In this document: positions 1-64,000 of the stretch, piece after piece
How the letters are laid out: the number at the start of each line of letters is the position of its first letter
Position numbering within the stretch: the first letter of the stretch is position 1
Assembly: GCF_988242995.1 (NCBI RefSeq)
Contig: NZ_OZ547043.1
Reading direction: 5' to 3' (one strand)
DNA length: 64,000 bases
The notes under the pieces: generated by a model
What the model saw: only the letters and a program-made list of their open reading frames with translations
Told to the model about the DNA's origin: nothing
Databases searched by the model: none
Made by a program: the position numbers and the translations under genes

Positions 1-608
1 GCGCGGTCGATCAGATCCTGACTCGTTCTGGCAAGCTGGATTGTTTTATCGGCAATGCGGGCATCTGGGATCACAATGCCTCACTGGTTAATACTCCCGC
101 AGAGACGCTCGAAACTGGCTTCCACGAGCTGTTTAACGTCAACGTACTCGGTTACCTGCTGGGCGCAAAAGCCTGCGCTCCGGCGTTAATCGCCAGTGAA
201 GGCAGCATGATTTTCACACTGTCAAATGCCGCCTGGTATCCCGGCGGCGGTGGCCCGCTGTACACCGCCAGTAAACATGCCGCAACCGGACTTATTCGCC
301 AACTGGCTTATGAACTGGCACCGAAAGTGCGGGTGAATGGCGTCGGCCCGTGTGGTATGGCCAGCGACCTGCGCGGCCCACAGGCGCTCGGGCAAAGTGA
401 AACCTCGATAATGCAGTCTCTGACGCCGGAGAAAATTGCCGCCATTTTACCGCTGCAATTTTTCCCGCAACCGGCGGATTTTACGGGTCCGTATGTGATG
501 TTGGCATCGCGGCGCAATAATCGCGCATTAAGCGGTGTGATGATCAACGCTGATGCGGGTTTAGCGATTCGCGGCATTCGCCACGTAGCGGCTGGGCTGG
601 ATCTTTAA
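1..608 (+). CDS. hcaB: 3' portion of 2,3-dihydroxy-2,3-dihydrophenylpropionate dehydrogenase (short-chain dehydrogenase family); 5' end upstream of window
   Basis: Reading frame open from window start ([20 protein letters not shown]...) to stop at 608; SDR-type YxxxK region ([10 protein letters not shown]); followed 10 nt later by hcaD. Confidence 0.85.
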
Positions 609-1820
<1,212 letters not shown>

Positions 1821-1916
1821 CCAGGATAATTAGCGAATATCTCAATGCCTGGGGCGTGGCGAGGTGCAAGAGTGTGTATTACGTTTAAATCACATTATCT
1901 TGCAAAGGGATTGGTT

Positions 1917-2339
1917 ATGAACACACTACGTTATTTTGATTTTGGAGCTGCCCGCCCCGTTTTGTTATTAATTGCCCGTATCGCCGTGGTCTTAATTTTC
2001 ATTATTTTTGGTTTTCCCAAAATGATGGGCTTTGACGGTACGGTCCAATATATGGCCTCGCTGGGCGCGCCGATGCCGATGCTGGCAGCGATTATTGCGG
2101 TAGTTATGGAAGTGCCCGCCGCGATATTAATCGTGCTTGGCTTTTTCACCCGTCCGCTGGCGGTGCTGTTTATTTTCTACACGCTGGGTACAGCGGTAAT
2201 TGGTCACCATTACTGGGATATGACCGGCGATGCGGTTGGGCCAAATATGATTAATTTCTGGAAGAATGTCAGTATCGCTGGCGCATTCCTGCTGTTGGCA
2301 ATTACCGGGCCGGGGGCAATTTCTCTCGATCGGCGTTAG
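1917..2339 (+). CDS. yphA: DoxX-family inner membrane protein
   Basis: Hydrophobic ORF; internal ATG at 1917 gives 140 aa, the length I recall for YphA; track ORF starts upstream at 1845. Confidence 0.8.
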
Positions 2340-2345
2340 GAAAGA

Positions 2346-2377
2346 TGCCGGATGCGGCGTGAACGCCTTATCCGGCA
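2346..2377. repeat. REP (repetitive extragenic palindromic) element
   Basis: tgccggatgcggcgtgaacgccttatccggca imperfect palindrome typical of E. coli REP units, in the yphA/yphB convergent gap. Confidence 0.8.
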
Positions 2378-2386
2378 TTTTATAAA

Positions 2387-3259
2387 TTACAGTAACGCAA
2401 CCCGCAACGACATCTCTGAAGTTGTTGATTCCCCTGGTGCAAGCGCAATGAGATCCCCCCCTTCCGGGCGATGATGGTCATCCGGCGCATGGCTCATCGG
2501 TTCCAGACAGAAGAAATCAAACGCATATCCTTTATCAAACGCCGGGTCGGAAACAAAGATGAAATAACATGGTGCAGGTGGCGTCGTTTCCATGATGATG
2601 GCATAACCCTCCTGCGGCTGCTCGATGCGGGCCTGACCATTCCATCCGGCAAAGCCATTGTTCACCCACTGGTGCGGCAACGGCGCGAGCTGGTTGAAAT
2701 CCAGCTCTTGCGGTAGCTGCTCGCAAAACTCACCCGCCAGCCACTGCTCCCGCTCCCGCCAGTAACCGCTCGCCTGCGCCTGAATCCGCGTTTGTGGTGA
2801 CAACGGAAAATAAGGATGCCAGCCGGTACCAAATGGCAGCGTCTCTGCCCCTTGATTGGTGACAGAGAGCGTCACCGTCAGCGTATCTGCCGTTAAATGA
2901 AACGCCTGACTTACCCGATAGTGATAAACACCGCTGCGATGTTCATACACCAGACACAAGCTATCTTCGCTGCGCGAGACACATTGCCACTGCCCCAGCC
3001 AGCCGTCGCCGTGCAGATAGTGCGCATCCCACTCAACATTCGGTTGCAGTTGATACTCACGCCCCTGCCAGACAAAACGATTGCCGCTCACCCGGTTTGC
3101 AAACGGCACCAGCGGAAAACAAGAGGCATCGGTTGCCACACCGCTTTTTTTACCGGGACGTAAGAGCGGCGTCGCGTCACGCCAGAAGCCTTCGATGACG
3201 CCGCCCCGGTCAGAAACGTCCAGCTTTAGCGGCCCGTGAGATAAGGTATAGATGGTCAT
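2387..3259 (-). CDS. yphB: aldose 1-epimerase (mutarotase) family protein
   Basis: 290-aa ORF; last gene of the co-directional yphG-yphB cluster. Confidence 0.85.
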   Translation of the reverse strand: MTIYTLSHGPLKLDVSDRGGVIEGFWRDATPLLRPGKKSGVATDASCFPLVPFANRVSGNRFVWQGREYQLQPNVEWDAHYLHGDGWLGQWQCVSRSEDSLCLVYEHRSGVYHYRVSQAFHLTADTLTVTLSVTNQGAETLPFGTGWHPYFPLSPQTRIQAQASGYWREREQWLAGEFCEQLPQELDFNQLAPLPHQWVNNGFAGWNGQARIEQPQEGYAIIMETTPPAPCYFIFVSDPAFDKGYAFDFFCLEPMSHAPDDHHRPEGGDLIALAPGESTTSEMSLRVALL

Positions 3260-3270
3260 CCGCTGACTCC

Positions 3271-4332
3271 TTAATCCGGGAAGTTAATCACAACTTTCCC
3301 GCATTTACCGCTCGCCATCAGCGCATAGGCATCTCCTGCCTGTTCCAGTGAGAAGCGATGGGTAATGGCATTACGCGGCCACAGTTTCCAGTCCGTTAAA
3401 TCGTGGGCGCATTTTTCCATATGGAATAGACTGGTCACCCAGGAGCCAATAATCCGCCGTTGATGGTGCATCAGATCGGCGCTAACCTCGAACTCCACTT
3501 TTCCGGTTTCCCCGATGTAAACCACCCGTCCCCAGTCAGCAGTGGATTGCAACGCCAGTAAGCGACCTGCGGCATTACCGGAACAATCGAGCGCAACATC
3601 CGCGCCACCGTGGGTGAGTTCGGCGATAATCTGCGGCAGACCTTCGGTGGTTGCTAAATAGCCGTGATCCATCACCCCTAACTGTTTCGCCATCGCCAGA
3701 CGTTCCGGCAGCATATCAACGCCGATGATCCTTTTTGCACCGCGACCTTTCGCCAGCATCATCGCCATCATGCCGACCGGCCCCAGACCGACCACCAGCA
3801 CGTTATCGCTACCGGAAACTTCGCCGCGCAAAATCCCTTCATACGCTGTACCAACGCCGCAACTGATAAACGCACCATCTTCATAGCTCAGCGCGTCCGG
3901 CAGCAGGATCAGATCTTTTTCTTCCGCCAGCAGGTATTCAGCATGGCCGCCGTCACGCTGCCAGCCGTAAGCCGCTTTTCCTTTGCCAGTACAAGAGATA
4001 GGAAAGCCGCGGCGGCAGTTCGGGCAAAAACCACAGCCAGAAATGTGATACACCAGCACGCGGTCGCCCTCTTTAAAATGGCGGCAGCCTTGCCCCATCG
4101 CCACAATCTGCCCGCACGGTTCATGACCGTTGATAAATCCCTGGTATAACGGTTTATCGGGTGCCGCTGCCGTGGCACGGTGTTGATGATAGATATAGTG
4201 GACATCACTTCCGCAAATCCCGGAGGATTTCATTTTGATCAGTACCTGGTTAATCCCCGGCGTCGGCACCGCAACTTCCCGCAGATCGACGGTCGAATTT
4301 CCTGGTAAATAAGCTGCCAGCATCGTTTTCAT
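3271..4332 (-). CDS. yphC: zinc-dependent alcohol/polyol dehydrogenase (MDR family)
   Basis: GHEPCGQIVAMG zinc-ligand motif and GLGPVGMMA Rossmann motif; start moved to internal ATG (353 aa). Confidence 0.85.
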   Translation of the reverse strand: MKTMLAAYLPGNSTVDLREVAVPTPGINQVLIKMKSSGICGSDVHYIYHQHRATAAAPDKPLYQGFINGHEPCGQIVAMGQGCRHFKEGDRVLVYHISGCGFCPNCRRGFPISCTGKGKAAYGWQRDGGHAEYLLAEEKDLILLPDALSYEDGAFISCGVGTAYEGILRGEVSGSDNVLVVGLGPVGMMAMMLAKGRGAKRIIGVDMLPERLAMAKQLGVMDHGYLATTEGLPQIIAELTHGGADVALDCSGNAAGRLLALQSTADWGRVVYIGETGKVEFEVSADLMHHQRRIIGSWVTSLFHMEKCAHDLTDWKLWPRNAITHRFSLEQAGDAYALMASGKCGKVVINFPD

Positions 4333-4397
4333 AAATCCCTCATTAACAATACGATTAATTTTCATCCCTGCCGCACCCGCGCCAGGGGCGTTAAGGT

Positions 4398-5396
4398 TTA
4401 GCGTTTCGCTTTACTGCTACGCTGGGTCAGCAAGATATTCGCCAGCACCGCCACCACGATGATGACGCCGCGCACCACCTGCTGGAAAAAGGAGTTAATC
4501 CCGAGCAGCACCAGACCGTTACCGATTAGCGTAATCACCAACACACCAAGCAATGTACCAAACAGGGAACCGCGACCACCGGAAAGCGCCGTACCGCCAA
4601 CCACGACCGCGGCGATGACGTCAAACTCCAGACCGTTTGCGGCACCTGCGTTACCGGAACCGAGGCGCGCCGCCAACAAAATGCCGGTCACCGCTGCTAA
4701 TAATCCCGAAAGGGTAAAAATAAGAATGCGTACCCGACGAACGTTAATACCGCACAACTGTGCTGCAGTGGCATTACCGCCAACAGCAAAAACCGAGCGC
4801 CCGAAGGCGGTTTTGCGGCTAATGAACACAAACAGCGCAAATAACACCATCATGATCAGCGCGGATACCGGCACACCGAGAAATTGTCCCCCCAGCCAGT
4901 CCAGCACTTCGTTTTCGTCAATCGGCACTGGCAAGGCGTTCGTCATAAACAGCCCCATTCCGCGCAGGGCGCTCCACAGCCCCAGCGTGGCCACGAAACT
5001 TGGCACGTTAAACACGCCGCGCAGCACCCCGGCGAGCGTTCCCATCAGCGCGCCTAACAGCAACACCAGCAGACAAGCAATCGCCAACGGAACTTCAAAT
5101 TGCAGCAAAAATGCCAGGCACACCGAGACAAAAGCCACCATCGGCCCAACGCTGACATCAATTTCACCGGAGATAATAATCAGCGTCATCGCCCAGGCGG
5201 CAATCCCAATGGTGGCGGCATCGCGCAGCACGTTCATCTGGTTATTCAATGAGATAAAGCCCGGCGCGTTCAGGGAGAAGACCAGATAAAGAATGGCGAT
5301 CACCACCAGCAAACCGATCTCATTAATATGGCGACTGACAAATTGTTTGAGCGAGACGCTCTTGCCCTGCGGCAATGGTAATGACGAAGCAGACAT
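4398..5396 (-). CDS. yphD: ABC transporter permease (monosaccharide, CUT2 type)
   Basis: 332-aa polytopic hydrophobic ORF between the ATPase and dehydrogenase genes. Confidence 0.88.
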   Translation of the reverse strand: MSASSLPLPQGKSVSLKQFVSRHINEIGLLVVIAILYLVFSLNAPGFISLNNQMNVLRDAATIGIAAWAMTLIIISGEIDVSVGPMVAFVSVCLAFLLQFEVPLAIACLLVLLLGALMGTLAGVLRGVFNVPSFVATLGLWSALRGMGLFMTNALPVPIDENEVLDWLGGQFLGVPVSALIMMVLFALFVFISRKTAFGRSVFAVGGNATAAQLCGINVRRVRILIFTLSGLLAAVTGILLAARLGSGNAGAANGLEFDVIAAVVVGGTALSGGRGSLFGTLLGVLVITLIGNGLVLLGINSFFQQVVRGVIIVVAVLANILLTQRSSKAKR

Positions 5397-5420
5397 CTTC
5401 AGGTTCCTCGGTAAAATTCA

Positions 5421-6932
5421 TCAGTGCACAGACAGAATGGCGGACATCAGCTCATCCACATTGACCGGCGAGTGAAACTCCTGCGAGAACGTACCGTGCT
5501 GTAATAACAGGATGCGGTCACACACCAGCGGCAACTCCTCCACTTCACTGGAGATAAACACCACACTTTTTCCTTCGGCAGCCAGCTCGCGGACAATACG
5601 GTAAATCTGCTGTTTGGCTTCGATATCGACGCCACGCGTTGGCTCGTCGAGCAACAAAATCTGGCTGGCGGCATAGACCCAACGACCGATCACCACTTTT
5701 TGCTGATTGCCGCCAGAAAGCGTGCCGATGGGCGTTTCGCTACTGGCGGCCTTGACCGTCATCCGCTGCATCACCTCTTCGGTCAGGCGGCGGATGGTGG
5801 ACCATTGCAGCACACCGTTGGCGCTGATTTTTTGCCGATTGGTCAGCACTGTATTTTCGTCAACGCCCAGCCAGGGAATGATCCCCGCTTCTTTGCGGTT
5901 TTCTGGCGTATAGCCAATGCCGCGTTTCAGCATGTCGCCGTAATCGGGGCGCGTGATTTTCTCGCCGTTGATAACAATTTCGCCCTGTTCATACGTCTCC
6001 AGCCCAACTATGGCTTTCAACAATTCACTGCGCCCTGCCCCCAGCAGGCCAGCAATGCCGAGCACTTCGCCACGACGGAGCGTAAAGCTGATATCCTCCA
6101 GCTTGGGCTTATGGCGTAACGCACGGACTTCCAGCACAGCCTGATCGACAATTTCCTGAGGGGAAACCGGCGCAATATCAACGTGATCGCGCCCGAGCAT
6201 TAGCGACACAATATGATGCGTGGAGGTGTTTTCGAGCATCACATCGCCCGCTACCTGACCATCGCGCATAACGGTGGCACAGGAGGCAATGCGGCGGATT
6301 TCTTCCATCCGGTGGCTGACATAAATCACCGCCACGCCCAGTGCCGACATCTTTTTAACCGCGCTGATCACCAGTTCAACTTCCGCACTGGCAAGCGAAC
6401 TGGTAGGTTCATCAAGAATGACCACGCGCGGCTCGCCCTTCATCACCCGCGCAATTTCCACCAGTTGCTTTTGCGCCGGGCTTAGCGTTGAAACAAGTTG
6501 TTCAGGGCTAACGTCAACGCCCAGCGCCTGTAAGCAACGTTGGGCATCCTGCGCCATTTGCAGGTAATCAATCATGCCGTTGCGGCGGGGCCACTGACCG
6601 AGGCAGAGGTTTTCCGCCACCGTCAGTCCCTCCACCAGACTTAACTCCTGATAAACCGCACGAACCCCCAGTTCAGCGGCACGGCGAGTCAACGTAGCTT
6701 CGTCACCTTCCAGTCGCGTCTCGCCAATCCAGATATCACCGCTATCCGGACGTTCACTGCCGGTAAGCATTCGAATGAGGGTCGATTTGCCCGCGCCGTT
6801 TTTGCCTAACAGCGCACGAACTTCTCCTTTATTGAGCGTGAAGTTAACGTTATCCAGCGCAACGACGCCGGGATAACGCTTATTTCCAGCTACCACTATT
6901 GCTACCGGGACTGCCTCTGTTGCCGTGAACAT
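5421..6932 (-). CDS. yphE: ABC transporter ATP-binding protein with duplicated ATPase domains
   Basis: 503 aa with two Walker A motifs (GKNGAGKST and GLLGAGRSEL), as in RbsA/MglA-type sugar importers. Confidence 0.9.
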   Translation of the reverse strand: MFTATEAVPVAIVVAGNKRYPGVVALDNVNFTLNKGEVRALLGKNGAGKSTLIRMLTGSERPDSGDIWIGETRLEGDEATLTRRAAELGVRAVYQELSLVEGLTVAENLCLGQWPRRNGMIDYLQMAQDAQRCLQALGVDVSPEQLVSTLSPAQKQLVEIARVMKGEPRVVILDEPTSSLASAEVELVISAVKKMSALGVAVIYVSHRMEEIRRIASCATVMRDGQVAGDVMLENTSTHHIVSLMLGRDHVDIAPVSPQEIVDQAVLEVRALRHKPKLEDISFTLRRGEVLGIAGLLGAGRSELLKAIVGLETYEQGEIVINGEKITRPDYGDMLKRGIGYTPENRKEAGIIPWLGVDENTVLTNRQKISANGVLQWSTIRRLTEEVMQRMTVKAASSETPIGTLSGGNQQKVVIGRWVYAASQILLLDEPTRGVDIEAKQQIYRIVRELAAEGKSVVFISSEVEELPLVCDRILLLQHGTFSQEFHSPVNVDELMSAILSVH

Positions 6933-6954
6933 AGGGACCTCTGCGAATCAGCGA

Positions 6955-7938
6955 TTAGGGCAGACCATCAACGTGCGTTGCCAGCCACTGTTTACCGTCT
7001 TCCGTTTTGGTATAGAGATCGATAGGCACCTGAATCACTTTTTCACCGTCGGCTTGTTTATTGATAACCTTCAAAGTTTGCGCGAAAACAGCATTGCCCA
7101 TTTTCTTACCGGAAATATCCACCACCGCTTTCAGCACCTGATTGTTTTCCAGCTCCTGAGCAATTTCAGTGGTCATATCCGAACCGAAAACAGCAATTTT
7201 TCCGGTCTGATTTTGATTACGTACCGCTTTTACCGCGCCGAGTGTCGCACCGCCCGATTCCCCCATAATGGCGTTGAGATCCGGCGTGGAGATAATTAGT
7301 TTTTCACCAACGGAAATCGCTTTATCTAAAACAGTCCCTTCCTGATTAGCGACAATTTGCGCGCCGGGAACACGGATTTTTAATACTTCTTCAAATCCTT
7401 TACGGCGCTGCACACAAACTTCAAAGGCTTCGCAATTGATGACGGCAATTTTCGGCTGGTCAATTTTGTTGGCAATAAAATAATCGGCGGCAGCGTTACC
7501 CAGTTTTTTACCAAATTCCAGCGGATCGCCGACCAGATACGCCGAGACATATTTATCGACGCCTTTTTGATTAATACAGGTGTTGTAGCAAATTACCGGA
7601 ATACCCGCTTCACTGGCGCGACGAACGGTACGGCTACTGCCATTTTCAGACACTGCCGATAAAATAATGGCATCGACATTACGCGCCACGAGGGTATCAA
7701 CAAAGGTACTTTCTTTCGAAATATCACCCTGGGCGTTAGTTTCAATTAACTGTACCTGTACTGAAGAATCTTTTGCCGCATCCTGAACGCCCTGACGCAC
7801 ACCAGCGTAATATCCCTGGGTATCAAGGTATATTGCGCCAATGGTCATTTCTTTATCCGCAGCCCTGGCAAATAGTGCGCTACCTAATAGCGTAGCCATT
7901 AATAATAGATTACGGGTTGTTCTCATTTTTTTAGGCAT
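6955..7938 (-). CDS. yphF: periplasmic sugar-binding protein of ABC transporter
   Basis: 327-aa ORF with N-terminal signal peptide (MRTTRNLLLMATLLGSALFARA). Confidence 0.88.
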   Translation of the reverse strand: MPKKMRTTRNLLLMATLLGSALFARAADKEMTIGAIYLDTQGYYAGVRQGVQDAAKDSSVQVQLIETNAQGDISKESTFVDTLVARNVDAIILSAVSENGSSRTVRRASEAGIPVICYNTCINQKGVDKYVSAYLVGDPLEFGKKLGNAAADYFIANKIDQPKIAVINCEAFEVCVQRRKGFEEVLKIRVPGAQIVANQEGTVLDKAISVGEKLIISTPDLNAIMGESGGATLGAVKAVRNQNQTGKIAVFGSDMTTEIAQELENNQVLKAVVDISGKKMGNAVFAQTLKVINKQADGEKVIQVPIDLYTKTEDGKQWLATHVDGLP

Positions 7939-8034
7939 AGTACCTCCTGTAGGGTTTTTATTTACAACGGCTTATTTTAATTATTTGAGCGTGAGCGGCA
8001 GCGCGTGCCGCTCAAATATTACAGTTAATAAGGT

Positions 8035-11000
8035 TTAGCGAACGCGGTTAAAAATAAAAGGCATCACGGTGGTGAATAATGCTGCTTTCGGCCAGGCCGG
8101 ATTAATCGCCGTCAATTCAGCGCGAGCAGATTCATATTGCGCAACCTCCCCTAGTCCCGCGGACGCCAGCATCGCCACCATCAGGCATTTTTCTTTATGC
8201 TGCTGTTGTAAATCGCCATACAGCGACAACAGGTCAGGTTGCGAGACGGCAAAGAAATCCGCTTCGATACTGGTTTTCGCCATCTCTTGCGCCCACAGTT
8301 TCATTTCACTAAACAGTTGCTGTGCGGTGTGTTGTTCGCCCAGCAGTCGCAGCGCCATTCCTTGCCAGAAGAGATAATCAACCGGCTGATCGTTGTAATA
8401 ACTGTGGATGTTAATGGTGCGATCGCCGGTCGCCGCCAGACGTAAACAACGCGTCGCTTCAGTTTCATCGCCCTGCGCGTTGGCGCATATCGCCTGCCAG
8501 AACCAGATGTCGTTATCAGTTTGCCCCGGTAAACGGCCTTCGCTTAAATTCTCCGGATAATGCAGCGCGGCATGAAGCAGTTCGCTGGCCTGCTGCGGCT
8601 CTCTGGCATCAAGATGCTGCCAGGCGCGTAATAACTGGTTGAGGATAAACTGACTGGTGATCTTCCCTTCCCCGCCTTCCCACGGGTGGAATTTGCGCGT
8701 GGCGAGAATGTCCGCCGCTTTGTCTGCCTGACCCGTGAGATGCCACAAATTGAGCAGTTCTGCGGTCATGTCGTCGCGTTTCAGCGCAATTTCCAGATTA
8801 TTTTCCAGACGCGCCAGTCGTTTCTCCGGTGTGGCTCCACTTAACTTATCCAGCAAATCCCGTTCGAAAAGCAGACGTGCATCCTGCGGCGCAAGCTGAT
8901 AAGCATTATCAAGATAACGCGCGGCCAGCTCATAATCGTGTTGCTTATTCCACGCATGGATCGCTAACCCGCGCCAACCGTCGGCAAACTCCGGCGACAT
9001 CTCTACGCAACGTTGCCATAAAGTAATGGCTTTGTTGTAGCTGCGCTTGTTGTAGTAGAAGCAGGCCAGTAAATGACGGGCAAACCAGCACTCTTCAATA
9101 CTCTCCAGCGCCGCCACTTCTTCCAGCGTATTCGGGAAACGGACAAACTGCGGGAAGACATCAATGGCTTTTGCGACCAGTTCGCCGCGTTCGGCTTTCG
9201 GCAGCAAGCTGGCTTGCAGGTAAAGCGGCAGCGTGCGCTGGCAGTCCAGTGCGTTCAGCATCTCTGCCGCCAGGGTGGGCATTCCCCAGTTAATCAGTTG
9301 CCCGGCGGTCATCAGGGCGTTAACGTCGCGTCCCTGACACAGACCGCGCCACTGCGCGAGGGCTGATTCGCTACGACCATCGAACCAGTTCAGCCACCAC
9401 AGAGTGGCGTTCAGCGGATAATCGCGCAGCAGTTTCTCGCGCTGCAAACGCGCGTTGTCCTGACGACCACTTAACACCAGCAGCAGATTATGCAGGCAAA
9501 GCACTTCCTGATTGGTTGGGCAGGCGCGAAGACTTTGTTGGCAAAAATCCAGACCAGCATCGAAGTGACCATTACGCGTCGCCAGTCGTGCCAGACCATA
9601 ATAGCCGCCTGCTTTACTATTGCCGCTCCAGACCGCACGCCAGAAATCCTCTTCGGCTTGTTGATATTGTCCCTGACGTTCGTAAGCACTGGCGCGAATC
9701 AAACTGGCCTGTCCGCACTGCGGATTTTTGTTCAGCGCATGTGCGCGTTTCAGCGCCTGAGTGGCATACGCCACCGCTTGCGGGAAATCGGCGCGGTTAT
9801 ATTCCAGCATCGCCAGCGCCAGGTTACAGCGATAATCCAGCGGATCCAGCGCCACGCCGCGCAGGTAGTAATCGAACGGTGAACGGCTGGCGTGATGATA
9901 TTGCTCCAGATGCTGACCGATAAACCAGGCTTCATCTGTACTGGTAATGTCTTGTGCTGCCAGTGGCGCTTTGGCGACGTCCGGCAACGGCAACTCTTGC
10001 GGCTGATGTTCCTGATAACTCAGTATGATATTGCCGTCGGCATCGGAGAGTTCAATGGTCAGCCTTTCAGGATTGATACCGTGCAACACGCCCTGGATGG
10101 CGGTCGCTGGTGTCAGGGCCACGGCATCATCGAGTAACGCGTTGCATTTGCCGATTTCGCGGATCGCCAGACGGTATCCTTTCAACGGAGAGATGGCATA
10201 CAGCCCCCACTCAATCCCCCGCTCACTACGCTGGAGTTTTATCACCGCATCGCGGGAGGCATTTTGCACCATGCCCAGAGAATGATAAGGCAGGAAATAC
10301 TGCTCGAAACGCTTCTCTTCGTACGCATCAAGCCAGGTAAAATCAGGCTGGTTATCGGCAAAAATACCGGTCATCAGTTCGATATACGGGCCGTTATTGT
10401 CGGTCAGACTCTTATCCCACGCCTGGCCAAATTCACTGTGTCCCCAACTCCACTGTTTTTTACCTGGCGCAATATGGTGGTTGGCAACGTGCAGCAAACC
10501 GCCATCTTCATCGTGACACCACGCGCCAACAAAATCGTACTGTGATTTTTCAGCCATATATGAGGTTGGAACAGGCACATTTTTATAGCGAGAAATGTCC
10601 ACTCCAGCGGAGTAGTCCACTTTGTAGTAAGTGCCGGTGGCGATGGGGAAAGCAGAGACGGCCCGTTTGCCGTGATCAAACACCGCAGTCACATCCGGTG
10701 GGAAAACGCTCTGATGCCCTTCACCCCCTTTCACTGCCGGGTTGGCCCACCACAAGAAATGACGCGGCGTGGCGTTGCCGTTATAGACGCGGCTGGCGAT
10801 TTCCAGCGCCGCCCGGTCAGGACGCAGGGTGAAACCTGTCATCACCTGTAAACCATGCATCGGCTCCGTTTCGCCTACCCACACCGTCTGTGCGCCGTCT
10901 TCATGGGCTTCGAGGGTGAAATCAACGGGCATAAAGGTGGTCGGGCGATGGTGTTGCGGCCAGTTAAACTCAATCCCGCCGGAGATCCACGGTCCCAGCA

Positions 11001-11316
11001 GCCCCACCAGCGCCGGTTTAATGACTTCATTGTGATAGACAAAATCGCGCTGTTTCACTTTATCCCACGCGCGATGCACCCGACCGCCCAGTTCCGGCAG
11101 GATCATCACTTTGATGTAGTCGTTTTCCAGCCACACCGCCTGCCAGGATTTCAGGGTTTTCTGCTCGCTCAGCGTATCGGTCACGCCGTAGGGATAAACC
11201 GCGCCGGACGATCCCTGATAAACGCGATTTTCCAGGAACATGGGATGTATATCCTGCGGCCCGGTTTCATAGGTCGGGATCTCAACGCGCTCTTGCCACA
11301 CTTTTACTGGAGTCAT
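8035..11316 (-). CDS. yphG: large two-domain protein: N-terminal ~450-aa domain of unknown function plus long C-terminal TPR-like helical repeat region
   Basis: Track ORF 8035-11409 starts at TTG; I prefer ATG at 11316 because it is preceded by GAGGG; alternative start 11409 cannot be excluded. Confidence 0.8.
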   Translation of the reverse strand: MTPVKVWQERVEIPTYETGPQDIHPMFLENRVYQGSSGAVYPYGVTDTLSEQKTLKSWQAVWLENDYIKVMILPELGGRVHRAWDKVKQRDFVYHNEVIKPALVGLLGPWISGGIEFNWPQHHRPTTFMPVDFTLEAHEDGAQTVWVGETEPMHGLQVMTGFTLRPDRAALEIASRVYNGNATPRHFLWWANPAVKGGEGHQSVFPPDVTAVFDHGKRAVSAFPIATGTYYKVDYSAGVDISRYKNVPVPTSYMAEKSQYDFVGAWCHDEDGGLLHVANHHIAPGKKQWSWGHSEFGQAWDKSLTDNNGPYIELMTGIFADNQPDFTWLDAYEEKRFEQYFLPYHSLGMVQNASRDAVIKLQRSERGIEWGLYAISPLKGYRLAIREIGKCNALLDDAVALTPATAIQGVLHGINPERLTIELSDADGNIILSYQEHQPQELPLPDVAKAPLAAQDITSTDEAWFIGQHLEQYHHASRSPFDYYLRGVALDPLDYRCNLALAMLEYNRADFPQAVAYATQALKRAHALNKNPQCGQASLIRASAYERQGQYQQAEEDFWRAVWSGNSKAGGYYGLARLATRNGHFDAGLDFCQQSLRACPTNQEVLCLHNLLLVLSGRQDNARLQREKLLRDYPLNATLWWLNWFDGRSESALAQWRGLCQGRDVNALMTAGQLINWGMPTLAAEMLNALDCQRTLPLYLQASLLPKAERGELVAKAIDVFPQFVRFPNTLEEVAALESIEECWFARHLLACFYYNKRSYNKAITLWQRCVEMSPEFADGWRGLAIHAWNKQHDYELAARYLDNAYQLAPQDARLLFERDLLDKLSGATPEKRLARLENNLEIALKRDDMTAELLNLWHLTGQADKAADILATRKFHPWEGGEGKITSQFILNQLLRAWQHLDAREPQQASELLHAALHYPENLSEGRLPGQTDNDIWFWQAICANAQGDETEATRCLRLAATGDRTINIHSYYNDQPVDYLFWQGMALRLLGEQHTAQQLFSEMKLWAQEMAKTSIEADFFAVSQPDLLSLYGDLQQQHKEKCLMVAMLASAGLGEVAQYESARAELTAINPAWPKAALFTTVMPFIFNRVR

Positions 11317-11433
11317 GGTGCCCTCAATATTAACAAGACATACTGAATTAAAAGATTTGTGGCAGTGTATTGAACAATCTGGCAATGTTTTCGCGGAATA
11401 ATCACGCAATTAACTAAACAAGGTTTAGTGAAG

Positions 11434-12627
11434 ATGAGAGCCTGCATTAATAATCAACAGATTCGCCACCATAACAAATGCGTGATTCTGGAACTGCTGT
11501 ACCGGCAAAAGCGCGCCAATAAATCAACCCTGGCCCGGCTGGCGCAAATTTCGATTCCGGCGGTCAGTAATATTTTGCAGGAACTGGAAAGCGAAAAACG
11601 GGTGGTGAATATCGACGATGAAAGCCAGACGCGCGGGCATAGTAGCGGTACATGGCTGATTGCGCCGGAAGGTGACTGGACGCTGTGCCTGAACGTGACG
11701 CCCACCAGTATTGAGTGTCAGGTCGCTAACGCCTGTTTAAGTCCGAAAGGTGAATTTGAGTATTTACAGATTGATGCACCGACGCCGCAGGCGCTGCTGT
11801 CCGAAATCGAAAAATGCTGGCATCGCCACCGTAAATTGTGGCCGGACCGCACCATCAATCTGGCGCTGGCAATCCACGGTCAGGTTGATCCTGTGACCGG
11901 CGTGTCGCAAACCATGCCGCAAGCGCCCTGGACAACGCCGGTTGAGGTAAAATATCTGCTGGAAGAGAAGCTCGGCATTCGGGTGATGGTCGATAATGAC
12001 TGCGTGATGCTGGCGCTGGCGGAGAAATGGCAAAATAATTCGCAGGGCCGGGATTTCTGCGTGATCAACGTTGATTACGGCATTGGCTCGTCGTTCGTGA
12101 TTAACGAGCAAATTTATCGCGGCAGTTTGTATGGTAGCGGACAGATTGGTCACACCATCGTTAATCCGGATGGCGTCGTCTGCGACTGCGGACGTTATGG
12201 CTGCCTGGAAACCGTCGCCTCGTTAAGCGCATTAAAAAAACAGGCGCGGGTATGGCTAAAATCACAACCGGTTAATACTCAGCTTGATCCTGAAAAACTG
12301 ACTACCGCGCAGTTAATCGCTGCCTGGCAGAGTGGAGAACCGTGGATCACCAGTTGGGTTGATCACTCTGCCAACGCCATTGGTTTGAGTCTGTATAACT
12401 TCCTCAACATCCTCAATATTAATCAGATTTGGTTGTACGGTCGCAGTTGTGCCTTTGGTGAGAACTGGCTTAATACCATTATTCGCCAGACGGGATTTAA
12501 CCCGTTCGACCGCGACGAAGGACCGAGCGTGAAAGCGACGAAAATTGGCTTTGGGCAATTAAGCCGCGCACAACAGGTGCTGGGGATTGGCTATTTGTAT
12601 GTTGAGGCGCAGTTACGGCAGATTTGA
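11434..12627 (+). CDS. yphH: ROK-family (NagC/XylR-like) transcriptional regulator
   Basis: ROK zinc motif CDCGRYGCLE; N-terminal helix-turn-helix region; divergent from yphG; ATG at 11434 gives 397 aa. Confidence 0.85.
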   Translation: MRACINNQQIRHHNKCVILELLYRQKRANKSTLARLAQISIPAVSNILQELESEKRVVNIDDESQTRGHSSGTWLIAPEGDWTLCLNVTPTSIECQVANACLSPKGEFEYLQIDAPTPQALLSEIEKCWHRHRKLWPDRTINLALAIHGQVDPVTGVSQTMPQAPWTTPVEVKYLLEEKLGIRVMVDNDCVMLALAEKWQNNSQGRDFCVINVDYGIGSSFVINEQIYRGSLYGSGQIGHTIVNPDGVVCDCGRYGCLETVASLSALKKQARVWLKSQPVNTQLDPEKLTTAQLIAAWQSGEPWITSWVDHSANAIGLSLYNFLNILNINQIWLYGRSCAFGENWLNTIIRQTGFNPFDRDEGPSVKATKIGFGQLSRAQQVLGIGYLYVEAQLRQI

Positions 12628-12642
12628 TGGCGCGATAACGTA

Positions 12643-12670
12643 GAAAGGCTTCCCGAAGGAAGCCTTTTTT
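12643..12670 (+). terminator. intrinsic terminator after yphH (also abuts glyA 3' end)
   Basis: gaaaggcttcc-cgaa-ggaagccttttttc hairpin followed by T-run. Confidence 0.7.
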
Positions 12671-12690
12671 CAACAGATTAACCGTTTCGC

Positions 12691-13944
12691 TTACGCGTAA
12701 ACCGGATAACGTGCGCAGATGTCGAGAACTTTACCTTTGATGCGCTCAATAACCGCTTCATCATTGATGCTGTCCAGCACGTCACACATCCAGCCAGCCA
12801 GTTCTTTCGCTTCTGCTTCTTTGAAACCACGACGGGTAATCGCCGGAGTACCCACGCGAATACCGGAGGTCACAAACGGGCTCTTTGGATCGTTTGGTAC
12901 GCTGTTTTTGTTGACGGTGATGTTAGCACGGCCCAGAGCGGCGTCAGCTTCTTTACCAGTCAGGTTTTTATCAACCAGATCAACCAGGAACAGGTGGTTA
13001 TCAGTACCACCAGAAACCACTTTGTAGCCGCGTTCCAGGAACACTTCTACCATCGCTTTGGCGTTTTTCGCGACCTGCTGCTGGTAAGTTTTGAACTCAG
13101 GCTCCATCGCTTCTTTCAGAGCAACCGCTTTACCGGCGATTACGTGCATCAACGGACCGCCCTGACCACCAGGGAAAACGGCAGAGTTCAGTTTTTTGTA
13201 CAGCTCTTCGCTACCACCTTTCGCCAGGATCAGGCCACCGCGCGGACCCGCCAGGGTTTTGTGAGTGGTGGTAGTCACTACGTGAGCATGAGGAACTGGG
13301 TTCGGGTAAACGCCAGCAGCAACCAGGCCCGCAACGTGCGCCATATCAACGAACAGGTAAGCACCGATGCTGTCAGCGATTTCACGCATTTTCGCCCAGT
13401 CCACCACGCCGGAATATGCAGAGAAGCCACCGATAATCATTTTCGGTTTGTGTTCTTTGGCTTGTTTTTCCAGATCGGCGTAGTCGATATGACCGGTAGC
13501 ATCGATACCGTAAGGAACGATGTTATACAGTTTACCGGAGAAGTTAACCGGAGAACCGTGAGTCAGGTGACCGCCATGCGCCAGGTTCATACCCAGAACG
13601 GTATCGCCTGGTTCCAGCAGCGCGGTGTACACCGCAAAGTTAGCCTGGGAGCCGGAGTGCGGCTGGACGTTAGCGTAGTCAGCGCCGAACAGTTCTTTCG
13701 CACGATCGATCGCCAGTTGTTCAACGATATCAACATACTCGCAACCGCCGTAGTAGCGTTTGCCCGGATAACCTTCAGCATATTTGTTGGTCAGCTGAGA
13801 ACCCTGCGCCTGCATTACGCGCGGGCTGGTGTAGTTTTCGGAGGCGATCAGTTCGATGTGCTCTTCCTGACGTACTTTTTCCTGCTCCATAGCCTGCCAC
13901 AGTTCGGCATCATAATCGGCAATGTTCATTTCACGCTTTAACAT
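12691..13944 (-). CDS. glyA: serine hydroxymethyltransferase
   Basis: ORF matches GlyA ([23 protein letters not shown]...); start set at second ATG for 417 aa. Confidence 0.93.
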
Positions 13945-14197
13945 CCGCATCTCCTGACTCAGCTAACAATAAAATTTTTGGCCTTTATAGGCGGTCCTGT
14001 TGGACAACGGCGAACAGTATAACCGAATCATTGTGCGATAACAGGTCTTGACAAAGGAATTTACGCAAACGATTACCTTCAGGCTGCGCAAGGCTTTGGA
14101 GAATAAAGAGCTTGCAACCGGAAACGGATTTCTTTTCAGGTTTGTGATGCAAATTTTTCACTTCATCACATTCTTTCTGAAAAACACCAAAGAACCA

Positions 14198-14245
14198 TTT
14201 ACATTGCAGGGCTATTTTTTATAAGATGCATTTGAGATACATCAA
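14198..14245 (+). promoter_or_regulatory. hmp promoter (-35 TTTACA, -10 TATAAG) with overlapping FNR-like box TTGAG-N4-ATCAA inside a longer NsrR-like palindrome
   Basis: Hexamers at 14198-14203 and 14220-14225 (16-bp spacer); TTGAGATACATCAA at 14232-14245 just upstream of the hmp SD. Confidence 0.6.
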
Positions 14246-14272
14246 TTAAGATGCAAAAAAAAGGAAGACCAT

Positions 14273-15463
14273 ATGCTTGACGCTCAAACCATCGCTACAG
14301 TAAAAGCCACCATCCCTTTACTGGTGGAAACAGGGCCAAAGTTAACCGCCCATTTCTACGACCGTATGTTTACTCATAACCCAGAACTCAAAGAAATTTT
14401 TAACATGAGTAACCAGCGCAATGGCGATCAACGTGAAGCCCTGTTTAACGCCATTGCCGCCTACGCCAGTAATATTGAAAACCTGCCTGCGCTGCTGCCA
14501 GCGGTAGAAAAAATCGCGCAGAAGCACACCAGTTTCCAGATCAAACCGGAACAGTACAACATCGTCGGCGAACACCTGTTGGCGACGCTGGACGAAATGT
14601 TCAGCCCGGGCCAGGAAGTGCTGGACGCGTGGGGTAAAGCCTATGGCGTACTGGCTAATGTATTTATCAATCGCGAGGCGGAAATCTATAACGAAAACGC
14701 CAGCAAAGCCGGTGGCTGGGAAGGTACTCGCGATTTCCGCATTGTGGCTAAAACACCGCGCAGCGCGCTTATCACCAGCTTCGAACTGGAGCCGGTCGAC
14801 GGTGGCGCAGTGGCAGAATACCGTCCGGGGCAATATCTCGGCGTCTGGCTGAAGCCGGAAGGTTTCCCGCATCAGGAAATTCGTCAGTACTCTTTGACTC
14901 GCAAACCGGATGGCAAAGGCTATCGTATTGCGGTGAAACGCGAAGAGGGTGGGCAGGTATCCAACTGGCTGCACAATCACGCCAATGTTGGCGATGTCGT
15001 GAAACTGGTCGCTCCAGCAGGTGATTTCTTTATGGCTGTCGCAGATGACACACCAGTGACGTTAATCTCTGCCGGTGTCGGTCAAACGCCAATGCTGGCA
15101 ATGCTCGACACGCTGGCAAAAGCTGGCCACACAGCACAAGTGAACTGGTTCCATGCGGCAGAAAATGGCGATGTTCACGCCTTTGCTGATGAAGTTAAGG
15201 AACTGGGGCTGTCACTGCCGCGCTTTACCGCGCACACCTGGTATCGTCAGCCGAGCGAAGCCGATCGCGCTAAAGGTCAGTTTGATAGCGAAGGTCTGAT
15301 GGATTTGAGCAAACTGGAAGGTGCGTTCAGCGATCCGACAATGCAGTTCTATCTCTGCGGCCCGGTTGGCTTCATGCAGTTTGCCGCGAAACAGTTAGTG
15401 GATCTGGGCGTGAAGCAGGAAAACATTCATTACGAATGCTTTGGCCCGCATAAGGTGCTGTGA
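14273..15463 (+). CDS. hmp: flavohemoglobin / nitric oxide dioxygenase
   Basis: 396-aa ORF with N-terminal globin domain and C-terminal FAD/NAD reductase domain. Confidence 0.93.
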
Positions 15464-15469
15464 TTTGAT

Positions 15470-15495
15470 GTTGCCGGATGGAAACATCCGGCAAC
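15470..15495. terminator. GC-rich hairpin between convergent hmp and glnB; putative bidirectional terminator
   Basis: gttgccggatg-gaaa-catccggcaac perfect 11-bp stem; no strong U-tract on either side. Confidence 0.45.
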
Positions 15496-15507
15496 CCTTG
15501 ACGCGGT

Positions 15508-15882
<375 letters not shown>

Positions 15883-15906
15883 CTAAACGTAACACATAAC
15901 GCCAAT

Positions 15907-17241
15907 TCATTCCTTGAAATCGTTTGCATCCAGCTCGTGTCGGGAAAGCAGTTTATAAAATTCTGTCCGGTTGCGCCCCGCCATTCTCGCCGCGTGGGTG
16001 ACGTTGCCTTTGGTGATTTGCAGCAGCTTACGCAAATAGTTGAGTTCAAACTGATTACGTGCCTCAACAAAGGTTGGCAGCGCCGTATTTTCACCCTCCA
16101 GCGCCTGCTCCACCAGCGCATCACTAATCACCGGAGATGAGGTCAGCGCCACGCACTGTTCAATCACGTTGACCAACTGGCGCACATTACCCGGCCAGCT
16201 CGCGGTCATCAGGCGTTTCATCGCATCGGTAGAGAACGCGCGGACAAACGGTTTATGTCGCTCTGCCGCCTGGCGCAACAGGTGATTTGCCAGTAGCGGA
16301 ATGTCTTCTGTGCGCTCCGCCAGTGCCGGAATTTTCAGGCTGACAACGTTGAGGCGGTAATAGAGATCTTCGCGGAATTCCCCGCGCGCCATCGCTTTTG
16401 GCAGGTCGCGGTGAGTGGCGGAAATAATCCGCACGTCGATATCAATATCGCGGTTACTGCCCAGCGGGCGCACTTTACGCTCCTGCAACACGCGCAGCAG
16501 TTTGACCTGCAACGGTGCGGGCATATCGCCAATCTCATCGAGAAATAGCGTACCGCCTTCCGCCGCCTGGAATAAACCTTCGCGATTGCTGACAGCGCCA
16601 GTAAACGCGCCACGCGCATGACCAAATAGCTCCGACTCCAGCAATTGCTCGGGTAATGCGCCACAGTTAATAGCAATAAATGGCTTGCTGTTGCGCGGGC
16701 TGGCGTTGTGGATAGCCTGGGCGAAAATCTCTTTCCCGGTGCCGCTCTGGCCGTTAATCAAAACGCTAACGTCTGATTGCGCCACCAGCCGCGCCTGTTC
16801 CAGCAAACGCAGCATCAGCGGGCTGCGGGTGACAATCGCCTCGCGCCAGCGTTCATCGGTGGCTGGCGCGGATTGTTCCAGCGCATCGTCAATTGCCTGA
16901 TATAGCGCATCTTTATCGACAGGCTTGGTGAGGAAACTGAACACTCCCTGCTGTGTTGCAGCAACGGCATCGGGAATAGAACCATGTGCGGTAAGAATAA
17001 TTACCGGCATTCCCGGCTGCACTTTCTGGATTTCAGCAAACAGCTGCATACCATCCATTTCATCCATCCGCAGGTCGCTGATAACTAAATCTACTTTTTC
17101 GCGATTCAGTACCCGTAATCCTTCAGCACCACTTTCCGCCGTGACCACGCTGTAGCCTTCGCTGGTCAGGCGCAGGCCAAGCAGTTTCAGCAATCCCGGA
17201 TCGTCATCGACCAATAATAAATGCGCAGGTTTATGGCTCAT
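15907..17241 (-). CDS. glrR: sigma54-dependent two-component response regulator (NtrC family)
   Basis: Receiver domain (LLVDDD), AAA+ domain with GAFTGA motif, C-terminal HTH; start at ATG 17241 gives 444 aa. Confidence 0.88.
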
Positions 17242-17944
17242 CAGGAGTGACCTCATCGGTGGATGGCGCGGGCTTTTCACTCTCGTGTGGCGTATCCGGC
17301 GAGAAATTTCCAGCCGGTTTGCGGGTCGAGAGCTGGCGTTCAATATCAGTCAGGTTTTCCAGCTTGCGGGTGGTGAGTTCCAGTTGCTGCTGTAGAACGT
17401 GATGTTGCTGGCGCAAAGTATCCAGCTCGCTGTCGCTGGACTGCTGGAGTTTGCTGTAGCGTTGGCGCTCTTCCGCCAGTTGCAGTTGCAGCGCCTGACC
17501 GTCGCGCCAAAGTTGATACAGTGGGCGAACCTGTGCCGGGATCTCGGTACTTAACGCATCAATACGCGCGACCAGCTGGCGGCGCTCATACGGCGTAATT
17601 TTGGCATCGGCGAGCAAAATCCCTTGTTTAAAGGTATTTTGCCAGCTGCCGTCATCATATTGGCGGGCTTGCTGACGCGACTGCGCAGGCATTAAACGAT
17701 CAGCACAATCCATCACCCGCAGCCAGTAAAGCGGATTGGTTTCGGTTGATTTACCTTGCAGCGCCCAGATGTCGCTACATTCGGTAGAAAGATAGTCAGC
17801 CCGTTGATAAACCGGAATTTTTTCTTCTGCTGGCGTATCAATGGCTGGCTTATTGTGACTCTGCACGCAACCCAGCAATGCCAGACATGGCAGCCCTGCC
17901 AGCCACAGCCGTCGGGGCAATAATCGTTGAAAAATGTGTCGCAT
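17231..17944 (-). CDS. qseG: lipoprotein accessory factor of the GlrK/GlrR (QseE/QseF) system
   Basis: Signal peptide with lipobox LLGC; Gln-rich coiled-coil C-terminus; 3' end overlaps glrR start by 11 nt. Confidence 0.8.
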   Translation of the reverse strand: MRHIFQRLLPRRLWLAGLPCLALLGCVQSHNKPAIDTPAEEKIPVYQRADYLSTECSDIWALQGKSTETNPLYWLRVMDCADRLMPAQSRQQARQYDDGSWQNTFKQGILLADAKITPYERRQLVARIDALSTEIPAQVRPLYQLWRDGQALQLQLAEERQRYSKLQQSSDSELDTLRQQHHVLQQQLELTTRKLENLTDIERQLSTRKPAGNFSPDTPHESEKPAPSTDEVTPDEP

Positions 17945-18108
17945 ATTCACCAGACTTAGCGCCTTTCCCAGTGGGCGTAATTGTTACAGACAGTCTGGAC
18001 ATGGACAGCGCGGAGAAACCGGAGCGTACATGTCGTACGTGAGGATTTCGAGCACTGCCCAGGGCCAAACTGGCAAATAAAATAGCCTGATGGGATAGGC
18101 TGTTAGCA

Positions 18109-19536
18109 TTATTTCGTGTTTTTCGACGACGGCAATTCAATGCGGAAGCAAACGTCTTGCCCGCTCTCGTCGACCAGATACAGTTCCCCTTGCATACGGC
18201 GAATACAATCCCTGGCAATGCTTAATCCCAGACCGCTGCCCTTCACCGCCCCTTTTCGCTGGTGGCTTCCCTGAAAAAAGGGTTCGAAGATCATGGCGCG
18301 TTCCTCTTGCGGAATGGGTGTTCCTGTATTGATGACATCAATATAAACCCGCGCGCCATGTAAACTGCTGCGAAGGCAAATGTTACCGGATTCAGCCCCG
18401 TAGTGCACCGCATTGGAGTAAAGATTATCCAGTACGCTCATCAGCAGCATTGGCTCCGCCAGGCAAGCTGTTGCTTTGAGATCGACATCGGTATGCATCA
18501 TTTTAGCCCGCGCGGGCAGGCTATGAGCAGAAACCACCATTTCCACCAGTGGCGCTAACTCAACATTCTCCAGTTCCACCGCACTGTCCGCCTGTTTACG
18601 GTTGTAATCAAGCAGTTGTTCGATCAGTTTTTGCAAATTGCGGCTGCTGCTATCAAGAATGCTCACAACCTCTTTTTGCTCTGGCGTAAGCGGCCCGACA
18701 ACCTGGTCAGCCAGTAATTCAGTGCCCTCGCGCATACTCGCCAGCGGCGTTTTTAATTCATGAGATAAATGTCTTAAAAATTGATGACGTTGGGATTCCA
18801 GCCATGACAGGCGCTCACTTAACCAAAGAATACGTTGCCCAACCGAGCGTAACTCGCTCGGTCCACTGAACGAGACGCTATTGCCCAGAGAACGCCCTTC
18901 CCCCAGCCGGTTGATCATGCGCTCGATATTTTTCACCGGACCGATAATCATCCTCGTGAAAAGCAGTACCATCACCAGACTCACCAGAAATAGCACCAGC
19001 GATTGCCAACCAAAATATTGCCCACGTTCGGCGATTTCACGCTGAAGTTGCTGCCCACGAGAGAACACCACTGTGCGCGTGGCCTGTACCATTTCGGTAT
19101 TGGCACTGGCAAAGGCTTCAAGACGTGCGGCGGCGGCAGCATCGGGACCGCTGTTGTTACACTGAAGTTGAGCCAGATTGTTCAAATCCTGACGTAATGC
19201 CTGGTAGAGTTTATCGTCCGGCAGCACGCCTGCGTGGGCATCGAGCATTTCGCTGTAACGCTTGCGCTGGCTTTGATAAACCTTCGCAAGCGTAGGGTCG
19301 TCCAGCACGCAATACTGACGGTAGCTACGCTCCATCTCCAGCGCCGCGTTGGTCATCGCTTCACTGCGCCGGGCATCAATAAGCGTAGTGCGGTTAACCA
19401 GCGCCGCCTGATCGCTAAGCGCATTCAGGCTTTGCCAGGCTTGCCATGCCAGCACCAACAGGGGCAGCAGAATCAGCAAAAATGCCAGCATTACCAGTTG
19501 TCGTAATGAGCGGGGAAAAACGGGCCAGCGTTTCAA
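18109..19536 (-). CDS. glrK: sensor histidine kinase
   Basis: H-box LSHELKTPLASM plus ATPase G-boxes; start set at in-frame TTG (475 aa); track ORF extends to 19599. Confidence 0.82.
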   Translation of the reverse strand: MKRWPVFPRSLRQLVMLAFLLILLPLLVLAWQAWQSLNALSDQAALVNRTTLIDARRSEAMTNAALEMERSYRQYCVLDDPTLAKVYQSQRKRYSEMLDAHAGVLPDDKLYQALRQDLNNLAQLQCNNSGPDAAAAARLEAFASANTEMVQATRTVVFSRGQQLQREIAERGQYFGWQSLVLFLVSLVMVLLFTRMIIGPVKNIERMINRLGEGRSLGNSVSFSGPSELRSVGQRILWLSERLSWLESQRHQFLRHLSHELKTPLASMREGTELLADQVVGPLTPEQKEVVSILDSSSRNLQKLIEQLLDYNRKQADSAVELENVELAPLVEMVVSAHSLPARAKMMHTDVDLKATACLAEPMLLMSVLDNLYSNAVHYGAESGNICLRSSLHGARVYIDVINTGTPIPQEERAMIFEPFFQGSHQRKGAVKGSGLGLSIARDCIRRMQGELYLVDESGQDVCFRIELPSSKNTK

Positions 19537-19594
19537 GGTGTTACTCTCGTCAGACGCGAATAGCCTGATGCTAACCGAGGGGAAGTTCAGATAC

Positions 19595-19778
19595 AACAAA
19601 GCCGGGAATTACCCGGCTTTGTTATGGAATAAGGCGGTGCCTAACTCGACGTTTCGCCCGATGGTTGATATAGCTACGCTGATATCAGAAGTTGGACGGC
19701 AGGCACCTTGTTGTGCGTCATTCGAATTTTATGTAGCACGTCCCGAAGGGGCTGACATAAGTCGGTGAATGAGCCACT
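19595..19778 (-). ncRNA. glmY: GlmY small RNA (about 184 nt)
   Basis: Transcript read from 19778 begins AGUGGCUCAUUCACCGACUUAUGUCAGCCCCUUCGGG and ends in terminator caaagccggg-taat-tcccggctttg plus U-run (19597-19621); no ORF. Confidence 0.8.
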
Positions 19779-19789
19779 GGTTACTATTA

Positions 19790-20008
19790 TGCAGTAACTG
19801 TGCCAATAAAGAAAATAGTTTGGTAACGTACTGATTATACGCTGCTTTAAGGGATTTATGGCTTCTTCGCTATTTGAATGTAAATCAGCCACTGTGTCGC
19901 TAAAAAGAGACAACTTAAGATAAACTTATTAGATGCCATTAAAATCAATGAGTTAAGTGTCGCCAGAAAGCGACACGGTAAACCACCCATTGTCGTGATT
20001 TACAGACA
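19790..20008 (-). promoter_or_regulatory. glmY promoter: sigma54 -24/-12 element plus three upstream TGTC-N10-GACA activator sites
   Basis: Minus-strand TGGCACAGTTACTGCA at 19790-19805; palindromes at 19895-19912, 19958-19975 and 19991-20008. Confidence 0.75.
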
Positions 20009-20056
20009 CAAAAAAGCTCCCGAAGTTGGGAGCTAATAATAGTGGTTGGTGCTTAA

Positions 20057-20087
20057 TGCCGGATGCGGCGTGAATGCCTCATCCGGC
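20057..20087. repeat. REP element downstream of purL
   Basis: tgccggatgcggcgtgaatgcctcatccggc, near-identical to the REP at 2346. Confidence 0.8.
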
Positions 20088-20110
20088 TGCAAAACCAATG
20101 GGTTGACGGC

Positions 20111-23100
20111 TTACCCCAACTGCTTACGTGCATTGCGGAAAATACGCATCCACGGCCCATCCTCGCCCCAGTTTTCCGGATGCCAGGAGTTGCTGACAGT
20201 ACGGAAAACACGTTCCGGGTGCGGCATCATAATGGTGACTCGACCACTTTCAGTCGTAACCGCCGTAATACCGTTCGGTGAACCGTTCGGGTTAGCCGGG
20301 TAGGTTTCAGTGACTTTACCGAAGTTATCGACATAGCGCAGTGCCACCAGCCCTTTGCTTTCCAGTGCCGCCAGATGCGCCGCATCACGCACTTCCACGC
20401 GCCCTTCACCATGAGAGACAGCAATCGGCATTTGCGAGCCCACCATCCCCTGCAACAGCAGAGACGGGCTTTGGGTTACTTCAACCAGGCTGAAACGCGC
20501 TTCAAAGCGATCGGAGGTATTGCGCACAAAACGTGGCCACAACTCACTACCTGGGATCAGTTCGCGCAGATTAGACATCATCTGGCAACCGTTACATACC
20601 CCCAGCGCCAGCGTTTGCGGACGATGGAAGAAGGTTGCAAACTCATCGCGTACACGGTCATTGAACAGGATAGACTTCGCCCAACCTTCACCGGCACCCA
20701 GCACATCACCGTAGGAGAAACCACCGCACGCGACCAGGGCGTGGAAATCCTCCAGGCCCGTGCGTCCAGCCAGCAGGTCGCTCATATGCACGTCGATAGC
20801 ATCGAAGCCTGCACGGTGGAAAGCTGCCGCCATTTCAACATGTGAGTTCACGCCCTGCTCACGCAGCACAGCAACTTTCGGACGTGCGCCAGTGGCAATA
20901 TACGGTGCTGCCACATCTTCGTTGATATCGAACGACAGTTTTACATTCAGGCCCGGATCGGCGTCGTTTGATTTCGCCTGGTGCTCCTGGTCGGCACACT
21001 CCGGGTTGTCACGCAGGCGCTGCATCTGCCAGGTAGTTTCTGCCCACCAGACACGCAACGTGGTGCGGCTTTCGCTGAATACAGTCTGCCCGTTGGCGGT
21101 AATCACAAAACGGTCACCGGAAACCGCCTGCCCAACATAATGGACGCAATCAGCAAGCCCATGCTGTGCCAGTACCGCTTCAACTGCTTCACGGTCAGCG
21201 GCACGAACCTGAATCACCGCACCCAGTTCTTCGTTAAACAACGCCGCCAGGCGATCGTCACCCAGAGTGGCGATATCCGCGTCAATGCCGCAATGACCAG
21301 CAAAGGCCATTTCCGCCAGCGTTACCAGCAGGCCGCCATCCGAGCGATCGTGGTACGCGAGCAGCTTACGCTGTGCTACCAGCGCCTGAACCGCGTCATA
21401 GAAACCTTTCAGTTGCGCGACGTCGCGTACATCTGCCGGTTTGTCGCCAAGCTGACGATAAACCTGCGCCAGCGCCGTTGCGCCCAGCGCGTTATTGCCT
21501 TTGCCCAAATCAATCAGCAGCAGTGCGTTATCTTCGGTAGAAAGCTGTGGCGTGATGGTGTGACGTACATCTTCCACGCGGGCAAATGCAGAAATCACCA
21601 GCGACAGTGGCGACGTCATTTCGCGCTCTTCGTTACCTTCCTGCCAGCGGGTTTTCATCGACATAGAGTCTTTACCCACCGGGATCGTCAGGCCCAGCGC
21701 CGGACAAAGTTCTTCGCCCACAGCTTTAACGGCTTCATACAGGCCCGCATCTTCACCAGGGTGGCCTGCCGCCGCCATCCAGTTGGCGGAAAGTTTAATG
21801 CGTTTGATATCGCCAATTTGTGTTGCGGCGATGTTGGTTAACGCTTCACCGACCGCCAGACGGGCAGAAGCGGCGAAATCCAGCAGCGCAACCGGCGCAC
21901 GCTCGCCAATCGCCATCGCTTCGCCGTAGTAGCTATCGAGGCTGGCGGTAGTGACCGCGCAGTTAGCGACCGGCACCTGCCACGGACCCACCATCTGATC
22001 GCGCGCTACCATGCCGGTTACGCTGCGGTCACCAATGGTCACTAGGAAAGTTTTCTCCGCCACGGTCGGCAGGTGCAGCACGCGTTTCACCGCGTCAGCA
22101 ATGGTAATCCCTTCACGAACCAGCGCATCACCCTTCGCTTTCAGCGTTTGTACTTCGCGGGTCATCTTCGGCGTTTTACCAAGCAGTACGTCCAGCGGCA
22201 GATCGATCGGCTGATTATCAAAATGACGATCGTGCAAAGAAAGATGCAGTTCTTCGGTCGCTTCACCAATCACCGCGTATGGCGCGCGCTCACGCTTACA
22301 CAGTTCGTCAAACAGCGGTAACTGATCGGCAGCAACCGCCAGCACGTAGCGTTCCTGGGATTCGTTACACCAGATTTCCAGCGGGCTCATGCCCGGTTCG
22401 TCGCTCAAAATATCGCGCAGTTCGAATTTACCGCCGCGCCCGCCGTCGCTCACCAGTTCCGGCATGGCGTTAGAAAGACCGCCAGCGCCGACGTCGTGGA
22501 TAAACAGGATTGGGTTGGCATCACCAAGCTGCCAGCAACGGTCGATCACTTCCTGGCAGCGACGCTCCATCTCCGGGTTGTCGCGCTGTACGGAAGCAAA
22601 GTCGAGGTCGGCATCAGACTGACCAGACGCCATGGAAGACGCCGCGCCGCCGCCAAGACCGATGTTCATTGCCGGGCCGCCGAGAACGACCAGCTTCGCA
22701 CCAACGTTGATCTCGCCTTTTTGTACGTGATCGGCGCGAATGTTGCCGATCCCCCCCGCCAGCATGATCGGTTTGTGATAACCGCGCAGCTCTTCGCCAT
22801 TGTGGCTATTCACTTTTTCTTCATAAGTACGGAAGTAGCCGTTCAGTGCCGGACGACCAAATTCGTTGTTAAATGCCGCGCCACCCAGCGGGCCTTCGGT
22901 CATGATGTCCAGCGCGGTGACAATGCGCTCAGGCTTACCGAAATCTTCTTCCCACGGTTGTTCGAAGCCAGGAATTCGCAGGTTGGAAACGGAGAAACCA
23001 ACCAAACCAGCTTTCGGCTTTGCGCCACGTCCGGTGGCACCTTCATCGCGGATTTCACCGCCGGAACCGGTCGCCGCGCCCGGCCACGGAGAAATCGCCG

Positions 23101-23998
23101 TCGGGTGGTTGTGAGTTTCGACTTTCATCAGAATATGCGCCGGTTCCTGATGGAAATCGTAGCGGCCCGTTTCGTGGTCAGCAAAGTAGCGGCCCACTTC
23201 AGAACCTTCCATTACGGCGGCGTTATCTTTATAAGCAGAGAGAACGTGATCCGGCGTGGTTTCGAAGGTGTTTTTGATCATCTTAAACAGCGATTTCGGC
23301 TGCTGTTCACCATCGATAACCCAGTCGGCGTTAAAAATTTTGTGGCGGCAGTGCTCGGAGTTCGCCTGGGCAAACATATACAGTTCGATGTCGTTCGGGT
23401 TACGACCAAGCTTTGTGAAAGCATCCTGCAAATAGTCAATTTCATCTTCCGCCAGTGCCAGGCCAAGACGCAGGTTAGCGTCGATTAGCGCCTGACGGCC
23501 CTGCCCCAGCAAATCAACGCTGGTGACCGGAGTCGGTTGATGGTGTGCAAACAGCTGCTCTGCATCATCTAAAGCAAAAAAGACCGTTTCCATCATGCGG
23601 TCGTGCAGTTCAGCGGTAACCTGCTGCCATTGTTCATTGGTCAGCGTACCGGCTTCTATATAGTAAGCCACGCCGCGCTCAAGACGGTTTACCTGTTGCA
23701 GCCCGCAGTTATGGGCAATATCGGTCGCTTTCGAAGACCAGGGAGAGATGGTGCCAGGACGCGGGGTCACCAGCAGGAGTTTGCCTTGCGGGGCGTGGCT
23801 GGCGAGTGCCGGGCCATATTTCAGCAGGCGTTCAAGTTGTGCGTGCTCATCATCGTTTAACGGCGCATTGAGGTCAGCAAAATGGACATACTCGGCGTAA
23901 ATAGTGTGAACCGGGAGCCTGGCAGCCTGAAAACGTGCCAGCAGTTTGTTGATTCGGAATGCCGACAATGCAGGCGAACCACGCAGAATTTCCATCAT
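20111..23998 (-). CDS. purL: phosphoribosylformylglycinamidine synthase (large single-chain form)
   Basis: 1295-aa ORF with C-terminal glutamine amidotransferase domain. Confidence 0.95.
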
Positions 23999-24074
23999 AA
24001 GTCTCTCGTCTTCTAAGCTTTCGGTGTACCCAAGGGGGGGAAACGGGCGTCATTATAAAGAATCTGATGCGCTG

Positions 24075-24090
24075 ACGAAACCGTTTGCGT
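24075..24090 (-). promoter_or_regulatory. PurR operator (PUR box) upstream of purL
   Basis: acgaaaccgtttgcgt, reverse complement ACGCAAACGGTTTCGT, a 16-bp palindrome fitting the PurR consensus. Confidence 0.7.
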
Positions 24091-24255
24091 GGAAATAAAA
24101 TCACCATCGCGAATTAGCAACGCGTGCCGCCAATGGCTGTAATAAGTTGCCAACTGGCGCAGGTTTACGCAAAATGCCGCTCATTTATGAGTAAACCTTT
24201 CACTATTATTACGTTTTTTCAAGCTGGGACGCGCACGACACAGAGAATTAACTAA

Positions 24256-26357
<2,102 letters not shown>

Positions 26358-26369
26358 CTATGCTTTACT

Positions 26370-27005
26370 CTATTCCAGTTGCTGGAGTTCACCGCGCGGG
26401 GTTACTCGCCAACGATGCTGACAGAAATAAAGCAGCGGGTTGTCCTGATTACTGTCGCTATAGCCACTGTACAACCGCAGTGGCGTGCCGATTTTACGCT
26501 CCAGTTGCGCGACCTTCTCATGCCCGAGGCAACGCATCGTCAATACCCAACCACCATAGCCACGCTGAATCTGACTGGCGATAAGATTAACCCGCGGCAG
26601 CCAGGGAGTATCGAAATAAACCGCTTCAACCAGCGGCTGCGGAGAGCCGGTAATCAACCAGATATCAGCATCGGAACTTAACAGGTAGGTGGTTAATCGC
26701 TCCTGAACCAGCGGAAAGGCGGTAACATTGTCACGAAACCAGCGTACGAAATCGGCCTGCAACGCCTGCAAACGCGCTTCATTGTGACCAAAAGTGCATC
26801 CCCACAGAAGCAGACTCATCGGCCAGCGTGCCGCACGGCCTTTTATCAATAACGCAATGGCTATGATCGGCAACAACGGCAGGACAAGCAACGCATTCAG
26901 CGGTTGGCGACGCAGTAAATAACGCAAAAAACTGCCGAACATATCCTGCTGATGCAATGTTCCATCTAAGTCAAAAAACACCACACGACGCTCGTGAGTT
27001 GCCAA
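26370..27005 (-). CDS. pgpC: phosphatidylglycerophosphatase C (HAD-like)
   Basis: 211-aa ORF with HAD motif I FFDLDGTL. Confidence 0.85.
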   Translation of the reverse strand: MATHERRVVFFDLDGTLHQQDMFGSFLRYLLRRQPLNALLVLPLLPIIAIALLIKGRAARWPMSLLLWGCTFGHNEARLQALQADFVRWFRDNVTAFPLVQERLTTYLLSSDADIWLITGSPQPLVEAVYFDTPWLPRVNLIASQIQRGYGGWVLTMRCLGHEKVAQLERKIGTPLRLYSGYSDSNQDNPLLYFCQHRWRVTPRGELQQLE

Positions 27006-27213
27006 ACCATACTCCTCTGGACTGAAACATCCTGATTAATTTTCGCTACTACATAGCCTAACAGATAGATCATCACTTTTCCGGCAACAATCGACCGCAT
27101 CATGGCTAACTGGAATTTTTAATTCATGGAAATTAGCGGCAATGGAATATAAAATTCACTCGCGTTTGTCTCATATTGCCTGTTGTCGCCACTATTTCAT
27201 CGCGAGGAAAGAT

Positions 27214-28062
27214 ATGAACGGCTTACTTCGTATCCGTCAGCGTTACCAGGGGCTTGCCCAGAGTGATAAAAAACTGGCGGATTATCTGCTGCTACAACCT
27301 GATACGGCGCGCCATTTAAGCTCTCAGCAACTGGCCAACGAAGCCGGAGTCAGTCAGTCCAGCGTCGTGAAGTTCGCGCAAAAACTCGGCTATAAAGGTT
27401 TTCCGGCGCTTAAGTTGGCGTTGAGTGAAGCGCTGGCAAGCCAGCCGGAATCGCCCTCCGTGCCCATTCATAACCAAATCCGCGGTGATGATCCGTTACG
27501 GCTGGTCGGCGAAAAACTGATTAAAGAAAATACTGCCGCTATGTACGCAACGCTAAACGTTAATAGTGAAGAGAAACTGCATGAATGCGTAACAATGTTG
27601 CGCTCTGCGCGGCGGATAATTCTGACCGGTATTGGCGCTTCGGGTCTGGTGGCGCAAAACTTTGCCTGGAAGCTGATGAAGATTGGCTTCAATGCTGCCG
27701 CAGTGCGCGATATGCATGCGCTACTCGCTACCGTACAGGCGTCGTCCCCTGACGATCTGTTATTAGCCATTTCTTACACCGGTGTACGACGCGAGTTAAA
27801 CCTGGCGGCAGATGAGATGCTGCGAGTGGGCGGAAAAGTGCTGGCGATTACCGGCTTTACTCCGAATGCCCTGCAACAGCGTGCTTCTCATTGCCTGTAT
27901 ACCATTGCCGAAGAACAAGCGACAAACAGTGCTTCAATCTCTGCTTGTCACGCTCAGGGAATGTTAACGGATTTGCTGTTCATTGCGCTGATTCAGCAGG
28001 ATCTGGAACTGGCACCAGAACGTATTCGTCATAGTGAAGCGCTGGTGAAAAAACTGGTCTGA
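27214..28062 (+). CDS. yfhH: RpiR-family transcriptional regulator (HTH plus SIS domain)
   Basis: ATG at 27214 preceded by GAGGAAAG gives 282 aa; track ORF starts upstream at 27142. Confidence 0.8.
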   Translation: MNGLLRIRQRYQGLAQSDKKLADYLLLQPDTARHLSSQQLANEAGVSQSSVVKFAQKLGYKGFPALKLALSEALASQPESPSVPIHNQIRGDDPLRLVGEKLIKENTAAMYATLNVNSEEKLHECVTMLRSARRIILTGIGASGLVAQNFAWKLMKIGFNAAAVRDMHALLATVQASSPDDLLLAISYTGVRRELNLAADEMLRVGGKVLAITGFTPNALQQRASHCLYTIAEEQATNSASISACHAQGMLTDLLFIALIQQDLELAPERIRHSEALVKKLV

Positions 28063-28081
28063 GTAAAGAATGCGCGTATAA

Positions 28082-28378
<297 letters not shown>

Positions 28379-28522
28379 TATTCTACTCTGGATGTAGAGT
28401 GTTAATTATTTTATAGAGAAACCTTAACGCTATTATATTTATTTGATTGATGACATTGGCATAATCATTCACTAAGTTAATTTATATAGTATCTGCCCAG
28501 ACACTTATTTATAGTTATTAAA

Positions 28523-28552
28523 GGCGCGTCCGACTGGTTCACCGGACGCACC
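28523..28552 (-). terminator. putative terminator of the shoB mRNA
   Basis: ggcgcgtccg / cggacgcacc stem followed on the minus strand by a U-rich tract. Confidence 0.4.
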
Positions 28553-28571
28553 TTAAGTACGTTTCCTTGTG

Positions 28572-28652
28572 TTATAAGAACAGAAGGATCAGCTGTAAAA
28601 CAGCAATGATGATTTTGATAACCCGTTTAATCAGGTATCGGCAATCAGTCAT
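28572..28652 (-). CDS. shoB: 26-aa hydrophobic type I toxin peptide
   Basis: Minus-strand ORF ATG ACT GAT TGC CGA TAC CTG ATT AAA ... TAA = MTDCRYLIKRVIKIIIAVLQLILLFL; too short for the ORF track. Confidence 0.8.
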   Translation of the reverse strand: MTDCRYLIKRVIKIIIAVLQLILLFL

Positions 28653-28974
28653 TCGTTTTTCCTTAAACAAGGAATGCAGCCGTTCAGATTAGCCCTTACA
28701 TCACCCCAAAACTGAACGTGCGAGTTATTGGAATCGAGTGCTGCACTCCACATCAGAGCTTTGACGACACCACTCGTTTCAATGGGGGAATTCAGTGGCA
28801 TGGTGTAAAGCACAGCAAAATTGCCAATAACGAAACCGATTTTAATGTACTTATCAAAAAGCGGTCACGTTAATCTTTTCATCAATGTCGATTTCTTCGT
28901 AAAGGCTCGCGTTTTTTATGTCAGAGATTGCAAGTTGCTTGTACAGGTCAACTAAATTGATCCATAATCATTTC

Positions 28975-29055
28975 CGTTGGAATCGTGTGCTGCACAAAAT
29001 TAAAGTTGTAAAGTAAACCCCCTGTTCCTTACCAGTTCGGGGGTTTTACTTTTTA
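28975..29055 (+). ncRNA. ohsC: antisense small RNA repressing shoB (OhsC-like)
   Basis: Sigma70-like promoter (-35 TTGTAC 28939-28944, -10 CATAAT 28963-28968); 19-nt segment 28977-28995 matches 28728-28746 with one mismatch; terminator 29015-29055; ends inferred. Confidence 0.5.
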
Positions 29056-29072
29056 AAGAGAACGGTATTATT

Positions 29073-29453
29073 TTAACTTTCAATAATTACCGTGGCGCAA
29101 GCATAGTGGCGTTCATCTGCCAGCGTTACATGCATATTTACAACGCCGAGCTTTTCCGCCAGTTTTAATGCCTCGCCCCACAGTCGCAGCCGTGGCTTAC
29201 CAAGCTCATCGTTAAATACTTCAAACTGATTAAACGCCAGACCATTGCGGATCCCGGTGCCAAACGCTTTTGCTGCGGCTTCTTTTACGGCAAAGCGTTT
29301 CGCCAGAAAACGCACCGGCTGGTGGTGCGTTTTCCAGATTGCCCATTCGTTATCGCTTAATACGCGGCGTGCCAGACGCTCACCGGATCGGGCGATCACC
29401 GATTCAATGCGAGCGATCTCCACAATATCCGTACCTAAACCTAATATTGCCAT
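29073..29453 (-). CDS. acpS: holo-[acyl-carrier-protein] synthase
   Basis: 126-aa [20 protein letters not shown]...; start overlaps pdxJ stop by 1 nt. Confidence 0.93.
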
Positions 29454-30184
29454 TAGCCACGCGCTTCCAGCATCAAACGCTTCATTTCTGCCACCGCATC
29501 TTTCAGTCCGGTCATCACTGCACGACCAATAATGGCATGACCTATATTCAGTTCATGCATCTCAGGGATGGCGGCAATGGCTTTCACGTTGTGATAGGTC
29601 AGACCGTGACCAGCGTTAACTTTCAGACCGAGACTAGCGGCAAAGGTCGCGGCTTTGGCGATACGCGCCAGCTCTTGCGCCTGTTCGGCGTCAGTTTTGG
29701 CATCAGCATAGCAACCGGTGTGGATCTCGATAAACGGTGCGCCAACCTCTGCCGCAGCTTTGATCTGCTCTTCATCGGCGTCGATAAACAGAGAAACCTG
29801 GATCCCGGCCTCCGCCAGACGTTTACAGGCATCGCGCATTTTGTCACGCTGCCCTGCGACGTCCAGGCCGCCTTCGGTTGTTACTTCCTGACGCTTTTCC
29901 GGTACCAGACAGCAAAAATGTGGCTTCGTCTCAACGGCGATCGCCAGCATCTCTTCGGTCACCGCCATCTCCAGATTCATGCGGGTATCCAGCGTCTGAC
30001 GCAGGATGCGCACATCGCGGTCAGTAATGTGGCGGCGATCTTCACGTAAATGCACGGTAATGCCGTCTGCTCCCGCCTGCTCGGCAATAAACGCCGCTTG
30101 CACTGGATCCGGGTAAGCAGTACCGCGTGCGTTACGCAGCGTTGCAATATGGTCAATGTTGACGCCTAACAGTAATTCAGCCAT
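29453..30184 (-). CDS. pdxJ: pyridoxine 5'-phosphate synthase
   Basis: ORF with start set at [21 protein letters not shown] (243 aa). Confidence 0.9.
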
Positions 30185-30195
30185 GACAATCCTCA

Positions 30196-30924
30196 TCATT
30201 CATAATGTGTTTTCACCGTTCGCTTAGGCATAAACTGCCGGAACAGTTCCCTGCTCTTTAATGGTTTACCGCCAAGATACGGCTTAAGCGCCATGCGGGT
30301 AAAGCGTTTCGCGGCGCGCAGTGTGTCTGCGTCAGGAAATTCCCGCGCGTTTAACGCTTTTAACTGCCTTCCGGTGAACGTTTTATTGTCGATAACGACG
30401 CTTGCGATAAACCCTTTTTCTTCGCGATAACGATACGTCATGGTGTCATCTACCGGCTCGCCGCTACCCGCACAATGGGTAAAATTGACGCCATAGCCCA
30501 GATGCCCGAGCAGTGCCAGTTCAAAGCGGCGCAGCGCGGGTTCTGGCGTACCAGTGACCCCGGCAAGAGACTGAATGCAGTGCAAGTAATCGAAAAAGAG
30601 TTCAGAGAAGCGCGTCTCGTATTCCAGTACGCGGGAGAGAAGTTCGTTGATGTACAGACCGCTGTAAAGCGTGATACCGCTTAATGGCAGCGCCAGCGAG
30701 ACGGCTTCAGCACTGCGCAGCGTTTTGACTTCGCCACGCCCGCCGAAACGTAGCAAGAGAGGGGTGAAAGGCTGTAATGCACCTTTCAGAGTAGAGCGTT
30801 TAGAGCGTGCGCCTTTGGCAACCAGACGCACGCGACCCGATTCCTCCGTGAAGACGTCCAGCATCAGGCTGGTTTCGCTCCACGGGCGACTATGCAGGAC
30901 AAATGCGCGCTGCCAGCCTTCCAT
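30196..30924 (-). CDS. recO: DNA repair protein RecO
   Basis: 242-aa ORF in the rnc-era-recO-pdxJ-acpS gene string. Confidence 0.9.
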
Positions 30925-30935
30925 CGGAGTTACTC

Positions 30936-32548
<1,613 letters not shown>

Positions 32549-32790
32549 TCAGCACACGAAACAGACCTGATATACATGGCTCTGCTAACTGCTTCGCTGC
32601 AGTTTCAGTTTACCGGTATATGGGGACCAACGCTGTTTCGTGTGCCGTGGCAACCTGGAGGTGCCAACCTTAAACTTCGGGGGAATATTCTATACACAAC
32701 GACGGGGGATGTCGTTAGCCACGGGAGATTTATCTCATAAATAATTCACGTTGTCGCCATAACGGCGACAACGTGAACGAAGATGGGCTA

Positions 32791-33765
32791 TTAATGGATG
32801 CCGCCAATGCGACTTAAGCGCACACCTGTCGGCCATTCGCCTTCTTGCTTATCGAAGCTCATCCAGATAGCCGTTGCCCGACCGACCAGATTCGCTTCCG
32901 GCACAAAGCCCCAGTAACGGCTGTCCGCGCTGTTGTCGCGGTTGTCACCCATCATGAAGTATTGTCCCGGCGGAACAATCCAGGTTGCCAGTTGTTGCCC
33001 TGGCTGCTGGTAATACATCCCCACCTGGTCCTGCGCAATCGGCACTGTCAGAATGCGGTGCGTCACATCACCCAGTGTCTCTTTACGCTCGGAAAGACGA
33101 ATTCCATTTTCTTTGGTTTCGTTTTTCGGCACTTCAAAGAATCCGCTGGTCGCTTCCCCACCATTACGGCGTGAGAAGGTCTGAACGAAATCACTCGGTT
33201 CCACGTTTGAGTAGGTGACCGGCAGCGCGTTTTCACATGCCTGGCCGGAACTGCATCCCGGTTGAATCGTCAGCTCTTTTGAGACCGGATCATAAGTGAC
33301 TTTATCGCCCGGTAAACCCACCGCGCGCTTGATGTAATCAAGCTTTGGATCTTCCGGATATTTAAAGACCACGATATCGCCGCGTTTCGGATGACCGGTT
33401 TCGATCAGCGTTTTCTGGTAGATAGGATCTTTAATGCCATAAGCAAACTTCTCTACCAGAATAAAATCACCGATTAACAGAGTCGGCATCATCGAACCTG
33501 ACGGGATCTGGAACGGTTCATAAATAAACGAACGCACAATCAATACGATAGCCAGCACCGGAAAAACAGAAGCACCAGTTTCCAGCCAGCCAGGCTTCGG
33601 CGCAACCTTTTTCAGTGTTGCTTTATCCAGTGAGTCACCGGCAGCCGCCTGCGCCGCTGCCTGATGTTCCCGCCGTTTAGGTGCGAAAAAGAATTTATCC
33701 ACGCACCATAAAATGCCCGTCACTAGTGTGGCAATCACCAGAATCAGGGCAAACATATTCGCCAT
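32791..33765 (-). CDS. lepB: signal peptidase I
   Basis: 324-aa ORF with catalytic Ser region (SGSMMPTL) and two N-terminal transmembrane segments. Confidence 0.93.
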   Translation of the reverse strand: MANMFALILVIATLVTGILWCVDKFFFAPKRREHQAAAQAAAGDSLDKATLKKVAPKPGWLETGASVFPVLAIVLIVRSFIYEPFQIPSGSMMPTLLIGDFILVEKFAYGIKDPIYQKTLIETGHPKRGDIVVFKYPEDPKLDYIKRAVGLPGDKVTYDPVSKELTIQPGCSSGQACENALPVTYSNVEPSDFVQTFSRRNGGEATSGFFEVPKNETKENGIRLSERKETLGDVTHRILTVPIAQDQVGMYYQQPGQQLATWIVPPGQYFMMGDNRDNSADSRYWGFVPEANLVGRATAIWMSFDKQEGEWPTGVRLSRIGGIH

Positions 33766-33780
33766 GCCAACTCCTAAGGG

Positions 33781-35580
<1,800 letters not shown>

Positions 35581-35777
35581 AAAGTATGATTATTGTGCCT
35601 TAATGCCCGGTTAACCAGGCTTTTAGAAGTCGCTGTTCTGAGCTTAACGTCTGTATTAATAGAAACGCCGCATTCTACACTACAACATTGAGGCGAGGAA
35701 ATGTTCATACCGTATGGATTGTGGTATCTGGAAACGTCCTCGCATTTGTTATGCAAAATGCAACAAAGCCAGTGAAA

Positions 35778-36257
35778 TCACTGGCTCGCGTCTTCCGAAG
35801 ATGTTTCAAATCGCACAAGGCCAGGCGGCAATGCCACGCTTAAGATGATCGGTTGCCATTCAGACCGGGCAGCAAACTTTCGAGAGCAGCCACGTGCAAT
35901 CAGGAATCCACCAACGCCACCGAGAATCGCACCGCATAATGCTGCAATATCTGAAGCAAAGAGTAGCTGAAATAGTGAAGCGATGAGGAATAATCCCACC
36001 AGCGGCGACATATAAACCAGTAATGCGGAGCTAAGCAGGCTGCCTTCGGCGATTCCTAATTCTACTTTTTGCCCCGGCACTAACGGCTCATCACAGGGTA
36101 CGACAATGGTATGCGTGGTTTGCGGGCCAAGTTTATTCAACACGCGGCTACCGCAACCGGCACGTGAAGCGCAGCTGCTGCATGAGGCTTTAACATCACA
36201 ACTAACCAGCGCCTGCCCGTTTTCCCAGGAGACGACGGTAGCCCACTCTTTGATCAT
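35778..36257 (-). CDS. rseC: sigma-E regulatory protein RseC
   Basis: 159-aa ORF with Cys-rich N-terminus and hydrophobic C-terminus; start overlaps rseB stop. Confidence 0.9.
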   Translation of the reverse strand: MIKEWATVVSWENGQALVSCDVKASCSSCASRAGCGSRVLNKLGPQTTHTIVVPCDEPLVPGQKVELGIAEGSLLSSALLVYMSPLVGLFLIASLFQLLFASDIAALCGAILGGVGGFLIARGCSRKFAARSEWQPIILSVALPPGLVRFETSSEDASQ

Positions 36258-37210
36258 TGCGCTGCCCCGAACTTAATATTCTCGGCAATGCGTTTCGCCG
36301 TTTGCGGCGGCAGTTCACCGACAATGGTGATTTCGGCGTTATCACGTACGCTTGTACTGACGGTTCTGCGCCCGGTGCGCAACATCTGATCGGTGCTCGA
36401 TGGCGTAGCGCGGTTAACGTTTACCGAGAAGCTGAATAATCCGTCGGAATAGAGACGTGATTCGATAGGCATGTTGTCCATCGTCGGTAGCGGACGTCGA
36501 CTACTGGAAACTTCGCTAAAACCCTGTGGCAACCAGGTTGGCGTCCAGCTGAATTTAGCTTTTTCACCTACAGGAACAGAAAGCAACGGCGGCAAATTTG
36601 CCTTCGCCAGCGTCTGCATACTGCTGCTGATATCCTGATTGACATTAAAAGCAATCACGCGAAATTGTTCCAGCGTTTCACCATCGCGATCAAGGAGATC
36701 AACCCGCATCGGTAATTTCGATTCGGTGTCCATCCACACGATGTAGCTGTAGCGTGTACCATCTCGGGCAACCACACGAATGACTTCGCAAAGACGATCA
36801 GCAATACGCGTGCGCCCGACGGAGATAAAGTCGTAGTAAGGAGAAAGGCGTTTGAAATCGGTATAGATGAGCGATGGTAGAGAATCAACAATGTAATCGC
36901 CATTAAGCGTGAACGGTTCAAGTCCCGGTTCAAAATAGCTGATTTCATTGCCGCGCTGTACCACTTCCCGGCGCGGGCCATCCATTTGCAACAATTGTGC
37001 AAGAGGACGGTTATCGAGGCGTGCATGTCGATAACGCAGAGACTCAACACCCTGTTTATTGATGCTGATGAATGACAGCTCGTAATTCAGTGACTGACTG
37101 GCCAGGTTCATCTGCTGTAATAACGCCCCGGACGCGGGAGTGGCCGAGGCGTTAGCAGAGAATAACAGGCTACCTGTCACTAATGACATGGCAAACCAAA
37201 GTTGCTTCAT
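36254..37210 (-). CDS. rseB: periplasmic regulator of sigma-E, RseB
   Basis: 318-aa ORF with signal peptide; start overlaps rseA stop by 1 nt. Confidence 0.92.
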   Translation of the reverse strand: MKQLWFAMSLVTGSLLFSANASATPASGALLQQMNLASQSLNYELSFISINKQGVESLRYRHARLDNRPLAQLLQMDGPRREVVQRGNEISYFEPGLEPFTLNGDYIVDSLPSLIYTDFKRLSPYYDFISVGRTRIADRLCEVIRVVARDGTRYSYIVWMDTESKLPMRVDLLDRDGETLEQFRVIAFNVNQDISSSMQTLAKANLPPLLSVPVGEKAKFSWTPTWLPQGFSEVSSSRRPLPTMDNMPIESRLYSDGLFSFSVNVNRATPSSTDQMLRTGRRTVSTSVRDNAEITIVGELPPQTAKRIAENIKFGAAQ

Positions 37211-37860
37211 TACTGCGATTGCGTTCCTAAAGTTTGAATTCCTGGCACCTGTACAGCGGCTTGCTGAGTTTGCGCCTGCTCAAACTGAAGCTGTTCAGAG
37301 TGGAGTCGGCGTTGCAGTTCGTAATCCTGCAACATTGCATTAATGCGACGACGCTGCTCCTGTACCTGCTGCTGTTGACCATTATTTGCGGTCGCTTCAG
37401 AAGGTACTCCCAGGCTAACCGGGCTGGCTTTACCCATCATCGGCAGTGTATTAAATACCGGCGTTTCGGGCTGCTGGGACGTTTCAGATTGTCCATTATA
37501 GTGCTGGACCCCAACGATAACTGCAAGCGATACGCATGCTGCTACGCCCATTTGGGTAAGCTGTGCCGCCCACGGACGTACTTTCTGCCAGAATGGCATT
37601 TTCTGCCATTGATGCGGCGCAGGCTGGGCTTCCGGGATCAATGTCGCCGGTTGACGTACTGGCTCTTCTTCAATGACGGCCATCACGCGTGAAGAGATAT
37701 CGAAATGGAGCACCTCGGGAGTATCACCCCGCATTGAGTCACGGATTAAGTGATAGCTTTCCCAGGTTTTCTGCATTTCTGGGTTATGAGCCAGTTCGTT
37801 AAGCAGCTCACTATCCAGCGTTTCGCCATCCATTAAAGCGGAAAGTTGTTCTTTCTGCAT
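37210..37860 (-). CDS. rseA: anti-sigma-E factor RseA
   Basis: Start at MQKEQLSALMDGE (216 aa); single central transmembrane segment; Gln-rich periplasmic tail. Confidence 0.9.
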   Translation of the reverse strand: MQKEQLSALMDGETLDSELLNELAHNPEMQKTWESYHLIRDSMRGDTPEVLHFDISSRVMAVIEEEPVRQPATLIPEAQPAPHQWQKMPFWQKVRPWAAQLTQMGVAACVSLAVIVGVQHYNGQSETSQQPETPVFNTLPMMGKASPVSLGVPSEATANNGQQQQVQEQRRRINAMLQDYELQRRLHSEQLQFEQAQTQQAAVQVPGIQTLGTQSQ

Positions 37861-37892
37861 GCCTAATACCCTTATCCAGTATCCCGCTATCG

Positions 37893-38468
37893 TCAACGCC
37901 TGATAAGCGGTTGAACTTTGTTATCAATAGCTTCCCTCGCTCGGAAGATACGTGAACGCACCGTACCTACCGGACAATCCATGATAGCGGCTATCTCTTC
38001 ATAGCTCAGGCCATCCAGCTCCCGCAAGGTTATTGCCATGCGTAAATCTTCCGGGAGGGACTCAATAGTTCGGAAAACTATCTGTCTCAGTTCTTCTGAC
38101 AACATTAAGTTCTCAGGGTTCGAAATTTCTTTCAACGCGCCGCCACTTTCGAAGTTTTCAGCTTCAATGGCATCCACATCACTGGAAGGTGGACGACGCC
38201 CCTGAGCAACCAGGTAATTTTTCGCTGTATTTACAGCAATCCGATACAGCCATGTATAAAAAGCGCTATCTCCCCGGAACGAATCCAGCGCACGATAGGC
38301 TTTAATAAAAGCTTCTTGTACCACATCGGGAACATCACCCGACGGCACATAGCGGGAAACCAGACTCGCCACTTTATGCTGATAGCGCACTACCAGTAAG
38401 TTAAAGGCTTTCTGATCTCCCTTCTGGACCCGTTCAACCAGGACCTGGTCCGTTAACTGCTCGCTCAT
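37893..38468 (-). CDS. rpoE: RNA polymerase sigma-E (ECF sigma factor)
   Basis: Start at MSEQLTDQVLVERVQKGD (191 aa); track ORF extends to an in-frame GTG at 38501. Confidence 0.93.
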   Translation of the reverse strand: MSEQLTDQVLVERVQKGDQKAFNLLVVRYQHKVASLVSRYVPSGDVPDVVQEAFIKAYRALDSFRGDSAFYTWLYRIAVNTAKNYLVAQGRRPPSSDVDAIEAENFESGGALKEISNPENLMLSEELRQIVFRTIESLPEDLRMAITLRELDGLSYEEIAAIMDCPVGTVRSRIFRAREAIDNKVQPLIRR

Positions 38469-38620
38469 CCGAGGTAAAGTCTCCCCAAACCAAATTTCCA
38501 CGCGCTATCGAAACGCCACTCCATTAGCTGCAATTTGAGCAAGCAAAGGGTTAGAGTGTCTCGTTTTTGTAAAGTTCCGTAACGCATCTGTTTTTGTTTG
38601 TCATGCTGTAGACGGATCAT
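38465..38620 (-). CDS. rseD: 51-codon leader ORF whose stop overlaps the rpoE start codon (ATGA)
   Basis: Minus-strand ORF MIRLQHDKQKQMRYGTLQKRDTLTLCLLKLQLMEWRFDSAWKFGLGRLYLG in the +1 frame relative to rpoE; I recall a published rpoE leader ORF of this length but have not verified the sequence. Confidence 0.55.
   Translation of the reverse strand: MIRLQHDKQKQMRYGTLQKRDTLTLCLLKLQLMEWRFDSAWKFGLGRLYLG
38551..38578 (-). promoter_or_regulatory. sigma-E-dependent promoter of rpoE (autoregulated P2)
   Basis: Minus-strand GGAACTT-N16-TCTAA matches the sigma-E consensus; lies inside the rseD ORF. Confidence 0.75.
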
Positions 38621-38866
38621 TATCTATCATTATAAGTCTACAGAATCTGAACATCGCATTATCTGTGTAGAAATGCCCATTTAACTGCCTGAAGAGTAAC
38701 CCAACGGCCTTTTTATTTCACCACCTAATCCTCCACCAGCCAGTAACTTCTCTTTTTCTCGCCGCCCTGCGTCAACGTGTTTAGCAACTGTAACAAATAT
38801 TAAAATAGCAGGTGTTTATCCGCACAACATGATGCTATGCTGACCAAACCATGTTTAGTAAATTAA

Positions 38867-41220
<2,354 letters not shown>

Positions 41221-41351
41221 GAAAATAAAACCTTGCAGGAAAAACGGCGATAGCACCGGGTGAGAACAATACCCGAGAAGCGATATCCATACAAACAGAT
41301 GAAGATTGCAGCCGTAACGTCTATAATCAGCGCCCCACACAGAGGTAGAAC

Positions 41352-42686
41352 ATGACTGTAACGACTTTTTCCGAACTTGAACTCGACGAAAGCCTGCTGG
41401 AAGCCCTCCAGGATAAAGGTTTCACTCGCCCGACCGCCATTCAGGCTGCCGCCATTCCGCCTGCGCTCGATGGCCGTGATGTACTCGGTTCTGCGCCGAC
41501 AGGCACCGGTAAAACGGCGGCGTATCTGCTGCCAGCGTTGCAGCACCTGCTCGATTTCCCACGTAAGAAATCCGGTCCGCCGCGTATTTTGATCCTCACC
41601 CCAACTCGCGAGCTGGCGATGCAGGTGGCCGATCATGCCCGCGAACTGGCGAAACATACGCATCTGGATATCGCCACCATCACCGGCGGCGTAGCCTATA
41701 TGAACCACGCGGAAGTGTTCAGCGAAAATCAGGACATCGTGGTCGCCACGACCGGACGTTTGCTGCAATACATAAAAGAAGAGAACTTCGATTGCCGCGC
41801 GGTTGAAACGCTGATCCTCGACGAAGCAGACCGTATGCTGGATATGGGCTTCGCTCAGGATATCGAACATATTGCTGGCGAAACGCGCTGGCGTAAACAG
41901 ACCCTGCTCTTTTCCGCAACGCTGGAAGGCGATGCGATTCAGGACTTTGCCGAGCGTCTGCTGGAAGATCCGGTGGAAGTTTCTGCGAATCCCTCCACCC
42001 GTGAGCGCAAAAAAATTCATCAGTGGTATTACCGCGCCGATGACCTGGAACATAAAACCGCGTTGCTGGTGCACCTGTTAAAACAGCCGGAAGCGACTCG
42101 CTCAATCGTATTTGTGCGTAAGCGTGAGCGTGTACATGAGCTGGCAAACTGGCTGCGCGAAGCGGGCATCAACAACTGCTATCTCGAAGGTGAGATGGTA
42201 CAGGGCAAGCGTAACGAAGCGATCAAGCGTTTGACCGAAGGTCGCGTAAACGTACTGGTTGCCACCGATGTTGCCGCGCGCGGTATCGACATTCCTGACG
42301 TCAGCCACGTCTTTAACTTCGATATGCCGCGCAGTGGCGATACTTATTTGCACCGTATCGGACGTACCGCGCGCGCCGGTCGTAAAGGCACCGCAATTTC
42401 GCTGGTAGAAGCCCATGACCATCTGCTGCTGGGCAAAGTTGGTCGCTATATTGAAGAGCCAATTAAAGCTCGTGTAATTGATGAGTTACGCCCGAAAACG
42501 CGTGCGCCAAGCGAGAAGCAAACCGGCAAGCCATCGAAGAAAGTACTGGCAAAACGCGCCGAGAAGAAAAAAGCTAAAGAGAAAGAGAAGCCGCGGGTGA
42601 AAAAACGCCATCGCGACACCAAAAATATTGGTAAGCGCCGTAAACCGAGCGGAACGGGCGTGCCACCGCAAACGACAGAAGAGTAA
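41352..42686 (+). CDS. srmB: DEAD-box ATP-dependent RNA helicase
   Basis: Walker [13 protein letters not shown] box, SAT and HRIGRTAR motifs; Lys/Arg-rich C-terminal tail. Confidence 0.93.
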
Positions 42687-42690
42687 TCTC

Positions 42691-42722
42691 AATGCCGGGT
42701 TTAAGCCCGGCATTATTTTTAT
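42691..42722 (+). terminator. intrinsic terminator after srmB
   Basis: aatgccggg-tttaag-cccggcatt hairpin followed by atttttat; overlaps the stop of convergent yfiE. Confidence 0.7.
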
Positions 42723-43600
42723 CCCGGCAAAAAACACTCTTCAACACACTGAATAAAAGTGTGCATCGCCGGGCTAACCGCTTTTCCAGCATGGTGTGCG
42801 CACATGGCCGTAATGGTCTGCGACTGTTCGCCAAAAGGCAATTCGATTAATTCGCCACTCGCAAGTTCATTTGCCACTGTAAAGCGCGGCAGGTAACTGA
42901 CCCCGATATTTGCCGCGACACAACGCTTGATGCTTTCGATACTTATAAGCTCAATGGTGTTTTCCACCGTGATCCGCCGCTGGCGCAGCGTACTTTCAAA
43001 TAGCTGGCGAAAGACACATTGCGGTTCATTGATAATAAAACTACAGGCGTTATGTATTCCCGGCTCAGTAAAATCGACATCTTTAATTTGCGGTGAAGCC
43101 ACCAGCACCAATGATTGTTCACCCAACTCTCGTCGGTTCAGAGCATCATCATTCCCTACGCGATAAAAGACGCCGACATCAGCCTCATCATTCAGTAGCG
43201 CATCACGGATCACGTAACAGTTCAGAGACTGCAACGATAAACGCACTTTTGGTGCGCGTTGCCGAAAACGCTGCAACACCTGCGGCATTCGGTAAGAAAG
43301 CAACGTTTCGCCTGAAACAACGCGTAGTTCCCCGTCCGGATCCGACTCTTTTTTGGCAGCCTCACGAAGGGTATCCATCACTCTGGTGAGTTCATAAATG
43401 TGCGGCAGCAGCTTTTTTCCTTCGCGGGTAAGGCACATTCGTCGACCAATTTTCTCAAATAACTGGACTGAGAACTCCTGCTCAAGCTGCTGAATATGAA
43501 AAGTCACCGTCGATTGTGTGCAGCACAATTTTTGCGAAGCTCGCAAAAAGGAACCCTCTTCCACCACGGTTTTAAGCGTAATAAAACGGCGCAGATCCAT
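42719..43600 (-). CDS. yfiE: LysR-family transcriptional regulator
   Basis: N-terminal HTH (MDLRRFITLKTVVEEGSFLRASQKL...); start at internal ATG (293 aa); divergent from eamB. Confidence 0.85.
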   Translation of the reverse strand: MDLRRFITLKTVVEEGSFLRASQKLCCTQSTVTFHIQQLEQEFSVQLFEKIGRRMCLTREGKKLLPHIYELTRVMDTLREAAKKESDPDGELRVVSGETLLSYRMPQVLQRFRQRAPKVRLSLQSLNCYVIRDALLNDEADVGVFYRVGNDDALNRRELGEQSLVLVASPQIKDVDFTEPGIHNACSFIINEPQCVFRQLFESTLRQRRITVENTIELISIESIKRCVAANIGVSYLPRFTVANELASGELIELPFGEQSQTITAMCAHHAGKAVSPAMHTFIQCVEECFLPG

Positions 43601-43702
43601 AACCCCAAACCTATCGAAAATATCGAATTTAGAATGTAAAAACATTCATTTTTTTAAATGTTCTGTGTCGGGTACTGTCTACCAAAACAGAGGAGATAAC
43701 AA

Positions 43703-44290
43703 GTGACACCGACCCTTTTAAGTGCTTTTTGGACTTACACCCTGATTACCGCCATGACGCCAGGACCGAACAATATTCTCGCCCTTAGCTCAGCTACAAC
43801 GCACGGATTTCGTCAAAGTACTCGCGTGCTGGCAGGGATGAGTCTGGGATTTTTAATCGTCATGTTGCTATGCGCGGGAATTTCGTTTTCACTGGCTGTT
43901 ATCGACCCGGCAGCAGTGCATCTGTTGAGTTGGGCGGGGGCGGCATATATTGTCTGGCTGGCGTGGAAAATCGCTACCAGTCCAACAAAGGAAGATGGGC
44001 TTCAGACAAAACCAATCAGTTTTTGGGCCAGCTTTGCTTTGCAGTTTGTGAACGTCAAAATCATTTTGTATGGCATTACAGCACTGTCGACGTTTGTCCT
44101 GCCGCAAACGCAGGCGCTAAGCTGGATAATTGGCGTCAGCGTTTTGCTGGCGATGATTGGGACGTTTGGCAATGTGTGCTGGGCGCTGGCGGGGCACCTG
44201 TTTCAGCGATTGTTTCGCCAGTATGGTCGCCAGTTAAATATCGTGCTCGCGCTGCTGCTGGTCTATTGCGCGGTACGCATTTTCTATTAA
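43703..44290 (+). CDS. eamB: LysE/RhtB-family exporter (cysteine/O-acetylserine efflux)
   Basis: 195-aa polytopic membrane ORF. Confidence 0.88.
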   Translation: MTPTLLSAFWTYTLITAMTPGPNNILALSSATTHGFRQSTRVLAGMSLGFLIVMLLCAGISFSLAVIDPAAVHLLSWAGAAYIVWLAWKIATSPTKEDGLQTKPISFWASFALQFVNVKIILYGITALSTFVLPQTQALSWIIGVSVLLAMIGTFGNVCWALAGHLFQRLFRQYGRQLNIVLALLLVYCAVRIFY

Positions 44291-44324
44291 TGAAAAAAGC
44301 GGAAGAGGTCGCCCTCTTCCGCTT
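44291..44324 (-). terminator. intrinsic terminator of grcA (hairpin shared with eamB 3' end)
   Basis: aagcggaagagg-tcgc-cctcttccgctt stem; on the minus strand it is followed by UUUUUU. Confidence 0.7.
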
Positions 44325-44344
44325 AGTAACTTGCTACTTAAGCC

Positions 44345-44728
44345 TTACAGGCTTTCAGTAAAGGTACGAGCGATAACGTCGCGCTGCTGTTCCGGAGTCA
44401 GAGAGTTAAAGCGAACTGCATAACCGGATACACGGATGGTCAGCTGCGGATATTTTTCCGGATGCTTAACTGCATCTTCCAGAGTTTCACGACGCAGAAC
44501 GTTTACGTTCAGGTGTTGACCACCTTCAACGCGAACTTCTGGTTTCACTTCTACTGGAACTTCACGGTACTCAATGTCACCCAGTTTGCTTACTGCAACC
44601 ACTTCGTCTTCTGCAAAACCTGCTTTCGCAACGATGCAACGCGCTTCGCCTTTTTCGCTGTCCAGCAGCCAGAAAGAGTTCAGCAGATCGTCGTTAGCGG
44701 CTTTAGTAATCTGGATACCTGTAATCAT
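44345..44728 (-). CDS. grcA: autonomous glycyl radical cofactor protein
   Basis: C-terminal glycyl-radical motif RVSGYAVRF; start at [10 protein letters not shown] (127 aa). Confidence 0.92.
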
Positions 44729-44835
44729 GTGATGCCTCCCCGGCAAAATTATTTGATTTGTTCAGCCTGTCGCGGCCAATTGGTAAAACCATTGTTGCTT
44801 GAGTGTATATATACTCCTCAAACACCCTTGAATCT

Positions 44836-44902
44836 TTGATTTAAATCAATAAAAACCATACATCAAGTATGGTCGCAAATGGATTTTATTGTTTTACATC
44901 AA
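44836..44902 (-). promoter_or_regulatory. two FNR-type boxes upstream of grcA
   Basis: TTGATTTAAATCAA at 44836-44849 (perfect TTGAT-N4-ATCAA) and TTGTTTTACATCAA at 44889-44902, centres 53 bp apart. Confidence 0.7.
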
Positions 44903-45032
44903 CTTATACAGGTGTGAAATTTTACCAATTTACATTTTTTTGCACTCGTTTAAGTCTAAATAATGAGCATGATTTTGTTCTGTAGAAAGAAGCAGTTAAG
45001 CTAGGCGGATTGAAGATTCGCGGGAGAGCGAG

Positions 45033-45722
45033 ATGGCAAACGAATTAACCTGGCATGACGTGCTGGCTGAAGAGAAGCAACAACCCTATTTTCTTAATAC
45101 CCTACAGACCGTCGCCAGCGAGCGGCAGTCCGGCGTCACTATCTATCCGCCACAAAAGGATGTCTTTAACGCGTTCCGCTTTACAGAGTTGGGTGACGTT
45201 AAAGTGGTGATTCTCGGCCAGGATCCTTATCACGGACCGGGACAGGCGCATGGTCTGGCATTTTCCGTTCGCCCCGGCATTGCGACACCGCCGTCACTGC
45301 TGAATATGTATAAAGAGCTGGAAAATACTATTCCCGGTTTCACCCGCCCTAATCATGGTTATCTTGAAAGCTGGGCGCGTCAGGGCGTTCTGCTACTCAA
45401 TACTGTGTTGACGGTTCGCGCAGGTCAGGCGCATTCCCACGCCAGTCTCGGCTGGGAGACCTTCACCGATAAAGTCATCAGCCTGATTAACCAGCACCGC
45501 GAAGGCGTGGTGTTTTTGTTGTGGGGCTCACATGCGCAAAAGAAAGGGGCGATTATTGATAAGCAACGCCATCACGTACTGAAAGCGCCGCATCCATCAC
45601 CGCTTTCTGCGCATCGTGGGTTCTTTGGCTGCAACCATTTTGTGCTGGCAAATCAGTGGCTGGAACAACGTGGCGAGAAACCGATTGACTGGATGCCAGT
45701 ATTACCGGCAGAGAGTGAGTAA
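45033..45722 (+). CDS. ung: uracil-DNA glycosylase
   Basis: 229-aa ORF with motifs GQDPYH and HPSPLS. Confidence 0.95.
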
Positions 45723-45769
45723 ATTTGCAGGAAAACGCCGGATGGCAGCGTTGCCACCCGGCTGATTTA

Positions 45770-46807
45770 TCAGGCTTTATTCTGACGCCACCATTCACCA
45801 AGCAAAACGCCAGTTGCGACAGAGATATTTAGCCCGGCAACGTTGCCAGTACCGTCAATCTTCACGCGCAGATCGTTTGGATCGCGTGCGGCATCCGGTA
45901 ACCCTTCATATTCCTGACCCAGCACCAGTACCATTTTCGCTGGCAGACTGGTTTTGAACAGCGGTTTACCCTGCTCGCTGGAAGTGGTCACTACGGTGTA
46001 ACCCGCCTGACGGAAATCATCCAGCACGTTAACAATGTTGTCGCCAGTAATCGGCTGAACGTGCTCTGCGCCGCCTTCTGCGGTACGGATAGCCGCACCC
46101 GACTCCAGCAGTGCCGCATCCTGCACCACAACGCCTTTCACGCCGAAGTGCGCACAGCTGCGCATCATGCCACCCAGGTTATGCGGGTTAGATTCGTTTT
46201 CCAGTGCCAGTACACAATCCTGCACGCCTGCCTGGCTTACCCACTGCTGCACGGTTGTACCGTTACGCTTTTTGATCAGGAAGCAAACGCCGCCGTGATG
46301 TTCCGTGCCTGACGCTTTTGTCAGTTCCGCTTCATCCACAACATGGTACGCTTTGCGGTTTGCTGCCATCCAGCGCAAGGCTTCTTTAAAACGCGGCGTT
46401 ACACTCTGGATAAACCAGGCGCGAACAATCGCTTCAGGACGGCTCTGGAACAGTGCCTGACAGGCATTTTCGCCGTAGACGCGGGTTTCTTCCGCACGCT
46501 GACGACGCAAAACTTCCGGATCAATAAAACTTTTACCACTGATGCCACCGTGATCGGCCTTTTCCGGCGTCTCATCACCCGGCGCGCGGGAAACTGTGCG
46601 CCACGGCGACTCTTCCCACTTGCGGTCACGGGGCTGACTCTGTTTGTCATCGCGGGCGGGGCGACGGCCACCGTCAGCACGAGATTTTCCTGGACGCCCG
46701 CCCCCTTTCCCGGTACGCGGGTTGTGGGTACGTTTATCAGAATCATCATCACTGCGGACATACATCACTTTGACCTTGCCGCTTTTACCTTTCATTTCAT
46801 CGTTCAT
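45770..46807 (-). CDS. yfiF: SpoU/TrmH-family RNA 2'-O-methyltransferase with basic low-complexity N-terminal region
   Basis: C-terminal SpoU methylase domain; N-terminal Arg/Lys/Gly/Asp-rich segment; start at MNDEMKGK (345 aa). Confidence 0.85.
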
Positions 46808-47013
46808 GCTTTTCTCCACCAGCGCTGCGCGAAGCGCGCAGATTACCCGAAGTGCGCGCGGTTCGCCATGATTTCGTACCAAAGCCTGCGACTATCATAC
46901 CTATTGAATAAAACAGATTGTTGTCTGGAACAATGTCCCCGATAATATGTAACATATTAGAAACATACCGGCGTCATTGCCGATAAGTCTCCTTACTCAT
47001 CCCGAGGTTAGTT

Positions 47014-47433
47014 ATGAATACCGTTTGTACCCATTGTCAGGCCATCAATCGCATTCCCGACGATCGGATCGAAGATGCGGCAAAATGCGGACGCTGCGGT
47101 CACGACTTGTTTGACGGAGAGGTGATTAATGCGACCGGTGAAACGCTCGACAAATTGCTGAAAGATGATCTACCTGTGGTGATCGACTTCTGGGCACCGT
47201 GGTGCGGCCCCTGCCGTAATTTCGCACCAATTTTTGAAGATGTCGCGCAAGAGCGTAGCGGTAAAGTGCGCTTTGTGAAAGTGAATACCGAAGCTGAACG
47301 TGAATTGAGCAGCCGCTTTGGTATTCGCAGTATTCCGACGATCATGATTTTCAAAAATGGTCAGGTTGTCGACATGCTTAATGGCGCAGTGCCGAAAGCG
47401 CCGTTCGATAGCTGGCTGAATGAATCTCTTTAA
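47014..47433 (+). CDS. trxC: thioredoxin 2 (N-terminal zinc-finger plus thioredoxin fold)
   Basis: CTHC and CGRC pairs near the N-terminus, then WCGPC active site; 139 aa. Confidence 0.93.
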
Positions 47434-47501
47434 TCTTACCGGGGCGCATCTTGTGCCCCGTTTTCTCCTCTGCGACAATGGCGTTTTTTCGACGCTCCCT
47501 T

Positions 47502-48200
47502 ATGACCGAAAACGCTGTTCTCCAGTTACGCGCCGAGCGTATTGCGCGTGCAACACGTCCTTTTCTTGCCCGCGGTAATCGCGTTCGTCGCTGCCAACGC
47601 TGTCTTTTGCCAGAGAAATTATGTCTCTGTTCGACAATTACCCCAGCACAAGCAAAAAGTCGCTTCTGTTTGCTGATGTTCGACACCGAGCCAATGAAGC
47701 CCAGTAATACCGGGCGTCTGATTGCTGATATTTTGCCTGATACCGTTGCGTTTCAATGGTCGCGTACCGAACCCTCGCAAGATTTGCTGGATCTGGTGCA
47801 AAACCCGGACTATCAGCCAATGGTGGTCTTTCCCGCTTCGTATGCTGATGAGCAACGGGAAGTGATCTTCACACCACCTGCCGGTAAGCCTCCGCTATTT
47901 ATCATGCTCGATGGTACCTGGCCAGAAGCTCGCAAGATGTTTCGTAAAAGTCCGTATCTGGATAATCTTCCCGTCATTTCCGTCGATCTTTCTCGGCTTT
48001 CTGCCTATCGCCTGCGTGAAGCCCAGGCTGAAGGCCAATATTGTACTGCCGAGGTAGCCATCGCACTGTTAGATATGGCCGGCGATACCAGGGCGGCGAC
48101 AGGGTTAGGCGAGCATTTTACCCGCTTTAAAACACGCTATCTGGCAGGAAAAACGCAACATCTGGGTAGCATCACAGCAGAACAGTTAGAAAGCGTTTAA
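47502..48200 (+). CDS. tapT: DTW-domain protein (tRNA aminocarboxypropyltransferase)
   Basis: DTW motif (LDGTWPEARK) and conserved Cys cluster; start at MTENAVLQL (232 aa). Confidence 0.82.
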   Translation: MTENAVLQLRAERIARATRPFLARGNRVRRCQRCLLPEKLCLCSTITPAQAKSRFCLLMFDTEPMKPSNTGRLIADILPDTVAFQWSRTEPSQDLLDLVQNPDYQPMVVFPASYADEQREVIFTPPAGKPPLFIMLDGTWPEARKMFRKSPYLDNLPVISVDLSRLSAYRLREAQAEGQYCTAEVAIALLDMAGDTRAATGLGEHFTRFKTRYLAGKTQHLGSITAEQLESV

Positions 48201-48231
48201 AATCATTCGGTCACTTCTGCGGGAGACCGGT

Positions 48232-50892
48232 ATGAGTCAGCGAGGACTGGAAGCACTACTGCGACCAAAATCGATTGCGGTAATTGGCGCATCGATGAAA
48301 CCCAATCGCGCAGGTTACCTGATGATGCGTAACCTGCTGGCGGGAGGCTTTAACGGACCGGTACTCCCGGTGACGCCAGCCTGGAAAGCGGTGTTGGGTG
48401 TGTTGGCCTGGCCGGATATTGCCAGCTTGCCCTTTACACCCGACCTTGCGGTTTTATGTACCAATGCCAGCCGTAATCTTGCTCTTCTGGAAGAGCTCGG
48501 CGAGAAAGGCTGTAAAACCTGCATTATTCTTTCCGCCCCGGCATCGCAACACGAAGATCTCCGCGCCTGCGCCCTGCGCCATAACATGCGCCTGCTAGGA
48601 CCAAACAGTCTGGGTTTACTGGCTCCCTGGCAAGGTCTAAATGCCAGCTTTTCACCTGTGCCGATTAAACGCGGCAAGCTGGCGTTTATTTCGCAATCGG
48701 CTGCCGTCTCCAATACCATCCTCGACTGGGCGCAACAGCGTGAGATGGGCTTTTCCTACTTTATTGCGCTCGGCGACAGCCTGGATATCGACGTTGATGA
48801 ATTGCTCGACTATCTGGCGCGCGACAGTAAAACCAGCGCCATCCTGCTCTATCTCGAACAGTTAAGCGACGCGCGACGCTTTGTTTCGGCGGCCCGTAGT
48901 GCCTCGCGCAATAAACCGATTCTGGTGATTAAAAGCGGACGTAGCCCGGCGGCTCAACGTCTGTTGAACACCACGGCAGGAATGGATCCAGCGTGGGATG
49001 CGGCTATTCAGCGTGCCGGTTTGTTGCGGGTACAGGACACCCACGAGCTGTTTTCGGCGGTGGAAACCCTTAGCCATATGCGCCCGCTGCGTGGCGACCG
49101 GTTGATGATTATCAGCAACGGTGCTGCGCCTGCCGCGCTGGCGCTGGATGCCTTATGGTCACGCAATGGCAAGCTGGCAACGCTAAGCGAAGAAACCTGC
49201 CAGAAACTGCGCGATGCACTGCCAGGACATGTGGCAATCTCTAACCCTCTCGATCTGCGCGATGACGCCAGCAGCGAGCATTATGTCAAAACGCTGGACA
49301 TTCTGCTCCACAGCCAGGATTTTGATGCGCTGATGGTTATTCATTCGCCCAGCGCCGCTGCTCCCGCAACAGAAAGCGCGCAAGTATTAATTGAAGCGGT
49401 AAAGCATCATCCCCGCAGCAAGTATGTTTCTCTGCTGACGAACTGGTGTGGCGAACATTCCTCGCAAGAGGCACGACGATTATTCAGCGAAGCCGGGCTG
49501 CCGACCTACCGTACCCCGGAAGGAACCATCACTGCTTTTATGCATATGGTGGAGTACCGGCGTAATCAGAAGCAACTACGCGAAACGCCGGCGTTGCCCA
49601 GCAATCTGACCTCCAATACTGCAGAAGCGCATCTTCTGTTGCAACAGGCGATTGCCGAAGGGGCTACGTCGCTCGATACCCATGAAGTTCAGCCCATCCT
49701 GCAAGCGTATGGCATGAACACGCTCCCCACCTGGATTGCCAGCGATAGCACCGAAGCGGTGCATATTGCCGAACAGATTGGTTATCCGGTGGCGCTGAAA
49801 TTGCGTTCGCCGGATATTCCACATAAATCGGAAGTTCAGGGCGTCATGCTCTACCTGCGTACAGCTAATGAAGTCCAGCAAGCGGCAAACGCTATTTTCG
49901 ATCGCGTAAAAATGGCCTGGCCGCAGGCGCGGATCCACGGCCTGTTGGTGCAAAGTATGGCTAACCGTGCTGGCGCTCAGGAGTTGCGGGTTGTGGTTGA
50001 GCACGATCCGGTTTTCGGGCCGTTGATCATGCTGGGCGAAGGCGGTGTGGAGTGGCGTCCTGAAGATCAAGCCGTCGTCGCACTACCGCCGCTAAACATG
50101 AACCTGGCCCGCTATCTGGTTATTCAGGGGATCAAAAGTAAAAAGATTCGTGCGCGCAGTGCGCTACGCCCATTGGATGTTGCAGGCTTGAGCCAGCTTC
50201 TGGTGCAGGTTTCCAACTTGATTGTCGATTGCCCGGAAATTCAACGTCTGGACATTCATCCTTTGCTGGCTTCTGGCAGTGAATTTACCGCGCTGGATGT
50301 CACGCTGGATATCGCGCCGTTTGAAGGCGATAACGAGAGCCGGCTGGCAGTGCGCCCTTATCCGCATCAGCTGGAAGAATGGGTAGAATTGAAAAACGGT
50401 GAACGCTGCTTGTTCCGCCCGATTTTGCCAGAAGATGAGCCACAACTTCAGCAGTTCATTTCGCGAGTCACCAAAGAAGATCTTTATTACCGCTACTTTA
50501 GCGAGATCAACGAATTTACCCATGAAGATTTAGCCAACATGACGCAGATCGACTACGATCGGGAAATGGCGTTTGTAGCAGTACGACGTATTGAACAAAC
50601 GGAAGAGATCCTCGGCGTCACGCGTGCGATCTCCGACCCTGATAACATCGATGCCGAATTTGCCGTGCTGGTTCGCTCGGATCTCAAAGGGTTAGGCTTA
50701 GGTCGACGCTTAATGGAAAAGTTGATTACCTATACGCGAGATCACGGACTGCAACGTCTGAATGGTATTACGATGCCAAACAATCGTGGCATGGTGGCGC
50801 TGGCCCGCAAGCTCGGGTTTAACGTTGATATCCAGCTCGAAGAGGGGATCGTTGGGCTTACGCTAAATCTTGCCCAGCGCGAGGAATCATGA
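48232..50892 (+). CDS. patZ: protein lysine acetyltransferase: NDP-forming acyl-CoA synthetase-like domains plus C-terminal GNAT domain
   Basis: 886-aa ORF; CoA-binding N-terminus, ATP-grasp-like middle region, C-terminal GNAT region. Confidence 0.9.
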   Translation: MSQRGLEALLRPKSIAVIGASMKPNRAGYLMMRNLLAGGFNGPVLPVTPAWKAVLGVLAWPDIASLPFTPDLAVLCTNASRNLALLEELGEKGCKTCIILSAPASQHEDLRACALRHNMRLLGPNSLGLLAPWQGLNASFSPVPIKRGKLAFISQSAAVSNTILDWAQQREMGFSYFIALGDSLDIDVDELLDYLARDSKTSAILLYLEQLSDARRFVSAARSASRNKPILVIKSGRSPAAQRLLNTTAGMDPAWDAAIQRAGLLRVQDTHELFSAVETLSHMRPLRGDRLMIISNGAAPAALALDALWSRNGKLATLSEETCQKLRDALPGHVAISNPLDLRDDASSEHYVKTLDILLHSQDFDALMVIHSPSAAAPATESAQVLIEAVKHHPRSKYVSLLTNWCGEHSSQEARRLFSEAGLPTYRTPEGTITAFMHMVEYRRNQKQLRETPALPSNLTSNTAEAHLLLQQAIAEGATSLDTHEVQPILQAYGMNTLPTWIASDSTEAVHIAEQIGYPVALKLRSPDIPHKSEVQGVMLYLRTANEVQQAANAIFDRVKMAWPQARIHGLLVQSMANRAGAQELRVVVEHDPVFGPLIMLGEGGVEWRPEDQAVVALPPLNMNLARYLVIQGIKSKKIRARSALRPLDVAGLSQLLVQVSNLIVDCPEIQRLDIHPLLASGSEFTALDVTLDIAPFEGDNESRLAVRPYPHQLEEWVELKNGERCLFRPILPEDEPQLQQFISRVTKEDLYYRYFSEINEFTHEDLANMTQIDYDREMAFVAVRRIEQTEEILGVTRAISDPDNIDAEFAVLVRSDLKGLGLGRRLMEKLITYTRDHGLQRLNGITMPNNRGMVALARKLGFNVDIQLEEGIVGLTLNLAQREES

Positions 50893-51005
50893 GTAAGGTA
50901 CTGGAAATGTTGACCACTTAATCGGGACTGGTGTTATTATTGCCCGCTTATGTCGTCTGCATTGCACAGAGGACCCTTCAATGAACAGAGAAGAAATGCA
51001 CTGTG

Positions 51006-52361
51006 ATGTTGTCAAAATTTAAGCGTAATAAACATCAACAACACCTTGCCCAACTACCCAAGATTTCTCAATCAGTTGATGATGTCGATTTCTTTTACGC
51101 TCCCGCCGACTTCCGGGAGACGCTGCTGGAAAAAATAGCCAGCGCGAAGCAGCGCATTTGCATTGTCGCCCTGTATCTCGAACAGGATGACGGTGGCAAA
51201 GGCATTCTGAACGCGTTGTATGAGGCTAAAAGGCAGCGTCCGGAACTGGATGTGCGGGTGCTGGTCGACTGGCATCGTGCACAACGTGGACGCATTGGCG
51301 CTGCGGCATCTAACACTAACGCTGACTGGTACTGCCGCATGGCGCAGGAAAATCCGGGCGTAGATGTTCCGGTTTATGGCGTGCCAATCAATACCCGTGA
51401 AGCCCTTGGTGTTCTGCACTTTAAAGGCTTTATCATCGACGATAGCGTACTTTATAGCGGTGCCAGCCTGAACGATGTTTACCTGCATCAGCACGATAAA
51501 TATCGCTACGACCGTTATCATCTGATCCGTAACCGTAAGATGTCAGACATTATGTTTGAATGGGTTACACAGAATATTATGAATGGCCGCGGCGTTAATC
51601 GTCTGGATGATGTTAATCGGCCAAAAAGCCCGGAAATCAAGAACGATATTCGTCTGTTCCGCCAGGAGCTGCGTGATGCCGCTTATCATTTCCAGGGCGA
51701 TGCCGACAACGATCAGCTTTCCGTAACGCCGCTAGTGGGGCTGGGGAAATCGAGTCTGTTGAACAAGACCATTTTCCATCTTATGCCTTGTGCCGAGCAG
51801 AAACTAACCATCTGTACGCCATACTTCAACCTGCCAGCAATCCTTGTGCGCAATATTATCCAGTTGCTGCGCGAAGGGAAAAAGGTCGAAATTATTGTTG
51901 GTGATAAAACCGCGAACGACTTCTACATTCCGGAAGATGAACCTTTCAAGATAATTGGCGCATTGCCTTATCTCTATGAGATCAATCTGCGTCGTTTCCT
52001 GAGCCGTTTGCAGTATTACGTCAATATTGACCAGCTAGTGGTTCGGTTATGGAAAGATGACGACAACACCTATCACCTGAAAGGGATGTGGGTTGATGAT
52101 AAGTGGATGTTGATCACCGGTAATAACCTGAACCCGCGCGCCTGGCGTCTGGATCTGGAAAACGCCATTTTGATCCACGATCCACAACTGGAGCTTGCGC
52201 CGCAGCGAGAGAAAGAACTGGAGCTGATCCGCGAGCATACCACCATCGTTAAGCACTATCGCGATCTGCAAAGTATTGCCGATTATCCGGTGAAGGTTCG
52301 TAAACTCATCCGCCGTTTGCGCCGTATCCGCATCGACCGATTAATTAGCCGCATCCTGTAA
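51006..52361 (+). CDS. pssA: CDP-diacylglycerol-serine O-phosphatidyltransferase (PLD-type)
   Basis: Two HxK(x)4D-like phospholipase D motifs (HFKGFIIDD and HLKGMWVDD); 451 aa from second ATG. Confidence 0.92.
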   Translation: MLSKFKRNKHQQHLAQLPKISQSVDDVDFFYAPADFRETLLEKIASAKQRICIVALYLEQDDGGKGILNALYEAKRQRPELDVRVLVDWHRAQRGRIGAAASNTNADWYCRMAQENPGVDVPVYGVPINTREALGVLHFKGFIIDDSVLYSGASLNDVYLHQHDKYRYDRYHLIRNRKMSDIMFEWVTQNIMNGRGVNRLDDVNRPKSPEIKNDIRLFRQELRDAAYHFQGDADNDQLSVTPLVGLGKSSLLNKTIFHLMPCAEQKLTICTPYFNLPAILVRNIIQLLREGKKVEIIVGDKTANDFYIPEDEPFKIIGALPYLYEINLRRFLSRLQYYVNIDQLVVRLWKDDDNTYHLKGMWVDDKWMLITGNNLNPRAWRLDLENAILIHDPQLELAPQREKELELIREHTTIVKHYRDLQSIADYPVKVRKLIRRLRRIRIDRLISRIL

Positions 52362-52365
52362 TCAC

Positions 52366-52394
52366 AACCCCGTCCTGTACGGGGTTTGTTTTTT
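52366..52394 (+). terminator. intrinsic terminator after pssA
   Basis: aaccccgt-cctgta-cggggtt followed by tgtttttt; the T-tract runs into GGAGG, the likely yfiM ribosome-binding site. Confidence 0.7.
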
Positions 52395-52406
52395 GGAGGC
52401 CACGTT

Positions 52407-52730
52407 TTGCGTATTCTTTTTGTCTGCTCGCTATTGTTACTTTCTGGATGCAGCCATATGGCTAACGATAGCTGGAGCGGGCAGGATAAAGCTCAACACT
52501 TTATCGCCTCGGCGATGCTTTCCGCCGCCGGAAATGAATATGCACAGCATCAGGGGATGAGTCGCGATCGCAGTGCCACTTTCGGGCTGATGTTCTCTGT
52601 TGGGCTGGGCGCGTCAAAAGAACTTTGGGATAGCCGCCCCGAGGGGAGCGGCTGGAGCTGGAAAGATTTTACCTGGGATGTCGCCGGTGCAACTACTGGC
52701 TATACCGTCTGGCAGTTGGCGCATAATTAA
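52407..52730 (+). CDS. yfiM: small lipoprotein
   Basis: Signal peptide with lipobox LLSGC; TTG at 52407 lies 7 nt after GGAGG; the upstream ATG at 52386 sits inside the terminator stem. Confidence 0.65.
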
Positions 52731-54025
52731 AGGCGCATCCCCTTCCCTTTGCGATGTAGCATCAAAGAAACCAGAAACGCCACCACGGCCATCAAGGTCA
52801 CATACCAGAAGAAGGCTGTTTCCATTCCTATTGATTTCAGCGACAACGCTACATACTCTGCTGAGCCACCAAATATAGCATTGGCGACCGCATATGACAG
52901 ACCAACGCCTAATGCGCGAACCTGTGCCGGGAACATCTCAGCCTTCAGTATTCCACTGATTGAAGTATAAAAACTCACTATCAGCAGGGCGCACATCACC
53001 AGACCAAAAGCGGCATAAGGCGAAGAAACGTTCTGCAATGCTGAGAGAATAGGAACGGTAAAAATGGTTGCCAGCGAACCGAAACATAACATTGAGGTAC
53101 GACGACCAATCTTATCCGACAGCGCGCCAATAAGTGGTTGAATAAGCATGAATACAAACAATGCGGCAGTCATAATGCCACTCGCCACGTTGGCATGCAT
53201 TCCCGCAGTATTTACCAGATACTTCTGCATATAAGTGGTGAAGGTATAGAAACAAAGGGAGCCCGCAGCGGTAAAACCGAGAACCATGATGAATGCACGG
53301 CGATTGCGCCATAATCCTTTCAGAGATCCAGCTTCTTTTAAAGCGCGTGTTTCTTGTTGTGAAGTTTCATCTAACTGACGACGTAACCACAACGCCACAA
53401 CAGCTAACACAGCTCCTAACGCGAAAGGAATACGCCATCCCCACTCTCTGAGTGCAGCGTCTTCCATGGTGTGTTGTAAAACCACGACAACCAGTAGAGC
53501 TAGCAATTGCCCGCCGATCAACGTCACATACTGAAATGATGCGTAAAAACCTTTGCGCCCTTCAACGGCAACTTCACTCATATAGGTGGCGCTGGTGCCA
53601 TATTCTCCGCCAACGGATAATCCCTGGAATAAACGAGCAAGAAGCAATAATGCCGGAGCCCAGGTACCGATTGTTTCGTAGCCTGGCAAACAGGCGATAA
53701 CCAGTGAGCCGAAACACATCATACACACCGATAATAGCATCGATTTTTTGCGACCATGTTTATCGGCTATGCGGCCAAATAGCCAACCGCCTATTGGGCG
53801 CATCAGAAATCCCGCAGCAAAAACACCTGCTGTTTGCAGTAGTTGAGTCGTCGTGTTCCCGGAAGGGAAGAAGATGTGGGCGAAGTAGAGTGAACAGAAC
53901 GAATAGACATAGAAATCGAACCACTCGACCAGATTACCTGAAGAGGCCCCCACAATTGCCCAAATGCGGCGACGAGTATCACTACTTGTCAGTTTGCTGT
54001 CTGCCGTTACAGTACTTTCAGCCAT
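52727..54025 (-). CDS. kgtP: alpha-ketoglutarate:H+ symporter (MFS)
   Basis: Start at [13 protein letters not shown] (432 aa); polytopic MFS-type membrane protein; track ORF extends to 54127. Confidence 0.9.
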
Positions 54026-54344
54026 GCCATTATGTCTCCTGCCGTAATCCGATGCTTTTGTCGGTCGCTGTTGTTTATTTTTTTTGGTAAAGAAAATGTT
54101 ATACATTTGTTGCGTATCATTATGCAACCTTAACCATGAATTTAGTTAGCAGGAAAATGGTTATTGAGGAGCTTAAGGATAAATTTCTGGTAAGGAGGAT
54201 GTATGGAAGTGGGCAATTTGGGGAAACCGTATCCGTTGCTGAATCTGGCGTATGTGGGGGGATAATGCGGATATCTACACTCGCCGCAACTCTTCGTAGG
54301 TCGGGTAAGACGCGCCAGCGTCGCATCCGGCATTTATTCCGCAC

Positions 54345-54557
54345 CAGCGCAAAAAGGCCATCCGTCAGGATGGCCTTCTGCTTAATTTGATGCCTGGCAG
54401 TTTATGGCGGGCGTCCTGCCCGCCACCCTCCGGGCCGTTGCTTCGCAACGTTCAAATCCGCTCCCGGCGGATTTGTCCTGGTTGGGAGAGTGTTCACCGA
54501 CAAACAACAGATAAAACAAAAGGCCCAGTCTTCCGACTGAGCCTTTTGCTTTATTTG
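54345..54557 (-). terminator. rRNA operon tandem terminators T1 and T2
   Basis: Reverse complement matches the rrnB-type T1/T2 terminator block; hairpins at about 54517-54546 (T1) and 54351-54379 (T2), each followed by a U-tract. Confidence 0.85.
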
Positions 54558-54677
54558 ATGCCTGGCAGTTCCCTACTCTCGCATGGGGAGACCCCACACT
54601 ACCATCGGCGCTACGGCGTTTCACTTCTGAGTTCGGCATGGGGTCAGGTGGGACCACCGCGCTAAGGCCGCCAGGCA
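54558..54677 (-). rRNA. rrfG: 5S ribosomal RNA
   Basis: 120 nt; reverse complement reads UGCCUGGCGGCC...CUGCCAGGCAU. Confidence 0.93.
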
Positions 54678-54770
54678 AATTCTGTTTTATTAACCCGCTT
54701 GTCGCCGGTTAATTTAATCTGTATCAGGCTGAAAATCTTCTCTCATCCGCCAAAACATCTTCGGCGTTGT

Positions 54771-57675
<2,905 letters not shown>

Positions 57676-57868
57676 TCACAACCCGAAGATGTTTCTTTCG
57701 ATTCATCATCGTGTTGCGAAAATTTGAGAGACTCACGAACAACTTTCGTTGTTCAGTGTTTCAATTTTCAGCTTGATCCAGATTTTTAAAGAGCAAATAT
57801 CTCAAACATCACCCGAAGATGAGTTTTGAGATATTAAGGCAGGTGACTTTCACTCACAAACCAGCAAG

Positions 57869-57944
57869 TGGCGTCCCCTAGGGGATTCGAACCCCTGTTA
57901 CCGCCGTGAAAGGGCGGTGTCCTGGGCCTCTAGACGAAGGGGAC
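57869..57944 (-). tRNA. gltW: tRNA-Glu (UUC anticodon) in the 16S-23S spacer
   Basis: 76-nt reverse complement GTCCCCTTCGTCTAGAGGCCCAGGACACCGCCCTTTCACGGCGGTAACAGGGGTTCGAATCCCCTAGGGGACGCCA. Confidence 0.93.
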
Positions 57945-58029
57945 GTGTCAGTCTGCTTCGCAAGACGCCTTGCTTTTCACTTTCTATCAGACAATCTGTG
58001 TGAGCACTTCAAAGAACGCTTCTTTAAGG

Positions 58030-59571
<1,542 letters not shown>

Positions 59572-59752
59572 AAAAGTTTGATGCTCAAAGAATTAAACTT
59601 CGTAATGAATTACGTGTTCACTCTTGAGACTTGGTATTCATTTTTCGTCTTGCGACGTTAAGAATCCGTATCTTCGAGTGCCCACACAGATTGTCTGATA
59701 AATTGTTAAAGAGCAGTGCCGCTTCGCTTTTTCTCAGCGGCGCGGGGTGTGC

Positions 59753-59925
59753 ATAATACGCTTTCCCGCTACAGAGTCAAGCATTTTTTTTGCTTTTCTC
59801 TGTTGAGATTCTCAGGAGAACCCCGCTGACCCGGCGGCGTGTTTGCCGTTGTTCCGTGTCAGTGGTGGCGCATTATAGGGAGTTATTCCGGCCTGACAAG
59901 CAAAAAATATAAAAACTTTATCGTT
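59753..59925 (-). promoter_or_regulatory. rRNA operon tandem promoters P1 and P2 with AT-rich UP element
   Basis: P1 -35 TTGTCA (59894-59899), -10 TATAAT (59872-59877), GC-rich discriminator; P2 -35 TTGACT (59775-59780), -10 TATTAT (59753-59758); A/T tract 59900-59925. Confidence 0.75.
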
Positions 59926-59980
59926 CGCTCATTTTTCAGGCAAAACATCTTAAGCATAGTCTTTTCCGTCTAATTTATAG

Positions 59981-60008
59981 ACAAAAACGAGCCCCGAAGG
60001 GCTCGTTT
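59981..60008 (-). terminator. intrinsic terminator after clpB
   Basis: acgagccc-cgaa-gggctcgt hairpin followed by UUUUU on the minus strand. Confidence 0.7.
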
Positions 60009-60013
60009 TATCA

Positions 60014-62587
60014 TTACTGGACGGCGACAATCCGGTCTTCATTAACTTCCAGGCGAATAACTTTACCCGGAACCAATTCACCAGACAGTATTTGCTGTGC
60101 CAGCGGGTTTTCGATCTGCTGCTGGATAGCACGTTTCAGAGGACGTGCACCATAGACCGGATCGTAACCGTTCTCGCTCAGCAGTTTCAGCGCCTCGTCA
60201 GAAATGTGGATTTCATAACCACGTTCTTCCAGACGTTTGTACAGACGTTTCAACTGAATCTGCGCAATCGACGCAATGTGCTGTTCACCCAGCGGATGGA
60301 AGACCACCACTTCATCGATACGGTTAATGAATTCCGGACGGAAGTTATGGCTTACCACACCGAGCACCAGCTCTTTCATGTGCGCATAATCCAGTTCACC
60401 GAAGCGTTCCTGAATCAAATCGGAACCGAGGTTAGAGGTCATAATGACAACCGTATTACGGAAGTCGACCGTTCTCCCCTGCCCGTCAGTCAGACGCCCA
60501 TCATCCAGTACCTGCAACAGAATGTTGAAGACATCCGGATGCGCTTTTTCCACTTCATCCAGCAGGATGACGGAATACGGACGACGACGCACCGCTTCGG
60601 TCAGGTAGCCACCTTCTTCATAACCGACATATCCCGGAGGCGCACCAACCAGACGAGACACCGAGTGTTTCTCCATAAACTCGGACATATCGATACGGAC
60701 CATCGCCTCGTCGCTATCAAACATAAAGTTCGCCAGCGCCTTACAAAGCTCAGTTTTCCCCACACCCGTTGGGCCGAGGAACAGGAATGAACCAATCGGG
60801 CGATTTGGATCCGCCAGCCCCGCACGGCTACGACGAATAGCGTTAGATACCGCATCAACCGCTTCGTTCTGACCAATAACGCGATGGTGCAGCTCTTGCT
60901 CCATACGCAGCAGTTTTTCGCGCTCGCTTTCCATCATGCGAGAAACCGGAATCCCCGTCCAACGCGCCAGCACTTCAGCAATTTCGGCATCGGTCACTTT
61001 ATTACGCAACAGACGCATAGTTTTGCCTTCGAGCTGCGTTGCGGCTTCCAGTTGCTTTTCCAGTTCCGGGATTTTGCCGTATTGCAGTTCAGACATCCGC
61101 GCCAGGTCACCCACACGGCGAGCCTGTTCAATAGCGATTTTCGCCTGTTCCAGTTCCGCTTTAATGGTCTGTGTACCAGAAAGCGATGCTTTCTCTGCTT
61201 TCCACTCTTCTTCTAACTCGGAGTACTGACGTTCTTTGTCGCTCAGTTCTTCGTTGAGCATATCCAGGCGTTTTTTACTGGCTTCATCAGACTCTTTCAT
61301 TAACGCCTGTTGTTCCAGTTTAAGCTGGATGATACGACGATCGAGTCGGTCGAGTTCTTCTGGTTTTGAGTCGATCTGCATACGAATGCTGGATGCTGCT
61401 TCATCGATCAGGTCGATGGCTTTATCCGGCAGCTGACGGTCAGCAATGTAGCGATGAGACAACGTCGCCGCTGCAACAATTGCCGGGTCAGTAATTTGCA
61501 CATGGTGGTGCAATTCGTAACGTTCTTTCAGGCCACGCAGAATCGCAATGGTATCTTCAACAGAAGGCTCGGCAACAAACACTTTCTGGAAACGACGTTC
61601 CAGCGCAGCATCTTTTTCGATGTACTGGCGATATTCGTCAAGCGTCGTGGCACCTACGCAGTGCAATTCACCACGCGCCAGCGCCGGTTTCAGCATGTTT
61701 CCGGCGTCCATTGCGCCATCGGCTTTACCCGCGCCGACCATGGTATGTAATTCGTCGATAAACAGGATGACGTTGCCTTCCTGTTTGGCAAGATCGTTAA
61801 GCACGCCTTTTAAACGTTCTTCAAACTCACCGCGATATTTCGCCCCAGCCACCAGCGCGCCCATATCCAGCGCCAGTACGCGGCGGCCTTTCAACCCTTC
61901 CGGCACTTCGCCGTTGATAATACGCTGCGCCAGACCTTCAACGATGGCAGTTTTACCGACGCCGGGTTCACCAATCAGTACTGGGTTATTTTTAGTACGA
62001 CGTTGCAGCACCTGAATGGTACGGCGAATTTCTTCATCACGACCAATCACCGGATCGAGTTTGCCCTGTTCGGCTCGTTCGGTAAGGTCGATGGTATATT
62101 TTTTCAAAGCCTGACGTTGGTCTTCAGCACCTTGATCGTTCACGCTTTCACCTCCACGCATTTGTTCAATCGCTTGAGTAATGTTGGCGGTGGTCGCCCC
62201 TGCTGCTTTCAGGATGTCGGCCAGCGTGCCGCGAGACTCAAGTGCCGCCAGAACGAACAGTTCTGACGAGATAAAGTTATCACCACGTTTTTGCGCCAGC
62301 TTGTCGCAAAGATTAAGAACGCGCACCAGATCCTGTGATGGCTGGACATCACCACCAGTACCTTCAACCTGCGGTAAACGATTTAATGCCTGATTGATAT
62401 CTGTGCGCAACTGGCCAGCATTTATGCCAGCGGATGTTAATAAAGGACTAACCGAACCCCCTTCCTGATTCAGCAGGGCGCTCATTAAATGAAGTGGTTC
62501 GATGAATTGGTTGTCGTGCCCGAGTGCAAGTGATTGGGCATCGGCAAGAGCAAGCTGGAATTTATTAGTAAGACGATCCAGACGCAT
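60014..62587 (-). CDS. clpB: AAA+ disaggregase chaperone ClpB
   Basis: Start at [11 protein letters not shown] (857 aa); two nucleotide-binding domains (GEPGVGKT and GPTGVGKT) with coiled-coil middle domain. Confidence 0.93.
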
Positions 62588-62626
62588 AACTCCTCCCATA
62601 ACGGATCAAAGTTGCTACTGGAGATT

Positions 62627-62654
62627 AAATGAGGTCATCCCTCAATTATTCAAG
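62627..62654 (-). promoter_or_regulatory. sigma32 (heat-shock) type promoter of clpB
   Basis: Minus-strand CCTTGAA-N14-CCTCATTTAA resembles the sigma32 consensus, about 35-60 nt upstream of the clpB ATG. Confidence 0.55.
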
Positions 62655-62716
62655 GTTATTGACCAGATTAATGTGAAAAGAAAATCACGCGTACCGGATC
62701 GTCTTGATTCTTTAGG

Positions 62717-63448
62717 TTATATCAGCCAAATGAAACTTGCCATACGACCGGTGGTCTTGTCGCGACGATAAGAGAAGAAAGTCTCATTTTCCGTATATGT
62801 ACAACGGTCGCCGCCGAAAATTTGTTCAACACCAACGCTCGCCAGACGCTGCCGGGCAAGCTGATAAATGTCCACCAGATACTTATCACCATGCTGAATG
62901 AAAGCTGTACTCGCTTCGGCGTCTACTGCCATAAACGCCTCGCGAACCTCCGCCCCCACTTCAAACGCGCGTGGACCAATTGCCGGCCCTAACCAGGCGA
63001 GAATATTTTCTGGATTATCAGCAAAACAGGAAACTGTCTCTTCCAACACGCCTGCGCACAGTCCACGCCAGCCAGCATGAGCGGCGGCGACTTCCGTTCC
63101 CGCTCGATTGCAAAACAGCACAGGGAGGCAGTCGGCAGTCATCACTGCGCAAACCGTGCCGGGCGTATTGCTATAAGAGGCATCTGCTCGTTTTGAGGCA
63201 TAAGGTTCGCCAGTAAGCTTAAGCACATCTTTGCCGTGTACCTGCTCAAGCCAGACCGGTTTAGAAGGCAAATTGCCCGCAGCAAAAAGTCGCTTGCGAT
63301 TCTCCTCAACGTGAACCGGGTTATCGCCACAATGAGCACCGAGGTTGAGCGAGTCATACGGGGGCAAGCTCACGCCGCCGATACGAGTAGAGCTACAGGC
63401 CGCAACACCTTTTGGCAGCGGCCACTGCGGGACAATCAGCTTACTCAT
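62717..63448 (-). CDS. yfiH: YfiH/DUF152-family protein (peptidoglycan editing factor)
   Basis: 243-aa ORF; start overlaps rluD stop (ATGA). Confidence 0.88.
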   Translation of the reverse strand: MSKLIVPQWPLPKGVAACSSTRIGGVSLPPYDSLNLGAHCGDNPVHVEENRKRLFAAGNLPSKPVWLEQVHGKDVLKLTGEPYASKRADASYSNTPGTVCAVMTADCLPVLFCNRAGTEVAAAHAGWRGLCAGVLEETVSCFADNPENILAWLGPAIGPRAFEVGAEVREAFMAVDAEASTAFIQHGDKYLVDIYQLARQRLASVGVEQIFGGDRCTYTENETFFSYRRDKTTGRMASFIWLI

Positions 63449-64000
63449 AACCAGTCCACTTCATCCTTATGCTCTTCGAAATCGGCGCGCATCACCTCAA
63501 TCAGCTCCACCATATCTTGTGGAATAGGCGCATGCCATTCCATTTCGATGCCGGAGATCGGGTGATAAAGACGCAGCATGGTTGCATGAAGCGCCTGGCG
63601 GTCAAACTTACGCAGCGTGGAGATAAACGCTTCCGAAGCACCTTTTGGAGGACGCGGACGGCCACCATAAATCGGATCGCCCACCAGCGGATGAGTGATA
63701 TGGGCCATATGCACGCGGATCTGGTGCGTACGTCCAGTTTCCAGACGCAACCGCAGACGCGTGTGCACACGGAAGTGTTCCATGATGCGATAGTGAGTCA
63801 CCGCTGGTTTGCCCATCGGATGCACCGCCATGTGAGTACGTTTGGTCGGGTGGCGACTGATTGGCTCATCCACCGTACCGCCAGCGGTCATATGACCAAT
63901 TGCGACAGCTTCATACTCACGAGTAATTTCACGCCGTTGCAAAGATTCGACTAAACGCGTCTGAGCCGGAACGGTTTTTGCCACAACCATCAGGCCAGTG
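63445..64000 (-). CDS. rluD: 23S rRNA pseudouridine synthase D, 3' portion; 5' end beyond window
   Basis: RluA-family catalytic region (HRLDKDTSG-type segment); the track start at 63990 is an internal Met because the frame runs off the window. Confidence 0.85.
   Translation of the reverse strand, partial: TGLMVVAKTVPAQTRLVESLQRREITREYEAVAIGHMTAGGTVDEPISRHPTKRTHMAVHPMGKPAVTHYRIMEHFRVHTRLRLRLETGRTHQIRVHMAHITHPLVGDPIYGGRPRPPKGASEAFISTLRKFDRQALHATMLRLYHPISGIEMEWHAPIPQDMVELIEVMRADFEEHKDEVDWL

Follow-up and report, generated by a model that had tools for sequence, protein, structure and literature searches.

REPs are imperfect palindromes of 30–40 nt that are present in about 600 copies per genome, accumulate just downstream of genes, and are spread and rearranged by a domesticated HUH transposase, TnpAREP (RAYT). 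In Escherichia coli REPs, a conserved GTAG lies 5′ of the foot of the stem (CTAC on the complementary strand). The y-type REP, or palindromic unit, was reportedly described by Stern in 1984 and by Bachellier in 1999. A total of 584 REPs have been counted in K-12, 84 of them single (Ton-Hoang et al., 2012; PMC3333891). Binding and cleavage by TnpAREP require both the GTAG and a mismatch in the stem, and published mutants without the GTAG were inactive (PMC3333891; PMC8266576).

Convergent gene pairs are where about 60% of REPs lie, and a REP is present in 207 of 704 such pairs. Table S16 of a 2026 preprint lists the K-12 site 2673769–2673811 (yphA:yphB) as REP185, among 306 bidirectional terminators, in log and stationary phase. 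Moreover, annotated REPs accompany 13% of intrinsic terminators (Dar and Sorek), and REP325 of the yjdM-yjdN operon was described as a dual element, terminator and mRNA stabiliser, proposed to restrict read-through while protecting the mRNA upstream of it (bioRxiv 10.64898/2026.03.23.713779).

The DNA analysed here, a 64-kb stretch referred to as the window, is part of a chromosome of the Escherichia coli type and extends from hcaD, yphA, and yphB through glrK, glmY, and purL to an rRNA operon. It contains two similar palindromes, copy 1 and copy 2, in the following setting.

2337–2339, + strand: yphA stop codon TAG, 2–5 nt upstream of the foot of the copy 1 hairpin
2346–2377 (feature entry 2345..2378), no strand: REP copy 1, a y-type unit, orthologue of K-12 REP185
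2387–2389, − strand: yphB stop codon TAA, 8 nt before the copy 1 hairpin along yphB transcription
19595..19778, − strand: glmY sRNA gene, start at 19778; MG1655 annotation moved over via alignment
19895..19912: GlrR activator site ABS3, matching the TGTC-N10-GACA consensus of PMC3045617
19958..19975: GlrR activator site ABS2, matching the same TGTC-N10-GACA consensus (PMC3045617)
19991..20008: GlrR activator site ABS1, TGTC-N10-GACA (consensus of PMC3045617), at −213 to −230 from the glmY start
20009..20034, − strand: predicted purL intrinsic terminator, stem-loop 20034–20015 and T-run 20014–20009
20057–20088, no strand: REP copy 2, a y-type unit in the purL 3′ UTR, 22 nt past the purL stop
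20111..23998, − strand: purL CDS, stop codon 20111–20113

The order downstream of copy 2 on the purL strand is thus the intrinsic terminator, the three GlrR sites, and glmY. The pattern TGTC-N10-GACA occurs in the 64-kb window only at ABS1–ABS3, and an Rfam match to GlmY_tke1 covers positions 19631–19778.

Copy 1 (TGCCGGATGCGGCGTGAACGCCTTATCCGGCA) and copy 2 (TGCCGGATGCGGCGTGAATGCCTCATCCGGCT) share strand and orientation, and 3 of their 32 positions differ. At a threshold of ≤3 mismatches they were the sole matches in the window, and 100 dinucleotide-preserving shuffles yielded 0 pairs, which bore out the near-identity of the two REP palindromes claimed in the initial annotation. The positions of the stop codons likewise agreed with its placement of both copies at gene 3′ ends, one where yphA and yphB converge and the other at the end of purL, ahead of the glmY promoter; both sites were present where it had put them, except that its end of copy 2, 20087, fell one base short of the 32-nt register (20088), which is immaterial. 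Both copies are extragenic, copy 1 lying between the convergent yphA and yphB and copy 2 between the tandem purL and glmY. Folded as RNA, copy 1 gave −27.0 and −22.9 kcal/mol on its two strands and copy 2 gave −23.8 and −22.2 kcal/mol; the z-scores of all four folds were between −4.5 and −6.5, and no shuffle folded equally well. The arms of copy 2 (20058–20069 and 20076–20087) were 92% complementary.

Comparison with the y-type REP core (blastn-short) showed matches at 30/30 positions for copy 1 and 28/30 for copy 2. No REP features are annotated in the RefSeq record of MG1655, and the consensus was checked independently by scanning a 50-kb piece of MG1655 for REP units with an anchored regular expression. 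This sample contained 22 REP units, with y units of the form TGCCGGATGCGGCGTAAACGCCTTATCCGGCCTAC, from which copy 1 differed solely at one loop base. Copy 2 departed from the y type by a C-to-T change in the loop and by a reduced bulge: the conserved stem bulge (A12A13 opposite G26C27), present in copy 1 as AA opposite GC in a 2×2 internal loop of the − strand fold, was weakened in copy 2 to GA opposite GC, leaving a 1×1 mismatch. A 551-nt query including copy 1 had a median of 2 matching places per genome and a maximum of 8 (exact seeds ≥28 nt), and a 201-nt query over a composite (BIME) allele of the yphA/yphB gap, gene ends included, matched a median of 28 places per genome. The two copies are therefore ordinary E. 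coli y-type REPs, members of a long-known repeat family, and they resemble each other because each resembles the family consensus. They have in common with the y-type REPs of E. coli the imperfect palindrome sequence, the internal stem mismatch, and the extragenic 3′-end position, as well as many copies per genome and locus-specific variation of copy number between strains. They are unlike them in lacking GTAG/CTAC at the stem foot and in being singletons, as against the single fraction of 84/584 in K-12. The supplements of RepRanger made no mention of the genes at the two loci.

The missing motif was traced at each locus. In the MG1655 sample, 17–18 of the 22 REP units end in GGCCTAC. Copy 1 ends CCGGCATTT (CCGGC-ATTT, with CATT in the place of the motif), and copy 2 ends CCGGCTGCA (CCGGC-TGCA, with CTGC, that is, GCAG on the other strand). 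For copy 1, the lack of CTAC is explained by the structure of the locus, since the single-unit allele of the yphA/yphB gap equals a longer composite allele minus the segment between two ATCCGGC repeats, whichever the direction of the change. At the purL site, an intact CTAC was found in the divergent lineage E69 (CCGGCCTAC); SCPM-O-B-8794 and E. coli proper have CTGC. As GTAG is highly conserved, though not universal, its absence points to degenerate, probably immobile units that still fall within the REP family, and the K-12 orthologue of copy 1 bears the name REP185 despite the missing motif. By analogy with the GTAG-less mutants, no TnpAREP activity is predicted on copies 1 and 2, which are probably immobile relics for want of GTAG/CTAC.

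Other REP-like elements were found in the window. A third unit at 54296–54333 (− strand; GTAGGTCGGGTAAGACGCGCCAGCGTCGCATCCGGCA) is z2-like, with a core match of 22/22; it lies just past the 5S end of the rRNA operon and, unlike copies 1 and 2, has an intact GTAG. The convergent gap between hmp and glnB holds a perfect mini-palindrome at 15470–15495, TTGCCGGATG-GAAA-CATCCGGCAA, which corresponds to the outer arms of a REP without the inner stem, and whose K-12 orthologue is entered as REP187, a bidirectional terminator, in a table of the 2026 preprint. A degenerate REP-like palindrome at 45733–45781, GCCGGATGGCAGCGTTGCCACCCGGC followed by TGATTTATCAGGC, occupies an apparent intergenic gap.

The gap between the convergent yphA and yphB measures 47 nt and is mostly occupied by copy 1, the hairpin of which spans 2342–2381 as + strand RNA. 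Copy 1 is identical to the MG1655 unit at the same locus; it is the orthologue of K-12 REP185 and has thus already been catalogued. Like the 306 bidirectional intrinsic terminators, it forms a symmetric GC-rich hairpin in a convergent gap, with flanks rich in A on the 5′ side and in U on the 3′ side. Unlike them, its U-tract is interrupted on the + (yphA) strand, where the hairpin is followed by UUUUAUAAAUU and part of the tract is drawn into the stem by the fold, and the − (yphB) strand has a weak CUUUCC tail behind the hairpin. A simple terminator scan made no call for copy 1 owing to its imperfect stem. A yphA/yphB gap with 112 additional nt was found in 467 of 5,425 complete E. coli genomes (e.g., strain MCJCHV-1); it holds a CTAC-bearing y unit, a z2 unit that is inverted and has GTAG, and a partial unit.

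Once transcribed, copy 1 would place a stable hairpin at the 3′ end of the mRNA, which on the yphA strand would resemble an intrinsic terminator. By analogy with published work on other REPs, copy 1 most likely serves the 3′ ends of yphA and yphB in both directions, ending transcription and blocking exonucleases, in line with the listing of the K-12 site. Lying 2–8 nt from both stop codons, and hence within 15 nt of each, it may also impede terminating ribosomes. According to a published figure legend (Fig. 4G–H), terminal REPs do not measurably lengthen mRNA half-lives genome-wide, so that stabilisation at copies 1 and 2 is not assured. A separate Rho-dependent (bicyclomycin-sensitive) site has been mapped at MG1655 2674648 (+), at about position 3220 of the window and antisense to yphB (Adams 2021); its location inside yphB suggests + strand transcription antisense through that gene, possibly yphA read-through past REP185.

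At purL, the hairpin is intact in the window, and MG1655 (K-12) has an 18-nt internal deletion, the remnant having no stable fold (−9.8 kcal/mol, z = +1). Of 5,425 complete E. coli genomes, roughly 40% have lost the purL REP hairpin to internal deletions, which represent at least three independent alleles. Removing 18 nt between AATGCCG repeats from an intact allele of the O104:H4 type gives the MG1655 allele exactly, and removing 18 nt between AATGCC repeats from the window allele gives that of MLI114; the GMF065 allele is obtained from an intact allele by taking out 19 nt between GGC repeats. The numbers of genomes were estimated by allele-specific searches in which rows were taken at even intervals along the ranking, as ∼3,000 intact, ∼1,900–2,000 of the K-12 type, and ∼350–415 of the GMF065 type. 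The AATGCC direct repeat of copy 2 results from the C-to-T change in the loop, one of its three differences from copy 1. Deletions may have recurred between the two AATGCC copies after this change had made the repeat, and the alleles are consistent with copy 2 being lost in E. coli by repeated slippage deletions between short direct repeats. The presence of an intact purL REP in more than half of E. coli genomes leaves room for weak selection on it. In GMF065, an IS200/IS605-family element (tnpA) is inserted precisely between ABS1 and the A/T-run of the terminator (positions 2011–2713 of the extracted locus; ∼20009 of the window), and this genome also carries the 19-nt REP deletion allele.

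The origin of copy 2 could be followed in divergent lineages, which were found by a contig pattern search anchored on ABS1 and the terminator. The purL 3′ ends of the Escherichia strains E69 and SCPM-O-B-8794 are 93–94% identical to the window, and in the interval from the purL stop to the terminator these strains have a composite element in which a linker of ∼45 nt joins a y unit to a z1-like unit (positions 4215–4335 of the extracted locus in E69 and 1975–2085 in the second divergent lineage). This arrangement is like the BIME-1, or RIP-type, composite (y, L linker, z1); the purL site of the window differs in that the y unit and a few bases of the linker are all that is left. The full composite was found at purL in no complete E. 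coli genome, and the y unit with part of the purL composite linker recurs at other E. coli loci. Judging from these alignments, copy 2 would be what remains of a composite REP element, namely its y unit, and the purL series would run from the composite through a lone REP to a remnant. The linker of the divergent lineages contains AATTCAATATATTGCA, a candidate IHF site one mismatch from the consensus, ∼330 nt upstream of the IHF-dependent glmY promoter. A larger structure, with an outer helix flanking copy 2 in a 106-nt fold, was considered and rejected, as its flanks are replaced by linker in the outgroups.

Next to copy 2, we identified a more conventional element. The purL terminator on the purL strand consists of AGCTCCC-AACTTC-GGGAGCT, a GC-rich stem of 7 bp with a 6-nt loop, and the tail UUUUUUG. 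This predicted terminator (20034–20009) sits between copy 2 and the GlrR sites and directly abuts ABS1; its stem was conserved in every allele aligned, as were the three GlrR sites. Termination of purL transcripts is predicted from the sequence at the T-run 20009–20014; the Term-seq tables of Adams 2021 and TERMITe contained no purL 3′ end. On the purL strand, copy 2 is followed by UUAAGCACC without a U-tract, so that it does not qualify as an intrinsic terminator. Transcribed in the purL 3′ UTR upstream of the real terminator, copy 2 would be at most a redundant exonuclease barrier. Given that 13% of terminators are REP-associated, such a combination of REP and terminator is a common one. Copy 2 is like REP325 in being a REP within a 3′ UTR. 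It is unlike REP325 in being a lone unit as opposed to a tandem array of ∼12 units (35800–36386 of the MG1655 sample), and in having a separate intrinsic terminator after it, which is absent from the description of REP325.

Further variation was observed around the glmY promoter. Positions 19936–19938 read GATGCCATT in the window versus GATAATATT in MG1655 and strain 2014C-3075, just upstream of an apparent IHF-like motif, AATCAATGAGTTA (∼19944–19956), in the glmY promoter region; the change would lower the A/T content beside this candidate site. The glrK-glmY-purL segment (18000–24000) reached a best identity of 98.6% among 5,425–5,426 complete E. coli genomes, and a 601-nt purL-glmY query (19600–20200) reached 98.2% at best, compared with 99.8% for the yphA/yphB region. 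To judge from these identities, the source lineage, or at least its 18000–24000 segment, is unrepresented among complete RefSeq E. coli genomes; the DNA may come from Shigella, or the segment may be recombinant.

Taken together, the data describe ordinary y-type REPs that form 3′-end hairpins, of which copy 2 is a redundant relic and both are probably immobile, a reading to which we assign a probability of about 88%. Other explanations were weighed against it. The small difference between the copies, 3 of 32 positions, could be taken as a sign of a specific relationship, such as recent copying or gene conversion between the loci. However, copy 1 equals the consensus, and copy 2 departs from the consensus and from copy 1 at the same internal positions; the flanks of the copies have nothing in common, and the two loci have separate allele series, each of them conserved in thousands of genomes. 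A special link is thus extremely improbable, and we rejected it on the ground that each copy merely fits the family consensus. It is also highly improbable that these REPs function as DNA, by binding gyrase, IHF, or DNA polymerase I or through contacts that organise the nucleoid, and not as RNA hairpins. The introduction of PMC3333891 states that BIMEs bind IHF, Pol I, and gyrase, but the IHF (L linker) and gyrase (tandem BIME-2) activities are attributed to composite BIMEs and the window copies are lone; in addition, Hi-C and imaging in the 2026 preprint showed neither REP–REP contacts nor an effect on compaction, and the purL unit is often deleted. A third account would make copy 1 mainly translational, with ribosomes that stall at the hairpin, followed by mRNA cleavage, tmRNA tagging, and lower YphA and YphB levels. 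The stalling mechanism reportedly goes back to Liang, Rudd and Deutscher in 2015. The distances from stop codon to hairpin, 2–5 nt for yphA and 8 nt for yphB, speak for this account, as a REP <16 nt from a stop codon has been reported to lower translation (Liang 2015, as relayed in PMC12306157). Against this, the 467 genomes with the larger composite have the same first unit, so that spacing alone cannot tell the alleles apart, and ribosome stalling is compatible with a terminator or stabiliser role instead of being an alternative to it; as the main function of copy 1 it seems doubtful, albeit possible.

The initial annotation proposed that copy 2 insulates the activator sites of glmY from purL read-through. 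In its general form, the purL REP would stop read-through, or supercoiling, from purL before it reaches the GlrR and IHF sites of the σ54-dependent glmY promoter. Copy 2 is indeed located between purL and the activator sites, its hairpin is stable (−23.8 kcal/mol), and REP/BIME elements can attenuate transcription, partly via Rho, as reportedly shown by Espeli 2001 and as described for REP325. However, the canonical intrinsic terminator conserved in all alleles lies between the REP and ABS1, and copy 2 has no U-tract on the purL strand. Moreover, a glmY promoter fragment from −238 to +22 was fully regulated by GlrR, σ54, and IHF (PMC3045617); this fragment corresponds to positions 19757–20016 of the window and ends inside the terminator, leaving copy 2 outside at −279 to −310. 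Finally, ≥3 independent deletions have removed the hairpin from K-12, the strain used to establish glmY control, and from the other genomes that make up the ∼40%. The insulation proposal is therefore not supported, and we regard it as very unlikely. Rho-assisted attenuation by the lone purL REP, where the hairpin is retained, would be secondary to the terminator even there. It is also quite unlikely that the purL allele series tunes purL mRNA stability, or the small escape of transcription into the glmY upstream region, strain by strain; were it true, regulation at the purL-glmY junction would be diversified by the gain and loss of REPs.

With respect to the reading of both copies as ordinary 3′-end REPs, their discovery is in itself of little importance, REPs belonging to the bacterial repeats that have been known longest and copy 1 being catalogued as REP185. 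The comparison of the purL alleles nevertheless bears on how this region is interpreted. It is the conventional intrinsic terminator abutting ABS1 that would really shield the glmY activator sites from purL. Since K-12 is without the purL hairpin, transcript data from K-12, including mapping of the purL 3′ end, cannot test the role of the hairpin. The purL locus provides a clear small example of REP decay, and its natural alleles with and without the REP could be used for testing REP function.

What the first reader, a model, noticed from the sequence alone, without database searches (positions are those of the whole stretch)
7983..8016. GC-rich hairpin inside the yph cluster between yphG and the binding-protein gene yphF
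The sequence tgagcggca-gcgcg-tgccgctca (7992-8014), flanked by tttgag/ctcaaa, sits in the 96-bp yphG-yphF gap. It could be an internal attenuator, or a stabilising 5' hairpin that gives yphF and downstream genes a different stoichiometry from yphG. That arrangement is common where binding proteins are needed in excess.
Basis: seen in the sequence. Interest (0 to 1): 0.3.

Follow-up and report, generated by a model that had tools for sequence, protein, structure and literature searches.

The report
Conserved RNA hairpin between yphG and yphF
A real, evolutionarily conserved stem-loop sits in the mRNA between two genes of an uncharacterised E. coli sugar-uptake cluster; it is not a classical terminator and most likely marks a boundary for mRNA decay, which is a known and fairly ordinary kind of element.

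Summary
The hairpin is real: a perfect 9-bp stem with a 5-nt loop at 7992-8014, in the 96-nt yphG-yphF gap. Both genes are on the minus strand, so the stem starts 20 nt after the yphG stop and ends 44 nt before the yphF Shine-Dalgarno.

It is not chance. The 7-bp core GAGCGGC/GCCGCTC starts exactly 21 nt after the yphG stop in 15 of 16 Enterobacteriaceae lineages. E. coli polymorphism falls in the loop and 3' flank, not the stem. One-sided changes are mostly G.U on the sense strand.

It is single-copy, matches no Rfam family, has no annotated feature in the gap and has no U-tract, so it is not a canonical attenuator.

They form a rival, equally stable helix found only in about a third of E. 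coli genomes.

Best reading: a protective stem-loop that uncouples yphG mRNA from yphFEDCB mRNA after RNase E cleavage. Which side it protects is unresolved, and no transcript-end data exist.

Side finding: 4 nt upstream, across the yphG stop, lies a second copy of a 23-bp quasi-palindrome that also abuts the yphH start. It is a candidate operator for the uncharacterised ROK regulator YphH, so an internal regulated promoter is possible.

The parts
7992..8014 (-). Core stem-loop. 9-bp stem (7992-8000 with 8006-8014) and 5-nt loop (8001-8005). In the mRNA: UGAGCGGCA CGCGC UGCCGCUCA.
   Evidence: -15.2 to -15.9 kcal/mol. Conserved in 16 lineages. Exact hairpin plus 7 nt in 4212 of 5411 E. coli genomes; four of four sampled single mismatches are loop SNPs.
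7982..8018 (-). Alternative, mutually exclusive helix (8009-8018 with 7982-7991, 10 bp). It exists only in the window-type allele.
   Evidence: I1; equal in energy to the core; pair probabilities about 0.5 against 0.3-0.4. Absent from the K-12 allele.
7987..7991 (-). Five-nucleotide allelic block just 3' of the stem in the mRNA. CGCTC in the window, TCACA/TCACT in K-12 and most E. coli.
   Evidence: Alignment A1. About 33% of genomes carry the window type and about 67% the K-12 type.
8015..8034 (-). 20-nt unpaired spacer between the yphG stop and the stem. It holds an RN|WUU-type site, AAU|AUU (8019-8015), 3 nt before the stem.
   Evidence: Sequence. The spacing is constant: the 7-mer starts 21 nt after the stop in 15 of 16 lineages. 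RNase E motif taken from PMC5927463.
8019..8042 (-). O2: second copy of the operator-like quasi-palindrome (TTCGCTAAACCTTATTAACTGTAA). It spans the yphG stop codon and ends 4 nt before the hairpin.
   Evidence: Weight-matrix (PWM) scans: 23.6 bits, second-best hit in 64 kb on both strands. In orthologous ~9-kb loci it scores 16.7-33.1 bits and is the best hit outside O1 and its reverse-strand image in the lineages that keep it.
11409..11432 (-). O1: 23-bp quasi-palindrome TTCACTAAAC-CTT-GTTTAGTTAA (9 of 10 arm positions symmetric). It abuts the yphH start codon in the yphH-yphG divergent region.
   Evidence: (perfect 7+3+7 core at 11413-11429; conserved in 23 loci; 34.7 bits; palindrome 6-9 of 10 against 2.9 at random).
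7974..7979 (-). -10-like hexamer TAAAAT (TAGAAT in K-12) in the AT-rich block 3' of the hairpin. No -35 partner.
   Evidence: Sequence. TAnnnT is kept in 12 of 14 aligned lineages (my reading of A3). Not called by the promoter scan.
7943..7947 (-). yphF Shine-Dalgarno GGAGG, 4 nt before the ATG at 7938-7936.
8035..11316 (-). yphG (protein with a DUF5107 domain). Stop codon at 8035-8037.
6955..7938 (-). yphF (periplasmic sugar-binding protein of the YphDEF ABC transporter).

Best explanation
The element is a structured RNA stem-loop in the yphG-yphF intercistronic region of a minus-strand transcript. It most likely acts after transcription as a protective structure that sets a decay boundary. 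It is not a terminator.

Proposed steps (inferred, not shown):
1. RNase E cuts one of the AU-rich unpaired flanks.
2. The roughly -16 kcal/mol hairpin stays on one fragment.
3. If the cut is 3' of the stem, in AAAUAAUUAAAAUAAG, the hairpin caps the 3' end of the yphG segment and blocks PNPase and RNase II. This is the malE-malF type.
4. If the cut is at AAU|AUU, 3 nt 5' of the stem, the hairpin becomes a near-terminal 5' stem-loop on the yphFEDCB segment. This is the papBA type, and it would favour the binding-protein gene.

Either way, yphG mRNA and transporter mRNA levels become uncoupled.

Shown here: the structure, its strand, its conservation and the lack of terminator features. Inferred: the cleavage, the protection and its direction.
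For: - Sense-strand hairpin of -15 to -16 kcal/mol.
- The 7-bp core is nearly invariant in 16 lineages of about 10 genera while the loop varies in sequence and length. RNAalifold keeps it as the only extended helix conserved across the gap, beside a 3-bp CCU/AGG pairing in the Shine-Dalgarno context.
- Over the nine stem pairs, non-Watson-Crick cells are 6 G.U against 1 A.C. In the seven core pairs they are 3 against 0. So pairing is kept in the sense RNA but not in the antisense RNA.
- Outer pairs change U-A to C-G in two lineages, and pair 8 changes A-U to C-G in one.
- In 5411 E. coli genomes, 4212 have the exact hairpin plus 7 nt and 1191 differ at one position. All four sampled single differences are two distinct loop SNPs.
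- The start is fixed at 21 nt after the yphG stop in 15 of 16 lineages. By inference this is just clear of a terminating ribosome.
- Both flanks are AU-rich and unpaired, with an RN|WUU-type site 3 nt upstream (motif from PMC5927463).
- No U-tract and no terminator call.
- The RNA-seq assembly of Li et al. 2013 makes yphG its own unit in all seven conditions. It places the 5' ends of the yphDEF unit inside the gap, at window 7986 and 7969.
- Differential decay with 3' or 5' protective structures is common in E. coli operons. In ABC operons it stabilises the binding-protein gene.
Against: - No mapped 5' or 3' end at the hairpin. Term-seq lists none for yphG or yphF. Cappable-seq, SMRT-Cappable-seq and the decay study hold no entry. 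The cluster was probably silent in those conditions.
- The Li et al. boundaries are coverage-based at low expression. Their yphG unit already stops 235 nt before the stop codon.
- The covariation statistics are not significant, because the core is conserved in sequence rather than covarying (94 of 500 shuffles reach the score).
- Conservation of the stem sequence and of the 5' flank suggests an additional sequence-specific constraint.
- The element is dispensable. Four lineages have a 26-33-nt gap without it.
- An operator-like DNA motif lies 4 nt away, and the gap resembles the yphH-yphG control region. This points to a DNA-level regulatory role for the region.
Confidence: 0.45

Rival explanations
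1. Leaky intrinsic terminator or attenuator. The hairpin stops a fraction of RNA polymerases after yphG, so yphFEDCB receives less read-through transcription.
For: A GC-rich stem lies 20 nt after a stop codon. In one relative (Enterobacteriaceae RIT691) the orthologous hairpin is followed by GTTTTCGATG and passes the terminator scan. In two Citrobacter species the stem runs into TTTT or TTTCTT. The RNA-seq assembly separates yphG from yphDEF.
Against: In Escherichia the 10 nt after the stem hold only 2 U (CGCUCAAAUA in the window, UCACAAAAUA in K-12). The scan does not call it on either strand in the window or in K-12, nor in Citrobacter. A U-tract is a defining requirement for E. coli intrinsic termination (established knowledge). 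No Term-seq 3' end was reported, though the genes may have been silent.
Confidence: 0.15
2. The hairpin is part of a DNA-level control region. The gap holds an internal, regulated promoter for yphFEDCB. O2 would be bound by YphH or another factor, and TA(A/G)AAT would be the -10. The GC palindrome would be either a promoter or spacer element, or an insulator between the yphG unit and that promoter.
For: O2 is a second copy of the quasi-palindrome that abuts yphH. In Yersiniaceae-like lineages the gap aligns with the yphH-yphG control region over more than 90 nt (z 3.5-4.7). A TAnnnT hexamer is kept in 12 of 14 lineages (A3). The predicted 5' ends of the yphDEF unit fall in the gap, one (window 7969) 5 nt after the hexamer. 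The scan also finds no consensus promoter in the yphH-yphG region, where promoters must exist, so a negative scan is uninformative.
Against: No -35 element is present and there is no promoter call. The spacing between the two 7-mers varies (6 or 7 nt), and the wobble pattern is G.U on one strand. Both fit an RNA helix better than a dimeric protein site. Similarity between the two gaps is only marginal in Enterobacteriaceae (z about 1-5). The predicted 5' ends lie downstream of the hairpin, so this model gives the hairpin itself no role.
Confidence: 0.2
3. Relic with no present function in Escherichia. It would be the remnant of an ancestral yphG terminator or control region, kept by low divergence.
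For: It was lost entirely in four lineages without loss of the gene order. E. coli has also lost a second hairpin and about 44 nt that other genera keep. Covariation is not significant.
Against: The genera compared share only 66-77% identity over the last 398 residues of YphG, so neutral sites should be saturated. Yet 14 stem positions are almost invariant, while the loop, the 3' flank and the second hairpin diverge freely. E. coli SNPs avoid the stem.
Confidence: 0.1
4. Long-range masking of the yphF ribosome-binding site. The conserved 5' flank (ACC..CUGUA) pairs with UACAG-GAGG at the yphF Shine-Dalgarno, the hairpin nucleates the fold, and ribosomes ending on yphG open it. This would be translational coupling.
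For: The minimum-energy fold of the window gap pairs 5'-ACCUU...CUGUA with UACAGGAGGU. The CUGUA/UACAG helix can form in 87% of cells across 14 lineages.
Against: There is no covariation, and every departure breaks the pair. RNAalifold does not keep the helix. The 5' flank is better explained as the right arm of O2. The ACCUU/GAGGU part is specific to the window allele.
Confidence: 0.05

Closest known systems
malE-malF intercistronic protective hairpin (REP) and similar 3' protective structures in differentially decaying operons (PMC5927463)
   Same: A GC-rich stem-loop without a U-tract, sitting between cistrons of a sugar ABC-transporter cluster. Stable enough to stall 3'-5' exonucleases, and followed by an AU-rich stretch suited to RNase E.
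   Different: It is not a REP: one copy per genome, no REP consensus and no feature annotated in the gap. In mal the hairpin lies 3' of the binding-protein gene and protects it. Here the upstream gene is yphG (DUF5107 domain) and the binding-protein gene lies downstream.
papBA-type 5' stem-loop created by RNase E cleavage (Bricker and Belasco 1999, as summarised in PMC5927463)
   Same: A stable hairpin upstream of the gene expected to be needed in excess. An RN|WUU-type site in unpaired RNA lies 3 nt before the stem.
   Different: No cleavage has been mapped. The 5' protective structures reported in E. coli K-12 lay inside the upstream coding region, not in a gap. No 3' protective structure was identified after yphF.
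Rho-independent terminator or attenuator
   Same: A GC-rich hairpin a short distance after a stop codon.
   Different: There is no U-tract on either strand in Escherichia, and the consensus scan does not call it.
NagC/Mlc (ROK family) operators. This comparison concerns the neighbouring O1/O2 motif, not the hairpin.
   Same: A 23-bp quasi-palindrome with an odd centre. One copy lies in the control region of the ROK regulator gene itself, and there are two sites per locus.
   Different: Positions +/-5,6 are TA/TA, not the invariant TT/AA of NagC and Mlc. The two sites are 3.4 kb apart. Binding by YphH is untested.

Membership tests
Rho-independent (intrinsic) terminator | GC-rich stem-loop downstream of a gene end | tested here: met
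   9-bp stem with 7 G-C pairs, 20 nt after the yphG stop.
Rho-independent (intrinsic) terminator | U-rich tract immediately 3' of the stem (the scan requires at least 5 T in 8) | tested here: not met
   Not called on either strand. Only 2 U in the 10 nt after the stem. Only the RIT691 orthologue passes.
Rho-independent (intrinsic) terminator | Transcript 3' ends mapped just after the stem | tested here: inconclusive
   No 3' end for yphG or yphF in the Term-seq tables. The cluster was probably not expressed.
REP / BIME dispersed extragenic palindromes | Member of a multi-copy family sharing the REP consensus | tested here: not met
   One place per genome in 5411 E. coli genomes. The motif is unique in the window and in 536 kb of loci. 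No feature of any kind is annotated in the gap in K-12 RefSeq.
Intercistronic 3' protective structure (malE-malF type) | Stable stem-loop between cistrons on the sense transcript | tested here: met
   -15 to -16 kcal/mol on the sense strand. Conserved.
Intercistronic 3' protective structure (malE-malF type) | The upstream segment is longer-lived and ends at the structure | not testable with these tools
   Needs rifampicin decay and 3'-end mapping. yph is absent from the decay tables.
RNase E-generated 5' protective stem-loop (papBA type) | RNase E site in unpaired RNA closely upstream of a stable structure | tested here: inconclusive
   An AAU|AUU match to RN|WUU lies 3 nt before the stem in the window and K-12 (motif). 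The +2 U is kept in the lineages of A2 by my reading, but position +1 varies. No cleavage data.
Rfam RNA families | Covariance-model match | tested here: not met
   No hit better than E = 1.3, and all were far below the gathering score. Nothing at gathering score in eight orthologous loci.
ROK-family (NagC/Mlc-like) operator, for O1/O2 | 23-bp quasi-palindrome around a central base | tested here: met
   O1 is symmetric at 9 of 10 arm positions in Escherichia and 6-9 of 10 elsewhere. O2 is 4-8 of 10. Random expectation is 2.9.
ROK-family (NagC/Mlc-like) operator, for O1/O2 | Invariant TT/AA at positions +/-5,6 | tested here: not met
   O1 has TA at -6,-5 and TA at +5,+6 (sequence; rule from PMC4288165). 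So it is not a NagC or Mlc site. A YphH-specific site is still possible.
ROK-family (NagC/Mlc-like) operator, for O1/O2 | Bound by the cognate regulator | not testable with these tools
   YphH is uncharacterised.

The most novel reading that the evidence does not exclude
The hairpin is one half of a composite, regulated junction inside the yph cluster. The uncharacterised ROK regulator YphH would bind a duplicated operator (O2) that straddles the yphG stop codon, 4 nt from the hairpin. From there it would control entry into the transporter genes, either through an internal promoter derived from a duplication of the yphH-yphG control region or as a roadblock. The hairpin would define the RNA end of the yphG unit. 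If true, this gives the first operator for YphH and an example of a control region copied to an internal operon junction.
Probability: 0.2. Interest if true: 0.45.

Novelty: new member of a known kind. Interest (0 to 1): 0.25.

Why it matters
The yph cluster is one of the remaining uncharacterised sugar-utilisation loci of E. coli K-12. It comprises a ROK regulator, a protein with a DUF5107 domain, an ABC transporter, a dehydrogenase and an epimerase.

A conserved junction element shows that yphG and the transporter genes are probably not expressed in a fixed ratio. The neighbouring O1/O2 motif gives a concrete, testable binding site for YphH.

The hairpin itself belongs to a well-known class, so its general interest is modest.

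Tried and rejected
- Rfam, on the window gap at E up to 10 and on eight orthologous loci at gathering score: nothing.
- Dispersed repeat or REP: rejected. One copy per genome and unique in all DNA held.
- Canonical terminator on either strand: rejected for Escherichia.
- Consensus sigma-70 promoter in the gap: none found. The scan is uninformative, because it also finds none in the yphH-yphG region.
- Long-range pairing of the 5' flank with the yphF Shine-Dalgarno: possible, but without covariation, and not kept by RNAalifold.
- Paralogy of the whole gap with the yphH-yphG region: significant only for the O motif in Enterobacteriaceae, and over a longer stretch in Yersiniaceae-like lineages.
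- Published end-mapping data. Term-seq (PMC7815308), Cappable-seq (PMC4782308), SMRT-Cappable-seq (PMC6131387), operon decay (PMC5927463) and transcript architecture (PMC11481537) hold no entry for yphF or yphG. The Thomason dRNA-seq paper is not held.
- A 3' protective structure after yphF: local folding of the operon gives many GC-rich coding-region structures and no clear candidate.
- Literature on yphF, yphG and yphH: nothing on this gap. YphH is still uncharacterised.

Full report
**Observation.** The + strand at 7992-8014 reads TGAGCGGCA-GCGCG-TGCCGCTCA, a perfect 9-bp inverted repeat around a 5-nt loop. It lies in the 96-nt gap 7939-8034.

The open reading frames and the RefSeq annotation of near-identical E. 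coli genomes put yphG and yphF on the minus strand. The order is yphG, yphF, yphE, yphD, yphC, yphB, with yphH divergent. The transcript therefore carries UGAGCGGCA-CGCGC-UGCCGCUCA. The stem begins 20 nt after the yphG stop (8035-8037) and ends 44 nt before the yphF Shine-Dalgarno GGAGG (7947-7943).

The pattern occurs once in the window against 0.04 expected. The gap folds better than 195 of 200 shuffles. The hairpin alone is worth about -15 to -16 kcal/mol.

'ctca' already belongs to the 3' arm. The flanks form a second, mutually exclusive 10-bp helix, 7982-7991 with 8009-8018. In this allele that helix is as stable as the core.

**Variation within E. coli.** The locus is present in 5421 of 5426 complete genomes, and the 30-nt hairpin query hits only one place per genome.

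A 30-nt query covering the hairpin plus 7 nt is exact in 4212 of 5411 genomes and differs at one position in 1191. All four sampled one-mismatch genomes carry loop SNPs: CGCGC to UGCGC in BL21 and PD007, and to CGUGC in two others.

The five nucleotides just 3' of the stem come in two blocks. About a third of genomes, including the window, have CGCTC. The rest have TCACA or TCACT. Only CGCTC completes the competing helix. So polymorphism hits the loop and the flank and spares the stem.

**Conservation across genera.** A scan of species-representative genomes with YphF returned 57 loci. yphG lies directly upstream of yphF in the Enterobacterales loci. It does not in the alpha- and beta-proteobacterial ones.

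In 16 lineages the core GAGCGGC...GCCGCTC is present. These are Escherichia species, Citrobacter, Raoultella, Pluralibacter, Phytobacter, several 'Enterobacter' species, Entomohabitans and two unnamed Enterobacteriaceae. The 7-mer starts exactly 21 nt after the yphG stop in 15 of the 16.

The loop varies in sequence, with 6 or 7 nt between the 7-mers. RNAalifold over the full gaps keeps this hairpin as the only extended conserved helix, beside a 3-bp CCU/AGG pairing in the Shine-Dalgarno context.

Because the core is nearly invariant, formal covariation is weak and not significant against shuffles. The departures are still informative:
- Over the nine stem pairs there are 6 G.U cells against 1 A.C. 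In the seven core pairs the count is 3 against 0. This is what selection on the sense-strand RNA predicts, and not what a DNA palindrome or an antisense RNA predicts.
- The outer pair changes U-A to C-G in two lineages, and pair 8 changes A-U to C-G in one.

These genera share only 66-77% identity over the last 398 residues of YphG, so the conservation reflects constraint.

The element is nevertheless dispensable. Four lineages have a 26-33-nt gap with no hairpin. Yersiniaceae-like lineages carry a different hairpin at the same place. Most genera with gaps of about 131-193 nt also carry a second hairpin. Its sequence differs from species to species, and Escherichia has lost it.

**What it is not.**
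- It is not a canonical intrinsic terminator. The scan does not call it on either strand, and only 2 U occur in the 10 nt after the stem. Only the RIT691 orthologue passes the scan; Citrobacter and Rahnella do not.
- It is not a REP or other dispersed repeat.
- It matches no Rfam family.
- RefSeq annotates no feature in the gap.

**Published data.** The Term-seq tables list no 3' end at yphG or yphF. Cappable-seq, SMRT-Cappable-seq, the operon-decay study and a transcript-architecture study have no entry. The likely reason is that the cluster is silent in standard media.

The only hint is the RNA-seq assembly of Li et al. 2013. yphG is a unit of its own in all seven conditions. The predicted 5' ends of the yphDEF unit fall in the gap at positions equal to window 7986 and 7969, both downstream of the hairpin. 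These boundaries are coverage-based at low expression. Their yphG unit already ends 235 nt before the stop codon, so the evidence is weak.

**Mechanism.** I commit to a protective stem-loop that sets a decay boundary (confidence 0.45). Dar and Sorek (PMC5927463) showed that many E. coli operons are reshaped by differential decay in two ways:
- a 3' structure blocks exonucleases after a downstream cut (malE-malF);
- RNase E cuts at RN|WUU just upstream of a stable structure, which then protects the downstream segment (papBA).

In their ABC operons the stabilised gene was always the binding protein.

The anatomy here allows both. The 3' flank is AU-rich and unpaired. The 5' flank holds AAU|AUU 3 nt before the stem. 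The 3' version would favour yphG. I cannot decide between them.

A leaky terminator (0.15), a DNA-level role inside an internal promoter or operator region (0.2), a relic (0.1) and long-range masking of the yphF ribosome-binding site (0.05) remain as rivals.

**Side finding.** The conserved 5' flank of the hairpin is not anonymous spacer.

A 23-bp quasi-palindrome, TTCACTAAAC-CTT-GTTTAGTTAA, abuts the yphH start codon (O1, window 11409-11432). It is conserved in all 23 Enterobacterales loci examined.

I built a weight matrix (PWM) from these sites, leaving out the tested species. It finds a second copy (O2) across the yphG stop codon, at 16.7-33.1 bits. In the lineages that keep it, this is the best hit in each roughly 9-kb locus outside O1 and its reverse-strand image.

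In the 64-kb window, a matrix built without Escherichia gives:
- O1: 34.7 bits;
- O2 (8019-8042): 23.6 bits;
- the best unrelated site: 17.3 bits. This is the NadR-box-like sequence upstream of the ORF I take to be nadB.

O2 ends 4 nt before the hairpin. It is absent or degenerate in the four short-gap lineages and in two that keep the hairpin (L014, L015).

In Yersiniaceae-like lineages the yphG-yphF gap aligns with the yphH-yphG control region over more than 90 nt (z 3.5-4.7). In Enterobacteriaceae the similarity is limited to the motif.

The geometry, 23 bp with an odd centre, is that of NagC/Mlc operators. The invariant TT/AA at +/-5,6 is replaced by TA/TA. YphH, the third ROK regulator of E. 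coli, is uncharacterised.

This makes O1/O2 a candidate YphH operator pair. It also raises the possibility of an internal regulated promoter. A TAnnnT hexamer (7974-7979) is kept in 12 of 14 lineages, but it has no -35 partner. The promoter scan also fails in the yphH-yphG region, where promoters must exist, so it cannot decide this.

The hairpin is a new member of a known kind. Interest is low to moderate. The operator-like O1/O2 pair next to it is the more useful lead.

Noticed in passing
window 11409-11432 (O1) and 8019-8042 (O2), minus strand: A 23-bp quasi-palindrome, TTCACTAAAC-CTT-GTTTAGTTAA, abuts the yphH start codon. A second copy lies across the yphG stop codon. Both are conserved across Enterobacterales and are the two best weight-matrix hits in the 64-kb window. 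This is a candidate operator pair for the uncharacterised ROK regulator YphH.
   Followed up: partly
window 7987-7991: A block of five adjacent differences (CGCTC against TCACA) separates two common E. coli alleles in otherwise very similar sequence. The window version turns an imperfect inverted repeat into a perfect 10-bp one. That is the signature expected of a template-switch (quasi-palindrome) mutation. It creates a competing helix as stable as the core hairpin.
   Followed up: partly
L014, L016, L018-L020, L022-L024, L026, L029: the part of the yphG-yphF gap between the first hairpin and the yphF Shine-Dalgarno: Most genera with gaps of about 131-193 nt carry a second hairpin whose sequence differs in every species while the stem is kept. 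Between the two hairpins lies a conserved block, GATGTTTAGAATATGTGAAAT. Escherichia lacks the second hairpin and about 44 nt.
   Followed up: partly
L017, L021, L033, L034: In four lineages the yphG-yphF gap is only 26-33 nt. O2, the hairpin and the AT-rich block are all missing, and only the Shine-Dalgarno context (ACCCTACAGGAG-like) remains.
   Followed up: yes
L008 about 1445-1505 (E. coli 2018-05-5CC); L070 (E. coli P276M): In one strain IS1 is inserted inside the 3' arm of the hairpin (after GCCGC), and the 5' part of yphF is lost. In another strain the sequence upstream of the hairpin is rearranged and part of O2 is replaced, with the junction at the 5' edge of the stem. No gene is annotated there.
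   Followed up: partly
window 38840-38863: The O-motif matrix also picks up CTGACCAAACCATGTTTAGTAAAT, 13-36 nt upstream of a 540-aa ORF that starts [15 protein letters not shown]. From memory I take this ORF to be nadB. The sequence contains TGTTTA-N6-TAAACA, which from memory is the NadR box. It is unrelated to yph.
   Followed up: no
L067 11490-11513 (K-12; equivalent to window about 8060-8083): In K-12 the terminator scan calls a weak AU/GU-rich stem followed by TTTTATTTTT inside the last 16 codons of yphG. The T-run encodes ...PFIF.... It is not called in the window allele and is probably a by-product of coding sequence.
   Followed up: no
window 12644-12667: A perfect 10-bp hairpin, AAAGGCTTCC-CGAA-GGAAGCCTTT, lies after glyA. 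It corresponds to a strong Term-seq 3' end reported at K-12 2684070 (PMC7815308). It is an ordinary bidirectional-looking terminator between glyA and yphH.
   Followed up: no
window 2331-2380, minus strand: GCCGGAUAAGGCGUUCACGCCGCAUCCGGCA lies just after the end of yphB. From memory it looks like a REP element, at the 3' end of the cluster.
   Followed up: no
whole window; L028: The window is not identical to any complete E. coli genome: the best match is 98.8% over 601 nt. Its yphG-yphF gap differs by one base from that of Escherichia sp. E1V33.
   Followed up: no
window 8035-11409: The mechanical ORF for yphG starts at a TTG at 11409 (1124 aa). RefSeq annotates the ATG at 11316 (3282 nt). 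The extra 93 nt overlap the yphH-yphG control region, including O1.
   Followed up: no

What the first reader, a model, noticed from the sequence alone, without database searches (positions are those of the whole stretch)
8035..11409. YphG: very large protein with uncertain start and unusual domain pairing
The track ORF (1124 aa) begins at a TTG only 18-24 bp from divergent yphH, leaving almost no room for two promoters. The in-frame ATG at 11316 has a GAGGG ribosome-binding site and gives a 117-bp intergenic region. The N-terminal 450 aa look beta-rich (aromatic and Gly-rich) and the C-terminal 650 aa are helical repeats rich in Leu, Ala and Trp. A TPR array fused to a putative enzymatic or binding domain inside a sugar-transport operon is atypical. 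The protein has no signal peptide.
Basis: partly seen in the sequence, partly recalled or inferred. Interest (0 to 1): 0.5.

Follow-up and report, generated by a model that had tools for sequence, protein, structure and literature searches.

The report
YphG: mutarotase-fold domain plus TPR solenoid
This is the E. coli gene yphG, a 1093-residue cytoplasmic protein of unknown function that starts at the ATG (as current RefSeq annotation already has it) and joins a very conserved sugar-mutarotase-like domain to a long TPR helical array, an architecture shared by a large family that sits next to sugar transporters in at least four bacterial phyla.

The parts
8035..11316 (-). yphG coding sequence, 1093 aa plus stop, starting at ATG 11316
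   Evidence: RefSeq CDS in L001 9001-12282 corresponds to window 8035-11316. All homologues start at this position. dN/dS against E. albertii is 0.063.
10282..11316 (-). N-terminal DUF5107 domain (aa 1-345) with a galactose-mutarotase-like beta-supersandwich fold; the presumed sugar-binding or catalytic domain
9997..10269 (-). Middle all-beta domain (aa about 350-440), poorly conserved in sequence
   Evidence: Eight strands between residues 357 and 435 at pLDDT above 90. Identity across phyla is about 25% or undetectable. This is the least conserved block.
8038..9939 (-). C-terminal TPR solenoid (aa 460-1093, about 17-18 helical hairpins) with conserved inter-helix loops: FHPWEGGEG 876-884, YND 974-976, FAVSxP 1022-1027
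11317..11409 (-). The 93-nt upstream 'extension' of the TTG ORF: non-coding 5' leader and promoter region, not translated
   Evidence: In-frame stops or no start codon in the Enterobacter-labelled, Klebsiella and Budvicia loci. No Shine-Dalgarno sequence before the TTG.
11321..11325 (-). Shine-Dalgarno GAGGG of yphG
   Evidence: Read from the sequence. The block TTGAGGG is conserved in Klebsiella and the Enterobacter-labelled loci.
11392..11410 (-). Conserved intergenic block ATTGCGTGATTATTCCGCG, a candidate regulatory site that contains the TTG
   Evidence: Conserved as DNA from E. coli to Klebsiella and Budvicia even where the reading frame is broken.
11410..11432 (.). 23-bp palindrome TTCACTAAAC-CTT-GTTTAGTTAA abutting the yphH start; candidate YphH (ROK) operator
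   Evidence: Inverted repeat, 10-nt arms, 90% complementary. A similar site with up to 3 mismatches (of 14 specified positions) lies 2-6 nt upstream of the called ROK gene start in 12 of 17 ROK-linked loci. It is the only perfect match in the window.
11434..12627 (+). yphH, divergent ROK-family regulator
   Evidence: RefSeq annotation. NagC/Mlc-like NCBIfam hits lie below the equivalog cut-offs. Described as an uncharacterised third ROK repressor of E. coli (PMC4288165).
6955..7938 (-). yphF, periplasmic sugar-binding protein of a CUT2-type ABC transporter
5421..6932 (-). yphE, sugar ABC transporter ATPase
4398..5396 (-). yphD, ABC transporter permease
3271..4365 (-). yphC, Zn-dependent alcohol/polyol dehydrogenase family
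   Evidence: The coordinates are the L001 coordinates minus 966.
2387..3259 (-). yphB, small aldose 1-epimerase (its structure is PDB 3nre)

Best explanation
yphG is translated from ATG 11316 into a 1093-aa cytoplasmic protein. It is the first gene of the yphGFEDCB sugar-uptake operon and is transcribed divergently from the ROK regulator gene yphH. The 117-bp intergenic region carries conserved regulatory blocks, including a palindrome next to the yphH start. The protein has three parts. The first is a galactose-mutarotase-fold DUF5107 domain (aa 1-345). The second is a small beta-sandwich (about aa 350-440). The third is a TPR solenoid of about 630 aa. Inferred mechanism: the N-domain binds an aldose or small glycoside imported by the adjacent transporter in the mutarotase-type pocket. 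It acts at or near the anomeric centre using the retained Glu (E313) and His pair (H122/H123), together with family-specific invariant residues (N192, H215, K287, D325). The product is a common aldose, and the operon's canonical mutarotase (YphB) then equilibrates its anomers for housekeeping catabolism. The TPR solenoid acts as a built-in scaffold or lid and supplies a few invariant loops, such as WEGGEG. The gene neighbourhoods in other phyla point to a galactose-related sugar, but the substrate and reaction are not established. Shown: the start site, the fold, the conservation and the genomic context. Inferred: catalysis, residue roles, substrate class and operator function.
For: Start site. 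RefSeq annotates the CDS from the ATG. About 110 homologues from many genera begin M-x-x-VKVWQE at that position. In-frame stops or absent start codons occur upstream in loci whose N-domains are 84-95% identical, while DNA blocks stay conserved. The intergenic length to the called ROK gene is 109-117 bp in 12 of the 17 ROK-linked loci.

Functional constraint. The N-domain is 65-68% identical across four phyla, against 28-30% for the C-half. dN/dS is 0.014-0.033 for the N-domain and 0.08-0.10 for the C-half. Polar and aromatic residues conserved at 95% or more across 104 diverse representatives are E64, D85, K100, W110, E116, H122, H123, R124, N179, N192, H215, K287, W291, W300, Y311, E313, N322, Q323 and D325.

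Context. In 80 loci the neighbours are an MFS sugar porter, adjacent and on the same strand, in 50; AraC in 44; ROK in 19; aldose 1-epimerases in 28-32; GH2 in 29; and also GH35, GH36 and GH97. K. oxytoca has a minimal operon of ROK | YphG, a XylE-like MFS and a mutarotase. The GH2 neighbour belongs to subfamily GH2_20, which is reported as a beta-galactosidase.
Confidence: 0.55

Rival explanations
1. YphG is a non-catalytic sugar sensor or scaffold. The mutarotase-like domain only binds a sugar, and the TPR solenoid transmits that signal to a partner (regulator, transporter or another enzyme).
Against: The partner genes vary (AraC or ROK, MFS or ABC) while the N-domain stays 65-68% identical, which argues against a co-evolving protein partner. 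The invariant set is rich in charged and His residues, typical of active sites. dN/dS of 0.014 is enzyme-like.
Confidence: 0.2
2. YphG is simply a second, large aldose 1-epimerase that interconverts the anomers of the imported sugar.
Against: No Pfam Aldose_epim hit at E up to 0.1. hhalign against canonical GalM and YphB-type profiles is not significant. The position of the mutarotase acid His holds an invariant Asn. The operons usually already encode a canonical mutarotase. A TPR addition of 750 aa is unexplained.
Confidence: 0.1
3. YphG is a glycoside hydrolase or polysaccharide lyase of the 'beta-supersandwich plus alpha/alpha-toroid' type, with the helical half as the catalytic domain.
Confidence: 0.07
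4. Translation starts at TTG 11409 and gives the 1124-aa protein.
For: The frame is open from the TTG in E. coli and E. albertii.
Against: There is no Shine-Dalgarno sequence. The TTG lies inside a conserved regulatory block, 1 nt from a palindrome and 24 nt from the yphH ATG. The extension is broken by stops or lacks a start codon in close relatives. All homologues and RefSeq use the ATG. This allele's 1124-aa form is absent from a collection of 15 billion proteins.
Confidence: 0.03

Closest known systems
Pfam DUF5107 (PF17128) / PDB 5CD6, BDI_1685 of Parabacteroides distasonis (structural-genomics 'TPR-domain containing protein')
   Different: BDI_1685 is only about 580 aa, with a short C-terminal helical domain (PF22256) in place of a solenoid of about 630 aa. 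Identity is only about 24%, so it belongs to a different clade. Neither protein has a known function.
Aldose 1-epimerases / galactose mutarotase (GalM 1l7j; YphB 3nre; YeaD 2hta; hexose-6-phosphate mutarotase 2ciq)
   Different: No significant sequence-profile match to GalM or YphB types. The acid His is replaced by an invariant Asn. There are about 750 extra residues (beta-sandwich plus TPR). It co-occurs with canonical mutarotases rather than replacing them.
DUF4432 / LacX-like mutarotase-superfamily proteins
   Same: The only family with a detectable profile-profile relationship (hhalign 93%, E 2.8e-7, over residues 60-213). These proteins are also encoded next to YphG homologues in Bacillota and in a Spirochaetales assembly.
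   Different: They are small single-domain proteins of about 300 aa that keep the His of the 'W-A-A-H' strand. Their function is also poorly defined.
TPR-plus-enzyme fusions such as O-GlcNAc transferase and SPINDLY
   Different: In those proteins the TPR is N-terminal and the catalytic domain is a GT-B glycosyltransferase. Outside the TPR motif there is no homology.

Membership tests
Pfam DUF5107 (PF17128) | Match to the family HMM above the gathering score | tested here: met
   188.9 bits against a cut-off of 24.4, residues 39-324.
Pfam DUF5107 (PF17128) | Fold equivalent to the family's solved member 5CD6 | tested here: met
   [not shown]
TPR repeat proteins | TPR sequence motifs above the Pfam cut-offs | tested here: met
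   TPR_16 58.2 bits (cut-off 32.7), TPR_2 40.6 (27), TPR_14 38.3 (23.5), TPR_1 37.3 (27.8).
TPR repeat proteins | Helical-hairpin solenoid fold | tested here: met
   [not shown]
Aldose 1-epimerase (PF01263, GalM type) | Galactose-mutarotase beta-supersandwich fold | tested here: met
   [not shown]
Aldose 1-epimerase (PF01263, GalM type) | Match to the family sequence profile | tested here: not met
   No PF01263 hit at E up to 0.1. hhalign against GalM-type and YphB-type alignments gives probability 16% or lower.
Aldose 1-epimerase (PF01263, GalM type) | Catalytic acid His in the 'N-H-x-Y-F-N' / 'W-H-P-Y-F' strand (the assignment of this role is from my own knowledge of GalM) | tested here: not met
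   The profile alignment places the invariant N192 (LWWANPA) at the His of 'LWAAH'.
Aldose 1-epimerase (PF01263, GalM type) | Catalytic base Glu in the 'C-L-E-P/T-Q' strand | tested here: inconclusive
   E313 (PYIELMTG) is at least 95% conserved and resembles the motif, but the profile alignment is low-confidence in this region.
Aldose 1-epimerase (PF01263, GalM type) | Mutarotase activity | not testable with these tools
   Requires a polarimetric or NMR assay.
Supersandwich plus (alpha/alpha)n-toroid glycoside hydrolases, phosphorylases and lyases (GH15, GH65, GH94, PL8, PL15, PL17, PL21 type) | A closed alpha/alpha toroid catalytic domain | tested here: not met
   No toroid enzyme appears among the top 50-60 matches of the full-length model; all are open TPR solenoids.
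ROK-regulated sugar-utilisation operon | A divergent ROK regulator, a palindromic operator, and transporter and sugar-enzyme genes | tested here: met
   Gene order. The conserved palindrome is shown. Binding by YphH is inferred, not shown.

The most novel reading that the evidence does not exclude
The YphG/DUF5107-TPR family is a so far unrecognised class of cytoplasmic carbohydrate-active enzyme. Its catalytic domain would be a re-tooled mutarotase fold (His replaced by Asn, with new invariant His, Lys and Asp residues), clamped by its own TPR solenoid. It would convert a galactose-related sugar or small glycoside, taken up by a dedicated XylE-like or CUT2 transporter, into an ordinary aldose. 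That step is missing from current maps of glycan utilisation in Enterobacterales, Bacteroidota and Bacillota.
Probability: 0.35. Interest if true: 0.6.

Novelty: already known. Interest (0 to 1): 0.33.

Why it matters
The finding as written, the start codon and the domain pairing, is already covered by current annotation, so it changes nothing there. What remains open is the function of a 1093-aa E. coli protein whose N-domain is 65-68% identical from E. coli to Flavobacterium, Prevotella and Paenibacillus. Its relatives form thousands of clusters and sit beside sugar porters, mutarotases and galactosidases. If it is an enzyme, it would remove one large protein from the list of E. coli genes of unknown function. 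It would also add a step to models of gut and soil glycan catabolism. The analysis here gives concrete handles for testing this: the fold, candidate catalytic residues, a minimal three-gene operon in Klebsiella oxytoca, and a candidate YphH operator.

Tried and rejected
1. Literature searches for yphG, DUF5107, PF17128, 5CD6/BDI_1685 and the yph operon genes found no functional study. The only relevant items were YphH described as an uncharacterised ROK repressor and DUF5107 listed as a marker orthogroup of phagotrophic stramenopiles.
2. The sigma-70 promoter scan of 11200-11560 found no site, so promoter positions are not assigned.
3. The first full-length AlphaFold run used 32 close orthologues and left the N-domain at pLDDT 30-45. 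It was rescued only by adding the distant BDI_1685 clade to the alignment.
4. hhalign of the N-domain against canonical GalM and YphB-type alignments was negative, and the global alignment of the C-terminal strands was unreliable.
5. I checked the WEGGEGK loop by eye for a Walker-A motif. It does not fit GxxxxGK[ST].
6. A near-copy of the palindrome at 38843-38859 lies upstream of nadB and looks like an unrelated TGTTTA/TAAACA-type site (the NadR assignment is from memory). I rejected it as a second YphH site.
7. A conserved 779-aa neighbour had no Pfam or PDB sequence match, so it gave no functional hint.
8. A rare C-terminal fusion to an endonuclease/exonuclease/phosphatase domain (P0364) was noted but is too isolated to interpret.
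9. The representative search finished too late to be used for the structure-prediction alignment. It was used only for conservation statistics.
Full report
**Identity of the locus.** The window is an E. coli chromosomal segment (hca-yph-glyA-hmp-...-nadB). The 3.4-kb region of the finding matches 5424 of 5426 complete E. coli genomes, where it is annotated 'yphG: DUF5107 domain-containing protein' next to 'yphH: ROK family protein'. In RefSeq the gene order on the minus strand is yphG-yphF-yphE-yphD-yphC-yphB. The products are a periplasmic binding protein, an ABC ATPase, a permease, a Zn-dependent dehydrogenase and an aldose 1-epimerase. yphH is divergent (family assignments).

**Check of the observation.**
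- The minus-strand ORF 8035-11409 is 1124 codons from a TTG.
- yphH begins at GTG 11428 (longest ORF) or ATG 11434 (RefSeq), which is 18 or 24 bp from the TTG.
- The in-frame ATG at 11316 is preceded by GAGGG with a 4-nt spacer and leaves a 117-bp intergenic region.
- Strands dominate up to residue 435 and helices from residue 460 onward.
- The C-half is 13.9% Leu and 13.1% Ala. Trp is about 3.2% in both halves.
- There is no signal-peptide-like or transmembrane-like hydrophobic segment.

**The start codon.** Four independent lines favour ATG 11316.
- PGAP/RefSeq already annotates the 1093-aa form. This exact protein occurs on 82 contigs under that name, whereas this allele's 1124-aa form is not in a collection of 15 billion proteins.
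- About 110 homologues at 53-83% identity are 1084-1109 aa long and all begin M-x-x-V-K-V-W-Q-E at the equivalent position.
- The 93-nt extension is not conserved as coding sequence. Locus L009, whose N-domain is 95% identical, has an in-frame stop 51 nt upstream. L010 has no start codon in its 90 open nucleotides. L011 has a stop at -39, K. pasteurii at -63 and Budvicia at -18.
- The same DNA keeps conserved blocks regardless of frame, as expected of regulatory sequence. The TTG has no Shine-Dalgarno sequence. It lies 1 nt from a 23-bp palindrome (11410-11432) that abuts the yphH start.

A similar palindrome (ACTAAAC-N3-GTTTAGT, up to 3 mismatches in 14 specified positions) lies 2-6 nt upstream of the called ROK gene start in 12 of 17 ROK-linked loci, from Escherichia to Aeromonas. 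The intergenic distance to that called start is 109-117 bp in 12 of the 17. I read the palindrome as the probable YphH operator. That is an inference. YphH is described in the literature only as an uncharacterised third ROK repressor of E. coli (PMC4288165).

**What the protein is.** Pfam finds DUF5107 (PF17128, 1.4e-55, residues 39-324) and several TPR families above their cut-offs between residues 483 and 1003. The only solved relative by sequence is 5CD6, a structural-genomics entry called 'TPR-domain containing protein' (E about 1e-20 over residues 39-344).

The pairing is not peculiar to E. coli.
- In the 80 loci kept, the N-domain is 65-68% identical to proteins from Bacteroidota, Bacillota and a Spirochaetales genome assembly. 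Nearly all of these proteins are 1084-1165 aa.
- The exhaustive HMMER search found 3912 clusters at 50% identity (880 with E up to 1e-30), and most of the best 150 are 1000-1160 aa.
- Even the distant BDI_1685 clade (about 24% identity) carries DUF5107 followed by a helical, TPR-like C-domain, PF22256.

The 'unusual domain pairing' is therefore the standard architecture of a large family.

**Where the constraint lies.** Between E. coli and other phyla, identity is 65-68% for residues 1-350, about 25% or undetectable for 351-460, and 28-30% (colinear) for 461-1093. dN/dS against E. albertii, a 95%-identical relative and K. pasteurii is 0.014-0.033 for the N-domain and 0.08-0.10 for the C-half.

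Over 104 diverse full-length representatives, the polar and aromatic residues conserved at 95% or more are E64, N65, D85, K100, W110, E116, H122, H123, R124, N179, N192, H215, K287, W291, W300, Y311, E313, N322, Q323 and D325. The C-half contributes Y483, W563, P728, R782, E818, E880 and P921. The conserved C-half residues sit in short inter-helix loops (FHPWEGGEG 876-884, YND 974-976, FAVSxP 1022-1027). AlphaFold modelled these loops with low confidence. This pattern suggests that they contact something specific, possibly the N-domain pocket, but I could not test that.

**Fold.** A first full-length model, built from 32 close orthologues, gave a confident helical half and a poor N-domain. A second model of residues 1-460 used an alignment that added the BDI_1685 clade, and it reached pLDDT 83 and pTM 0.85.

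Profile-profile comparison supports remote homology to the mutarotase superfamily through DUF4432-like proteins (93% probability, E 2.8e-7, residues 60-213). Comparison with canonical GalM or YphB-type profiles is not significant, and Pfam Aldose_epim does not hit.

In the significant part of that alignment, the His of the 'W-A-A-H' strand aligns with N192 of 'LWWANPA'. That strand corresponds to 'N-H-x-Y-F-N' in GalM, where the His is the general acid (from my own knowledge of GalM). N192 is invariant in both DUF5107 clades. The His pair H122/H123 aligns with the 'D-H-G' His. The strand 'PYIELMTG' (E313) resembles the catalytic-Glu strand 'L-E-P-x-T/S-G', but the alignment there is weak.

**Genomic context elsewhere.** I called ORFs in 80 loci and clustered the five neighbours on each side. 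Pfam was run on cluster representatives.
- The most frequent neighbour is an MFS sugar porter, found in 50 loci, usually adjacent and on the same strand. Its best NCBIfam hit is XylE, below the equivalog cut-off.
- Next come AraC regulators (44 loci), GH2 (29) and ROK regulators (19, in Enterobacterales, Aeromonas and Photobacterium).
- Aldose 1-epimerases occur in 17 + 11 loci, plus 4 DUF4432-like proteins.
- Further neighbours are SusC- and SusD-like proteins (by position, size and sequence features; not scanned against Pfam), GH36, GH35, GH30_2, sulfatases and GH97.
- The recurrent core in Bacteroidota is AraC | MFS - YphG - (GH2, GH35, GH36, GH97 or GalM).
- At the same chromosomal site as in E. 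coli, K. oxytoca has a minimal operon of ROK | YphG - MFS - mutarotase, with no ABC transporter or dehydrogenase.
- The GH2 neighbour is 1e-181 to PDB 8U01. This is subfamily GH2_20, reported to have beta-galactosidase activity on decorated substrates (PMC12243196).

Together with the GH35, GH36, GH97 and GalM neighbours, this points loosely to galactose-containing glycans.

**Most likely mechanism.** The minimal operons contain only a monosaccharide-type transporter, YphG and a mutarotase, so whatever YphG produces must feed housekeeping pathways. The N-domain has the fold and part of the active-site layout of enzymes that open sugar rings at the anomeric carbon. Its conservation is extreme, and it is independent of which regulator or transporter is adjacent.

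My best reading is therefore a cytoplasmic sugar-converting enzyme acting at or near the anomeric centre of an imported aldose or small glycoside, with YphB equilibrating the product's anomers. The reaction could be ring-form or anomer conversion, isomerisation, or cleavage of a small aglycone. The TPR solenoid would serve as an intramolecular scaffold or lid. I put about 0.55 on this overall. The start and the fold are near-certain. Catalysis is about even odds. The substrate class is a weak lead.

**Rivals.** The rivals are a non-catalytic sensor or scaffold (0.2), a plain second mutarotase (0.1), a supersandwich-plus-toroid hydrolase or lyase (0.07), and the TTG start (0.03). The evidence for and against each is given in the rival entries.

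**Novelty and score.** The gene, its family, a crystal structure of a family member and the corrected start are all in public resources. No functional study was found in the searchable literature. The finding is therefore 'already known' as a feature.

Added here are the fold assignment with its His-to-Asn change, the asymmetric constraint between the two halves, the conserved neighbourhood, the candidate operator and the minimal Klebsiella operon. It is a reasonable target among E. coli genes of unknown function, but not a surprise for a specialist. Interest is about 0.33.

Noticed in passing
window 11410-11432: A 23-bp palindrome (TTCACTAAAC-CTT-GTTTAGTTAA) lies directly upstream of the yphH ATG. 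It is conserved in position and sequence in ROK-linked loci from Escherichia to Aeromonas. It is a candidate operator of the uncharacterised ROK repressor YphH.
   Followed up: partly
L004 10001-15619 (Klebsiella oxytoca), compared with window 2387-11316: At the same chromosomal site (glyA-doxX-ROK), K. oxytoca and many other Enterobacterales carry a 55%-identical YphG followed by a XylE-like MFS porter and a mutarotase, in place of the ABC transporter and Zn-dehydrogenase. The two operon variants share only the regulator, YphG and a mutarotase.
   Followed up: partly
[not shown]
   Followed up: yes
L006 4809-4811 (E. coli strain SCPM-O-B-8794): This strain carries a CAG-to-TAG nonsense change at codon 811 of yphG, giving an 810-aa product. 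Other truncated E. coli entries (643-955 aa) appear in the homologue list, so the gene is dispensable in some strains.
   Followed up: partly
L047 6169-8508 and three other Bacteroidota loci: A conserved 779-aa protein with a short hydrophobic segment some 45 residues into the called ORF (so possibly secreted; not tested) is encoded next to AraC-MFS-YphG. It has no Pfam-A hit and no PDB sequence match. It may be an unclassified glycan-active protein.
   Followed up: partly
protein P0364 (1399 aa, metagenomic representative): One family member has a C-terminal endonuclease/exonuclease/phosphatase (PF03372) domain fused after the TPR solenoid.
   Followed up: no
window 38843-38859: A near-copy (1 mismatch) of the yphH palindrome core lies 17 nt upstream of nadB. 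It looks like an unrelated TGTTTA/TAAACA-type site (a NadR box, from memory) and not a second YphH site.
   Followed up: partly
window between about 11470 and 38876: Coordinates transferred from a K-12 MG1655 record are offset by 115 nt at nadB, so the window carries an indel relative to that record somewhere between yphH and nadB. The window strain is not MG1655; the best full-length match for the yphG region was strain CFSAN061763 at 99.9%.
   Followed up: no
literature, PMC8163842: A DUF5107 orthogroup is listed as an indicator (IndVal 0.83) of phagotrophic marine stramenopiles alongside digestive enzymes, so the family extends to eukaryotes.
   Followed up: no

What the first reader, a model, noticed from the sequence alone, without database searches (positions are those of the whole stretch)
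14063..14078. PUR-box-like sequence in the glyA-hmp divergent region
ACGCAAACGATTACCT (14063-14078) resembles the PurR operator half-palindrome. The purL upstream site (24075-24090, ACGCAAACGGTTTCGT) is a much better palindrome. glyA feeds one-carbon units into purine synthesis, so a weak PurR site here is plausible. Its distance from the glyA start (about 120 bp) leaves the promoter assignment uncertain.
Basis: partly seen in the sequence, partly recalled or inferred. Interest (0 to 1): 0.3.

Follow-up and report, generated by a model that had tools for sequence, protein, structure and literature searches.

The report
Known PurR operator upstream of glyA
The flagged 16 bases are the already published, experimentally confirmed binding site through which the E. 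coli purine repressor PurR turns down the serine hydroxymethyltransferase gene glyA, so the finding is correct but ordinary.

Summary
The window is E. coli chromosome. ACGCAAACGATTACCT is at 14063-14078 exactly as described. Its reverse complement, AGGTAATCGTTTGCGT, is letter for letter the motif listed for glyA in the published PurR ChIP-chip study (Cho 2011), where it is among the most strongly occupied regions. RegulonDB rates the site 'confirmed', and a 2019 study shows PurR binding to the glyA promoter and glyA de-repression in a purR deletion.

My own tests agree. A weight matrix built from 26 other PurR sites scores it 21.6 bits, against 22.1 for purL and about 0.004 expected per window. 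The box is conserved upstream of glyA in 29 of 32 Enterobacterales and 12 of 14 Vibrionaceae, including 17 genomes where hmp is not the neighbour. It is invariant within E. coli while adjacent bases vary.

Two corrections follow:
- The site is not weak as a sequence.
- The promoter assignment is glyA. By homology with a mapped Salmonella start site, the box spans -69 to -54 (centre -61.5), upstream of the -35 region.

Verdict: real, correctly interpreted, already known. How repression works from that position is the only part I could not document.

The parts
14063..14078 (-). PurR operator (PUR box) of glyA. It reads AGGTAATCGTTTGCGT in the glyA direction. The promoter-proximal half CGTTTGCGT is a perfect consensus half; the distal half matches 5/8.
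   Evidence: Sequence. Identical to the glyA motif in Cho 2011 Table 1. 21.6-bit leave-out matrix score. Conserved in Enterobacterales and Vibrionaceae. Invariant in divergent E. coli.
14016..14021 (-). glyA proximal promoter -10 hexamer, TATACT
   Evidence: TTAnACT is invariant in the 22-species alignment. The Salmonella SL1344 TSS table places the same hexamer at -12 to -7 of a mapped glyA start with a 63-nt 5'UTR.
14009..14009 (-). Inferred glyA transcription start (65-nt 5'UTR). The PUR box is then -69 to -54, centre -61.5.
   Evidence: The Salmonella -50..+1 promoter sequence aligns 46/49 to window 14057..14009. This is inference by homology, not an E. coli measurement.
12691..13944 (-). 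glyA coding sequence (serine hydroxymethyltransferase, 417 aa), the regulated gene
   Evidence: ORF list. RefSeq annotation of the identical region. ATG at 13944.
14125..14160 (-). Conserved upstream block (TGAAAAATTTGCATCACAAACCTGAAAAGAAATCCG) containing 13-mers like the MetR consensus TGAAnnTnnTTCA. This is the probable MetR activator region, distal to the PUR box.
   Evidence: The block is conserved in Enterobacteriaceae. Two MetR sites are reported for the hmp-glyA region (PMC5002191). The pattern scan alone is not significant (177 hits against 179 expected), so exact site coordinates are not verified.
24075..24090 (-). purL PurR operator, the comparator site named in the finding
   Evidence: Sequence. 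Identical to the purL motif in Cho 2011 Table 1. 22.1 bits.

Best explanation
The 16-mer is the operator through which the purine repressor PurR (a LacI/GalR-family dimer, active when it holds hypoxanthine or guanine) lowers transcription of glyA. This ties the supply of glycine and one-carbon units to purine sufficiency.

- PurR occupies this region in vivo, more strongly when adenine is added.
- PurR binds the glyA promoter in vitro.
- Loss of purR raises glyA mRNA and protein.

Shown here:
- The sequence scores like a core pur-regulon operator.
- It is under purifying selection.
- It follows glyA rather than hmp across genomes.

Inferred: the box lies at -69 to -54 of the main glyA start, upstream of the -35 region and between the core promoter and the conserved MetR-type activator block. 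PurR therefore probably does not simply occlude the sigma-70 hexamers. The more likely mechanism is that it dampens initiation by interfering with upstream contacts (alpha C-terminal domain and/or MetR-dependent activation), helped by the DNA kink PurR introduces at the central CpG. That kink is textbook knowledge from the PurR-operator crystal structures, not tested here. From memory of Steiert et al. 1990, which I could not read here, repression is only about two-fold, which would fit such a position.
For: - Exact match of the reverse complement AGGTAATCGTTTGCGT to the glyA entry of the PurR ChIP-chip table. Log2 enrichment is 2.08 with adenine and 1.13 without. The motif offset from the glyA ATG is 119 nt both in K-12 (from my recollection of the U00096.2 glyA start coordinate) and in the window.
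- RegulonDB lists glyA among the cross-validated 'confirmed' PurR sites.
- A purR deletion raises glyA/GlyA, and EMSA and MST show binding.
- Leave-out matrix score is 21.6 bits against purL 22.1, with 0.0036 expected per window.
- A box of at least 14.8 bits lies 110-150 nt upstream of glyA in 29 of 32 Enterobacterales, and 21-25-bit boxes lie upstream of glyA in 12 of 14 Vibrionaceae. No other lineage sampled has one. Across 74 complete loci, 38 of 41 such hits fall in the 400 nt upstream of glyA.
- In a 22-species alignment the only invariant blocks are the box half AAnCGTTTGCnTAAA, the -10 hexamer and the ribosome-binding region.
- Within E. coli, variant bases sit just outside the box, which stays intact.
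- Seventeen loci keep the box without hmp as neighbour.
- The Salmonella mapped TSS fixes the -10 hexamer and hence the position.
Against: - The primary footprint and mutational papers (Steiert 1990 and 1992, Lorenz & Stauffer 1996) are not held. I rely on secondary statements and on the ChIP-chip motif call for the exact site.
- The E. coli transcription start is inferred from Salmonella, not measured.
- The operator position upstream of -35 is atypical. Cho 2011 says PurR sites are generally between -35 and -10.
- glyA is not among the genes named in Cho's main text as changing more than 2-fold, and the supplementary table is not held. The size of the effect is therefore undocumented here.
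- The proposed step (anti-activation or upstream-contact interference) is inference only.
Confidence: 0.96

Rival explanations
1. The 16-mer is a chance resemblance with no function.
For: With a crude count of up to 3 mismatches to the perfect palindrome, 5 of 100 shuffles gave two or more hits in the window. One half-site matches only 5/8.
Against: The 21.6-bit score has 0.0036 expected per window. The box is conserved at the same place in 29/32 Enterobacterales and present in 12/14 Vibrionaceae. It is invariant while flanking bases vary in E. coli. Published in vivo and in vitro binding exists.
Confidence: 0.005
2. The site mainly regulates the divergent hmp gene, or both genes, rather than glyA.
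For: The box lies in a shared 328-bp divergent region. MetR, bound in the same region, is reported to act on both genes.
Against: The box is 195-210 nt from the hmp ATG. It is about 160 nt upstream of the hmp start that I infer from the promoter-like TTTACA-18-TAAGAT and the FNR-like box. Seventeen genomes keep the box upstream of glyA with no hmp next door. The ChIP-chip paper assigns the region to glyA only. I found no report of purine control of hmp.
Confidence: 0.02
3. PurR acts here chiefly as a roadblock to transcripts from a distal glyA promoter, as at purB and purR. The box would lie at about +91 to +106 of that start.
For: Salmonella SL1344 has a second glyA start with a 223-nt 5'UTR, which maps to about window 14169. 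Cho 2011 notes roadblock-type PurR sites at purB and purR.
Against: The -10 region of that distal start is not conserved in E. coli. Read counts in Salmonella are low: 16 and 24, against 22 and 78 for the proximal start. I found no E. coli evidence for such a start. The Vibrionaceae boxes sit only 73-106 nt from the ATG.
Confidence: 0.03
4. The conserved block is the operator of a different LacI-family regulator, which share AAACGTTT-type cores.
For: The central AANCGNTT core is common to many LacI/GalR operators (textbook knowledge).
Against: The outer GCGT/ACGC positions that distinguish PUR boxes are the most conserved part. PurR itself was immunoprecipitated on this region and bound in vitro.
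Confidence: 0.005

Closest known systems
The published glyA PurR operator of E. coli K-12 (Steiert et al. 1990 and 1992; Lorenz & Stauffer 1996; Cho et al. 2011; RegulonDB)
   Same: Identical 16-mer, identical distance to the glyA ATG (119 nt), same intergenic region. It is the same object.
   Different: Nothing in the box. The window strain differs from K-12 by one base 8 nt distal to the box, at 14086.
Core pur-regulon operators, for example purL in this window (24075-24090), purF and purT
   Same: A 16-bp imperfect palindrome with central CG and one perfect consensus half. Similar matrix score (21.6 against 22.1 for purL). Occupied by PurR in vivo.
   Different: Cho 2011 says PurR motifs generally lie between -35 and -10, which was the case at 14 of 32 promoter regions. 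The glyA box is centred about -61.5, upstream of -35. From memory, repression is about 2-fold rather than the larger factors seen for pur genes.
Peripheral PurR targets outside de novo purine synthesis (glnB, speA, gcvTHP, sdaC, pyrC/pyrD, codBA)
   Same: PurR sites on genes that feed or border nucleotide metabolism. From memory, their repression is modest.
   Different: The glyA site has a much stronger consensus match than, for example, the candidate glnB box in this window (12.3 bits). It is the only such peripheral site rated 'confirmed' by RegulonDB.
purH-purD-glyA operon of Haemophilus influenzae with a PurR site upstream of purH
   Same: glyA is again placed under PurR control. In the Pasteurellaceae locus L039, purD lies directly upstream of glyA on the same strand.
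   Different: Control is achieved by operon membership, not by a dedicated box. No PUR box lies within 400 nt of glyA there.

Membership tests
E. coli-type PurR (LacI/GalR family) operator, the 'PUR box' | 16-bp imperfect palindrome matching ACGNAAACGTTTGCNT with a central CpG | tested here: met
   13/16 match to the perfect palindrome, with one half 8/8. 21.6 bits on a matrix built from 26 other sites, within the range of core pur operators. About 0.004 expected per window.
E. coli-type PurR (LacI/GalR family) operator, the 'PUR box' | Occupied by PurR in vivo | tested here: met
   Checked by literature look-up, not by experiment. The exact 16-mer is the glyA motif in the ChIP-chip table of Cho 2011, region 2,683,277-2,683,995.
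E. coli-type PurR (LacI/GalR family) operator, the 'PUR box' | Binding enhanced by the purine corepressor (hypoxanthine or guanine) | tested here: met
   Literature look-up. Log2 enrichment rises from 1.13 without adenine to 2.08 with adenine.
E. coli-type PurR (LacI/GalR family) operator, the 'PUR box' | Binds purified PurR in vitro at this site (footprint, gel shift) | tested here: met
   Literature look-up. EMSA and MST used a 212-bp glyA promoter fragment. RegulonDB rates the site 'confirmed' by cross-validation of footprint, site-mutation and ChIP evidence. The original footprint papers are not held.
E. coli-type PurR (LacI/GalR family) operator, the 'PUR box' | Target gene de-repressed in a purR mutant | tested here: met
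   Literature look-up. glyA mRNA and GlyA protein are higher in the purR deletion.
E. coli-type PurR (LacI/GalR family) operator, the 'PUR box' | Conserved upstream of orthologous genes in lineages that use this regulator | tested here: met
   29/32 Enterobacterales and 12/14 Vibrionaceae have a box. None is present in Pseudomonas, Pseudoalteromonas, Shewanella or Idiomarina. Boxes are degraded in reduced symbiont genomes.
E. coli-type PurR (LacI/GalR family) operator, the 'PUR box' | Operator overlaps the core promoter (-35 to -10). This is typical but not obligatory: 14 of 32 regions in Cho 2011. | tested here: not met
   The box spans -69 to -54 of the start inferred from the Salmonella TSS. 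This is not a defining feature; published exceptions include purB and purR.

The most novel reading that the evidence does not exclude
The one open aspect is mechanism. From -61.5, PurR may repress glyA not by promoter occlusion but by cutting the communication between the upstream MetR activator sites and RNA polymerase. It might additionally block a weak distal promoter of the kind mapped in Salmonella. That would make it an anti-activator or dual-mode operator, integrating purine and homocysteine signals on one-carbon supply. Lorenz & Stauffer 1996, which I could not read, may already have settled this.
Probability: 0.15. Interest if true: 0.2.

Novelty: already known. Interest (0 to 1): 0.04.

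Why it matters
As a discovery it does not matter, because this is a textbook regulatory site first described in 1990. It is useful as a calibration point. A reader working from raw sequence correctly recognised a real transcription-factor operator and its target. The follow-up also shows that a site with one degenerate half can be as strongly occupied and as conserved as a near-perfect palindrome. Biologically, the site links serine-to-glycine conversion and one-carbon production to purine sufficiency. That link is old enough to be kept in both Enterobacterales and Vibrionaceae, and to be achieved by operon fusion in Pasteurellaceae.

Tried and rejected
1. I tried to read the primary papers (PMC213358 Steiert 1990; PMC204761 He 1993; PMC177144 Lorenz & Stauffer 1995). 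None is held, so footprint limits and fold-repression come from secondary sources or memory.

2. I looked for an E. coli glyA transcription start in the supplements of Kim 2012 and Mendoza-Vargas 2009, by gene name, b-number and coordinate prefix, and in the Shigella M90T TSS paper. I found only an orthologue table and a primer list. I used the Salmonella SL1344 table instead.

3. Cho 2011 supplementary expression tables are not held.

4. A MetR consensus scan with 2 mismatches gave 177 hits against 179 expected. It is uninformative, so the MetR sites are not pinned.

5. The simple sigma-70 scan proposed TTGTCA-16-AATGAT for glyA. I rejected it as the main promoter because AATGAT is not conserved, whereas TATACT is invariant and matches the mapped Salmonella start.

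6. High-scoring PUR-like 16-mers inside the glyA 3' end of two distant loci turned out to be a coding coincidence, the codons for C-K-R-F-P.

Full report
**Identity of the region.** The 401 nt around the finding are 100% identical to the glyA-hmpA intergenic region of E. coli chromosomes and are present once in 5425 of 5426 complete genomes. RefSeq annotation gives yphH, glyA (minus strand), hmpA (plus strand), glnB and glrR. In the window, glyA is 12691-13944 (minus) and hmp is 14273-15463 (plus).

**The observation.** ACGCAAACGATTACCT is at 14063-14078 on the plus strand. The purL comparator at 24075-24090 reads ACGCAAACGGTTTCGT on the minus strand. The box is 119-134 nt from the glyA ATG and 195-210 nt from the hmp ATG.

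- A crude search for the perfect palindrome with up to 3 mismatches finds only these two sites, against 0.51 expected; 5 of 100 shuffles reached two.
- A sharper test uses a log-odds matrix from the 26 other motifs in the PurR ChIP-chip table. It scores the glyA box 21.6 bits and purL 22.1 bits, and the next hit in 64 kb scores 12.3.
- A score of 21.6 bits is expected 0.0036 times per window, and 2 of 200 Markov-simulated windows reached it.
- The claim that purL is a 'much better palindrome' is overstated. It has 6 of 8 complementary pairs against 5 of 8, and each site has one perfect consensus half.

**What is already published.**
- Cho et al. 2011 (PMC3159470), Table 1, lists a PurR-bound region for transcription unit glyA with motif AGGTAATCGTTTGCGT. 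This is the exact reverse complement of the flagged 16-mer. Log2 enrichment is 2.08 with adenine, the top value in the table, and 1.13 without. The purL motif in that table is also identical to 24075-24090.
- The RegulonDB evidence paper (PMC3548332) lists glyA among the PurR sites upgraded to 'confirmed' by cross-validating footprint, site-mutation and ChIP evidence. It cites Steiert 1990, Steiert 1992 and Lorenz & Stauffer 1996.
- Cheng et al. 2019 (PMC6658569) show by qRT-PCR and western blot that a purR deletion raises glyA/GlyA. They show by MST and EMSA that purified PurR binds a 212-bp glyA promoter fragment.

**Independent comparative evidence.** I fetched 80 glyA loci from one-genome-per-species contigs and scanned the 400 nt upstream of each glyA.

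- 29 of 32 Enterobacterales carry a box of at least 14.8 bits, 110-150 nt upstream, always in the same orientation. The promoter-proximal half CGTTTGCGT is essentially fixed and the distal half is variable (AGGTAAT, AGCCAAT, TGCCAAT).
- The exceptions are reduced symbiont or MAG genomes (L024, L030, L035).
- 12 of 14 Vibrionaceae carry 21-25-bit boxes, but at -73 to -106 (-198 in Salinivibrio).
- No box is found in Pseudomonas, Pseudoalteromonas, Shewanella, Idiomarina or the two Pasteurellaceae.
- Over the 74 complete loci, 38 of 41 hits of at least 14.8 bits fall in the 400 nt upstream of glyA.
- The two hits inside glyA are a coding coincidence, the codons for CKRFP.
- In a 22-species Enterobacterales alignment, the only invariant blocks are AAnCGTTTGCnTAAA (the box half plus flank), TTAnACT, and the ribosome-binding region.
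- Within E. coli, the most divergent alleles carry their differences at 14080, 14083, 14086 and 14088, just outside the box, which is untouched. The window strain differs from K-12 at 14086 only.

**Promoter assignment.** hmp is the divergent neighbour in only 25 Enterobacterales loci. Five other Enterobacterales and all twelve box-bearing Vibrionaceae keep the box without hmp. The box therefore belongs to glyA.

I found no E. coli start-site data in the held supplements. The Salmonella SL1344 TSS table (PMC3293720) gives a glyA start with a 63-nt leader and a -50..+1 sequence ending ...GGTTATACTGTTGGCC. This aligns 46/49 to window 14057..14009. Three placements follow:

- The -10 hexamer is TATACT at 14021..14016.
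- The inferred start is 14009.
- The box spans -69 to -54, centred at -61.5.

The box is upstream of the -35 region. It is downstream of a conserved block (14125-14160) that contains MetR-consensus-like 13-mers. Two MetR sites are reported for this intergenic region, but my pattern scan cannot pin them.

Salmonella also has a distal glyA start with a 223-nt leader. It maps to about 14169, but its -10 region is not conserved in E. coli.

**Mechanism.**
- Shown by the literature read here: PurR binds the site, more so with purine excess, and glyA is de-repressed without PurR.
- Textbook knowledge: the PurR dimer needs hypoxanthine or guanine (also stated in PMC10912719) and kinks the operator at the central CpG.
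- Inferred: from -61.5, PurR probably does not occlude the sigma-70 hexamers. It more likely weakens upstream contacts or MetR-dependent activation, giving modest repression (about 2-fold from my memory of Steiert 1990, unverified here).

The alternatives are a chance match, hmp control, a roadblock to a distal promoter, or another LacI-family regulator. Each is addressed in the rivals section and is unlikely.

**Verdict.** The feature is already known, so interest is very low.

Noticed in passing
window 15914-15929 (+): TTGAAATCGTTTGCAT is the third-best PUR-matrix hit in the window (12.3 bits). It lies about 68 nt upstream of the glnB ATG (15846, minus strand), inside the last codons of glrR. 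The score alone is not significant (1.7 expected per 64 kb), but glnB is a literature PurR target that the ChIP-chip study failed to detect. It is probably the published glnB operator.
   Followed up: partly
window 14222-14255 (+): hmp promoter region. An FNR-like box, TTGAGATACATCAA (14232-14245), is flanked by a 9-nt direct repeat TAAGATGCA at 14222-14230 and 14247-14255. This overlaps the promoter-like TTTACA-18-TAAGAT. From memory this is the known FNR/NsrR control region of hmp; I did not test it.
   Followed up: no
window about 14169 (minus strand): Salmonella SL1344 has a second, distal glyA start (223-nt leader) whose promoter overlaps the hmp -35 region back to back. The upstream part aligns to E. 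coli, but the -10 region does not. Whether E. coli has this start is unknown.
   Followed up: partly
window 14080-14088: E. coli polymorphisms cluster just distal to the PUR box (14080, 14083, 14086, 14088), while the box and everything promoter-proximal are invariant. Most E. coli genomes, including the K-12 derivative DH1, have A at 14086 where the window has G.
   Followed up: yes
L039:1-1161 (+): In the Pasteurellaceae species Cricetibacter osteomyelitidis, purD (Pfam GARS_N/A/C) lies directly upstream of glyA on the same strand, and no PUR box is next to glyA. This fits the purH-purD-glyA transcript with a PurR site at purH reported for Haemophilus influenzae.
   Followed up: partly
L048:2727-2742 and L058:2730-2745 (minus strand): Two 18-21-bit PUR-like 16-mers lie inside the 3' end of glyA in two distant species. 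On the coding strand they read TGC AAA CGT/C TTT CC, the codons for C-K-R-F-P, so they are a coding coincidence.
   Followed up: yes
L024, L030, L035, L052 (upstream of glyA): Reduced or symbiont genomes (Candidatus Pantoea persica, the Pantoea symbiont of Nezara, an uncultured Enterobacterales MAG, Candidatus Enterovibrio escacola) have a decayed box or none at the position where their relatives keep it. An example is GGCCAATTGTTTGCGT with the central CG lost. This suggests relaxed PurR control there.
   Followed up: no
window 24075-24090: The purL PUR box named in the finding is also identical to the published ChIP-chip motif. It lies about 85 nt upstream of the ATG implied by the CAT at 23987-23989 (my reading of the sequence, not an annotation).
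   Followed up: partly

Follow-up and report, generated by a model that had tools for sequence, protein, structure and literature searches.

The flavohemoprotein Hmp is the principal aerobic NO-detoxifying enzyme in enteric bacteria, and the primary papers on the NsrR site of its gene, hmp, are said to be those of Bodenmiller and Spiro from 2006 and of Partridge from 2009. Because tight repression of hmp bears on virulence and on redox balance, its promoter is a biologically important one. Repression of hmp both by NsrR and by FNR has been described (PMC2884951; PMC3212961; PMC1274295). With respect to NsrR, hmp has been reported to be under the regulation of this protein (PMC2884951), the NsrR site of the Salmonella hmp gene has been studied by EMSA (PMC10783083), and an NsrR site predicted upstream of hmp was found to be highly conserved in enterobacteria (Rodionov, 2005; PMC1274295). 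Mehta (2015; PMC5320621) lists for hmp a ChIP-seq-positive NsrR site with an 11-1-11 architecture, TTGATGTATCTCAAATGCATCTT, that has a PatSer ln(P) of -18.22 at a cut-off of -14.28. The corresponding NsrR ChIP-seq peak at glyA/hmp in CFT073 is of modest enrichment (3.79-fold), and two 11-bp motifs were located under it, AAGATGCATTT at 44 nt and AAGATGCAAAA at 19 nt from the start codon; E. coli NsrR is also reported to use single 11-bp half-sites (Mehta, 2015; PMC5320621). With respect to FNR, an oxygen sensor, a site at hmp was found to be conserved solely in close relatives, E. coli and Salmonella (Rodionov, 2005; PMC1274295), and expression of a Salmonella hmpA-lacZ fusion rises 216-fold in a delta-fnr strain (PMC3212961). 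Myers (2013; PMC3688515) reported that hmp possesses an FNR site passing the PWM threshold and that its expression is fnr-dependent; FNR ChIP-seq gave no peak at hmp, which was consequently classed among the "silent" sites, and a passage of the same paper cites Cruz-Ramos (2002) for the binding of FNR to hmp in vitro.

The DNA analyzed here carries this well-studied NsrR/FNR control region of the hmp promoter, and the feature has accordingly been described already. As control by NsrR and FNR has been in the published record since 2002-2009, the finding itself is not new, and our additions to it are modest: a leave-one-out check of the operator with a position weight matrix (PWM), a footprint across 79 species, and three observations. 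The FNR box and a second NsrR half-site are confined to particular lineages and overlie an NsrR operator that is conserved universally; the operator of E. coli is the poorest NsrR match of the family; and the nested position of the FNR box suggests that the two regulators compete.

The window, by which we mean the whole stretch of 64,000 nt that was analyzed, is a piece of the E. coli chromosome. Its glyA/hmp intergenic region (13951-14272; 322 bp) is shared, with 95-100% identity, by 5425 of the 5426 complete E. coli genomes, in one copy per genome and on the chromosome every time. In an annotated genome, this region is flanked by glyA on the minus strand and by hmpA on the plus strand, with glnB and glrR further downstream. 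The preliminary description had named the downstream gene as hmp, and rightly so: the plus-strand reading frame at 14273..15463, whose ATG is at 14273, matches the NCBIfam equivalog NF009805 for the NO-inducible flavohemoprotein over its full length with 626.6 bits (cut-off 432; E 1.6e-188) and is annotated as hmpA in E. coli genomes. The divergently oriented neighbor, glyA, encodes serine hydroxymethyltransferase (12691..13944, minus strand; full-length match to NCBIfam NF000586, 678.5 bits); the open reading frame that ends at 13950 gives this serine hydroxymethyltransferase match, and NZ_CP032515.1 annotates glyA at locus positions 1741-2994, which are equivalent to 12691-13944 of the window. 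The promoter segment proper (14198-14275) is identical to the window in 1414 of 5418 E. coli genomes, and 4003 genomes fall within 95-99% identity, a band that corresponds to one to three differences for a query of 78 nt. The eight genomes listed from this band carry a single change each, a substitution in one of them and a match shorter by one base in the other seven.

Elsewhere in the glyA/hmp intergenic region, a sigma-70-like arrangement, TTGTCA-16-AATGAT (14054-14027, minus strand), points toward glyA and may represent the glyA promoter. Upstream of the hmp -35 region lies a MetR-like box, TGCAAATTTTTCA (14148-14160), with one mismatch to TGAA-N5-TTCA, and beside it a 7-nt inverted repeat, TTTTTCA/TGAAAAA (14154-14160 and 14178-14184). 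A scan of the window with the MetR consensus, allowing at most one mismatch, yielded 18 matches against 27 expected and is uninformative alone; the box at 14148-14160 is its one match in the intergenic region. Binding of MetR in the glyA-hmp intergenic region is cited in a passage of PMC2884951.

For a comparison across species, we retrieved the hmp locus of 80 species-representative genomes and set side by side the 130 nt that precede the ATG. The resulting set of 79 Enterobacteriaceae sequences consists of the window and of 78 loci with enough upstream sequence. The segment studied here is very probably the core promoter and operator of E. coli hmp, in which a sigma-70 promoter is overlaid by an NsrR operator with an FNR site nested into it. 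Our assignment relies on identity to published sites, on PWM rank and on conservation; binding and regulation are taken from the literature.

The -35 hexamer of this promoter, TTTACA (14198..14203, plus strand), was assigned from a promoter scan and from its spacing across species. As the -10 hexamer, the preliminary description had proposed TATAAG; this string is present at 14220-14225, and the operator does overlap the -10 region, but we infer from the promoter scan and the spacer that TAAGAT (14222..14227, plus strand) is the more likely -10 hexamer. TTTACA-18-TAAGAT attains 9 of 12 matches in a consensus scan, including the A at position 2 and the T at position 6, and TTTACA is found 17 or 18 nt upstream of a TAAGAT-type hexamer in 75 of the 79 species. 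TAAGAT is also to be preferred because TATAAG would have a spacer of 16 nt in E. coli, and of 15 nt in the 39 species with one T fewer, and does not possess the final T. Transcription would then be expected to start at about 14233-14236. The FNR site of hmp was reportedly placed by Cruz-Ramos in 2002 at about -2 to +11, a position that is consistent with TAAGAT as the -10 hexamer. With either -10 hexamer, the operator overlaps the -10 region and extends across the expected transcription start, and the repressor-type position claimed for the element is therefore borne out. The ribosome-binding site, AAGGAAG, read from the sequence at 14261..14267 (plus strand), is situated 5 nt before the ATG; this motif is conserved in most of the species compared. 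Between the second half-site unit discussed below and the ribosome-binding site lies an A tract (14255..14262, plus strand) whose length is polymorphic in the alignment. The window has A8, one K-12-like O16:H48 genome has A7 and another species of Escherichia has A5, so that the spacing between operator and ribosome-binding site changes; apart from the A7 of K-12-like genomes, there is no substantive difference between this promoter and the published hmp promoter.

The spacer between the -35 and -10 hexamers contains a conserved block at 14207-14214, CAGGG(G/T)TA, which reads CAGGGCTA in E. coli and follows TTTACA in 63 of the 79 species, an unusual property for a spacer. The block resembles the complement of the NarL/NarP heptamer (AKRRGTA), and NarP control of hmp has been mentioned (Rodionov, 2005; PMC1274295). 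A NarL/NarP 7-2-7 site in this spacer is not supported, as the best candidates contain 3-5 mismatches in every species.

The NsrR operator, AAGATGCATTTGAGATACATCAA, is a 23-bp imperfect inverted repeat of 11-1-11 architecture at 14223..14245, and this assignment is supported by the published site, by the PWM and by conservation. When read as its reverse complement, the segment equals the NsrR site published for hmp, TTGATGTATCTCAAATGCATCTT. It is built from a left arm, AAGATGCATTT (14223-14233), a central G (14234) and a right arm, AGATACATCAA (14235-14245), and thus conforms to the organization of enterobacterial NsrR operators, in which half-sites of the consensus AAGATGCATTT are inverted around a 1-bp spacer. 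To avoid circularity, the symmetric PWM used for scoring was built from the 25 other distinct sites in the table of Mehta, with hmp excluded. The scan with an NsrR matrix that the preliminary description had suggested returned 14223-14245 as the top match in the 64-kb window with 17.9 bits, the runner-up reaching 12.6 bits; a score of 17.9 bits was attained anywhere in 10 of 200 Markov-simulated 64-kb windows. The left arm agrees with the NsrR half-site consensus at all 11 positions, and no half-site in the window scores better, the arm ranking first among ~128,000 positions. In the right arm, 7 of 11 positions agree with the left arm read as its reverse complement; scored as an NsrR half-site in its own right, this arm is weak (about 2-2.4 bits with the PWM). 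The longer palindrome that had been noted around the FNR-like box is hence present as the 11-1-11 operator, but it is imperfect, and the box is nested within it and does not merely overlap with it. Taken singly, simple features such as the FNR-like box or the short direct repeat discussed below do not exceed what chance would give; it is the match to a known motif, the position and the conservation that make this operator a non-random feature.

A natural variant of the left arm occurs in E. coli MS20673, where a C-to-T change at the position equal to 14229 of the window yields AAGATGTATTT. The same left-arm form is present in Salmonella and in several Citrobacter species, and the change is therefore probably neutral for the binding of NsrR.

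In all 79 species, a 23-bp palindrome of the NsrR type precedes the hmp ATG by 40-61 nt, so that the operator is conserved upstream of orthologous hmp genes throughout the set. Across these species, the operator scores do not fall below 17.2 bits, their median being 26.0 bits, and conservation amounts to 1.81 bits per column in the left arm and to 1.47 bits per column in the right arm. In both operator score and strength of the right arm, E. coli ranks last among the 79 species, for which the median of the right arm is 11.6 bits. This weakness is explained by the fact that the right arm of E. coli matches the FNR consensus instead: it ends with ATCAA where most of its relatives possess ATCAT or ATCTT, and the base at the center of the operator is the G that completes TTGA.

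The FNR-like box, TTGAGATACATCAA (TTGAG-ATAC-ATCAA), is found where it had previously been described, at 14232..14245, and agrees with TTGAT-N4-ATCAA at 9 of 10 positions. It retains the G of TTGA and the C of TCAA, in keeping with the FNR consensus. The box is contained in its entirety in the NsrR operator, of which it comprises the last two bases of the left arm, the center and the right arm; NsrR and FNR should therefore compete for this DNA and not bind to it together. At the homologous position, a box with at most one mismatch exists in only 11 of the 79 species (Escherichia and some Citrobacter), one Escherichia species possesses a perfect TTGAT-N4-ATCAA, and 54 of the 79 species have boxes with at least three mismatches, all of them keeping the NsrR operator. 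To judge from this distribution, the FNR site looks like a lineage-specific overlay on an ancestral NsrR operator. For the dual repression of hmp by the NO sensor NsrR and by FNR that had been invoked for this promoter, there is consequently literature for both regulators, but the absence of an FNR ChIP-seq peak (Myers, 2013; PMC3688515) and the poor conservation of the box leave direct FNR occupancy in vivo as the weaker half of the story.

The arrangement of these elements lends itself to a simple regulatory model. The 23-bp operator begins at the second base of the -10 hexamer and crosses the expected transcription start. When NO is absent, an [Fe-S]-NsrR dimer would occupy the operator and thereby exclude RNA polymerase from the promoter. 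Nitrosylation of the cluster by NO would cause NsrR to leave the DNA, and derepression of hmp would ensue. Under anaerobic conditions, holo-FNR could repress from 14232-14245, and FNR would likewise be inactivated by NO. A second unit at 14248-14258 would serve as a weak NsrR half-site peculiar to Escherichia, and it may contribute additional occupancy past the transcription start.

This second unit, AAGATGCAAAA (14248..14258, plus strand), is listed as hmp(19) among the motifs under the ChIP-seq peak. The preliminary description had recognized that the FNR-like box is embedded in a longer sequence, AAGATGCATTTGAGATACATCAATTAAGATGCA, that reads as two partially repeated AAGATGCA units. We recovered this 33-mer at 14223-14255, where it is unique in the window, and its two AAGATGCA units coincide exactly with the published half-sites AAGATGCATTT and AAGATGCAAAA. 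Part of this resemblance is an exact 9-nt direct repeat, TAAGATGCA, whose copies (14222-14230 and 14247-14255) are 25 bp apart. We rejected this repeat as a statistical anomaly: the window contains 19 instances of exact 9-mers that recur at a distance of 10-30 nt, compared with about 6.5 in simulations, and since such repeats are common, the repeat alone is no evidence for a function. A supporting role of the second AAGATGCA unit in the occupancy of the promoter by NsrR is plausible but unproven, plausible because E. coli NsrR reportedly makes use of single half-sites. The competing view, namely that chance or a recent local duplication gave rise to the second AAGATGCA unit (14247-14258), which would have no regulatory role, and that only the 23-bp operator matters, is one to which we assign somewhat less than an even chance. 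The abundance of short repeats speaks in its favor, as does the intermediate half-site score of the second unit (7.8 bits with the PWM, rank 82 in the window). The columns of the second unit are furthermore the least conserved of the promoter, with 0.57 bits per column, and its exact sequence is restricted to Escherichia among the 79 species. Standing against a neutral repeat are the presence of the unit among the motifs under the NsrR ChIP-seq peak, the reported function of single 11-bp half-sites in E. coli, and the half-site-like sequences (AAGATTCACAT and similar ones) that Citrobacter species carry at the same offset of +25.

The comparison across species permits an evolutionary reading of the hmp promoter that goes further, and this reading is the only mildly new element of our analysis. 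In Escherichia, and in part in Citrobacter, the right arm of an ancestral, pan-enterobacterial NsrR operator might have been remodeled into an FNR site at the cost of affinity for NsrR; the half-site located 25 bp downstream would partly compensate for this loss, and NsrR would mask the FNR site in vivo. We regard this scenario as a whole as possible, yet rather doubtful. Masking of the nested FNR box by NsrR would explain why hmp is "silent" in ChIP-seq experiments despite its fnr-dependent expression, and it would in this way reconcile the ChIP-seq data with the genetic data.

In our view unlikely is the possibility that NsrR alone acts directly at the hmp promoter. The FNR-like box would then be a by-product of the NsrR palindrome's resemblance to the FNR consensus, and the effects of fnr would be indirect, for instance via endogenous NO or the Fe-S status of the cell, or marginal in vivo. 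A consensus NsrR operator does, by construction, share most of the FNR consensus positions, and about 2.4 boxes that match the FNR consensus with one mismatch or none are expected by chance in 64 kb (six are present in the window). The placement of hmp among the predicted sites that gave no FNR ChIP-seq peak, the loss of the box in the 54 species that nevertheless keep the NsrR operator, and the confinement of the FNR site to close relatives (Rodionov, 2005; PMC1274295) all point in the same direction. However, the substitutions specific to Escherichia, the central G and the terminal AA, shift the right arm from the NsrR consensus toward that of FNR, and one Escherichia species has gone all the way to a perfect box. 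The large effect of fnr on the Salmonella hmpA-lacZ fusion (PMC3212961) and the in vitro binding of FNR to hmp, for which a passage in Myers (2013; PMC3688515) refers to Cruz-Ramos (2002), also argue against an exclusive role of NsrR. A function of the repeats at the level of RNA, as a hairpin in the 5'-UTR that governs translation or stability of the hmp mRNA, is extremely improbable, for although the region past about 14234 is transcribed and adjoins the ribosome-binding site, the expected transcription start falls downstream of the conserved left arm, and we rejected a structured 5'-UTR after folding 14234-14300 (-4.0 kcal/mol, z = +0.67; 144 of 200 shuffled sequences fold at least as well).

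Returning to an NsrR operator with an FNR site nested into it as the preferred reading, the closest known system is the E. coli hmp NsrR site itself (Rodionov, 2005; Mehta, 2015), whose sequence is identical to 14223-14245 and whose half-sites are the two units present in the window. The E. coli ytfE and hcp operators share with hmp the 11-1-11 architecture and the half-site consensus. Both arms of the ytfE site are identical to the left arm of hmp, AAGATGCATTT; the ytfE site is a near-perfect palindrome, whereas the right arm of hmp is degenerate (7 of 11 positions; ~2 bits) and serves at the same time as an FNR box. When viewed from the side of FNR, hmp resembles those FNR-repressed promoters in which the site is located at or after the transcription start: its box, matching at 9 of 10 positions, is placed just downstream of the -10 hexamer, where a repressing position would be expected. 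In distinction to these promoters, the box of hmp is nested in the operator of another regulator, is phylogenetically narrow in its distribution and is devoid of a ChIP-seq peak.

The window itself contains another promoter with FNR boxes. A perfect FNR box, TTGATTTAAATCAA (44836-44849), and a box with one mismatch, TTGTTTTACATCAA (44889-44902), are separated by 53 bp from center to center and are located upstream of a minus-strand open reading frame (44345-44746) whose translation looks like GrcA/YfiD; on their other flank lies ung (open reading frame 45033-45722, plus strand). We presume that the boxes within 44836-44902 are the known yfiD/grcA promoter, in which one FNR site is centered at -40.5 and another at -93.5. 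The FNR boxes of the grcA promoter are upstream of the gene and of the activating type, in contrast to the box of hmp.

Outside the Enterobacteriaceae, hmpA of Vibrio vulnificus (PMC8175989) provides a further point of comparison. There, an NsrR site with the same 11-1-11 architecture is situated over the transcription start, with a footprint from -2 to +18, and represses the orthologue of hmp. The two loci differ in their divergent neighbors, which is nsrR in V. vulnificus and glyA in the window, and in the partners of NsrR: Lrp and CRP are the co-regulators of hmpA in V. vulnificus, whereas at the hmp gene of E. coli this part falls to FNR.

What the first reader, a model, noticed from the sequence alone, without database searches (positions are those of the whole stretch)
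17231..17241. 11-nt coding overlap between qseG and glrR
The accessory lipoprotein gene ends 8 nt after the start codon of the response-regulator gene, and the kinase gene lies 164 bp upstream. This forces co-transcription and probably translational coupling of the regulator to the lipoprotein.
Basis: seen in the sequence. Interest (0 to 1): 0.25.

Follow-up and report, generated by a model that had tools for sequence, protein, structure and literature searches.

The report
Known qseG–glrR 11-base gene overlap
The last 11 bases of the lipoprotein gene qseG do overlap the start of the regulator gene glrR, but this is the ordinary, already annotated junction of a well-studied E. coli operon, and it arose from the commoner 4-base overlap by the loss of one base.

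Summary
On the minus strand, glrR starts at ATG 17241-17239 and qseG stops at TAA 17233-17231, giving an 11-nt overlap. The kinase gene glrK/qseE ends 164 nt upstream of qseG. E. coli K-12 and RefSeq annotate the same coordinates, and a published table of E. coli gene pairs lists the distances as -11 and +164. The junction is nearly invariant in 5,422 complete E. coli genomes.

The -11 spacing is specific to Escherichia. In 54 of 80 other Enterobacteriaceae species the junction is the canonical ATGA (-4). A 1-nt deletion, plus loss of the first ATG, moved the qseG stop to a TAA inside glrR codons 3-4. The same kind of deletion produced -14 several times elsewhere.

glrR has its own conserved Shine-Dalgarno sequence (GAGGU), the strongest anti-SD binding site anywhere in qseG. 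No RNA structure hides it. A published strain that separates the two genes keeps the system functional.

Co-transcription is therefore established, from the literature. Strict translational coupling is untested and probably only partial. The finding is already known and of low interest.

One side finding: the 164-nt spacer is a ~17-nt ancestral spacer plus a ~147-bp MITE-like hairpin insertion.

The parts
17231..17241 (-). 11-nt region shared by the 3' end of qseG (..G AT GAG CCA TAA) and the 5' end of glrR (ATG AGC CAT AA)
   Evidence: Read directly from the sequence. Identical to the RefSeq and K-12 annotation. Listed as -11 in PMC10666635 Table S2.
17239..17241 (-). glrR start codon ATG
   Evidence: It aligns to within one codon of the start in all 80 species loci. 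The NCBIfam GlrR equivalog aligns residues 1-444 to profile positions 2-445. The Pfam receiver domain begins at residue 9.
17231..17233 (-). qseG stop codon TAA, made from the T of glrR codon 3 (CAT) and the first two A's of codon 4 (AAA)
   Evidence: The same embedded TAA (CGT AAA) serves as the qseG stop in the -14 lineages.
17250..17254 (-). Shine-Dalgarno GAGGU for glrR, 8 nt upstream of the ATG, lying inside the qseG codons for Glu-Val
   Evidence: Duplex energy with the anti-SD is -6.3 kcal/mol, and none of 681 other 8-mers in qseG binds as well. An SD-like core is present 4-10 nt upstream of the start in all 82 loci.
17254..17256 (-). Alternative in-frame ATG 15 nt upstream of the annotated glrR start (considered unlikely)
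   Evidence: It overlaps the SD itself and has no SD of its own. It is in frame only in Escherichia, as a result of the 1-nt deletion.
15907..17241 (-). glrR (qseF/yfhA): sigma-54-dependent response regulator, 444 aa
   Evidence: NCBIfam NF011695 scores 982 bits against a cutoff of 763. Pfam finds Response_reg, Sigma54_activat and AAA_lid_14.
17231..17944 (-). qseG (yfhG): outer-membrane lipoprotein, 237 aa; residues 218-237 form a non-conserved tail
   Evidence: NCBIfam NF007997 scores 355 bits against a cutoff of 234. Pfam PF13942 covers residues 45-217 only. The tail is variable in alignment A1.
17961..18102 (-). MITE-like insertion (~142 nt plus a 5-nt GCTAA duplication) that makes up most of the 164-nt glrK-qseG spacer
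   Evidence: It is absent from E. albertii. It has terminal inverted repeats AGCCTATCCCA/TGGGAAAGGC, and copies occur at other intergenic sites in Raoultella and Citrobacter. The median is 5 places per E. coli genome. The RNA fold is -60.6 kcal/mol, z = -4.5.
18109..19536 (-). glrK (qseE/yfhK) sensor kinase gene, 475 aa, TTG start
   Evidence: HisKA and HATPase_c domains.
19631..19778 (-). glmY sRNA gene, immediately upstream of the operon and a direct target of GlrR
   Evidence: Rfam RF00128 scores 147 bits, E = 6e-34. The synteny is described in PMC3045617.
15508..15846 (-). glnB, 60 nt downstream of glrR

Best explanation
This is the normal qseG-glrR junction of the known glrK(qseE)-qseG-glrR(qseF) operon of Escherichia. 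The three genes are made as one mRNA from a promoter upstream of glrK. The 11-nt overlap is a derived, genus-specific state. The ancestral enterobacterial junction is ..CC ATG A.., a 4-nt overlap of stop and start. In the Escherichia lineage a 1-nt deletion in the qseG tail, together with loss of the first ATG (now CTG or AAA), took the TGA out of frame. qseG now runs three codons further (Asp-Glu-Pro) to the next stop, a TAA formed by glrR codons 3-4 (CAT AAA), and glrR starts one codon later. glrR is translated mainly from its own Shine-Dalgarno sequence (GAGGU, 8 nt upstream, inside qseG). Ribosomes finishing qseG probably add some initiation: at termination the P site sits only 5 nt downstream of the glrR AUG and the SD is within reach, so a short back-step would suffice. 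Shown here: the geometry, its conservation, the indel origin, the conserved SD and the lack of a sequestering structure. Taken from the literature: co-transcription. Inferred: the mix of independent and coupled initiation, and that the change from -4 to -11 was roughly neutral.
For: Geometry and annotation. Population conservation.

Phylogeny of the junction in the 80 species loci: -4 in 54, -14 in 15, -11 in 5 (all Escherichia: cryptic clades, E. whittamii, E. albertii), -1 in 4, -8 in 1, and a 42-nt gap in 1. More distant Enterobacterales have -14, +2, +1 and +22.

The alignment shows the 1-nt gap in Escherichia relative to Citrobacter and Salmonella (gaggtaacgccATGATGagcc versus gaggtcac-tcctgATGagcc). 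It shows an independent 1-nt deletion turning -4 into -14 within Enterobacter (E. quasihormaechei versus E. cloacae).

The overlapped part of QseG lies outside its conserved domain (PF13942 covers residues 45-217) and the tail is variable.

SD: the site is the strongest anti-SD binder in qseG (0 of 681 8-mers as good). It falls in the top 5% in 82 of 82 loci and the top 2% in 72 of 82. The RNA around the junction folds no better than shuffles (z = 0.04).

[quoted passage not shown] Co-transcription is also stated in PMC8745638. GlrR is detected and GlrK undetected in absolute proteomics.

Primers BG1305/BG1306 show that the qseG-3xFLAG strain places the tag, a stop and an FRT scar between qseG and the qseF ATG and supplies an AGGAGG SD. 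The paper reports that QseG-3xFLAG kept full function in activating glmY.
Against: There is no direct measurement of glrR translation with and without qseG translation, so the share of coupled versus independent initiation is a guess. The protein copy numbers are very low and reflect stability as well as synthesis. The FLAG-tag strain replaces the native SD with a strong synthetic one, so it shows the overlap is dispensable, not that coupling is absent in the wild type. No ribosome-profiling or N-terminal data were found for the glrR start. The retention of a tight junction (-14 to +22) across the whole order could reflect selection for coupling stronger than I assume.
Confidence: 0.6

Rival explanations
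1. Strict translational coupling. glrR is translated essentially only by ribosomes that have just terminated on qseG, so regulator output is locked to lipoprotein output.
For: The start codon lies inside the upstream gene, and a terminating ribosome would have to move back only 5 nt. The junction is kept tight (-14 to +22) throughout Enterobacterales. Short overlaps are the classic signature of termination-reinitiation (PMC10666635 and PMC12548453).
Against: A strong SD is conserved, which strict reinitiation does not need. No occluding structure is present. QseF is reported at about three times the QseG level. -11 is outside the -8 to +10 window used as predictive of termination-reinitiation, and coupling reportedly declines with longer overlaps. 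The overlap length has changed repeatedly in evolution. The uncoupled FLAG-tag strain is functional.
Confidence: 0.15
2. Fully independent expression. The overlap is a neutral by-product of a 1-nt deletion, glrR is initiated only de novo at its SD, and there may be an additional promoter inside qseG. qseG translation has no effect on glrR.
For: The indel origin and recurrent changes in overlap length. The strong SD. The open RNA structure. QseF exceeds QseG in abundance.
Against: No sigma-70-like promoter match lies on the minus strand within qseG (this is a weak test). Ribosomes terminating 8 nt past the AUG with an SD in range are expected to reinitiate at some rate (established knowledge, reviewed in PMC12548453). 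No species among the 84 examined has a long spacer, apart from one early-stop variant.
Confidence: 0.2
3. glrR actually starts at the in-frame ATG 15 nt upstream (17256-17254), giving MRSLLMSHK... and a 26-nt overlap.
For: The ATG is in frame and is present in all Escherichia loci.
Against: It has no SD upstream and overlaps the SD used by the annotated start. It is in frame only in Escherichia. Orthologues in 74 other species start at or one codon before the annotated position. The GlrR equivalog profile aligns from residue 1.
Confidence: 0.04

Closest known systems
qseG-glrR junction of E. coli K-12 MG1655 (b2555/b2554)
   Same: The geometry is identical: an 11-nt overlap, a 164-nt glrK-qseG spacer and a 60-nt glrR-glnB spacer. 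Gene order is the same, with glmY upstream.
   Different: Only point differences. QseG here is 97% identical to the main E. coli cluster, and the junction differs from most genomes by one base.
ATGA (-4) qseG-glrR junction of Salmonella, Citrobacter, Enterobacter, Lelliottia, Kosakonia and others
   Same: Same operon, same SD position inside the qseG tail, same GlrR N-terminus (M[14 protein letters not shown]).
   Different: In those species stop and start share ATGA, and GlrR is one codon longer. Escherichia lacks one base and the first ATG, so the qseG stop lies 7 nt further downstream.
-14 qseG-glrR junction of Klebsiella, Raoultella, Enterobacter cloacae, Superficieibacter and Ca. Fukatsuia
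   Same: The same reading-frame relation and the same stop, a TAA embedded in the Arg/His-Lys codons of glrR. Each arose by a 1-nt deletion in the qseG tail.
   Different: They keep the upstream ATG, so the overlap is 14 nt rather than 11. These are independent events in separate lineages.
Classical translationally coupled pairs with -4/-1 spacing (termination-reinitiation; Huber et al. 2019/2023; review PMC12548453)
   Same: A co-directional pair on one mRNA, with the downstream start codon inside the ribosome footprint at termination.
   Different: The overlap is longer than the -8 to +10 window those authors use as predictive. The proteins are not subunits of a stoichiometric complex (the pair is marked 'CMPLX not' in their table). 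The dependence of glrR on qseG translation has never been measured.

Membership tests
qseEGF / glrK-qseG-glrR operon of Enterobacterales | Response regulator orthologous to GlrR/QseF (receiver, sigma-54 AAA+ and HTH domains) | tested here: met
   NCBIfam equivalog NF011695 scores 982 bits against a cutoff of 763. Pfam finds Response_reg 9-117, Sigma54_activat 136-302 and AAA_lid_14.
qseEGF / glrK-qseG-glrR operon of Enterobacterales | QseG/YfhG lipoprotein gene between the kinase and regulator genes | tested here: met
   NF007997 scores 355 bits against a cutoff of 234, and PF13942 is found. A lipobox LLGC is visible at residues 23-26.
qseEGF / glrK-qseG-glrR operon of Enterobacterales | Sensor histidine kinase GlrK/QseE upstream | tested here: met
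   HisKA and HATPase_c domains. The gene is syntenic and annotated as qseE in genomes 99% identical over the locus. No NCBIfam equivalog for GlrK passed its cutoff, so the assignment rests on synteny and annotation.
qseEGF / glrK-qseG-glrR operon of Enterobacterales | glmY sRNA gene immediately upstream and glnB downstream | tested here: met
   Rfam RF00128 scores 147 bits at 19631-19778. glnB is at 15508-15846. The synteny is described in PMC3045617.
qseEGF / glrK-qseG-glrR operon of Enterobacterales | The three genes are transcribed as one mRNA | not testable with these tools
   Taken from the literature: PMC6075780 (promoter 25 bp upstream of qseE) and PMC8745638 (co-transcription, citing Reading et al.). 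The primary papers are not held.
Translationally coupled overlapping gene pair (termination-reinitiation) | Stop and start within the short window (-8 to about +10 nt) used as predictive of coupling | tested here: not met
   The distance is -11. The window is defined in PMC10666635. Most other genera, at -4, do meet it.
Translationally coupled overlapping gene pair (termination-reinitiation) | Downstream translation depends on translation of the upstream gene | not testable with these tools
   This needs premature-stop reporter constructs. The indirect evidence (QseF exceeding QseG, the functional uncoupled FLAG strain) argues against strict dependence.
Translationally coupled pair, RNA-unfolding type | The downstream ribosome-binding site is sequestered in a stable structure that upstream translation opens | tested here: not met
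   A 116-nt window around the junction has an MFE of -27.2 kcal/mol against a shuffle mean of -27.4, z = 0.04.
MITE (for the glrK-qseG spacer only) | Terminal inverted repeats, target-site duplication, multiple dispersed intergenic copies and an empty site in a relative | tested here: met
   Terminal repeats AGCCTATCCCA/TGGGAAAGGC flanked by GCTAA on both sides. The site is empty in E. albertii. Copies occur elsewhere in Raoultella and Citrobacter loci. The median is 5 places per E. coli genome. The named family was not identified: it is not RU-2 or RU-3 and has no Rfam family.

The most novel reading that the evidence does not exclude
In the Escherichia coli lineage both intercistronic junctions of this three-gene signalling operon were remodelled. 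A MITE hairpin was inserted between kinase and lipoprotein, breaking what looks like an ancestral -1/+1 junction and leaving a 41-codon relic ORF attached to the glrK stop. The lipoprotein-regulator junction shifted from -4 to -11. Together these changes could have reset the QseE:QseG:QseF synthesis ratios in a lineage-specific way. That would parallel the partial loss of GlrR/sigma-54 control of glmZ in Escherichia reported by Göpel et al. 2011.
Probability: 0.1. Interest if true: 0.35.

Novelty: already known. Interest (0 to 1): 0.1.

Why it matters
It matters little in itself. The overlap is part of the standard annotation of one of the best-studied genomes and already appears in a published table of E. 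coli gene-pair distances. Its practical value is for people who engineer this locus. Any deletion or C-terminal tag of qseG touches the first 11 nt and the Shine-Dalgarno sequence of glrR, so constructs must restore a ribosome-binding site, as the published FLAG-tag design does. The comparative result is a tidy small example of how uncommon overlap lengths arise and persist: the ancestral -4 was converted to -11 or -14 by single-base deletions several times independently, always ending at the same embedded TAA. It does not open a new question.

Tried and rejected
(1) I looked for an experimentally mapped glrR start. The supplements of the tetracycline-inhibited ribosome profiling paper contain no glrR, yfhA or qseG entry. 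The retapamulin preprint has no held supplements.

(2) I looked for synthesis-rate data. My remembered id for the Li et al. 2014 paper was not held. Mori et al. 2021 lists GlrR (detected) and GlrK (zero), but no qseG entry was found in the held, truncated files.

(3) The primary papers on qseEGF co-transcription (Reading et al.) are not held, so I relied on secondary statements.

(4) I tested for a structure sequestering the glrR ribosome-binding site and found none.

(5) I scanned for an internal promoter in qseG. No minus-strand match was found, and the scan as a whole was at shuffle level.

(6) I tried to name the MITE. It is not Delihas RU-2/YPAL or RU-3. It has no Rfam family, only a sub-threshold sX9 match. 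It is not annotated in MG1655. My recollection that it might be the 'RSA' repeat of the K-12 genome paper is untested.

(7) I tried to get a genome-wide count of -11 overlaps from Huber et al. The table I opened covered only the +9 to +12 pairs. I used their text and the local 50-kb neighbourhood instead.

(8) I rejected a downstream start (TTG at codon 10), because it would remove the first strand of the receiver domain.

Full report
**1. What is in the sequence**

The locus lies on the minus strand. Read 5'->3', the junction is ...GAT GAG GTC ACT CCT GAT GAG CCA TAA in the qseG frame. In the glrR frame it is ATG AGC CAT AAA CCT GCG CAT TTA TTA TTG GTC GAT GAC GAT, which translates to [14 protein letters not shown].

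- The glrR ATG is at 17241-17239 and the qseG TAA at 17233-17231.
- glrK (qseE) runs from a TTG at 19536 to a TAA at 18111-18109.
- qseG begins at ATG 17944, which leaves 164 nt between the two genes.
- glmY lies just upstream at 19631-19778 (Rfam RF00128, 147 bits). glnB lies 60 nt downstream of glrR.

**2. It is the annotated state**

RefSeq/PGAP annotation of the closest genome gives qseG 2057-2770, glrR 2760-4094 and qseE ending at 1892. K-12 MG1655 gives glrR 2687469-2688803, qseG 2688793-2689506 and glrK from 2689671. Supplementary Table S2 of Huber et al. 2023 (PMC10666635) lists the pairs as qseG-glrR -11, glrK-qseG +164 and glrR-glnB +60.

The locus is present in 5,425 of 5,426 complete E. 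coli genomes. The 80-nt junction is found at 95% identity or more in all but one of the 5,422 genomes that match it. The exception is an annotated frameshifted qseG that still shows the 11-nt overlap.

Protein identities are secure:
- GlrR matches the NCBIfam equivalog NF011695 at 982 bits (cutoff 763).
- QseG matches NF007997 at 355 bits (cutoff 234).
- GlrK has HisKA and HATPase_c domains.

**3. Is the start codon right?**

The Pfam receiver domain begins at residue 9. The GlrR equivalog profile aligns residues 1-444 to positions 2-445.

In 80 species-level loci the start is an ATG at this codon or one codon upstream. In most of them no other in-frame start lies nearby.

In Escherichia there is a second in-frame ATG 15 nt upstream (17256-17254). 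It overlaps the Shine-Dalgarno sequence, has none of its own, and is in frame only in this genus. If it were used, the overlap would be 26 nt rather than zero.

The only downstream candidate is the TTG at codon 10, which would remove the first strand of the receiver domain. The overlap therefore holds whichever start is chosen. I found no direct start-site mapping.

**4. Where the 11 nt came from**

I collected QseG homologues and aligned 19 of them. That alignment was used to fetch 80 loci, one per species, from bacterial genomes, and I classified the junction in each.

| Junction | Number of species | Lineages |
|---|---|---|
| -4 (..CC ATG A..) | 54 | Salmonella, most Citrobacter, Enterobacter, Lelliottia, Kosakonia, Leclercia and others |
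| -14 | 15 | Klebsiella, Raoultella, part of the E. cloacae complex, Superficieibacter |
| -11 | 5 | all Escherichia: two cryptic-clade strains, E. whittamii, E. albertii, and one strain labelled E. coli |
| -1 (TAATG) | 4 | C. amalonaticus, Yokenella |
| -8 | 1 | Kluyvera intermedia |
| 42-nt gap (early qseG stop) | 1 | Leclercia adecarboxylata |

Four more distant Enterobacterales gave -14, +2, +1 and +22. These were Ca. Fukatsuia, Izhakiella and two metagenomic contigs that carry nadE downstream of glrR.

The nucleotide alignment shows Escherichia with a 1-nt gap relative to Citrobacter and Salmonella (gaggtaacgccATGATGagcc versus gaggtcac-tcctgATGagcc). The first ATG has been replaced by CTG, or by AAA in E. 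albertii.

The deletion takes the TGA out of the qseG frame. The next stop in the new frame is the TAA formed by glrR codons CAT AAA. QseG gains Asp-Glu-Pro, and GlrR loses one N-terminal residue.

The same single-base deletion, ending at the same embedded TAA (CGT AAA), converts -4 into -14 within Enterobacter (E. quasihormaechei versus E. cloacae). It must also have happened separately in Klebsiella/Raoultella and other lineages. The affected part of QseG lies outside its conserved domain (PF13942 covers residues 45-217) and is variable in length and sequence.

What is conserved, then, is close apposition of the two genes, not a particular overlap length.

**5. How glrR is probably translated**

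A Shine-Dalgarno core lies 4-10 nt upstream of the start in all 82 sequences. In the window it is GAGGU at 17254-17250, 8 nt from the ATG. Its predicted pairing with the anti-SD is -6.3 kcal/mol, and none of the 681 other 8-mers of qseG binds as well. Across loci, the median fraction of qseG 8-mers that bind as well is 0.3%, and all 82 loci are at or below 5%.

This SD is held constant at the nucleotide level inside an otherwise variable protein tail. That indicates selection for SD-dependent initiation.

The RNA around the junction is no more structured than shuffled controls (z = 0.04), so there is no sign of a ribosome-binding site that must be opened by upstream translation.

Geometrically, a ribosome terminating at the TAA has its P site on CCA (17236-17234), 5 nt downstream of the AUG, with the SD about 13 nt behind. 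A short back-step to reinitiate is plausible. This step is inference.

The literature bears on this as follows:
- -4, -1 and -8 are the enriched spacings.
- Huber et al. use -8 to +10 as the window predictive of termination-reinitiation.
- In their 1,695-species survey, all distances outside -8 to +6 are at least an order of magnitude rarer than -4.
- Tian and Salis found that coupling falls steadily as the overlap grows from -4 to -25.

Experimental hints from Göpel and Görke 2018 (PMC6075780):
- 11 QseG and 36 QseF molecules per cell are quoted, with QseE undetectable. Mori et al. 2021 likewise detect GlrR but not GlrK.
- Their chromosomal qseG-3xFLAG allele was built with primers BG1305/BG1306. 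It inserts the tag, a stop and an FRT scar between qseG codon 237 and the qseF ATG, and places AGGAGG 8 nt upstream of that ATG. The paper reports that QseG-3xFLAG kept full function in activating glmY.

The native overlap is therefore dispensable when an SD is supplied.

My best reading is SD-driven initiation with a partial contribution from terminating ribosomes. Strict coupling is unlikely but has not been excluded.

**6. Co-transcription**

The overlap leaves no room for a terminator between qseG and glrR. [quoted passage not shown] The consensus scan found no promoter-like site on the minus strand inside qseG, but the scan as a whole was at shuffle level.

'Forces co-transcription' is thus correct in the sense that qseG transcripts must enter glrR. 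It does not exclude additional starts.

**7. The 164-nt spacer (side finding)**

Most species have 13-35 nt between the glrK stop and the codon aligned with E. coli QseG Met1. E. albertii has 17 nt (...GAAATAATGCTAAGTCTGGTGAATATG). E. coli and the closest clades carry about 147 extra bases at 17961-18102.

The insertion has these features:
- It is flanked by GCTAA on both sides and has terminal inverted repeats AGCCTATCCCA/TGGGAAAGGC.
- Related copies lie at other places in the Raoultella ornithinolytica and Citrobacter sp. 18056 loci. A reversed, larger copy lies in the same spacer of C. amalonaticus.
- E. coli genomes hold a median of 5 places similar to the spacer.
- As RNA the spacer folds into a long hairpin (-60.6 kcal/mol, z = -4.5). 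Its 5' end resembles a weak intrinsic terminator.
- It matches no Rfam family and is not RU-2 or RU-3.

In E. albertii the ATG overlapping the glrK stop (TAATG) is in frame with qseG. In the window the same ATG (18109-18107) now opens a 41-codon ORF that runs into the element. This suggests, without proving, that the ancestral glrK-qseG junction was also tight and that the insertion broke it.

**8. Verdict**

Co-transcription holds and is already known. Translational coupling is possible but probably partial, and is untested.
- The feature is already known. It appears in the K-12 annotation and in a published table, and the operon is well characterised.
- The new content is minor: the Escherichia-specific origin by a 1-nt deletion, the recurrent -14 parallels, and the MITE in the upstream spacer.
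- Interest is low.

Noticed in passing
window 17961-18102 (minus strand), flanked by GCTAA at 18107-18103 and 17960-17956: The 164-nt glrK-qseG spacer is an ancestral ~17-nt spacer plus a ~147-bp MITE-like insertion. It has terminal inverted repeats AGCCTATCCCA/TGGGAAAGGC and a 5-nt duplication, and the site is empty in E. albertii. E. coli genomes hold a median of 5 similar places. The RNA hairpin is -60.6 kcal/mol (z = -4.5), and the 5' end looks like a weak terminator. The family is not identified: no Rfam hit, not RU-2 or RU-3, and not annotated in MG1655.
   Followed up: partly
window 17983-18109 (minus strand): An ATG overlapping the glrK stop (TAATG) opens a 41-codon ORF (MLTAYPIRLFYLPVWPWAVLEILTYDMYAPVSPRCPCPDCL) that runs into the MITE. 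In E. albertii the same ATG is in frame with qseG (MLSLVNMRH...). It may be the relic of an ancestral qseG start that was coupled to glrK.
   Followed up: partly
L040 5077-5226 (Raoultella ornithinolytica), L063 1397-1547 (Citrobacter sp. 18056), L007 ~2783-2945 (C. amalonaticus): Copies of the same MITE family lie elsewhere in the loci fetched around this operon in other genera. By position, the Raoultella copy is downstream of glrR and the Citrobacter sp. 18056 copy is upstream of glrK. The C. amalonaticus copy is in the same glrK-qseG spacer but reversed and larger. This may be more insertions than expected for so little sequence; I made only a rough estimate.
   Followed up: no
window 19534-19536 (minus strand): glrK/qseE starts with TTG. 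This fits the very low or undetectable kinase level reported in proteomics (PMC6075780; Mori et al. 2021).
   Followed up: partly
window ~37876-38451 (minus strand, inferred from collinearity with NZ_CP027437.1) and 19631-19778: Both reported direct targets of GlrR lie in this same 64-kb window as glrR itself: glmY, and rpoE with its leader rseD. The rpoE position was inferred from the annotated relative and was not read in the window.
   Followed up: no
L006 (NZ_JAATUR010000003.1, labelled E. coli strain SCPM-O-B-8794): This strain lacks the MITE (17-nt spacer), as E. albertii does, and its QseG is only 91% identical to the window's. It may be mislabelled or belong to a divergent clade.
   Followed up: no
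L033 (Leclercia adecarboxylata NCTC13032): qseG ends early (tail ...DAPKSADIPR*), leaving a 42-nt gap before glrR. It is the only locus of 80 without a tight junction. This could be a frameshift or a sequencing error.
   Followed up: no
window 15400-19700: Over this 4.3-kb stretch, only one of the 5,429 matching E. coli records (from 5,425 genomes) reaches 99% identity or more; the rest lie mostly at 95-99%. QseG is 97% identical to the main E. coli cluster. The window therefore comes from an E. coli lineage with a fairly uncommon allele of this locus.
   Followed up: no
window 20051-20088 (minus strand): A sub-threshold Rfam match to naRNA4, a REP-derived nucleoid-associated RNA (27.7 bits against a gathering score of 59.5), lies upstream of glmY. 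It is probably a REP-like element.
   Followed up: no
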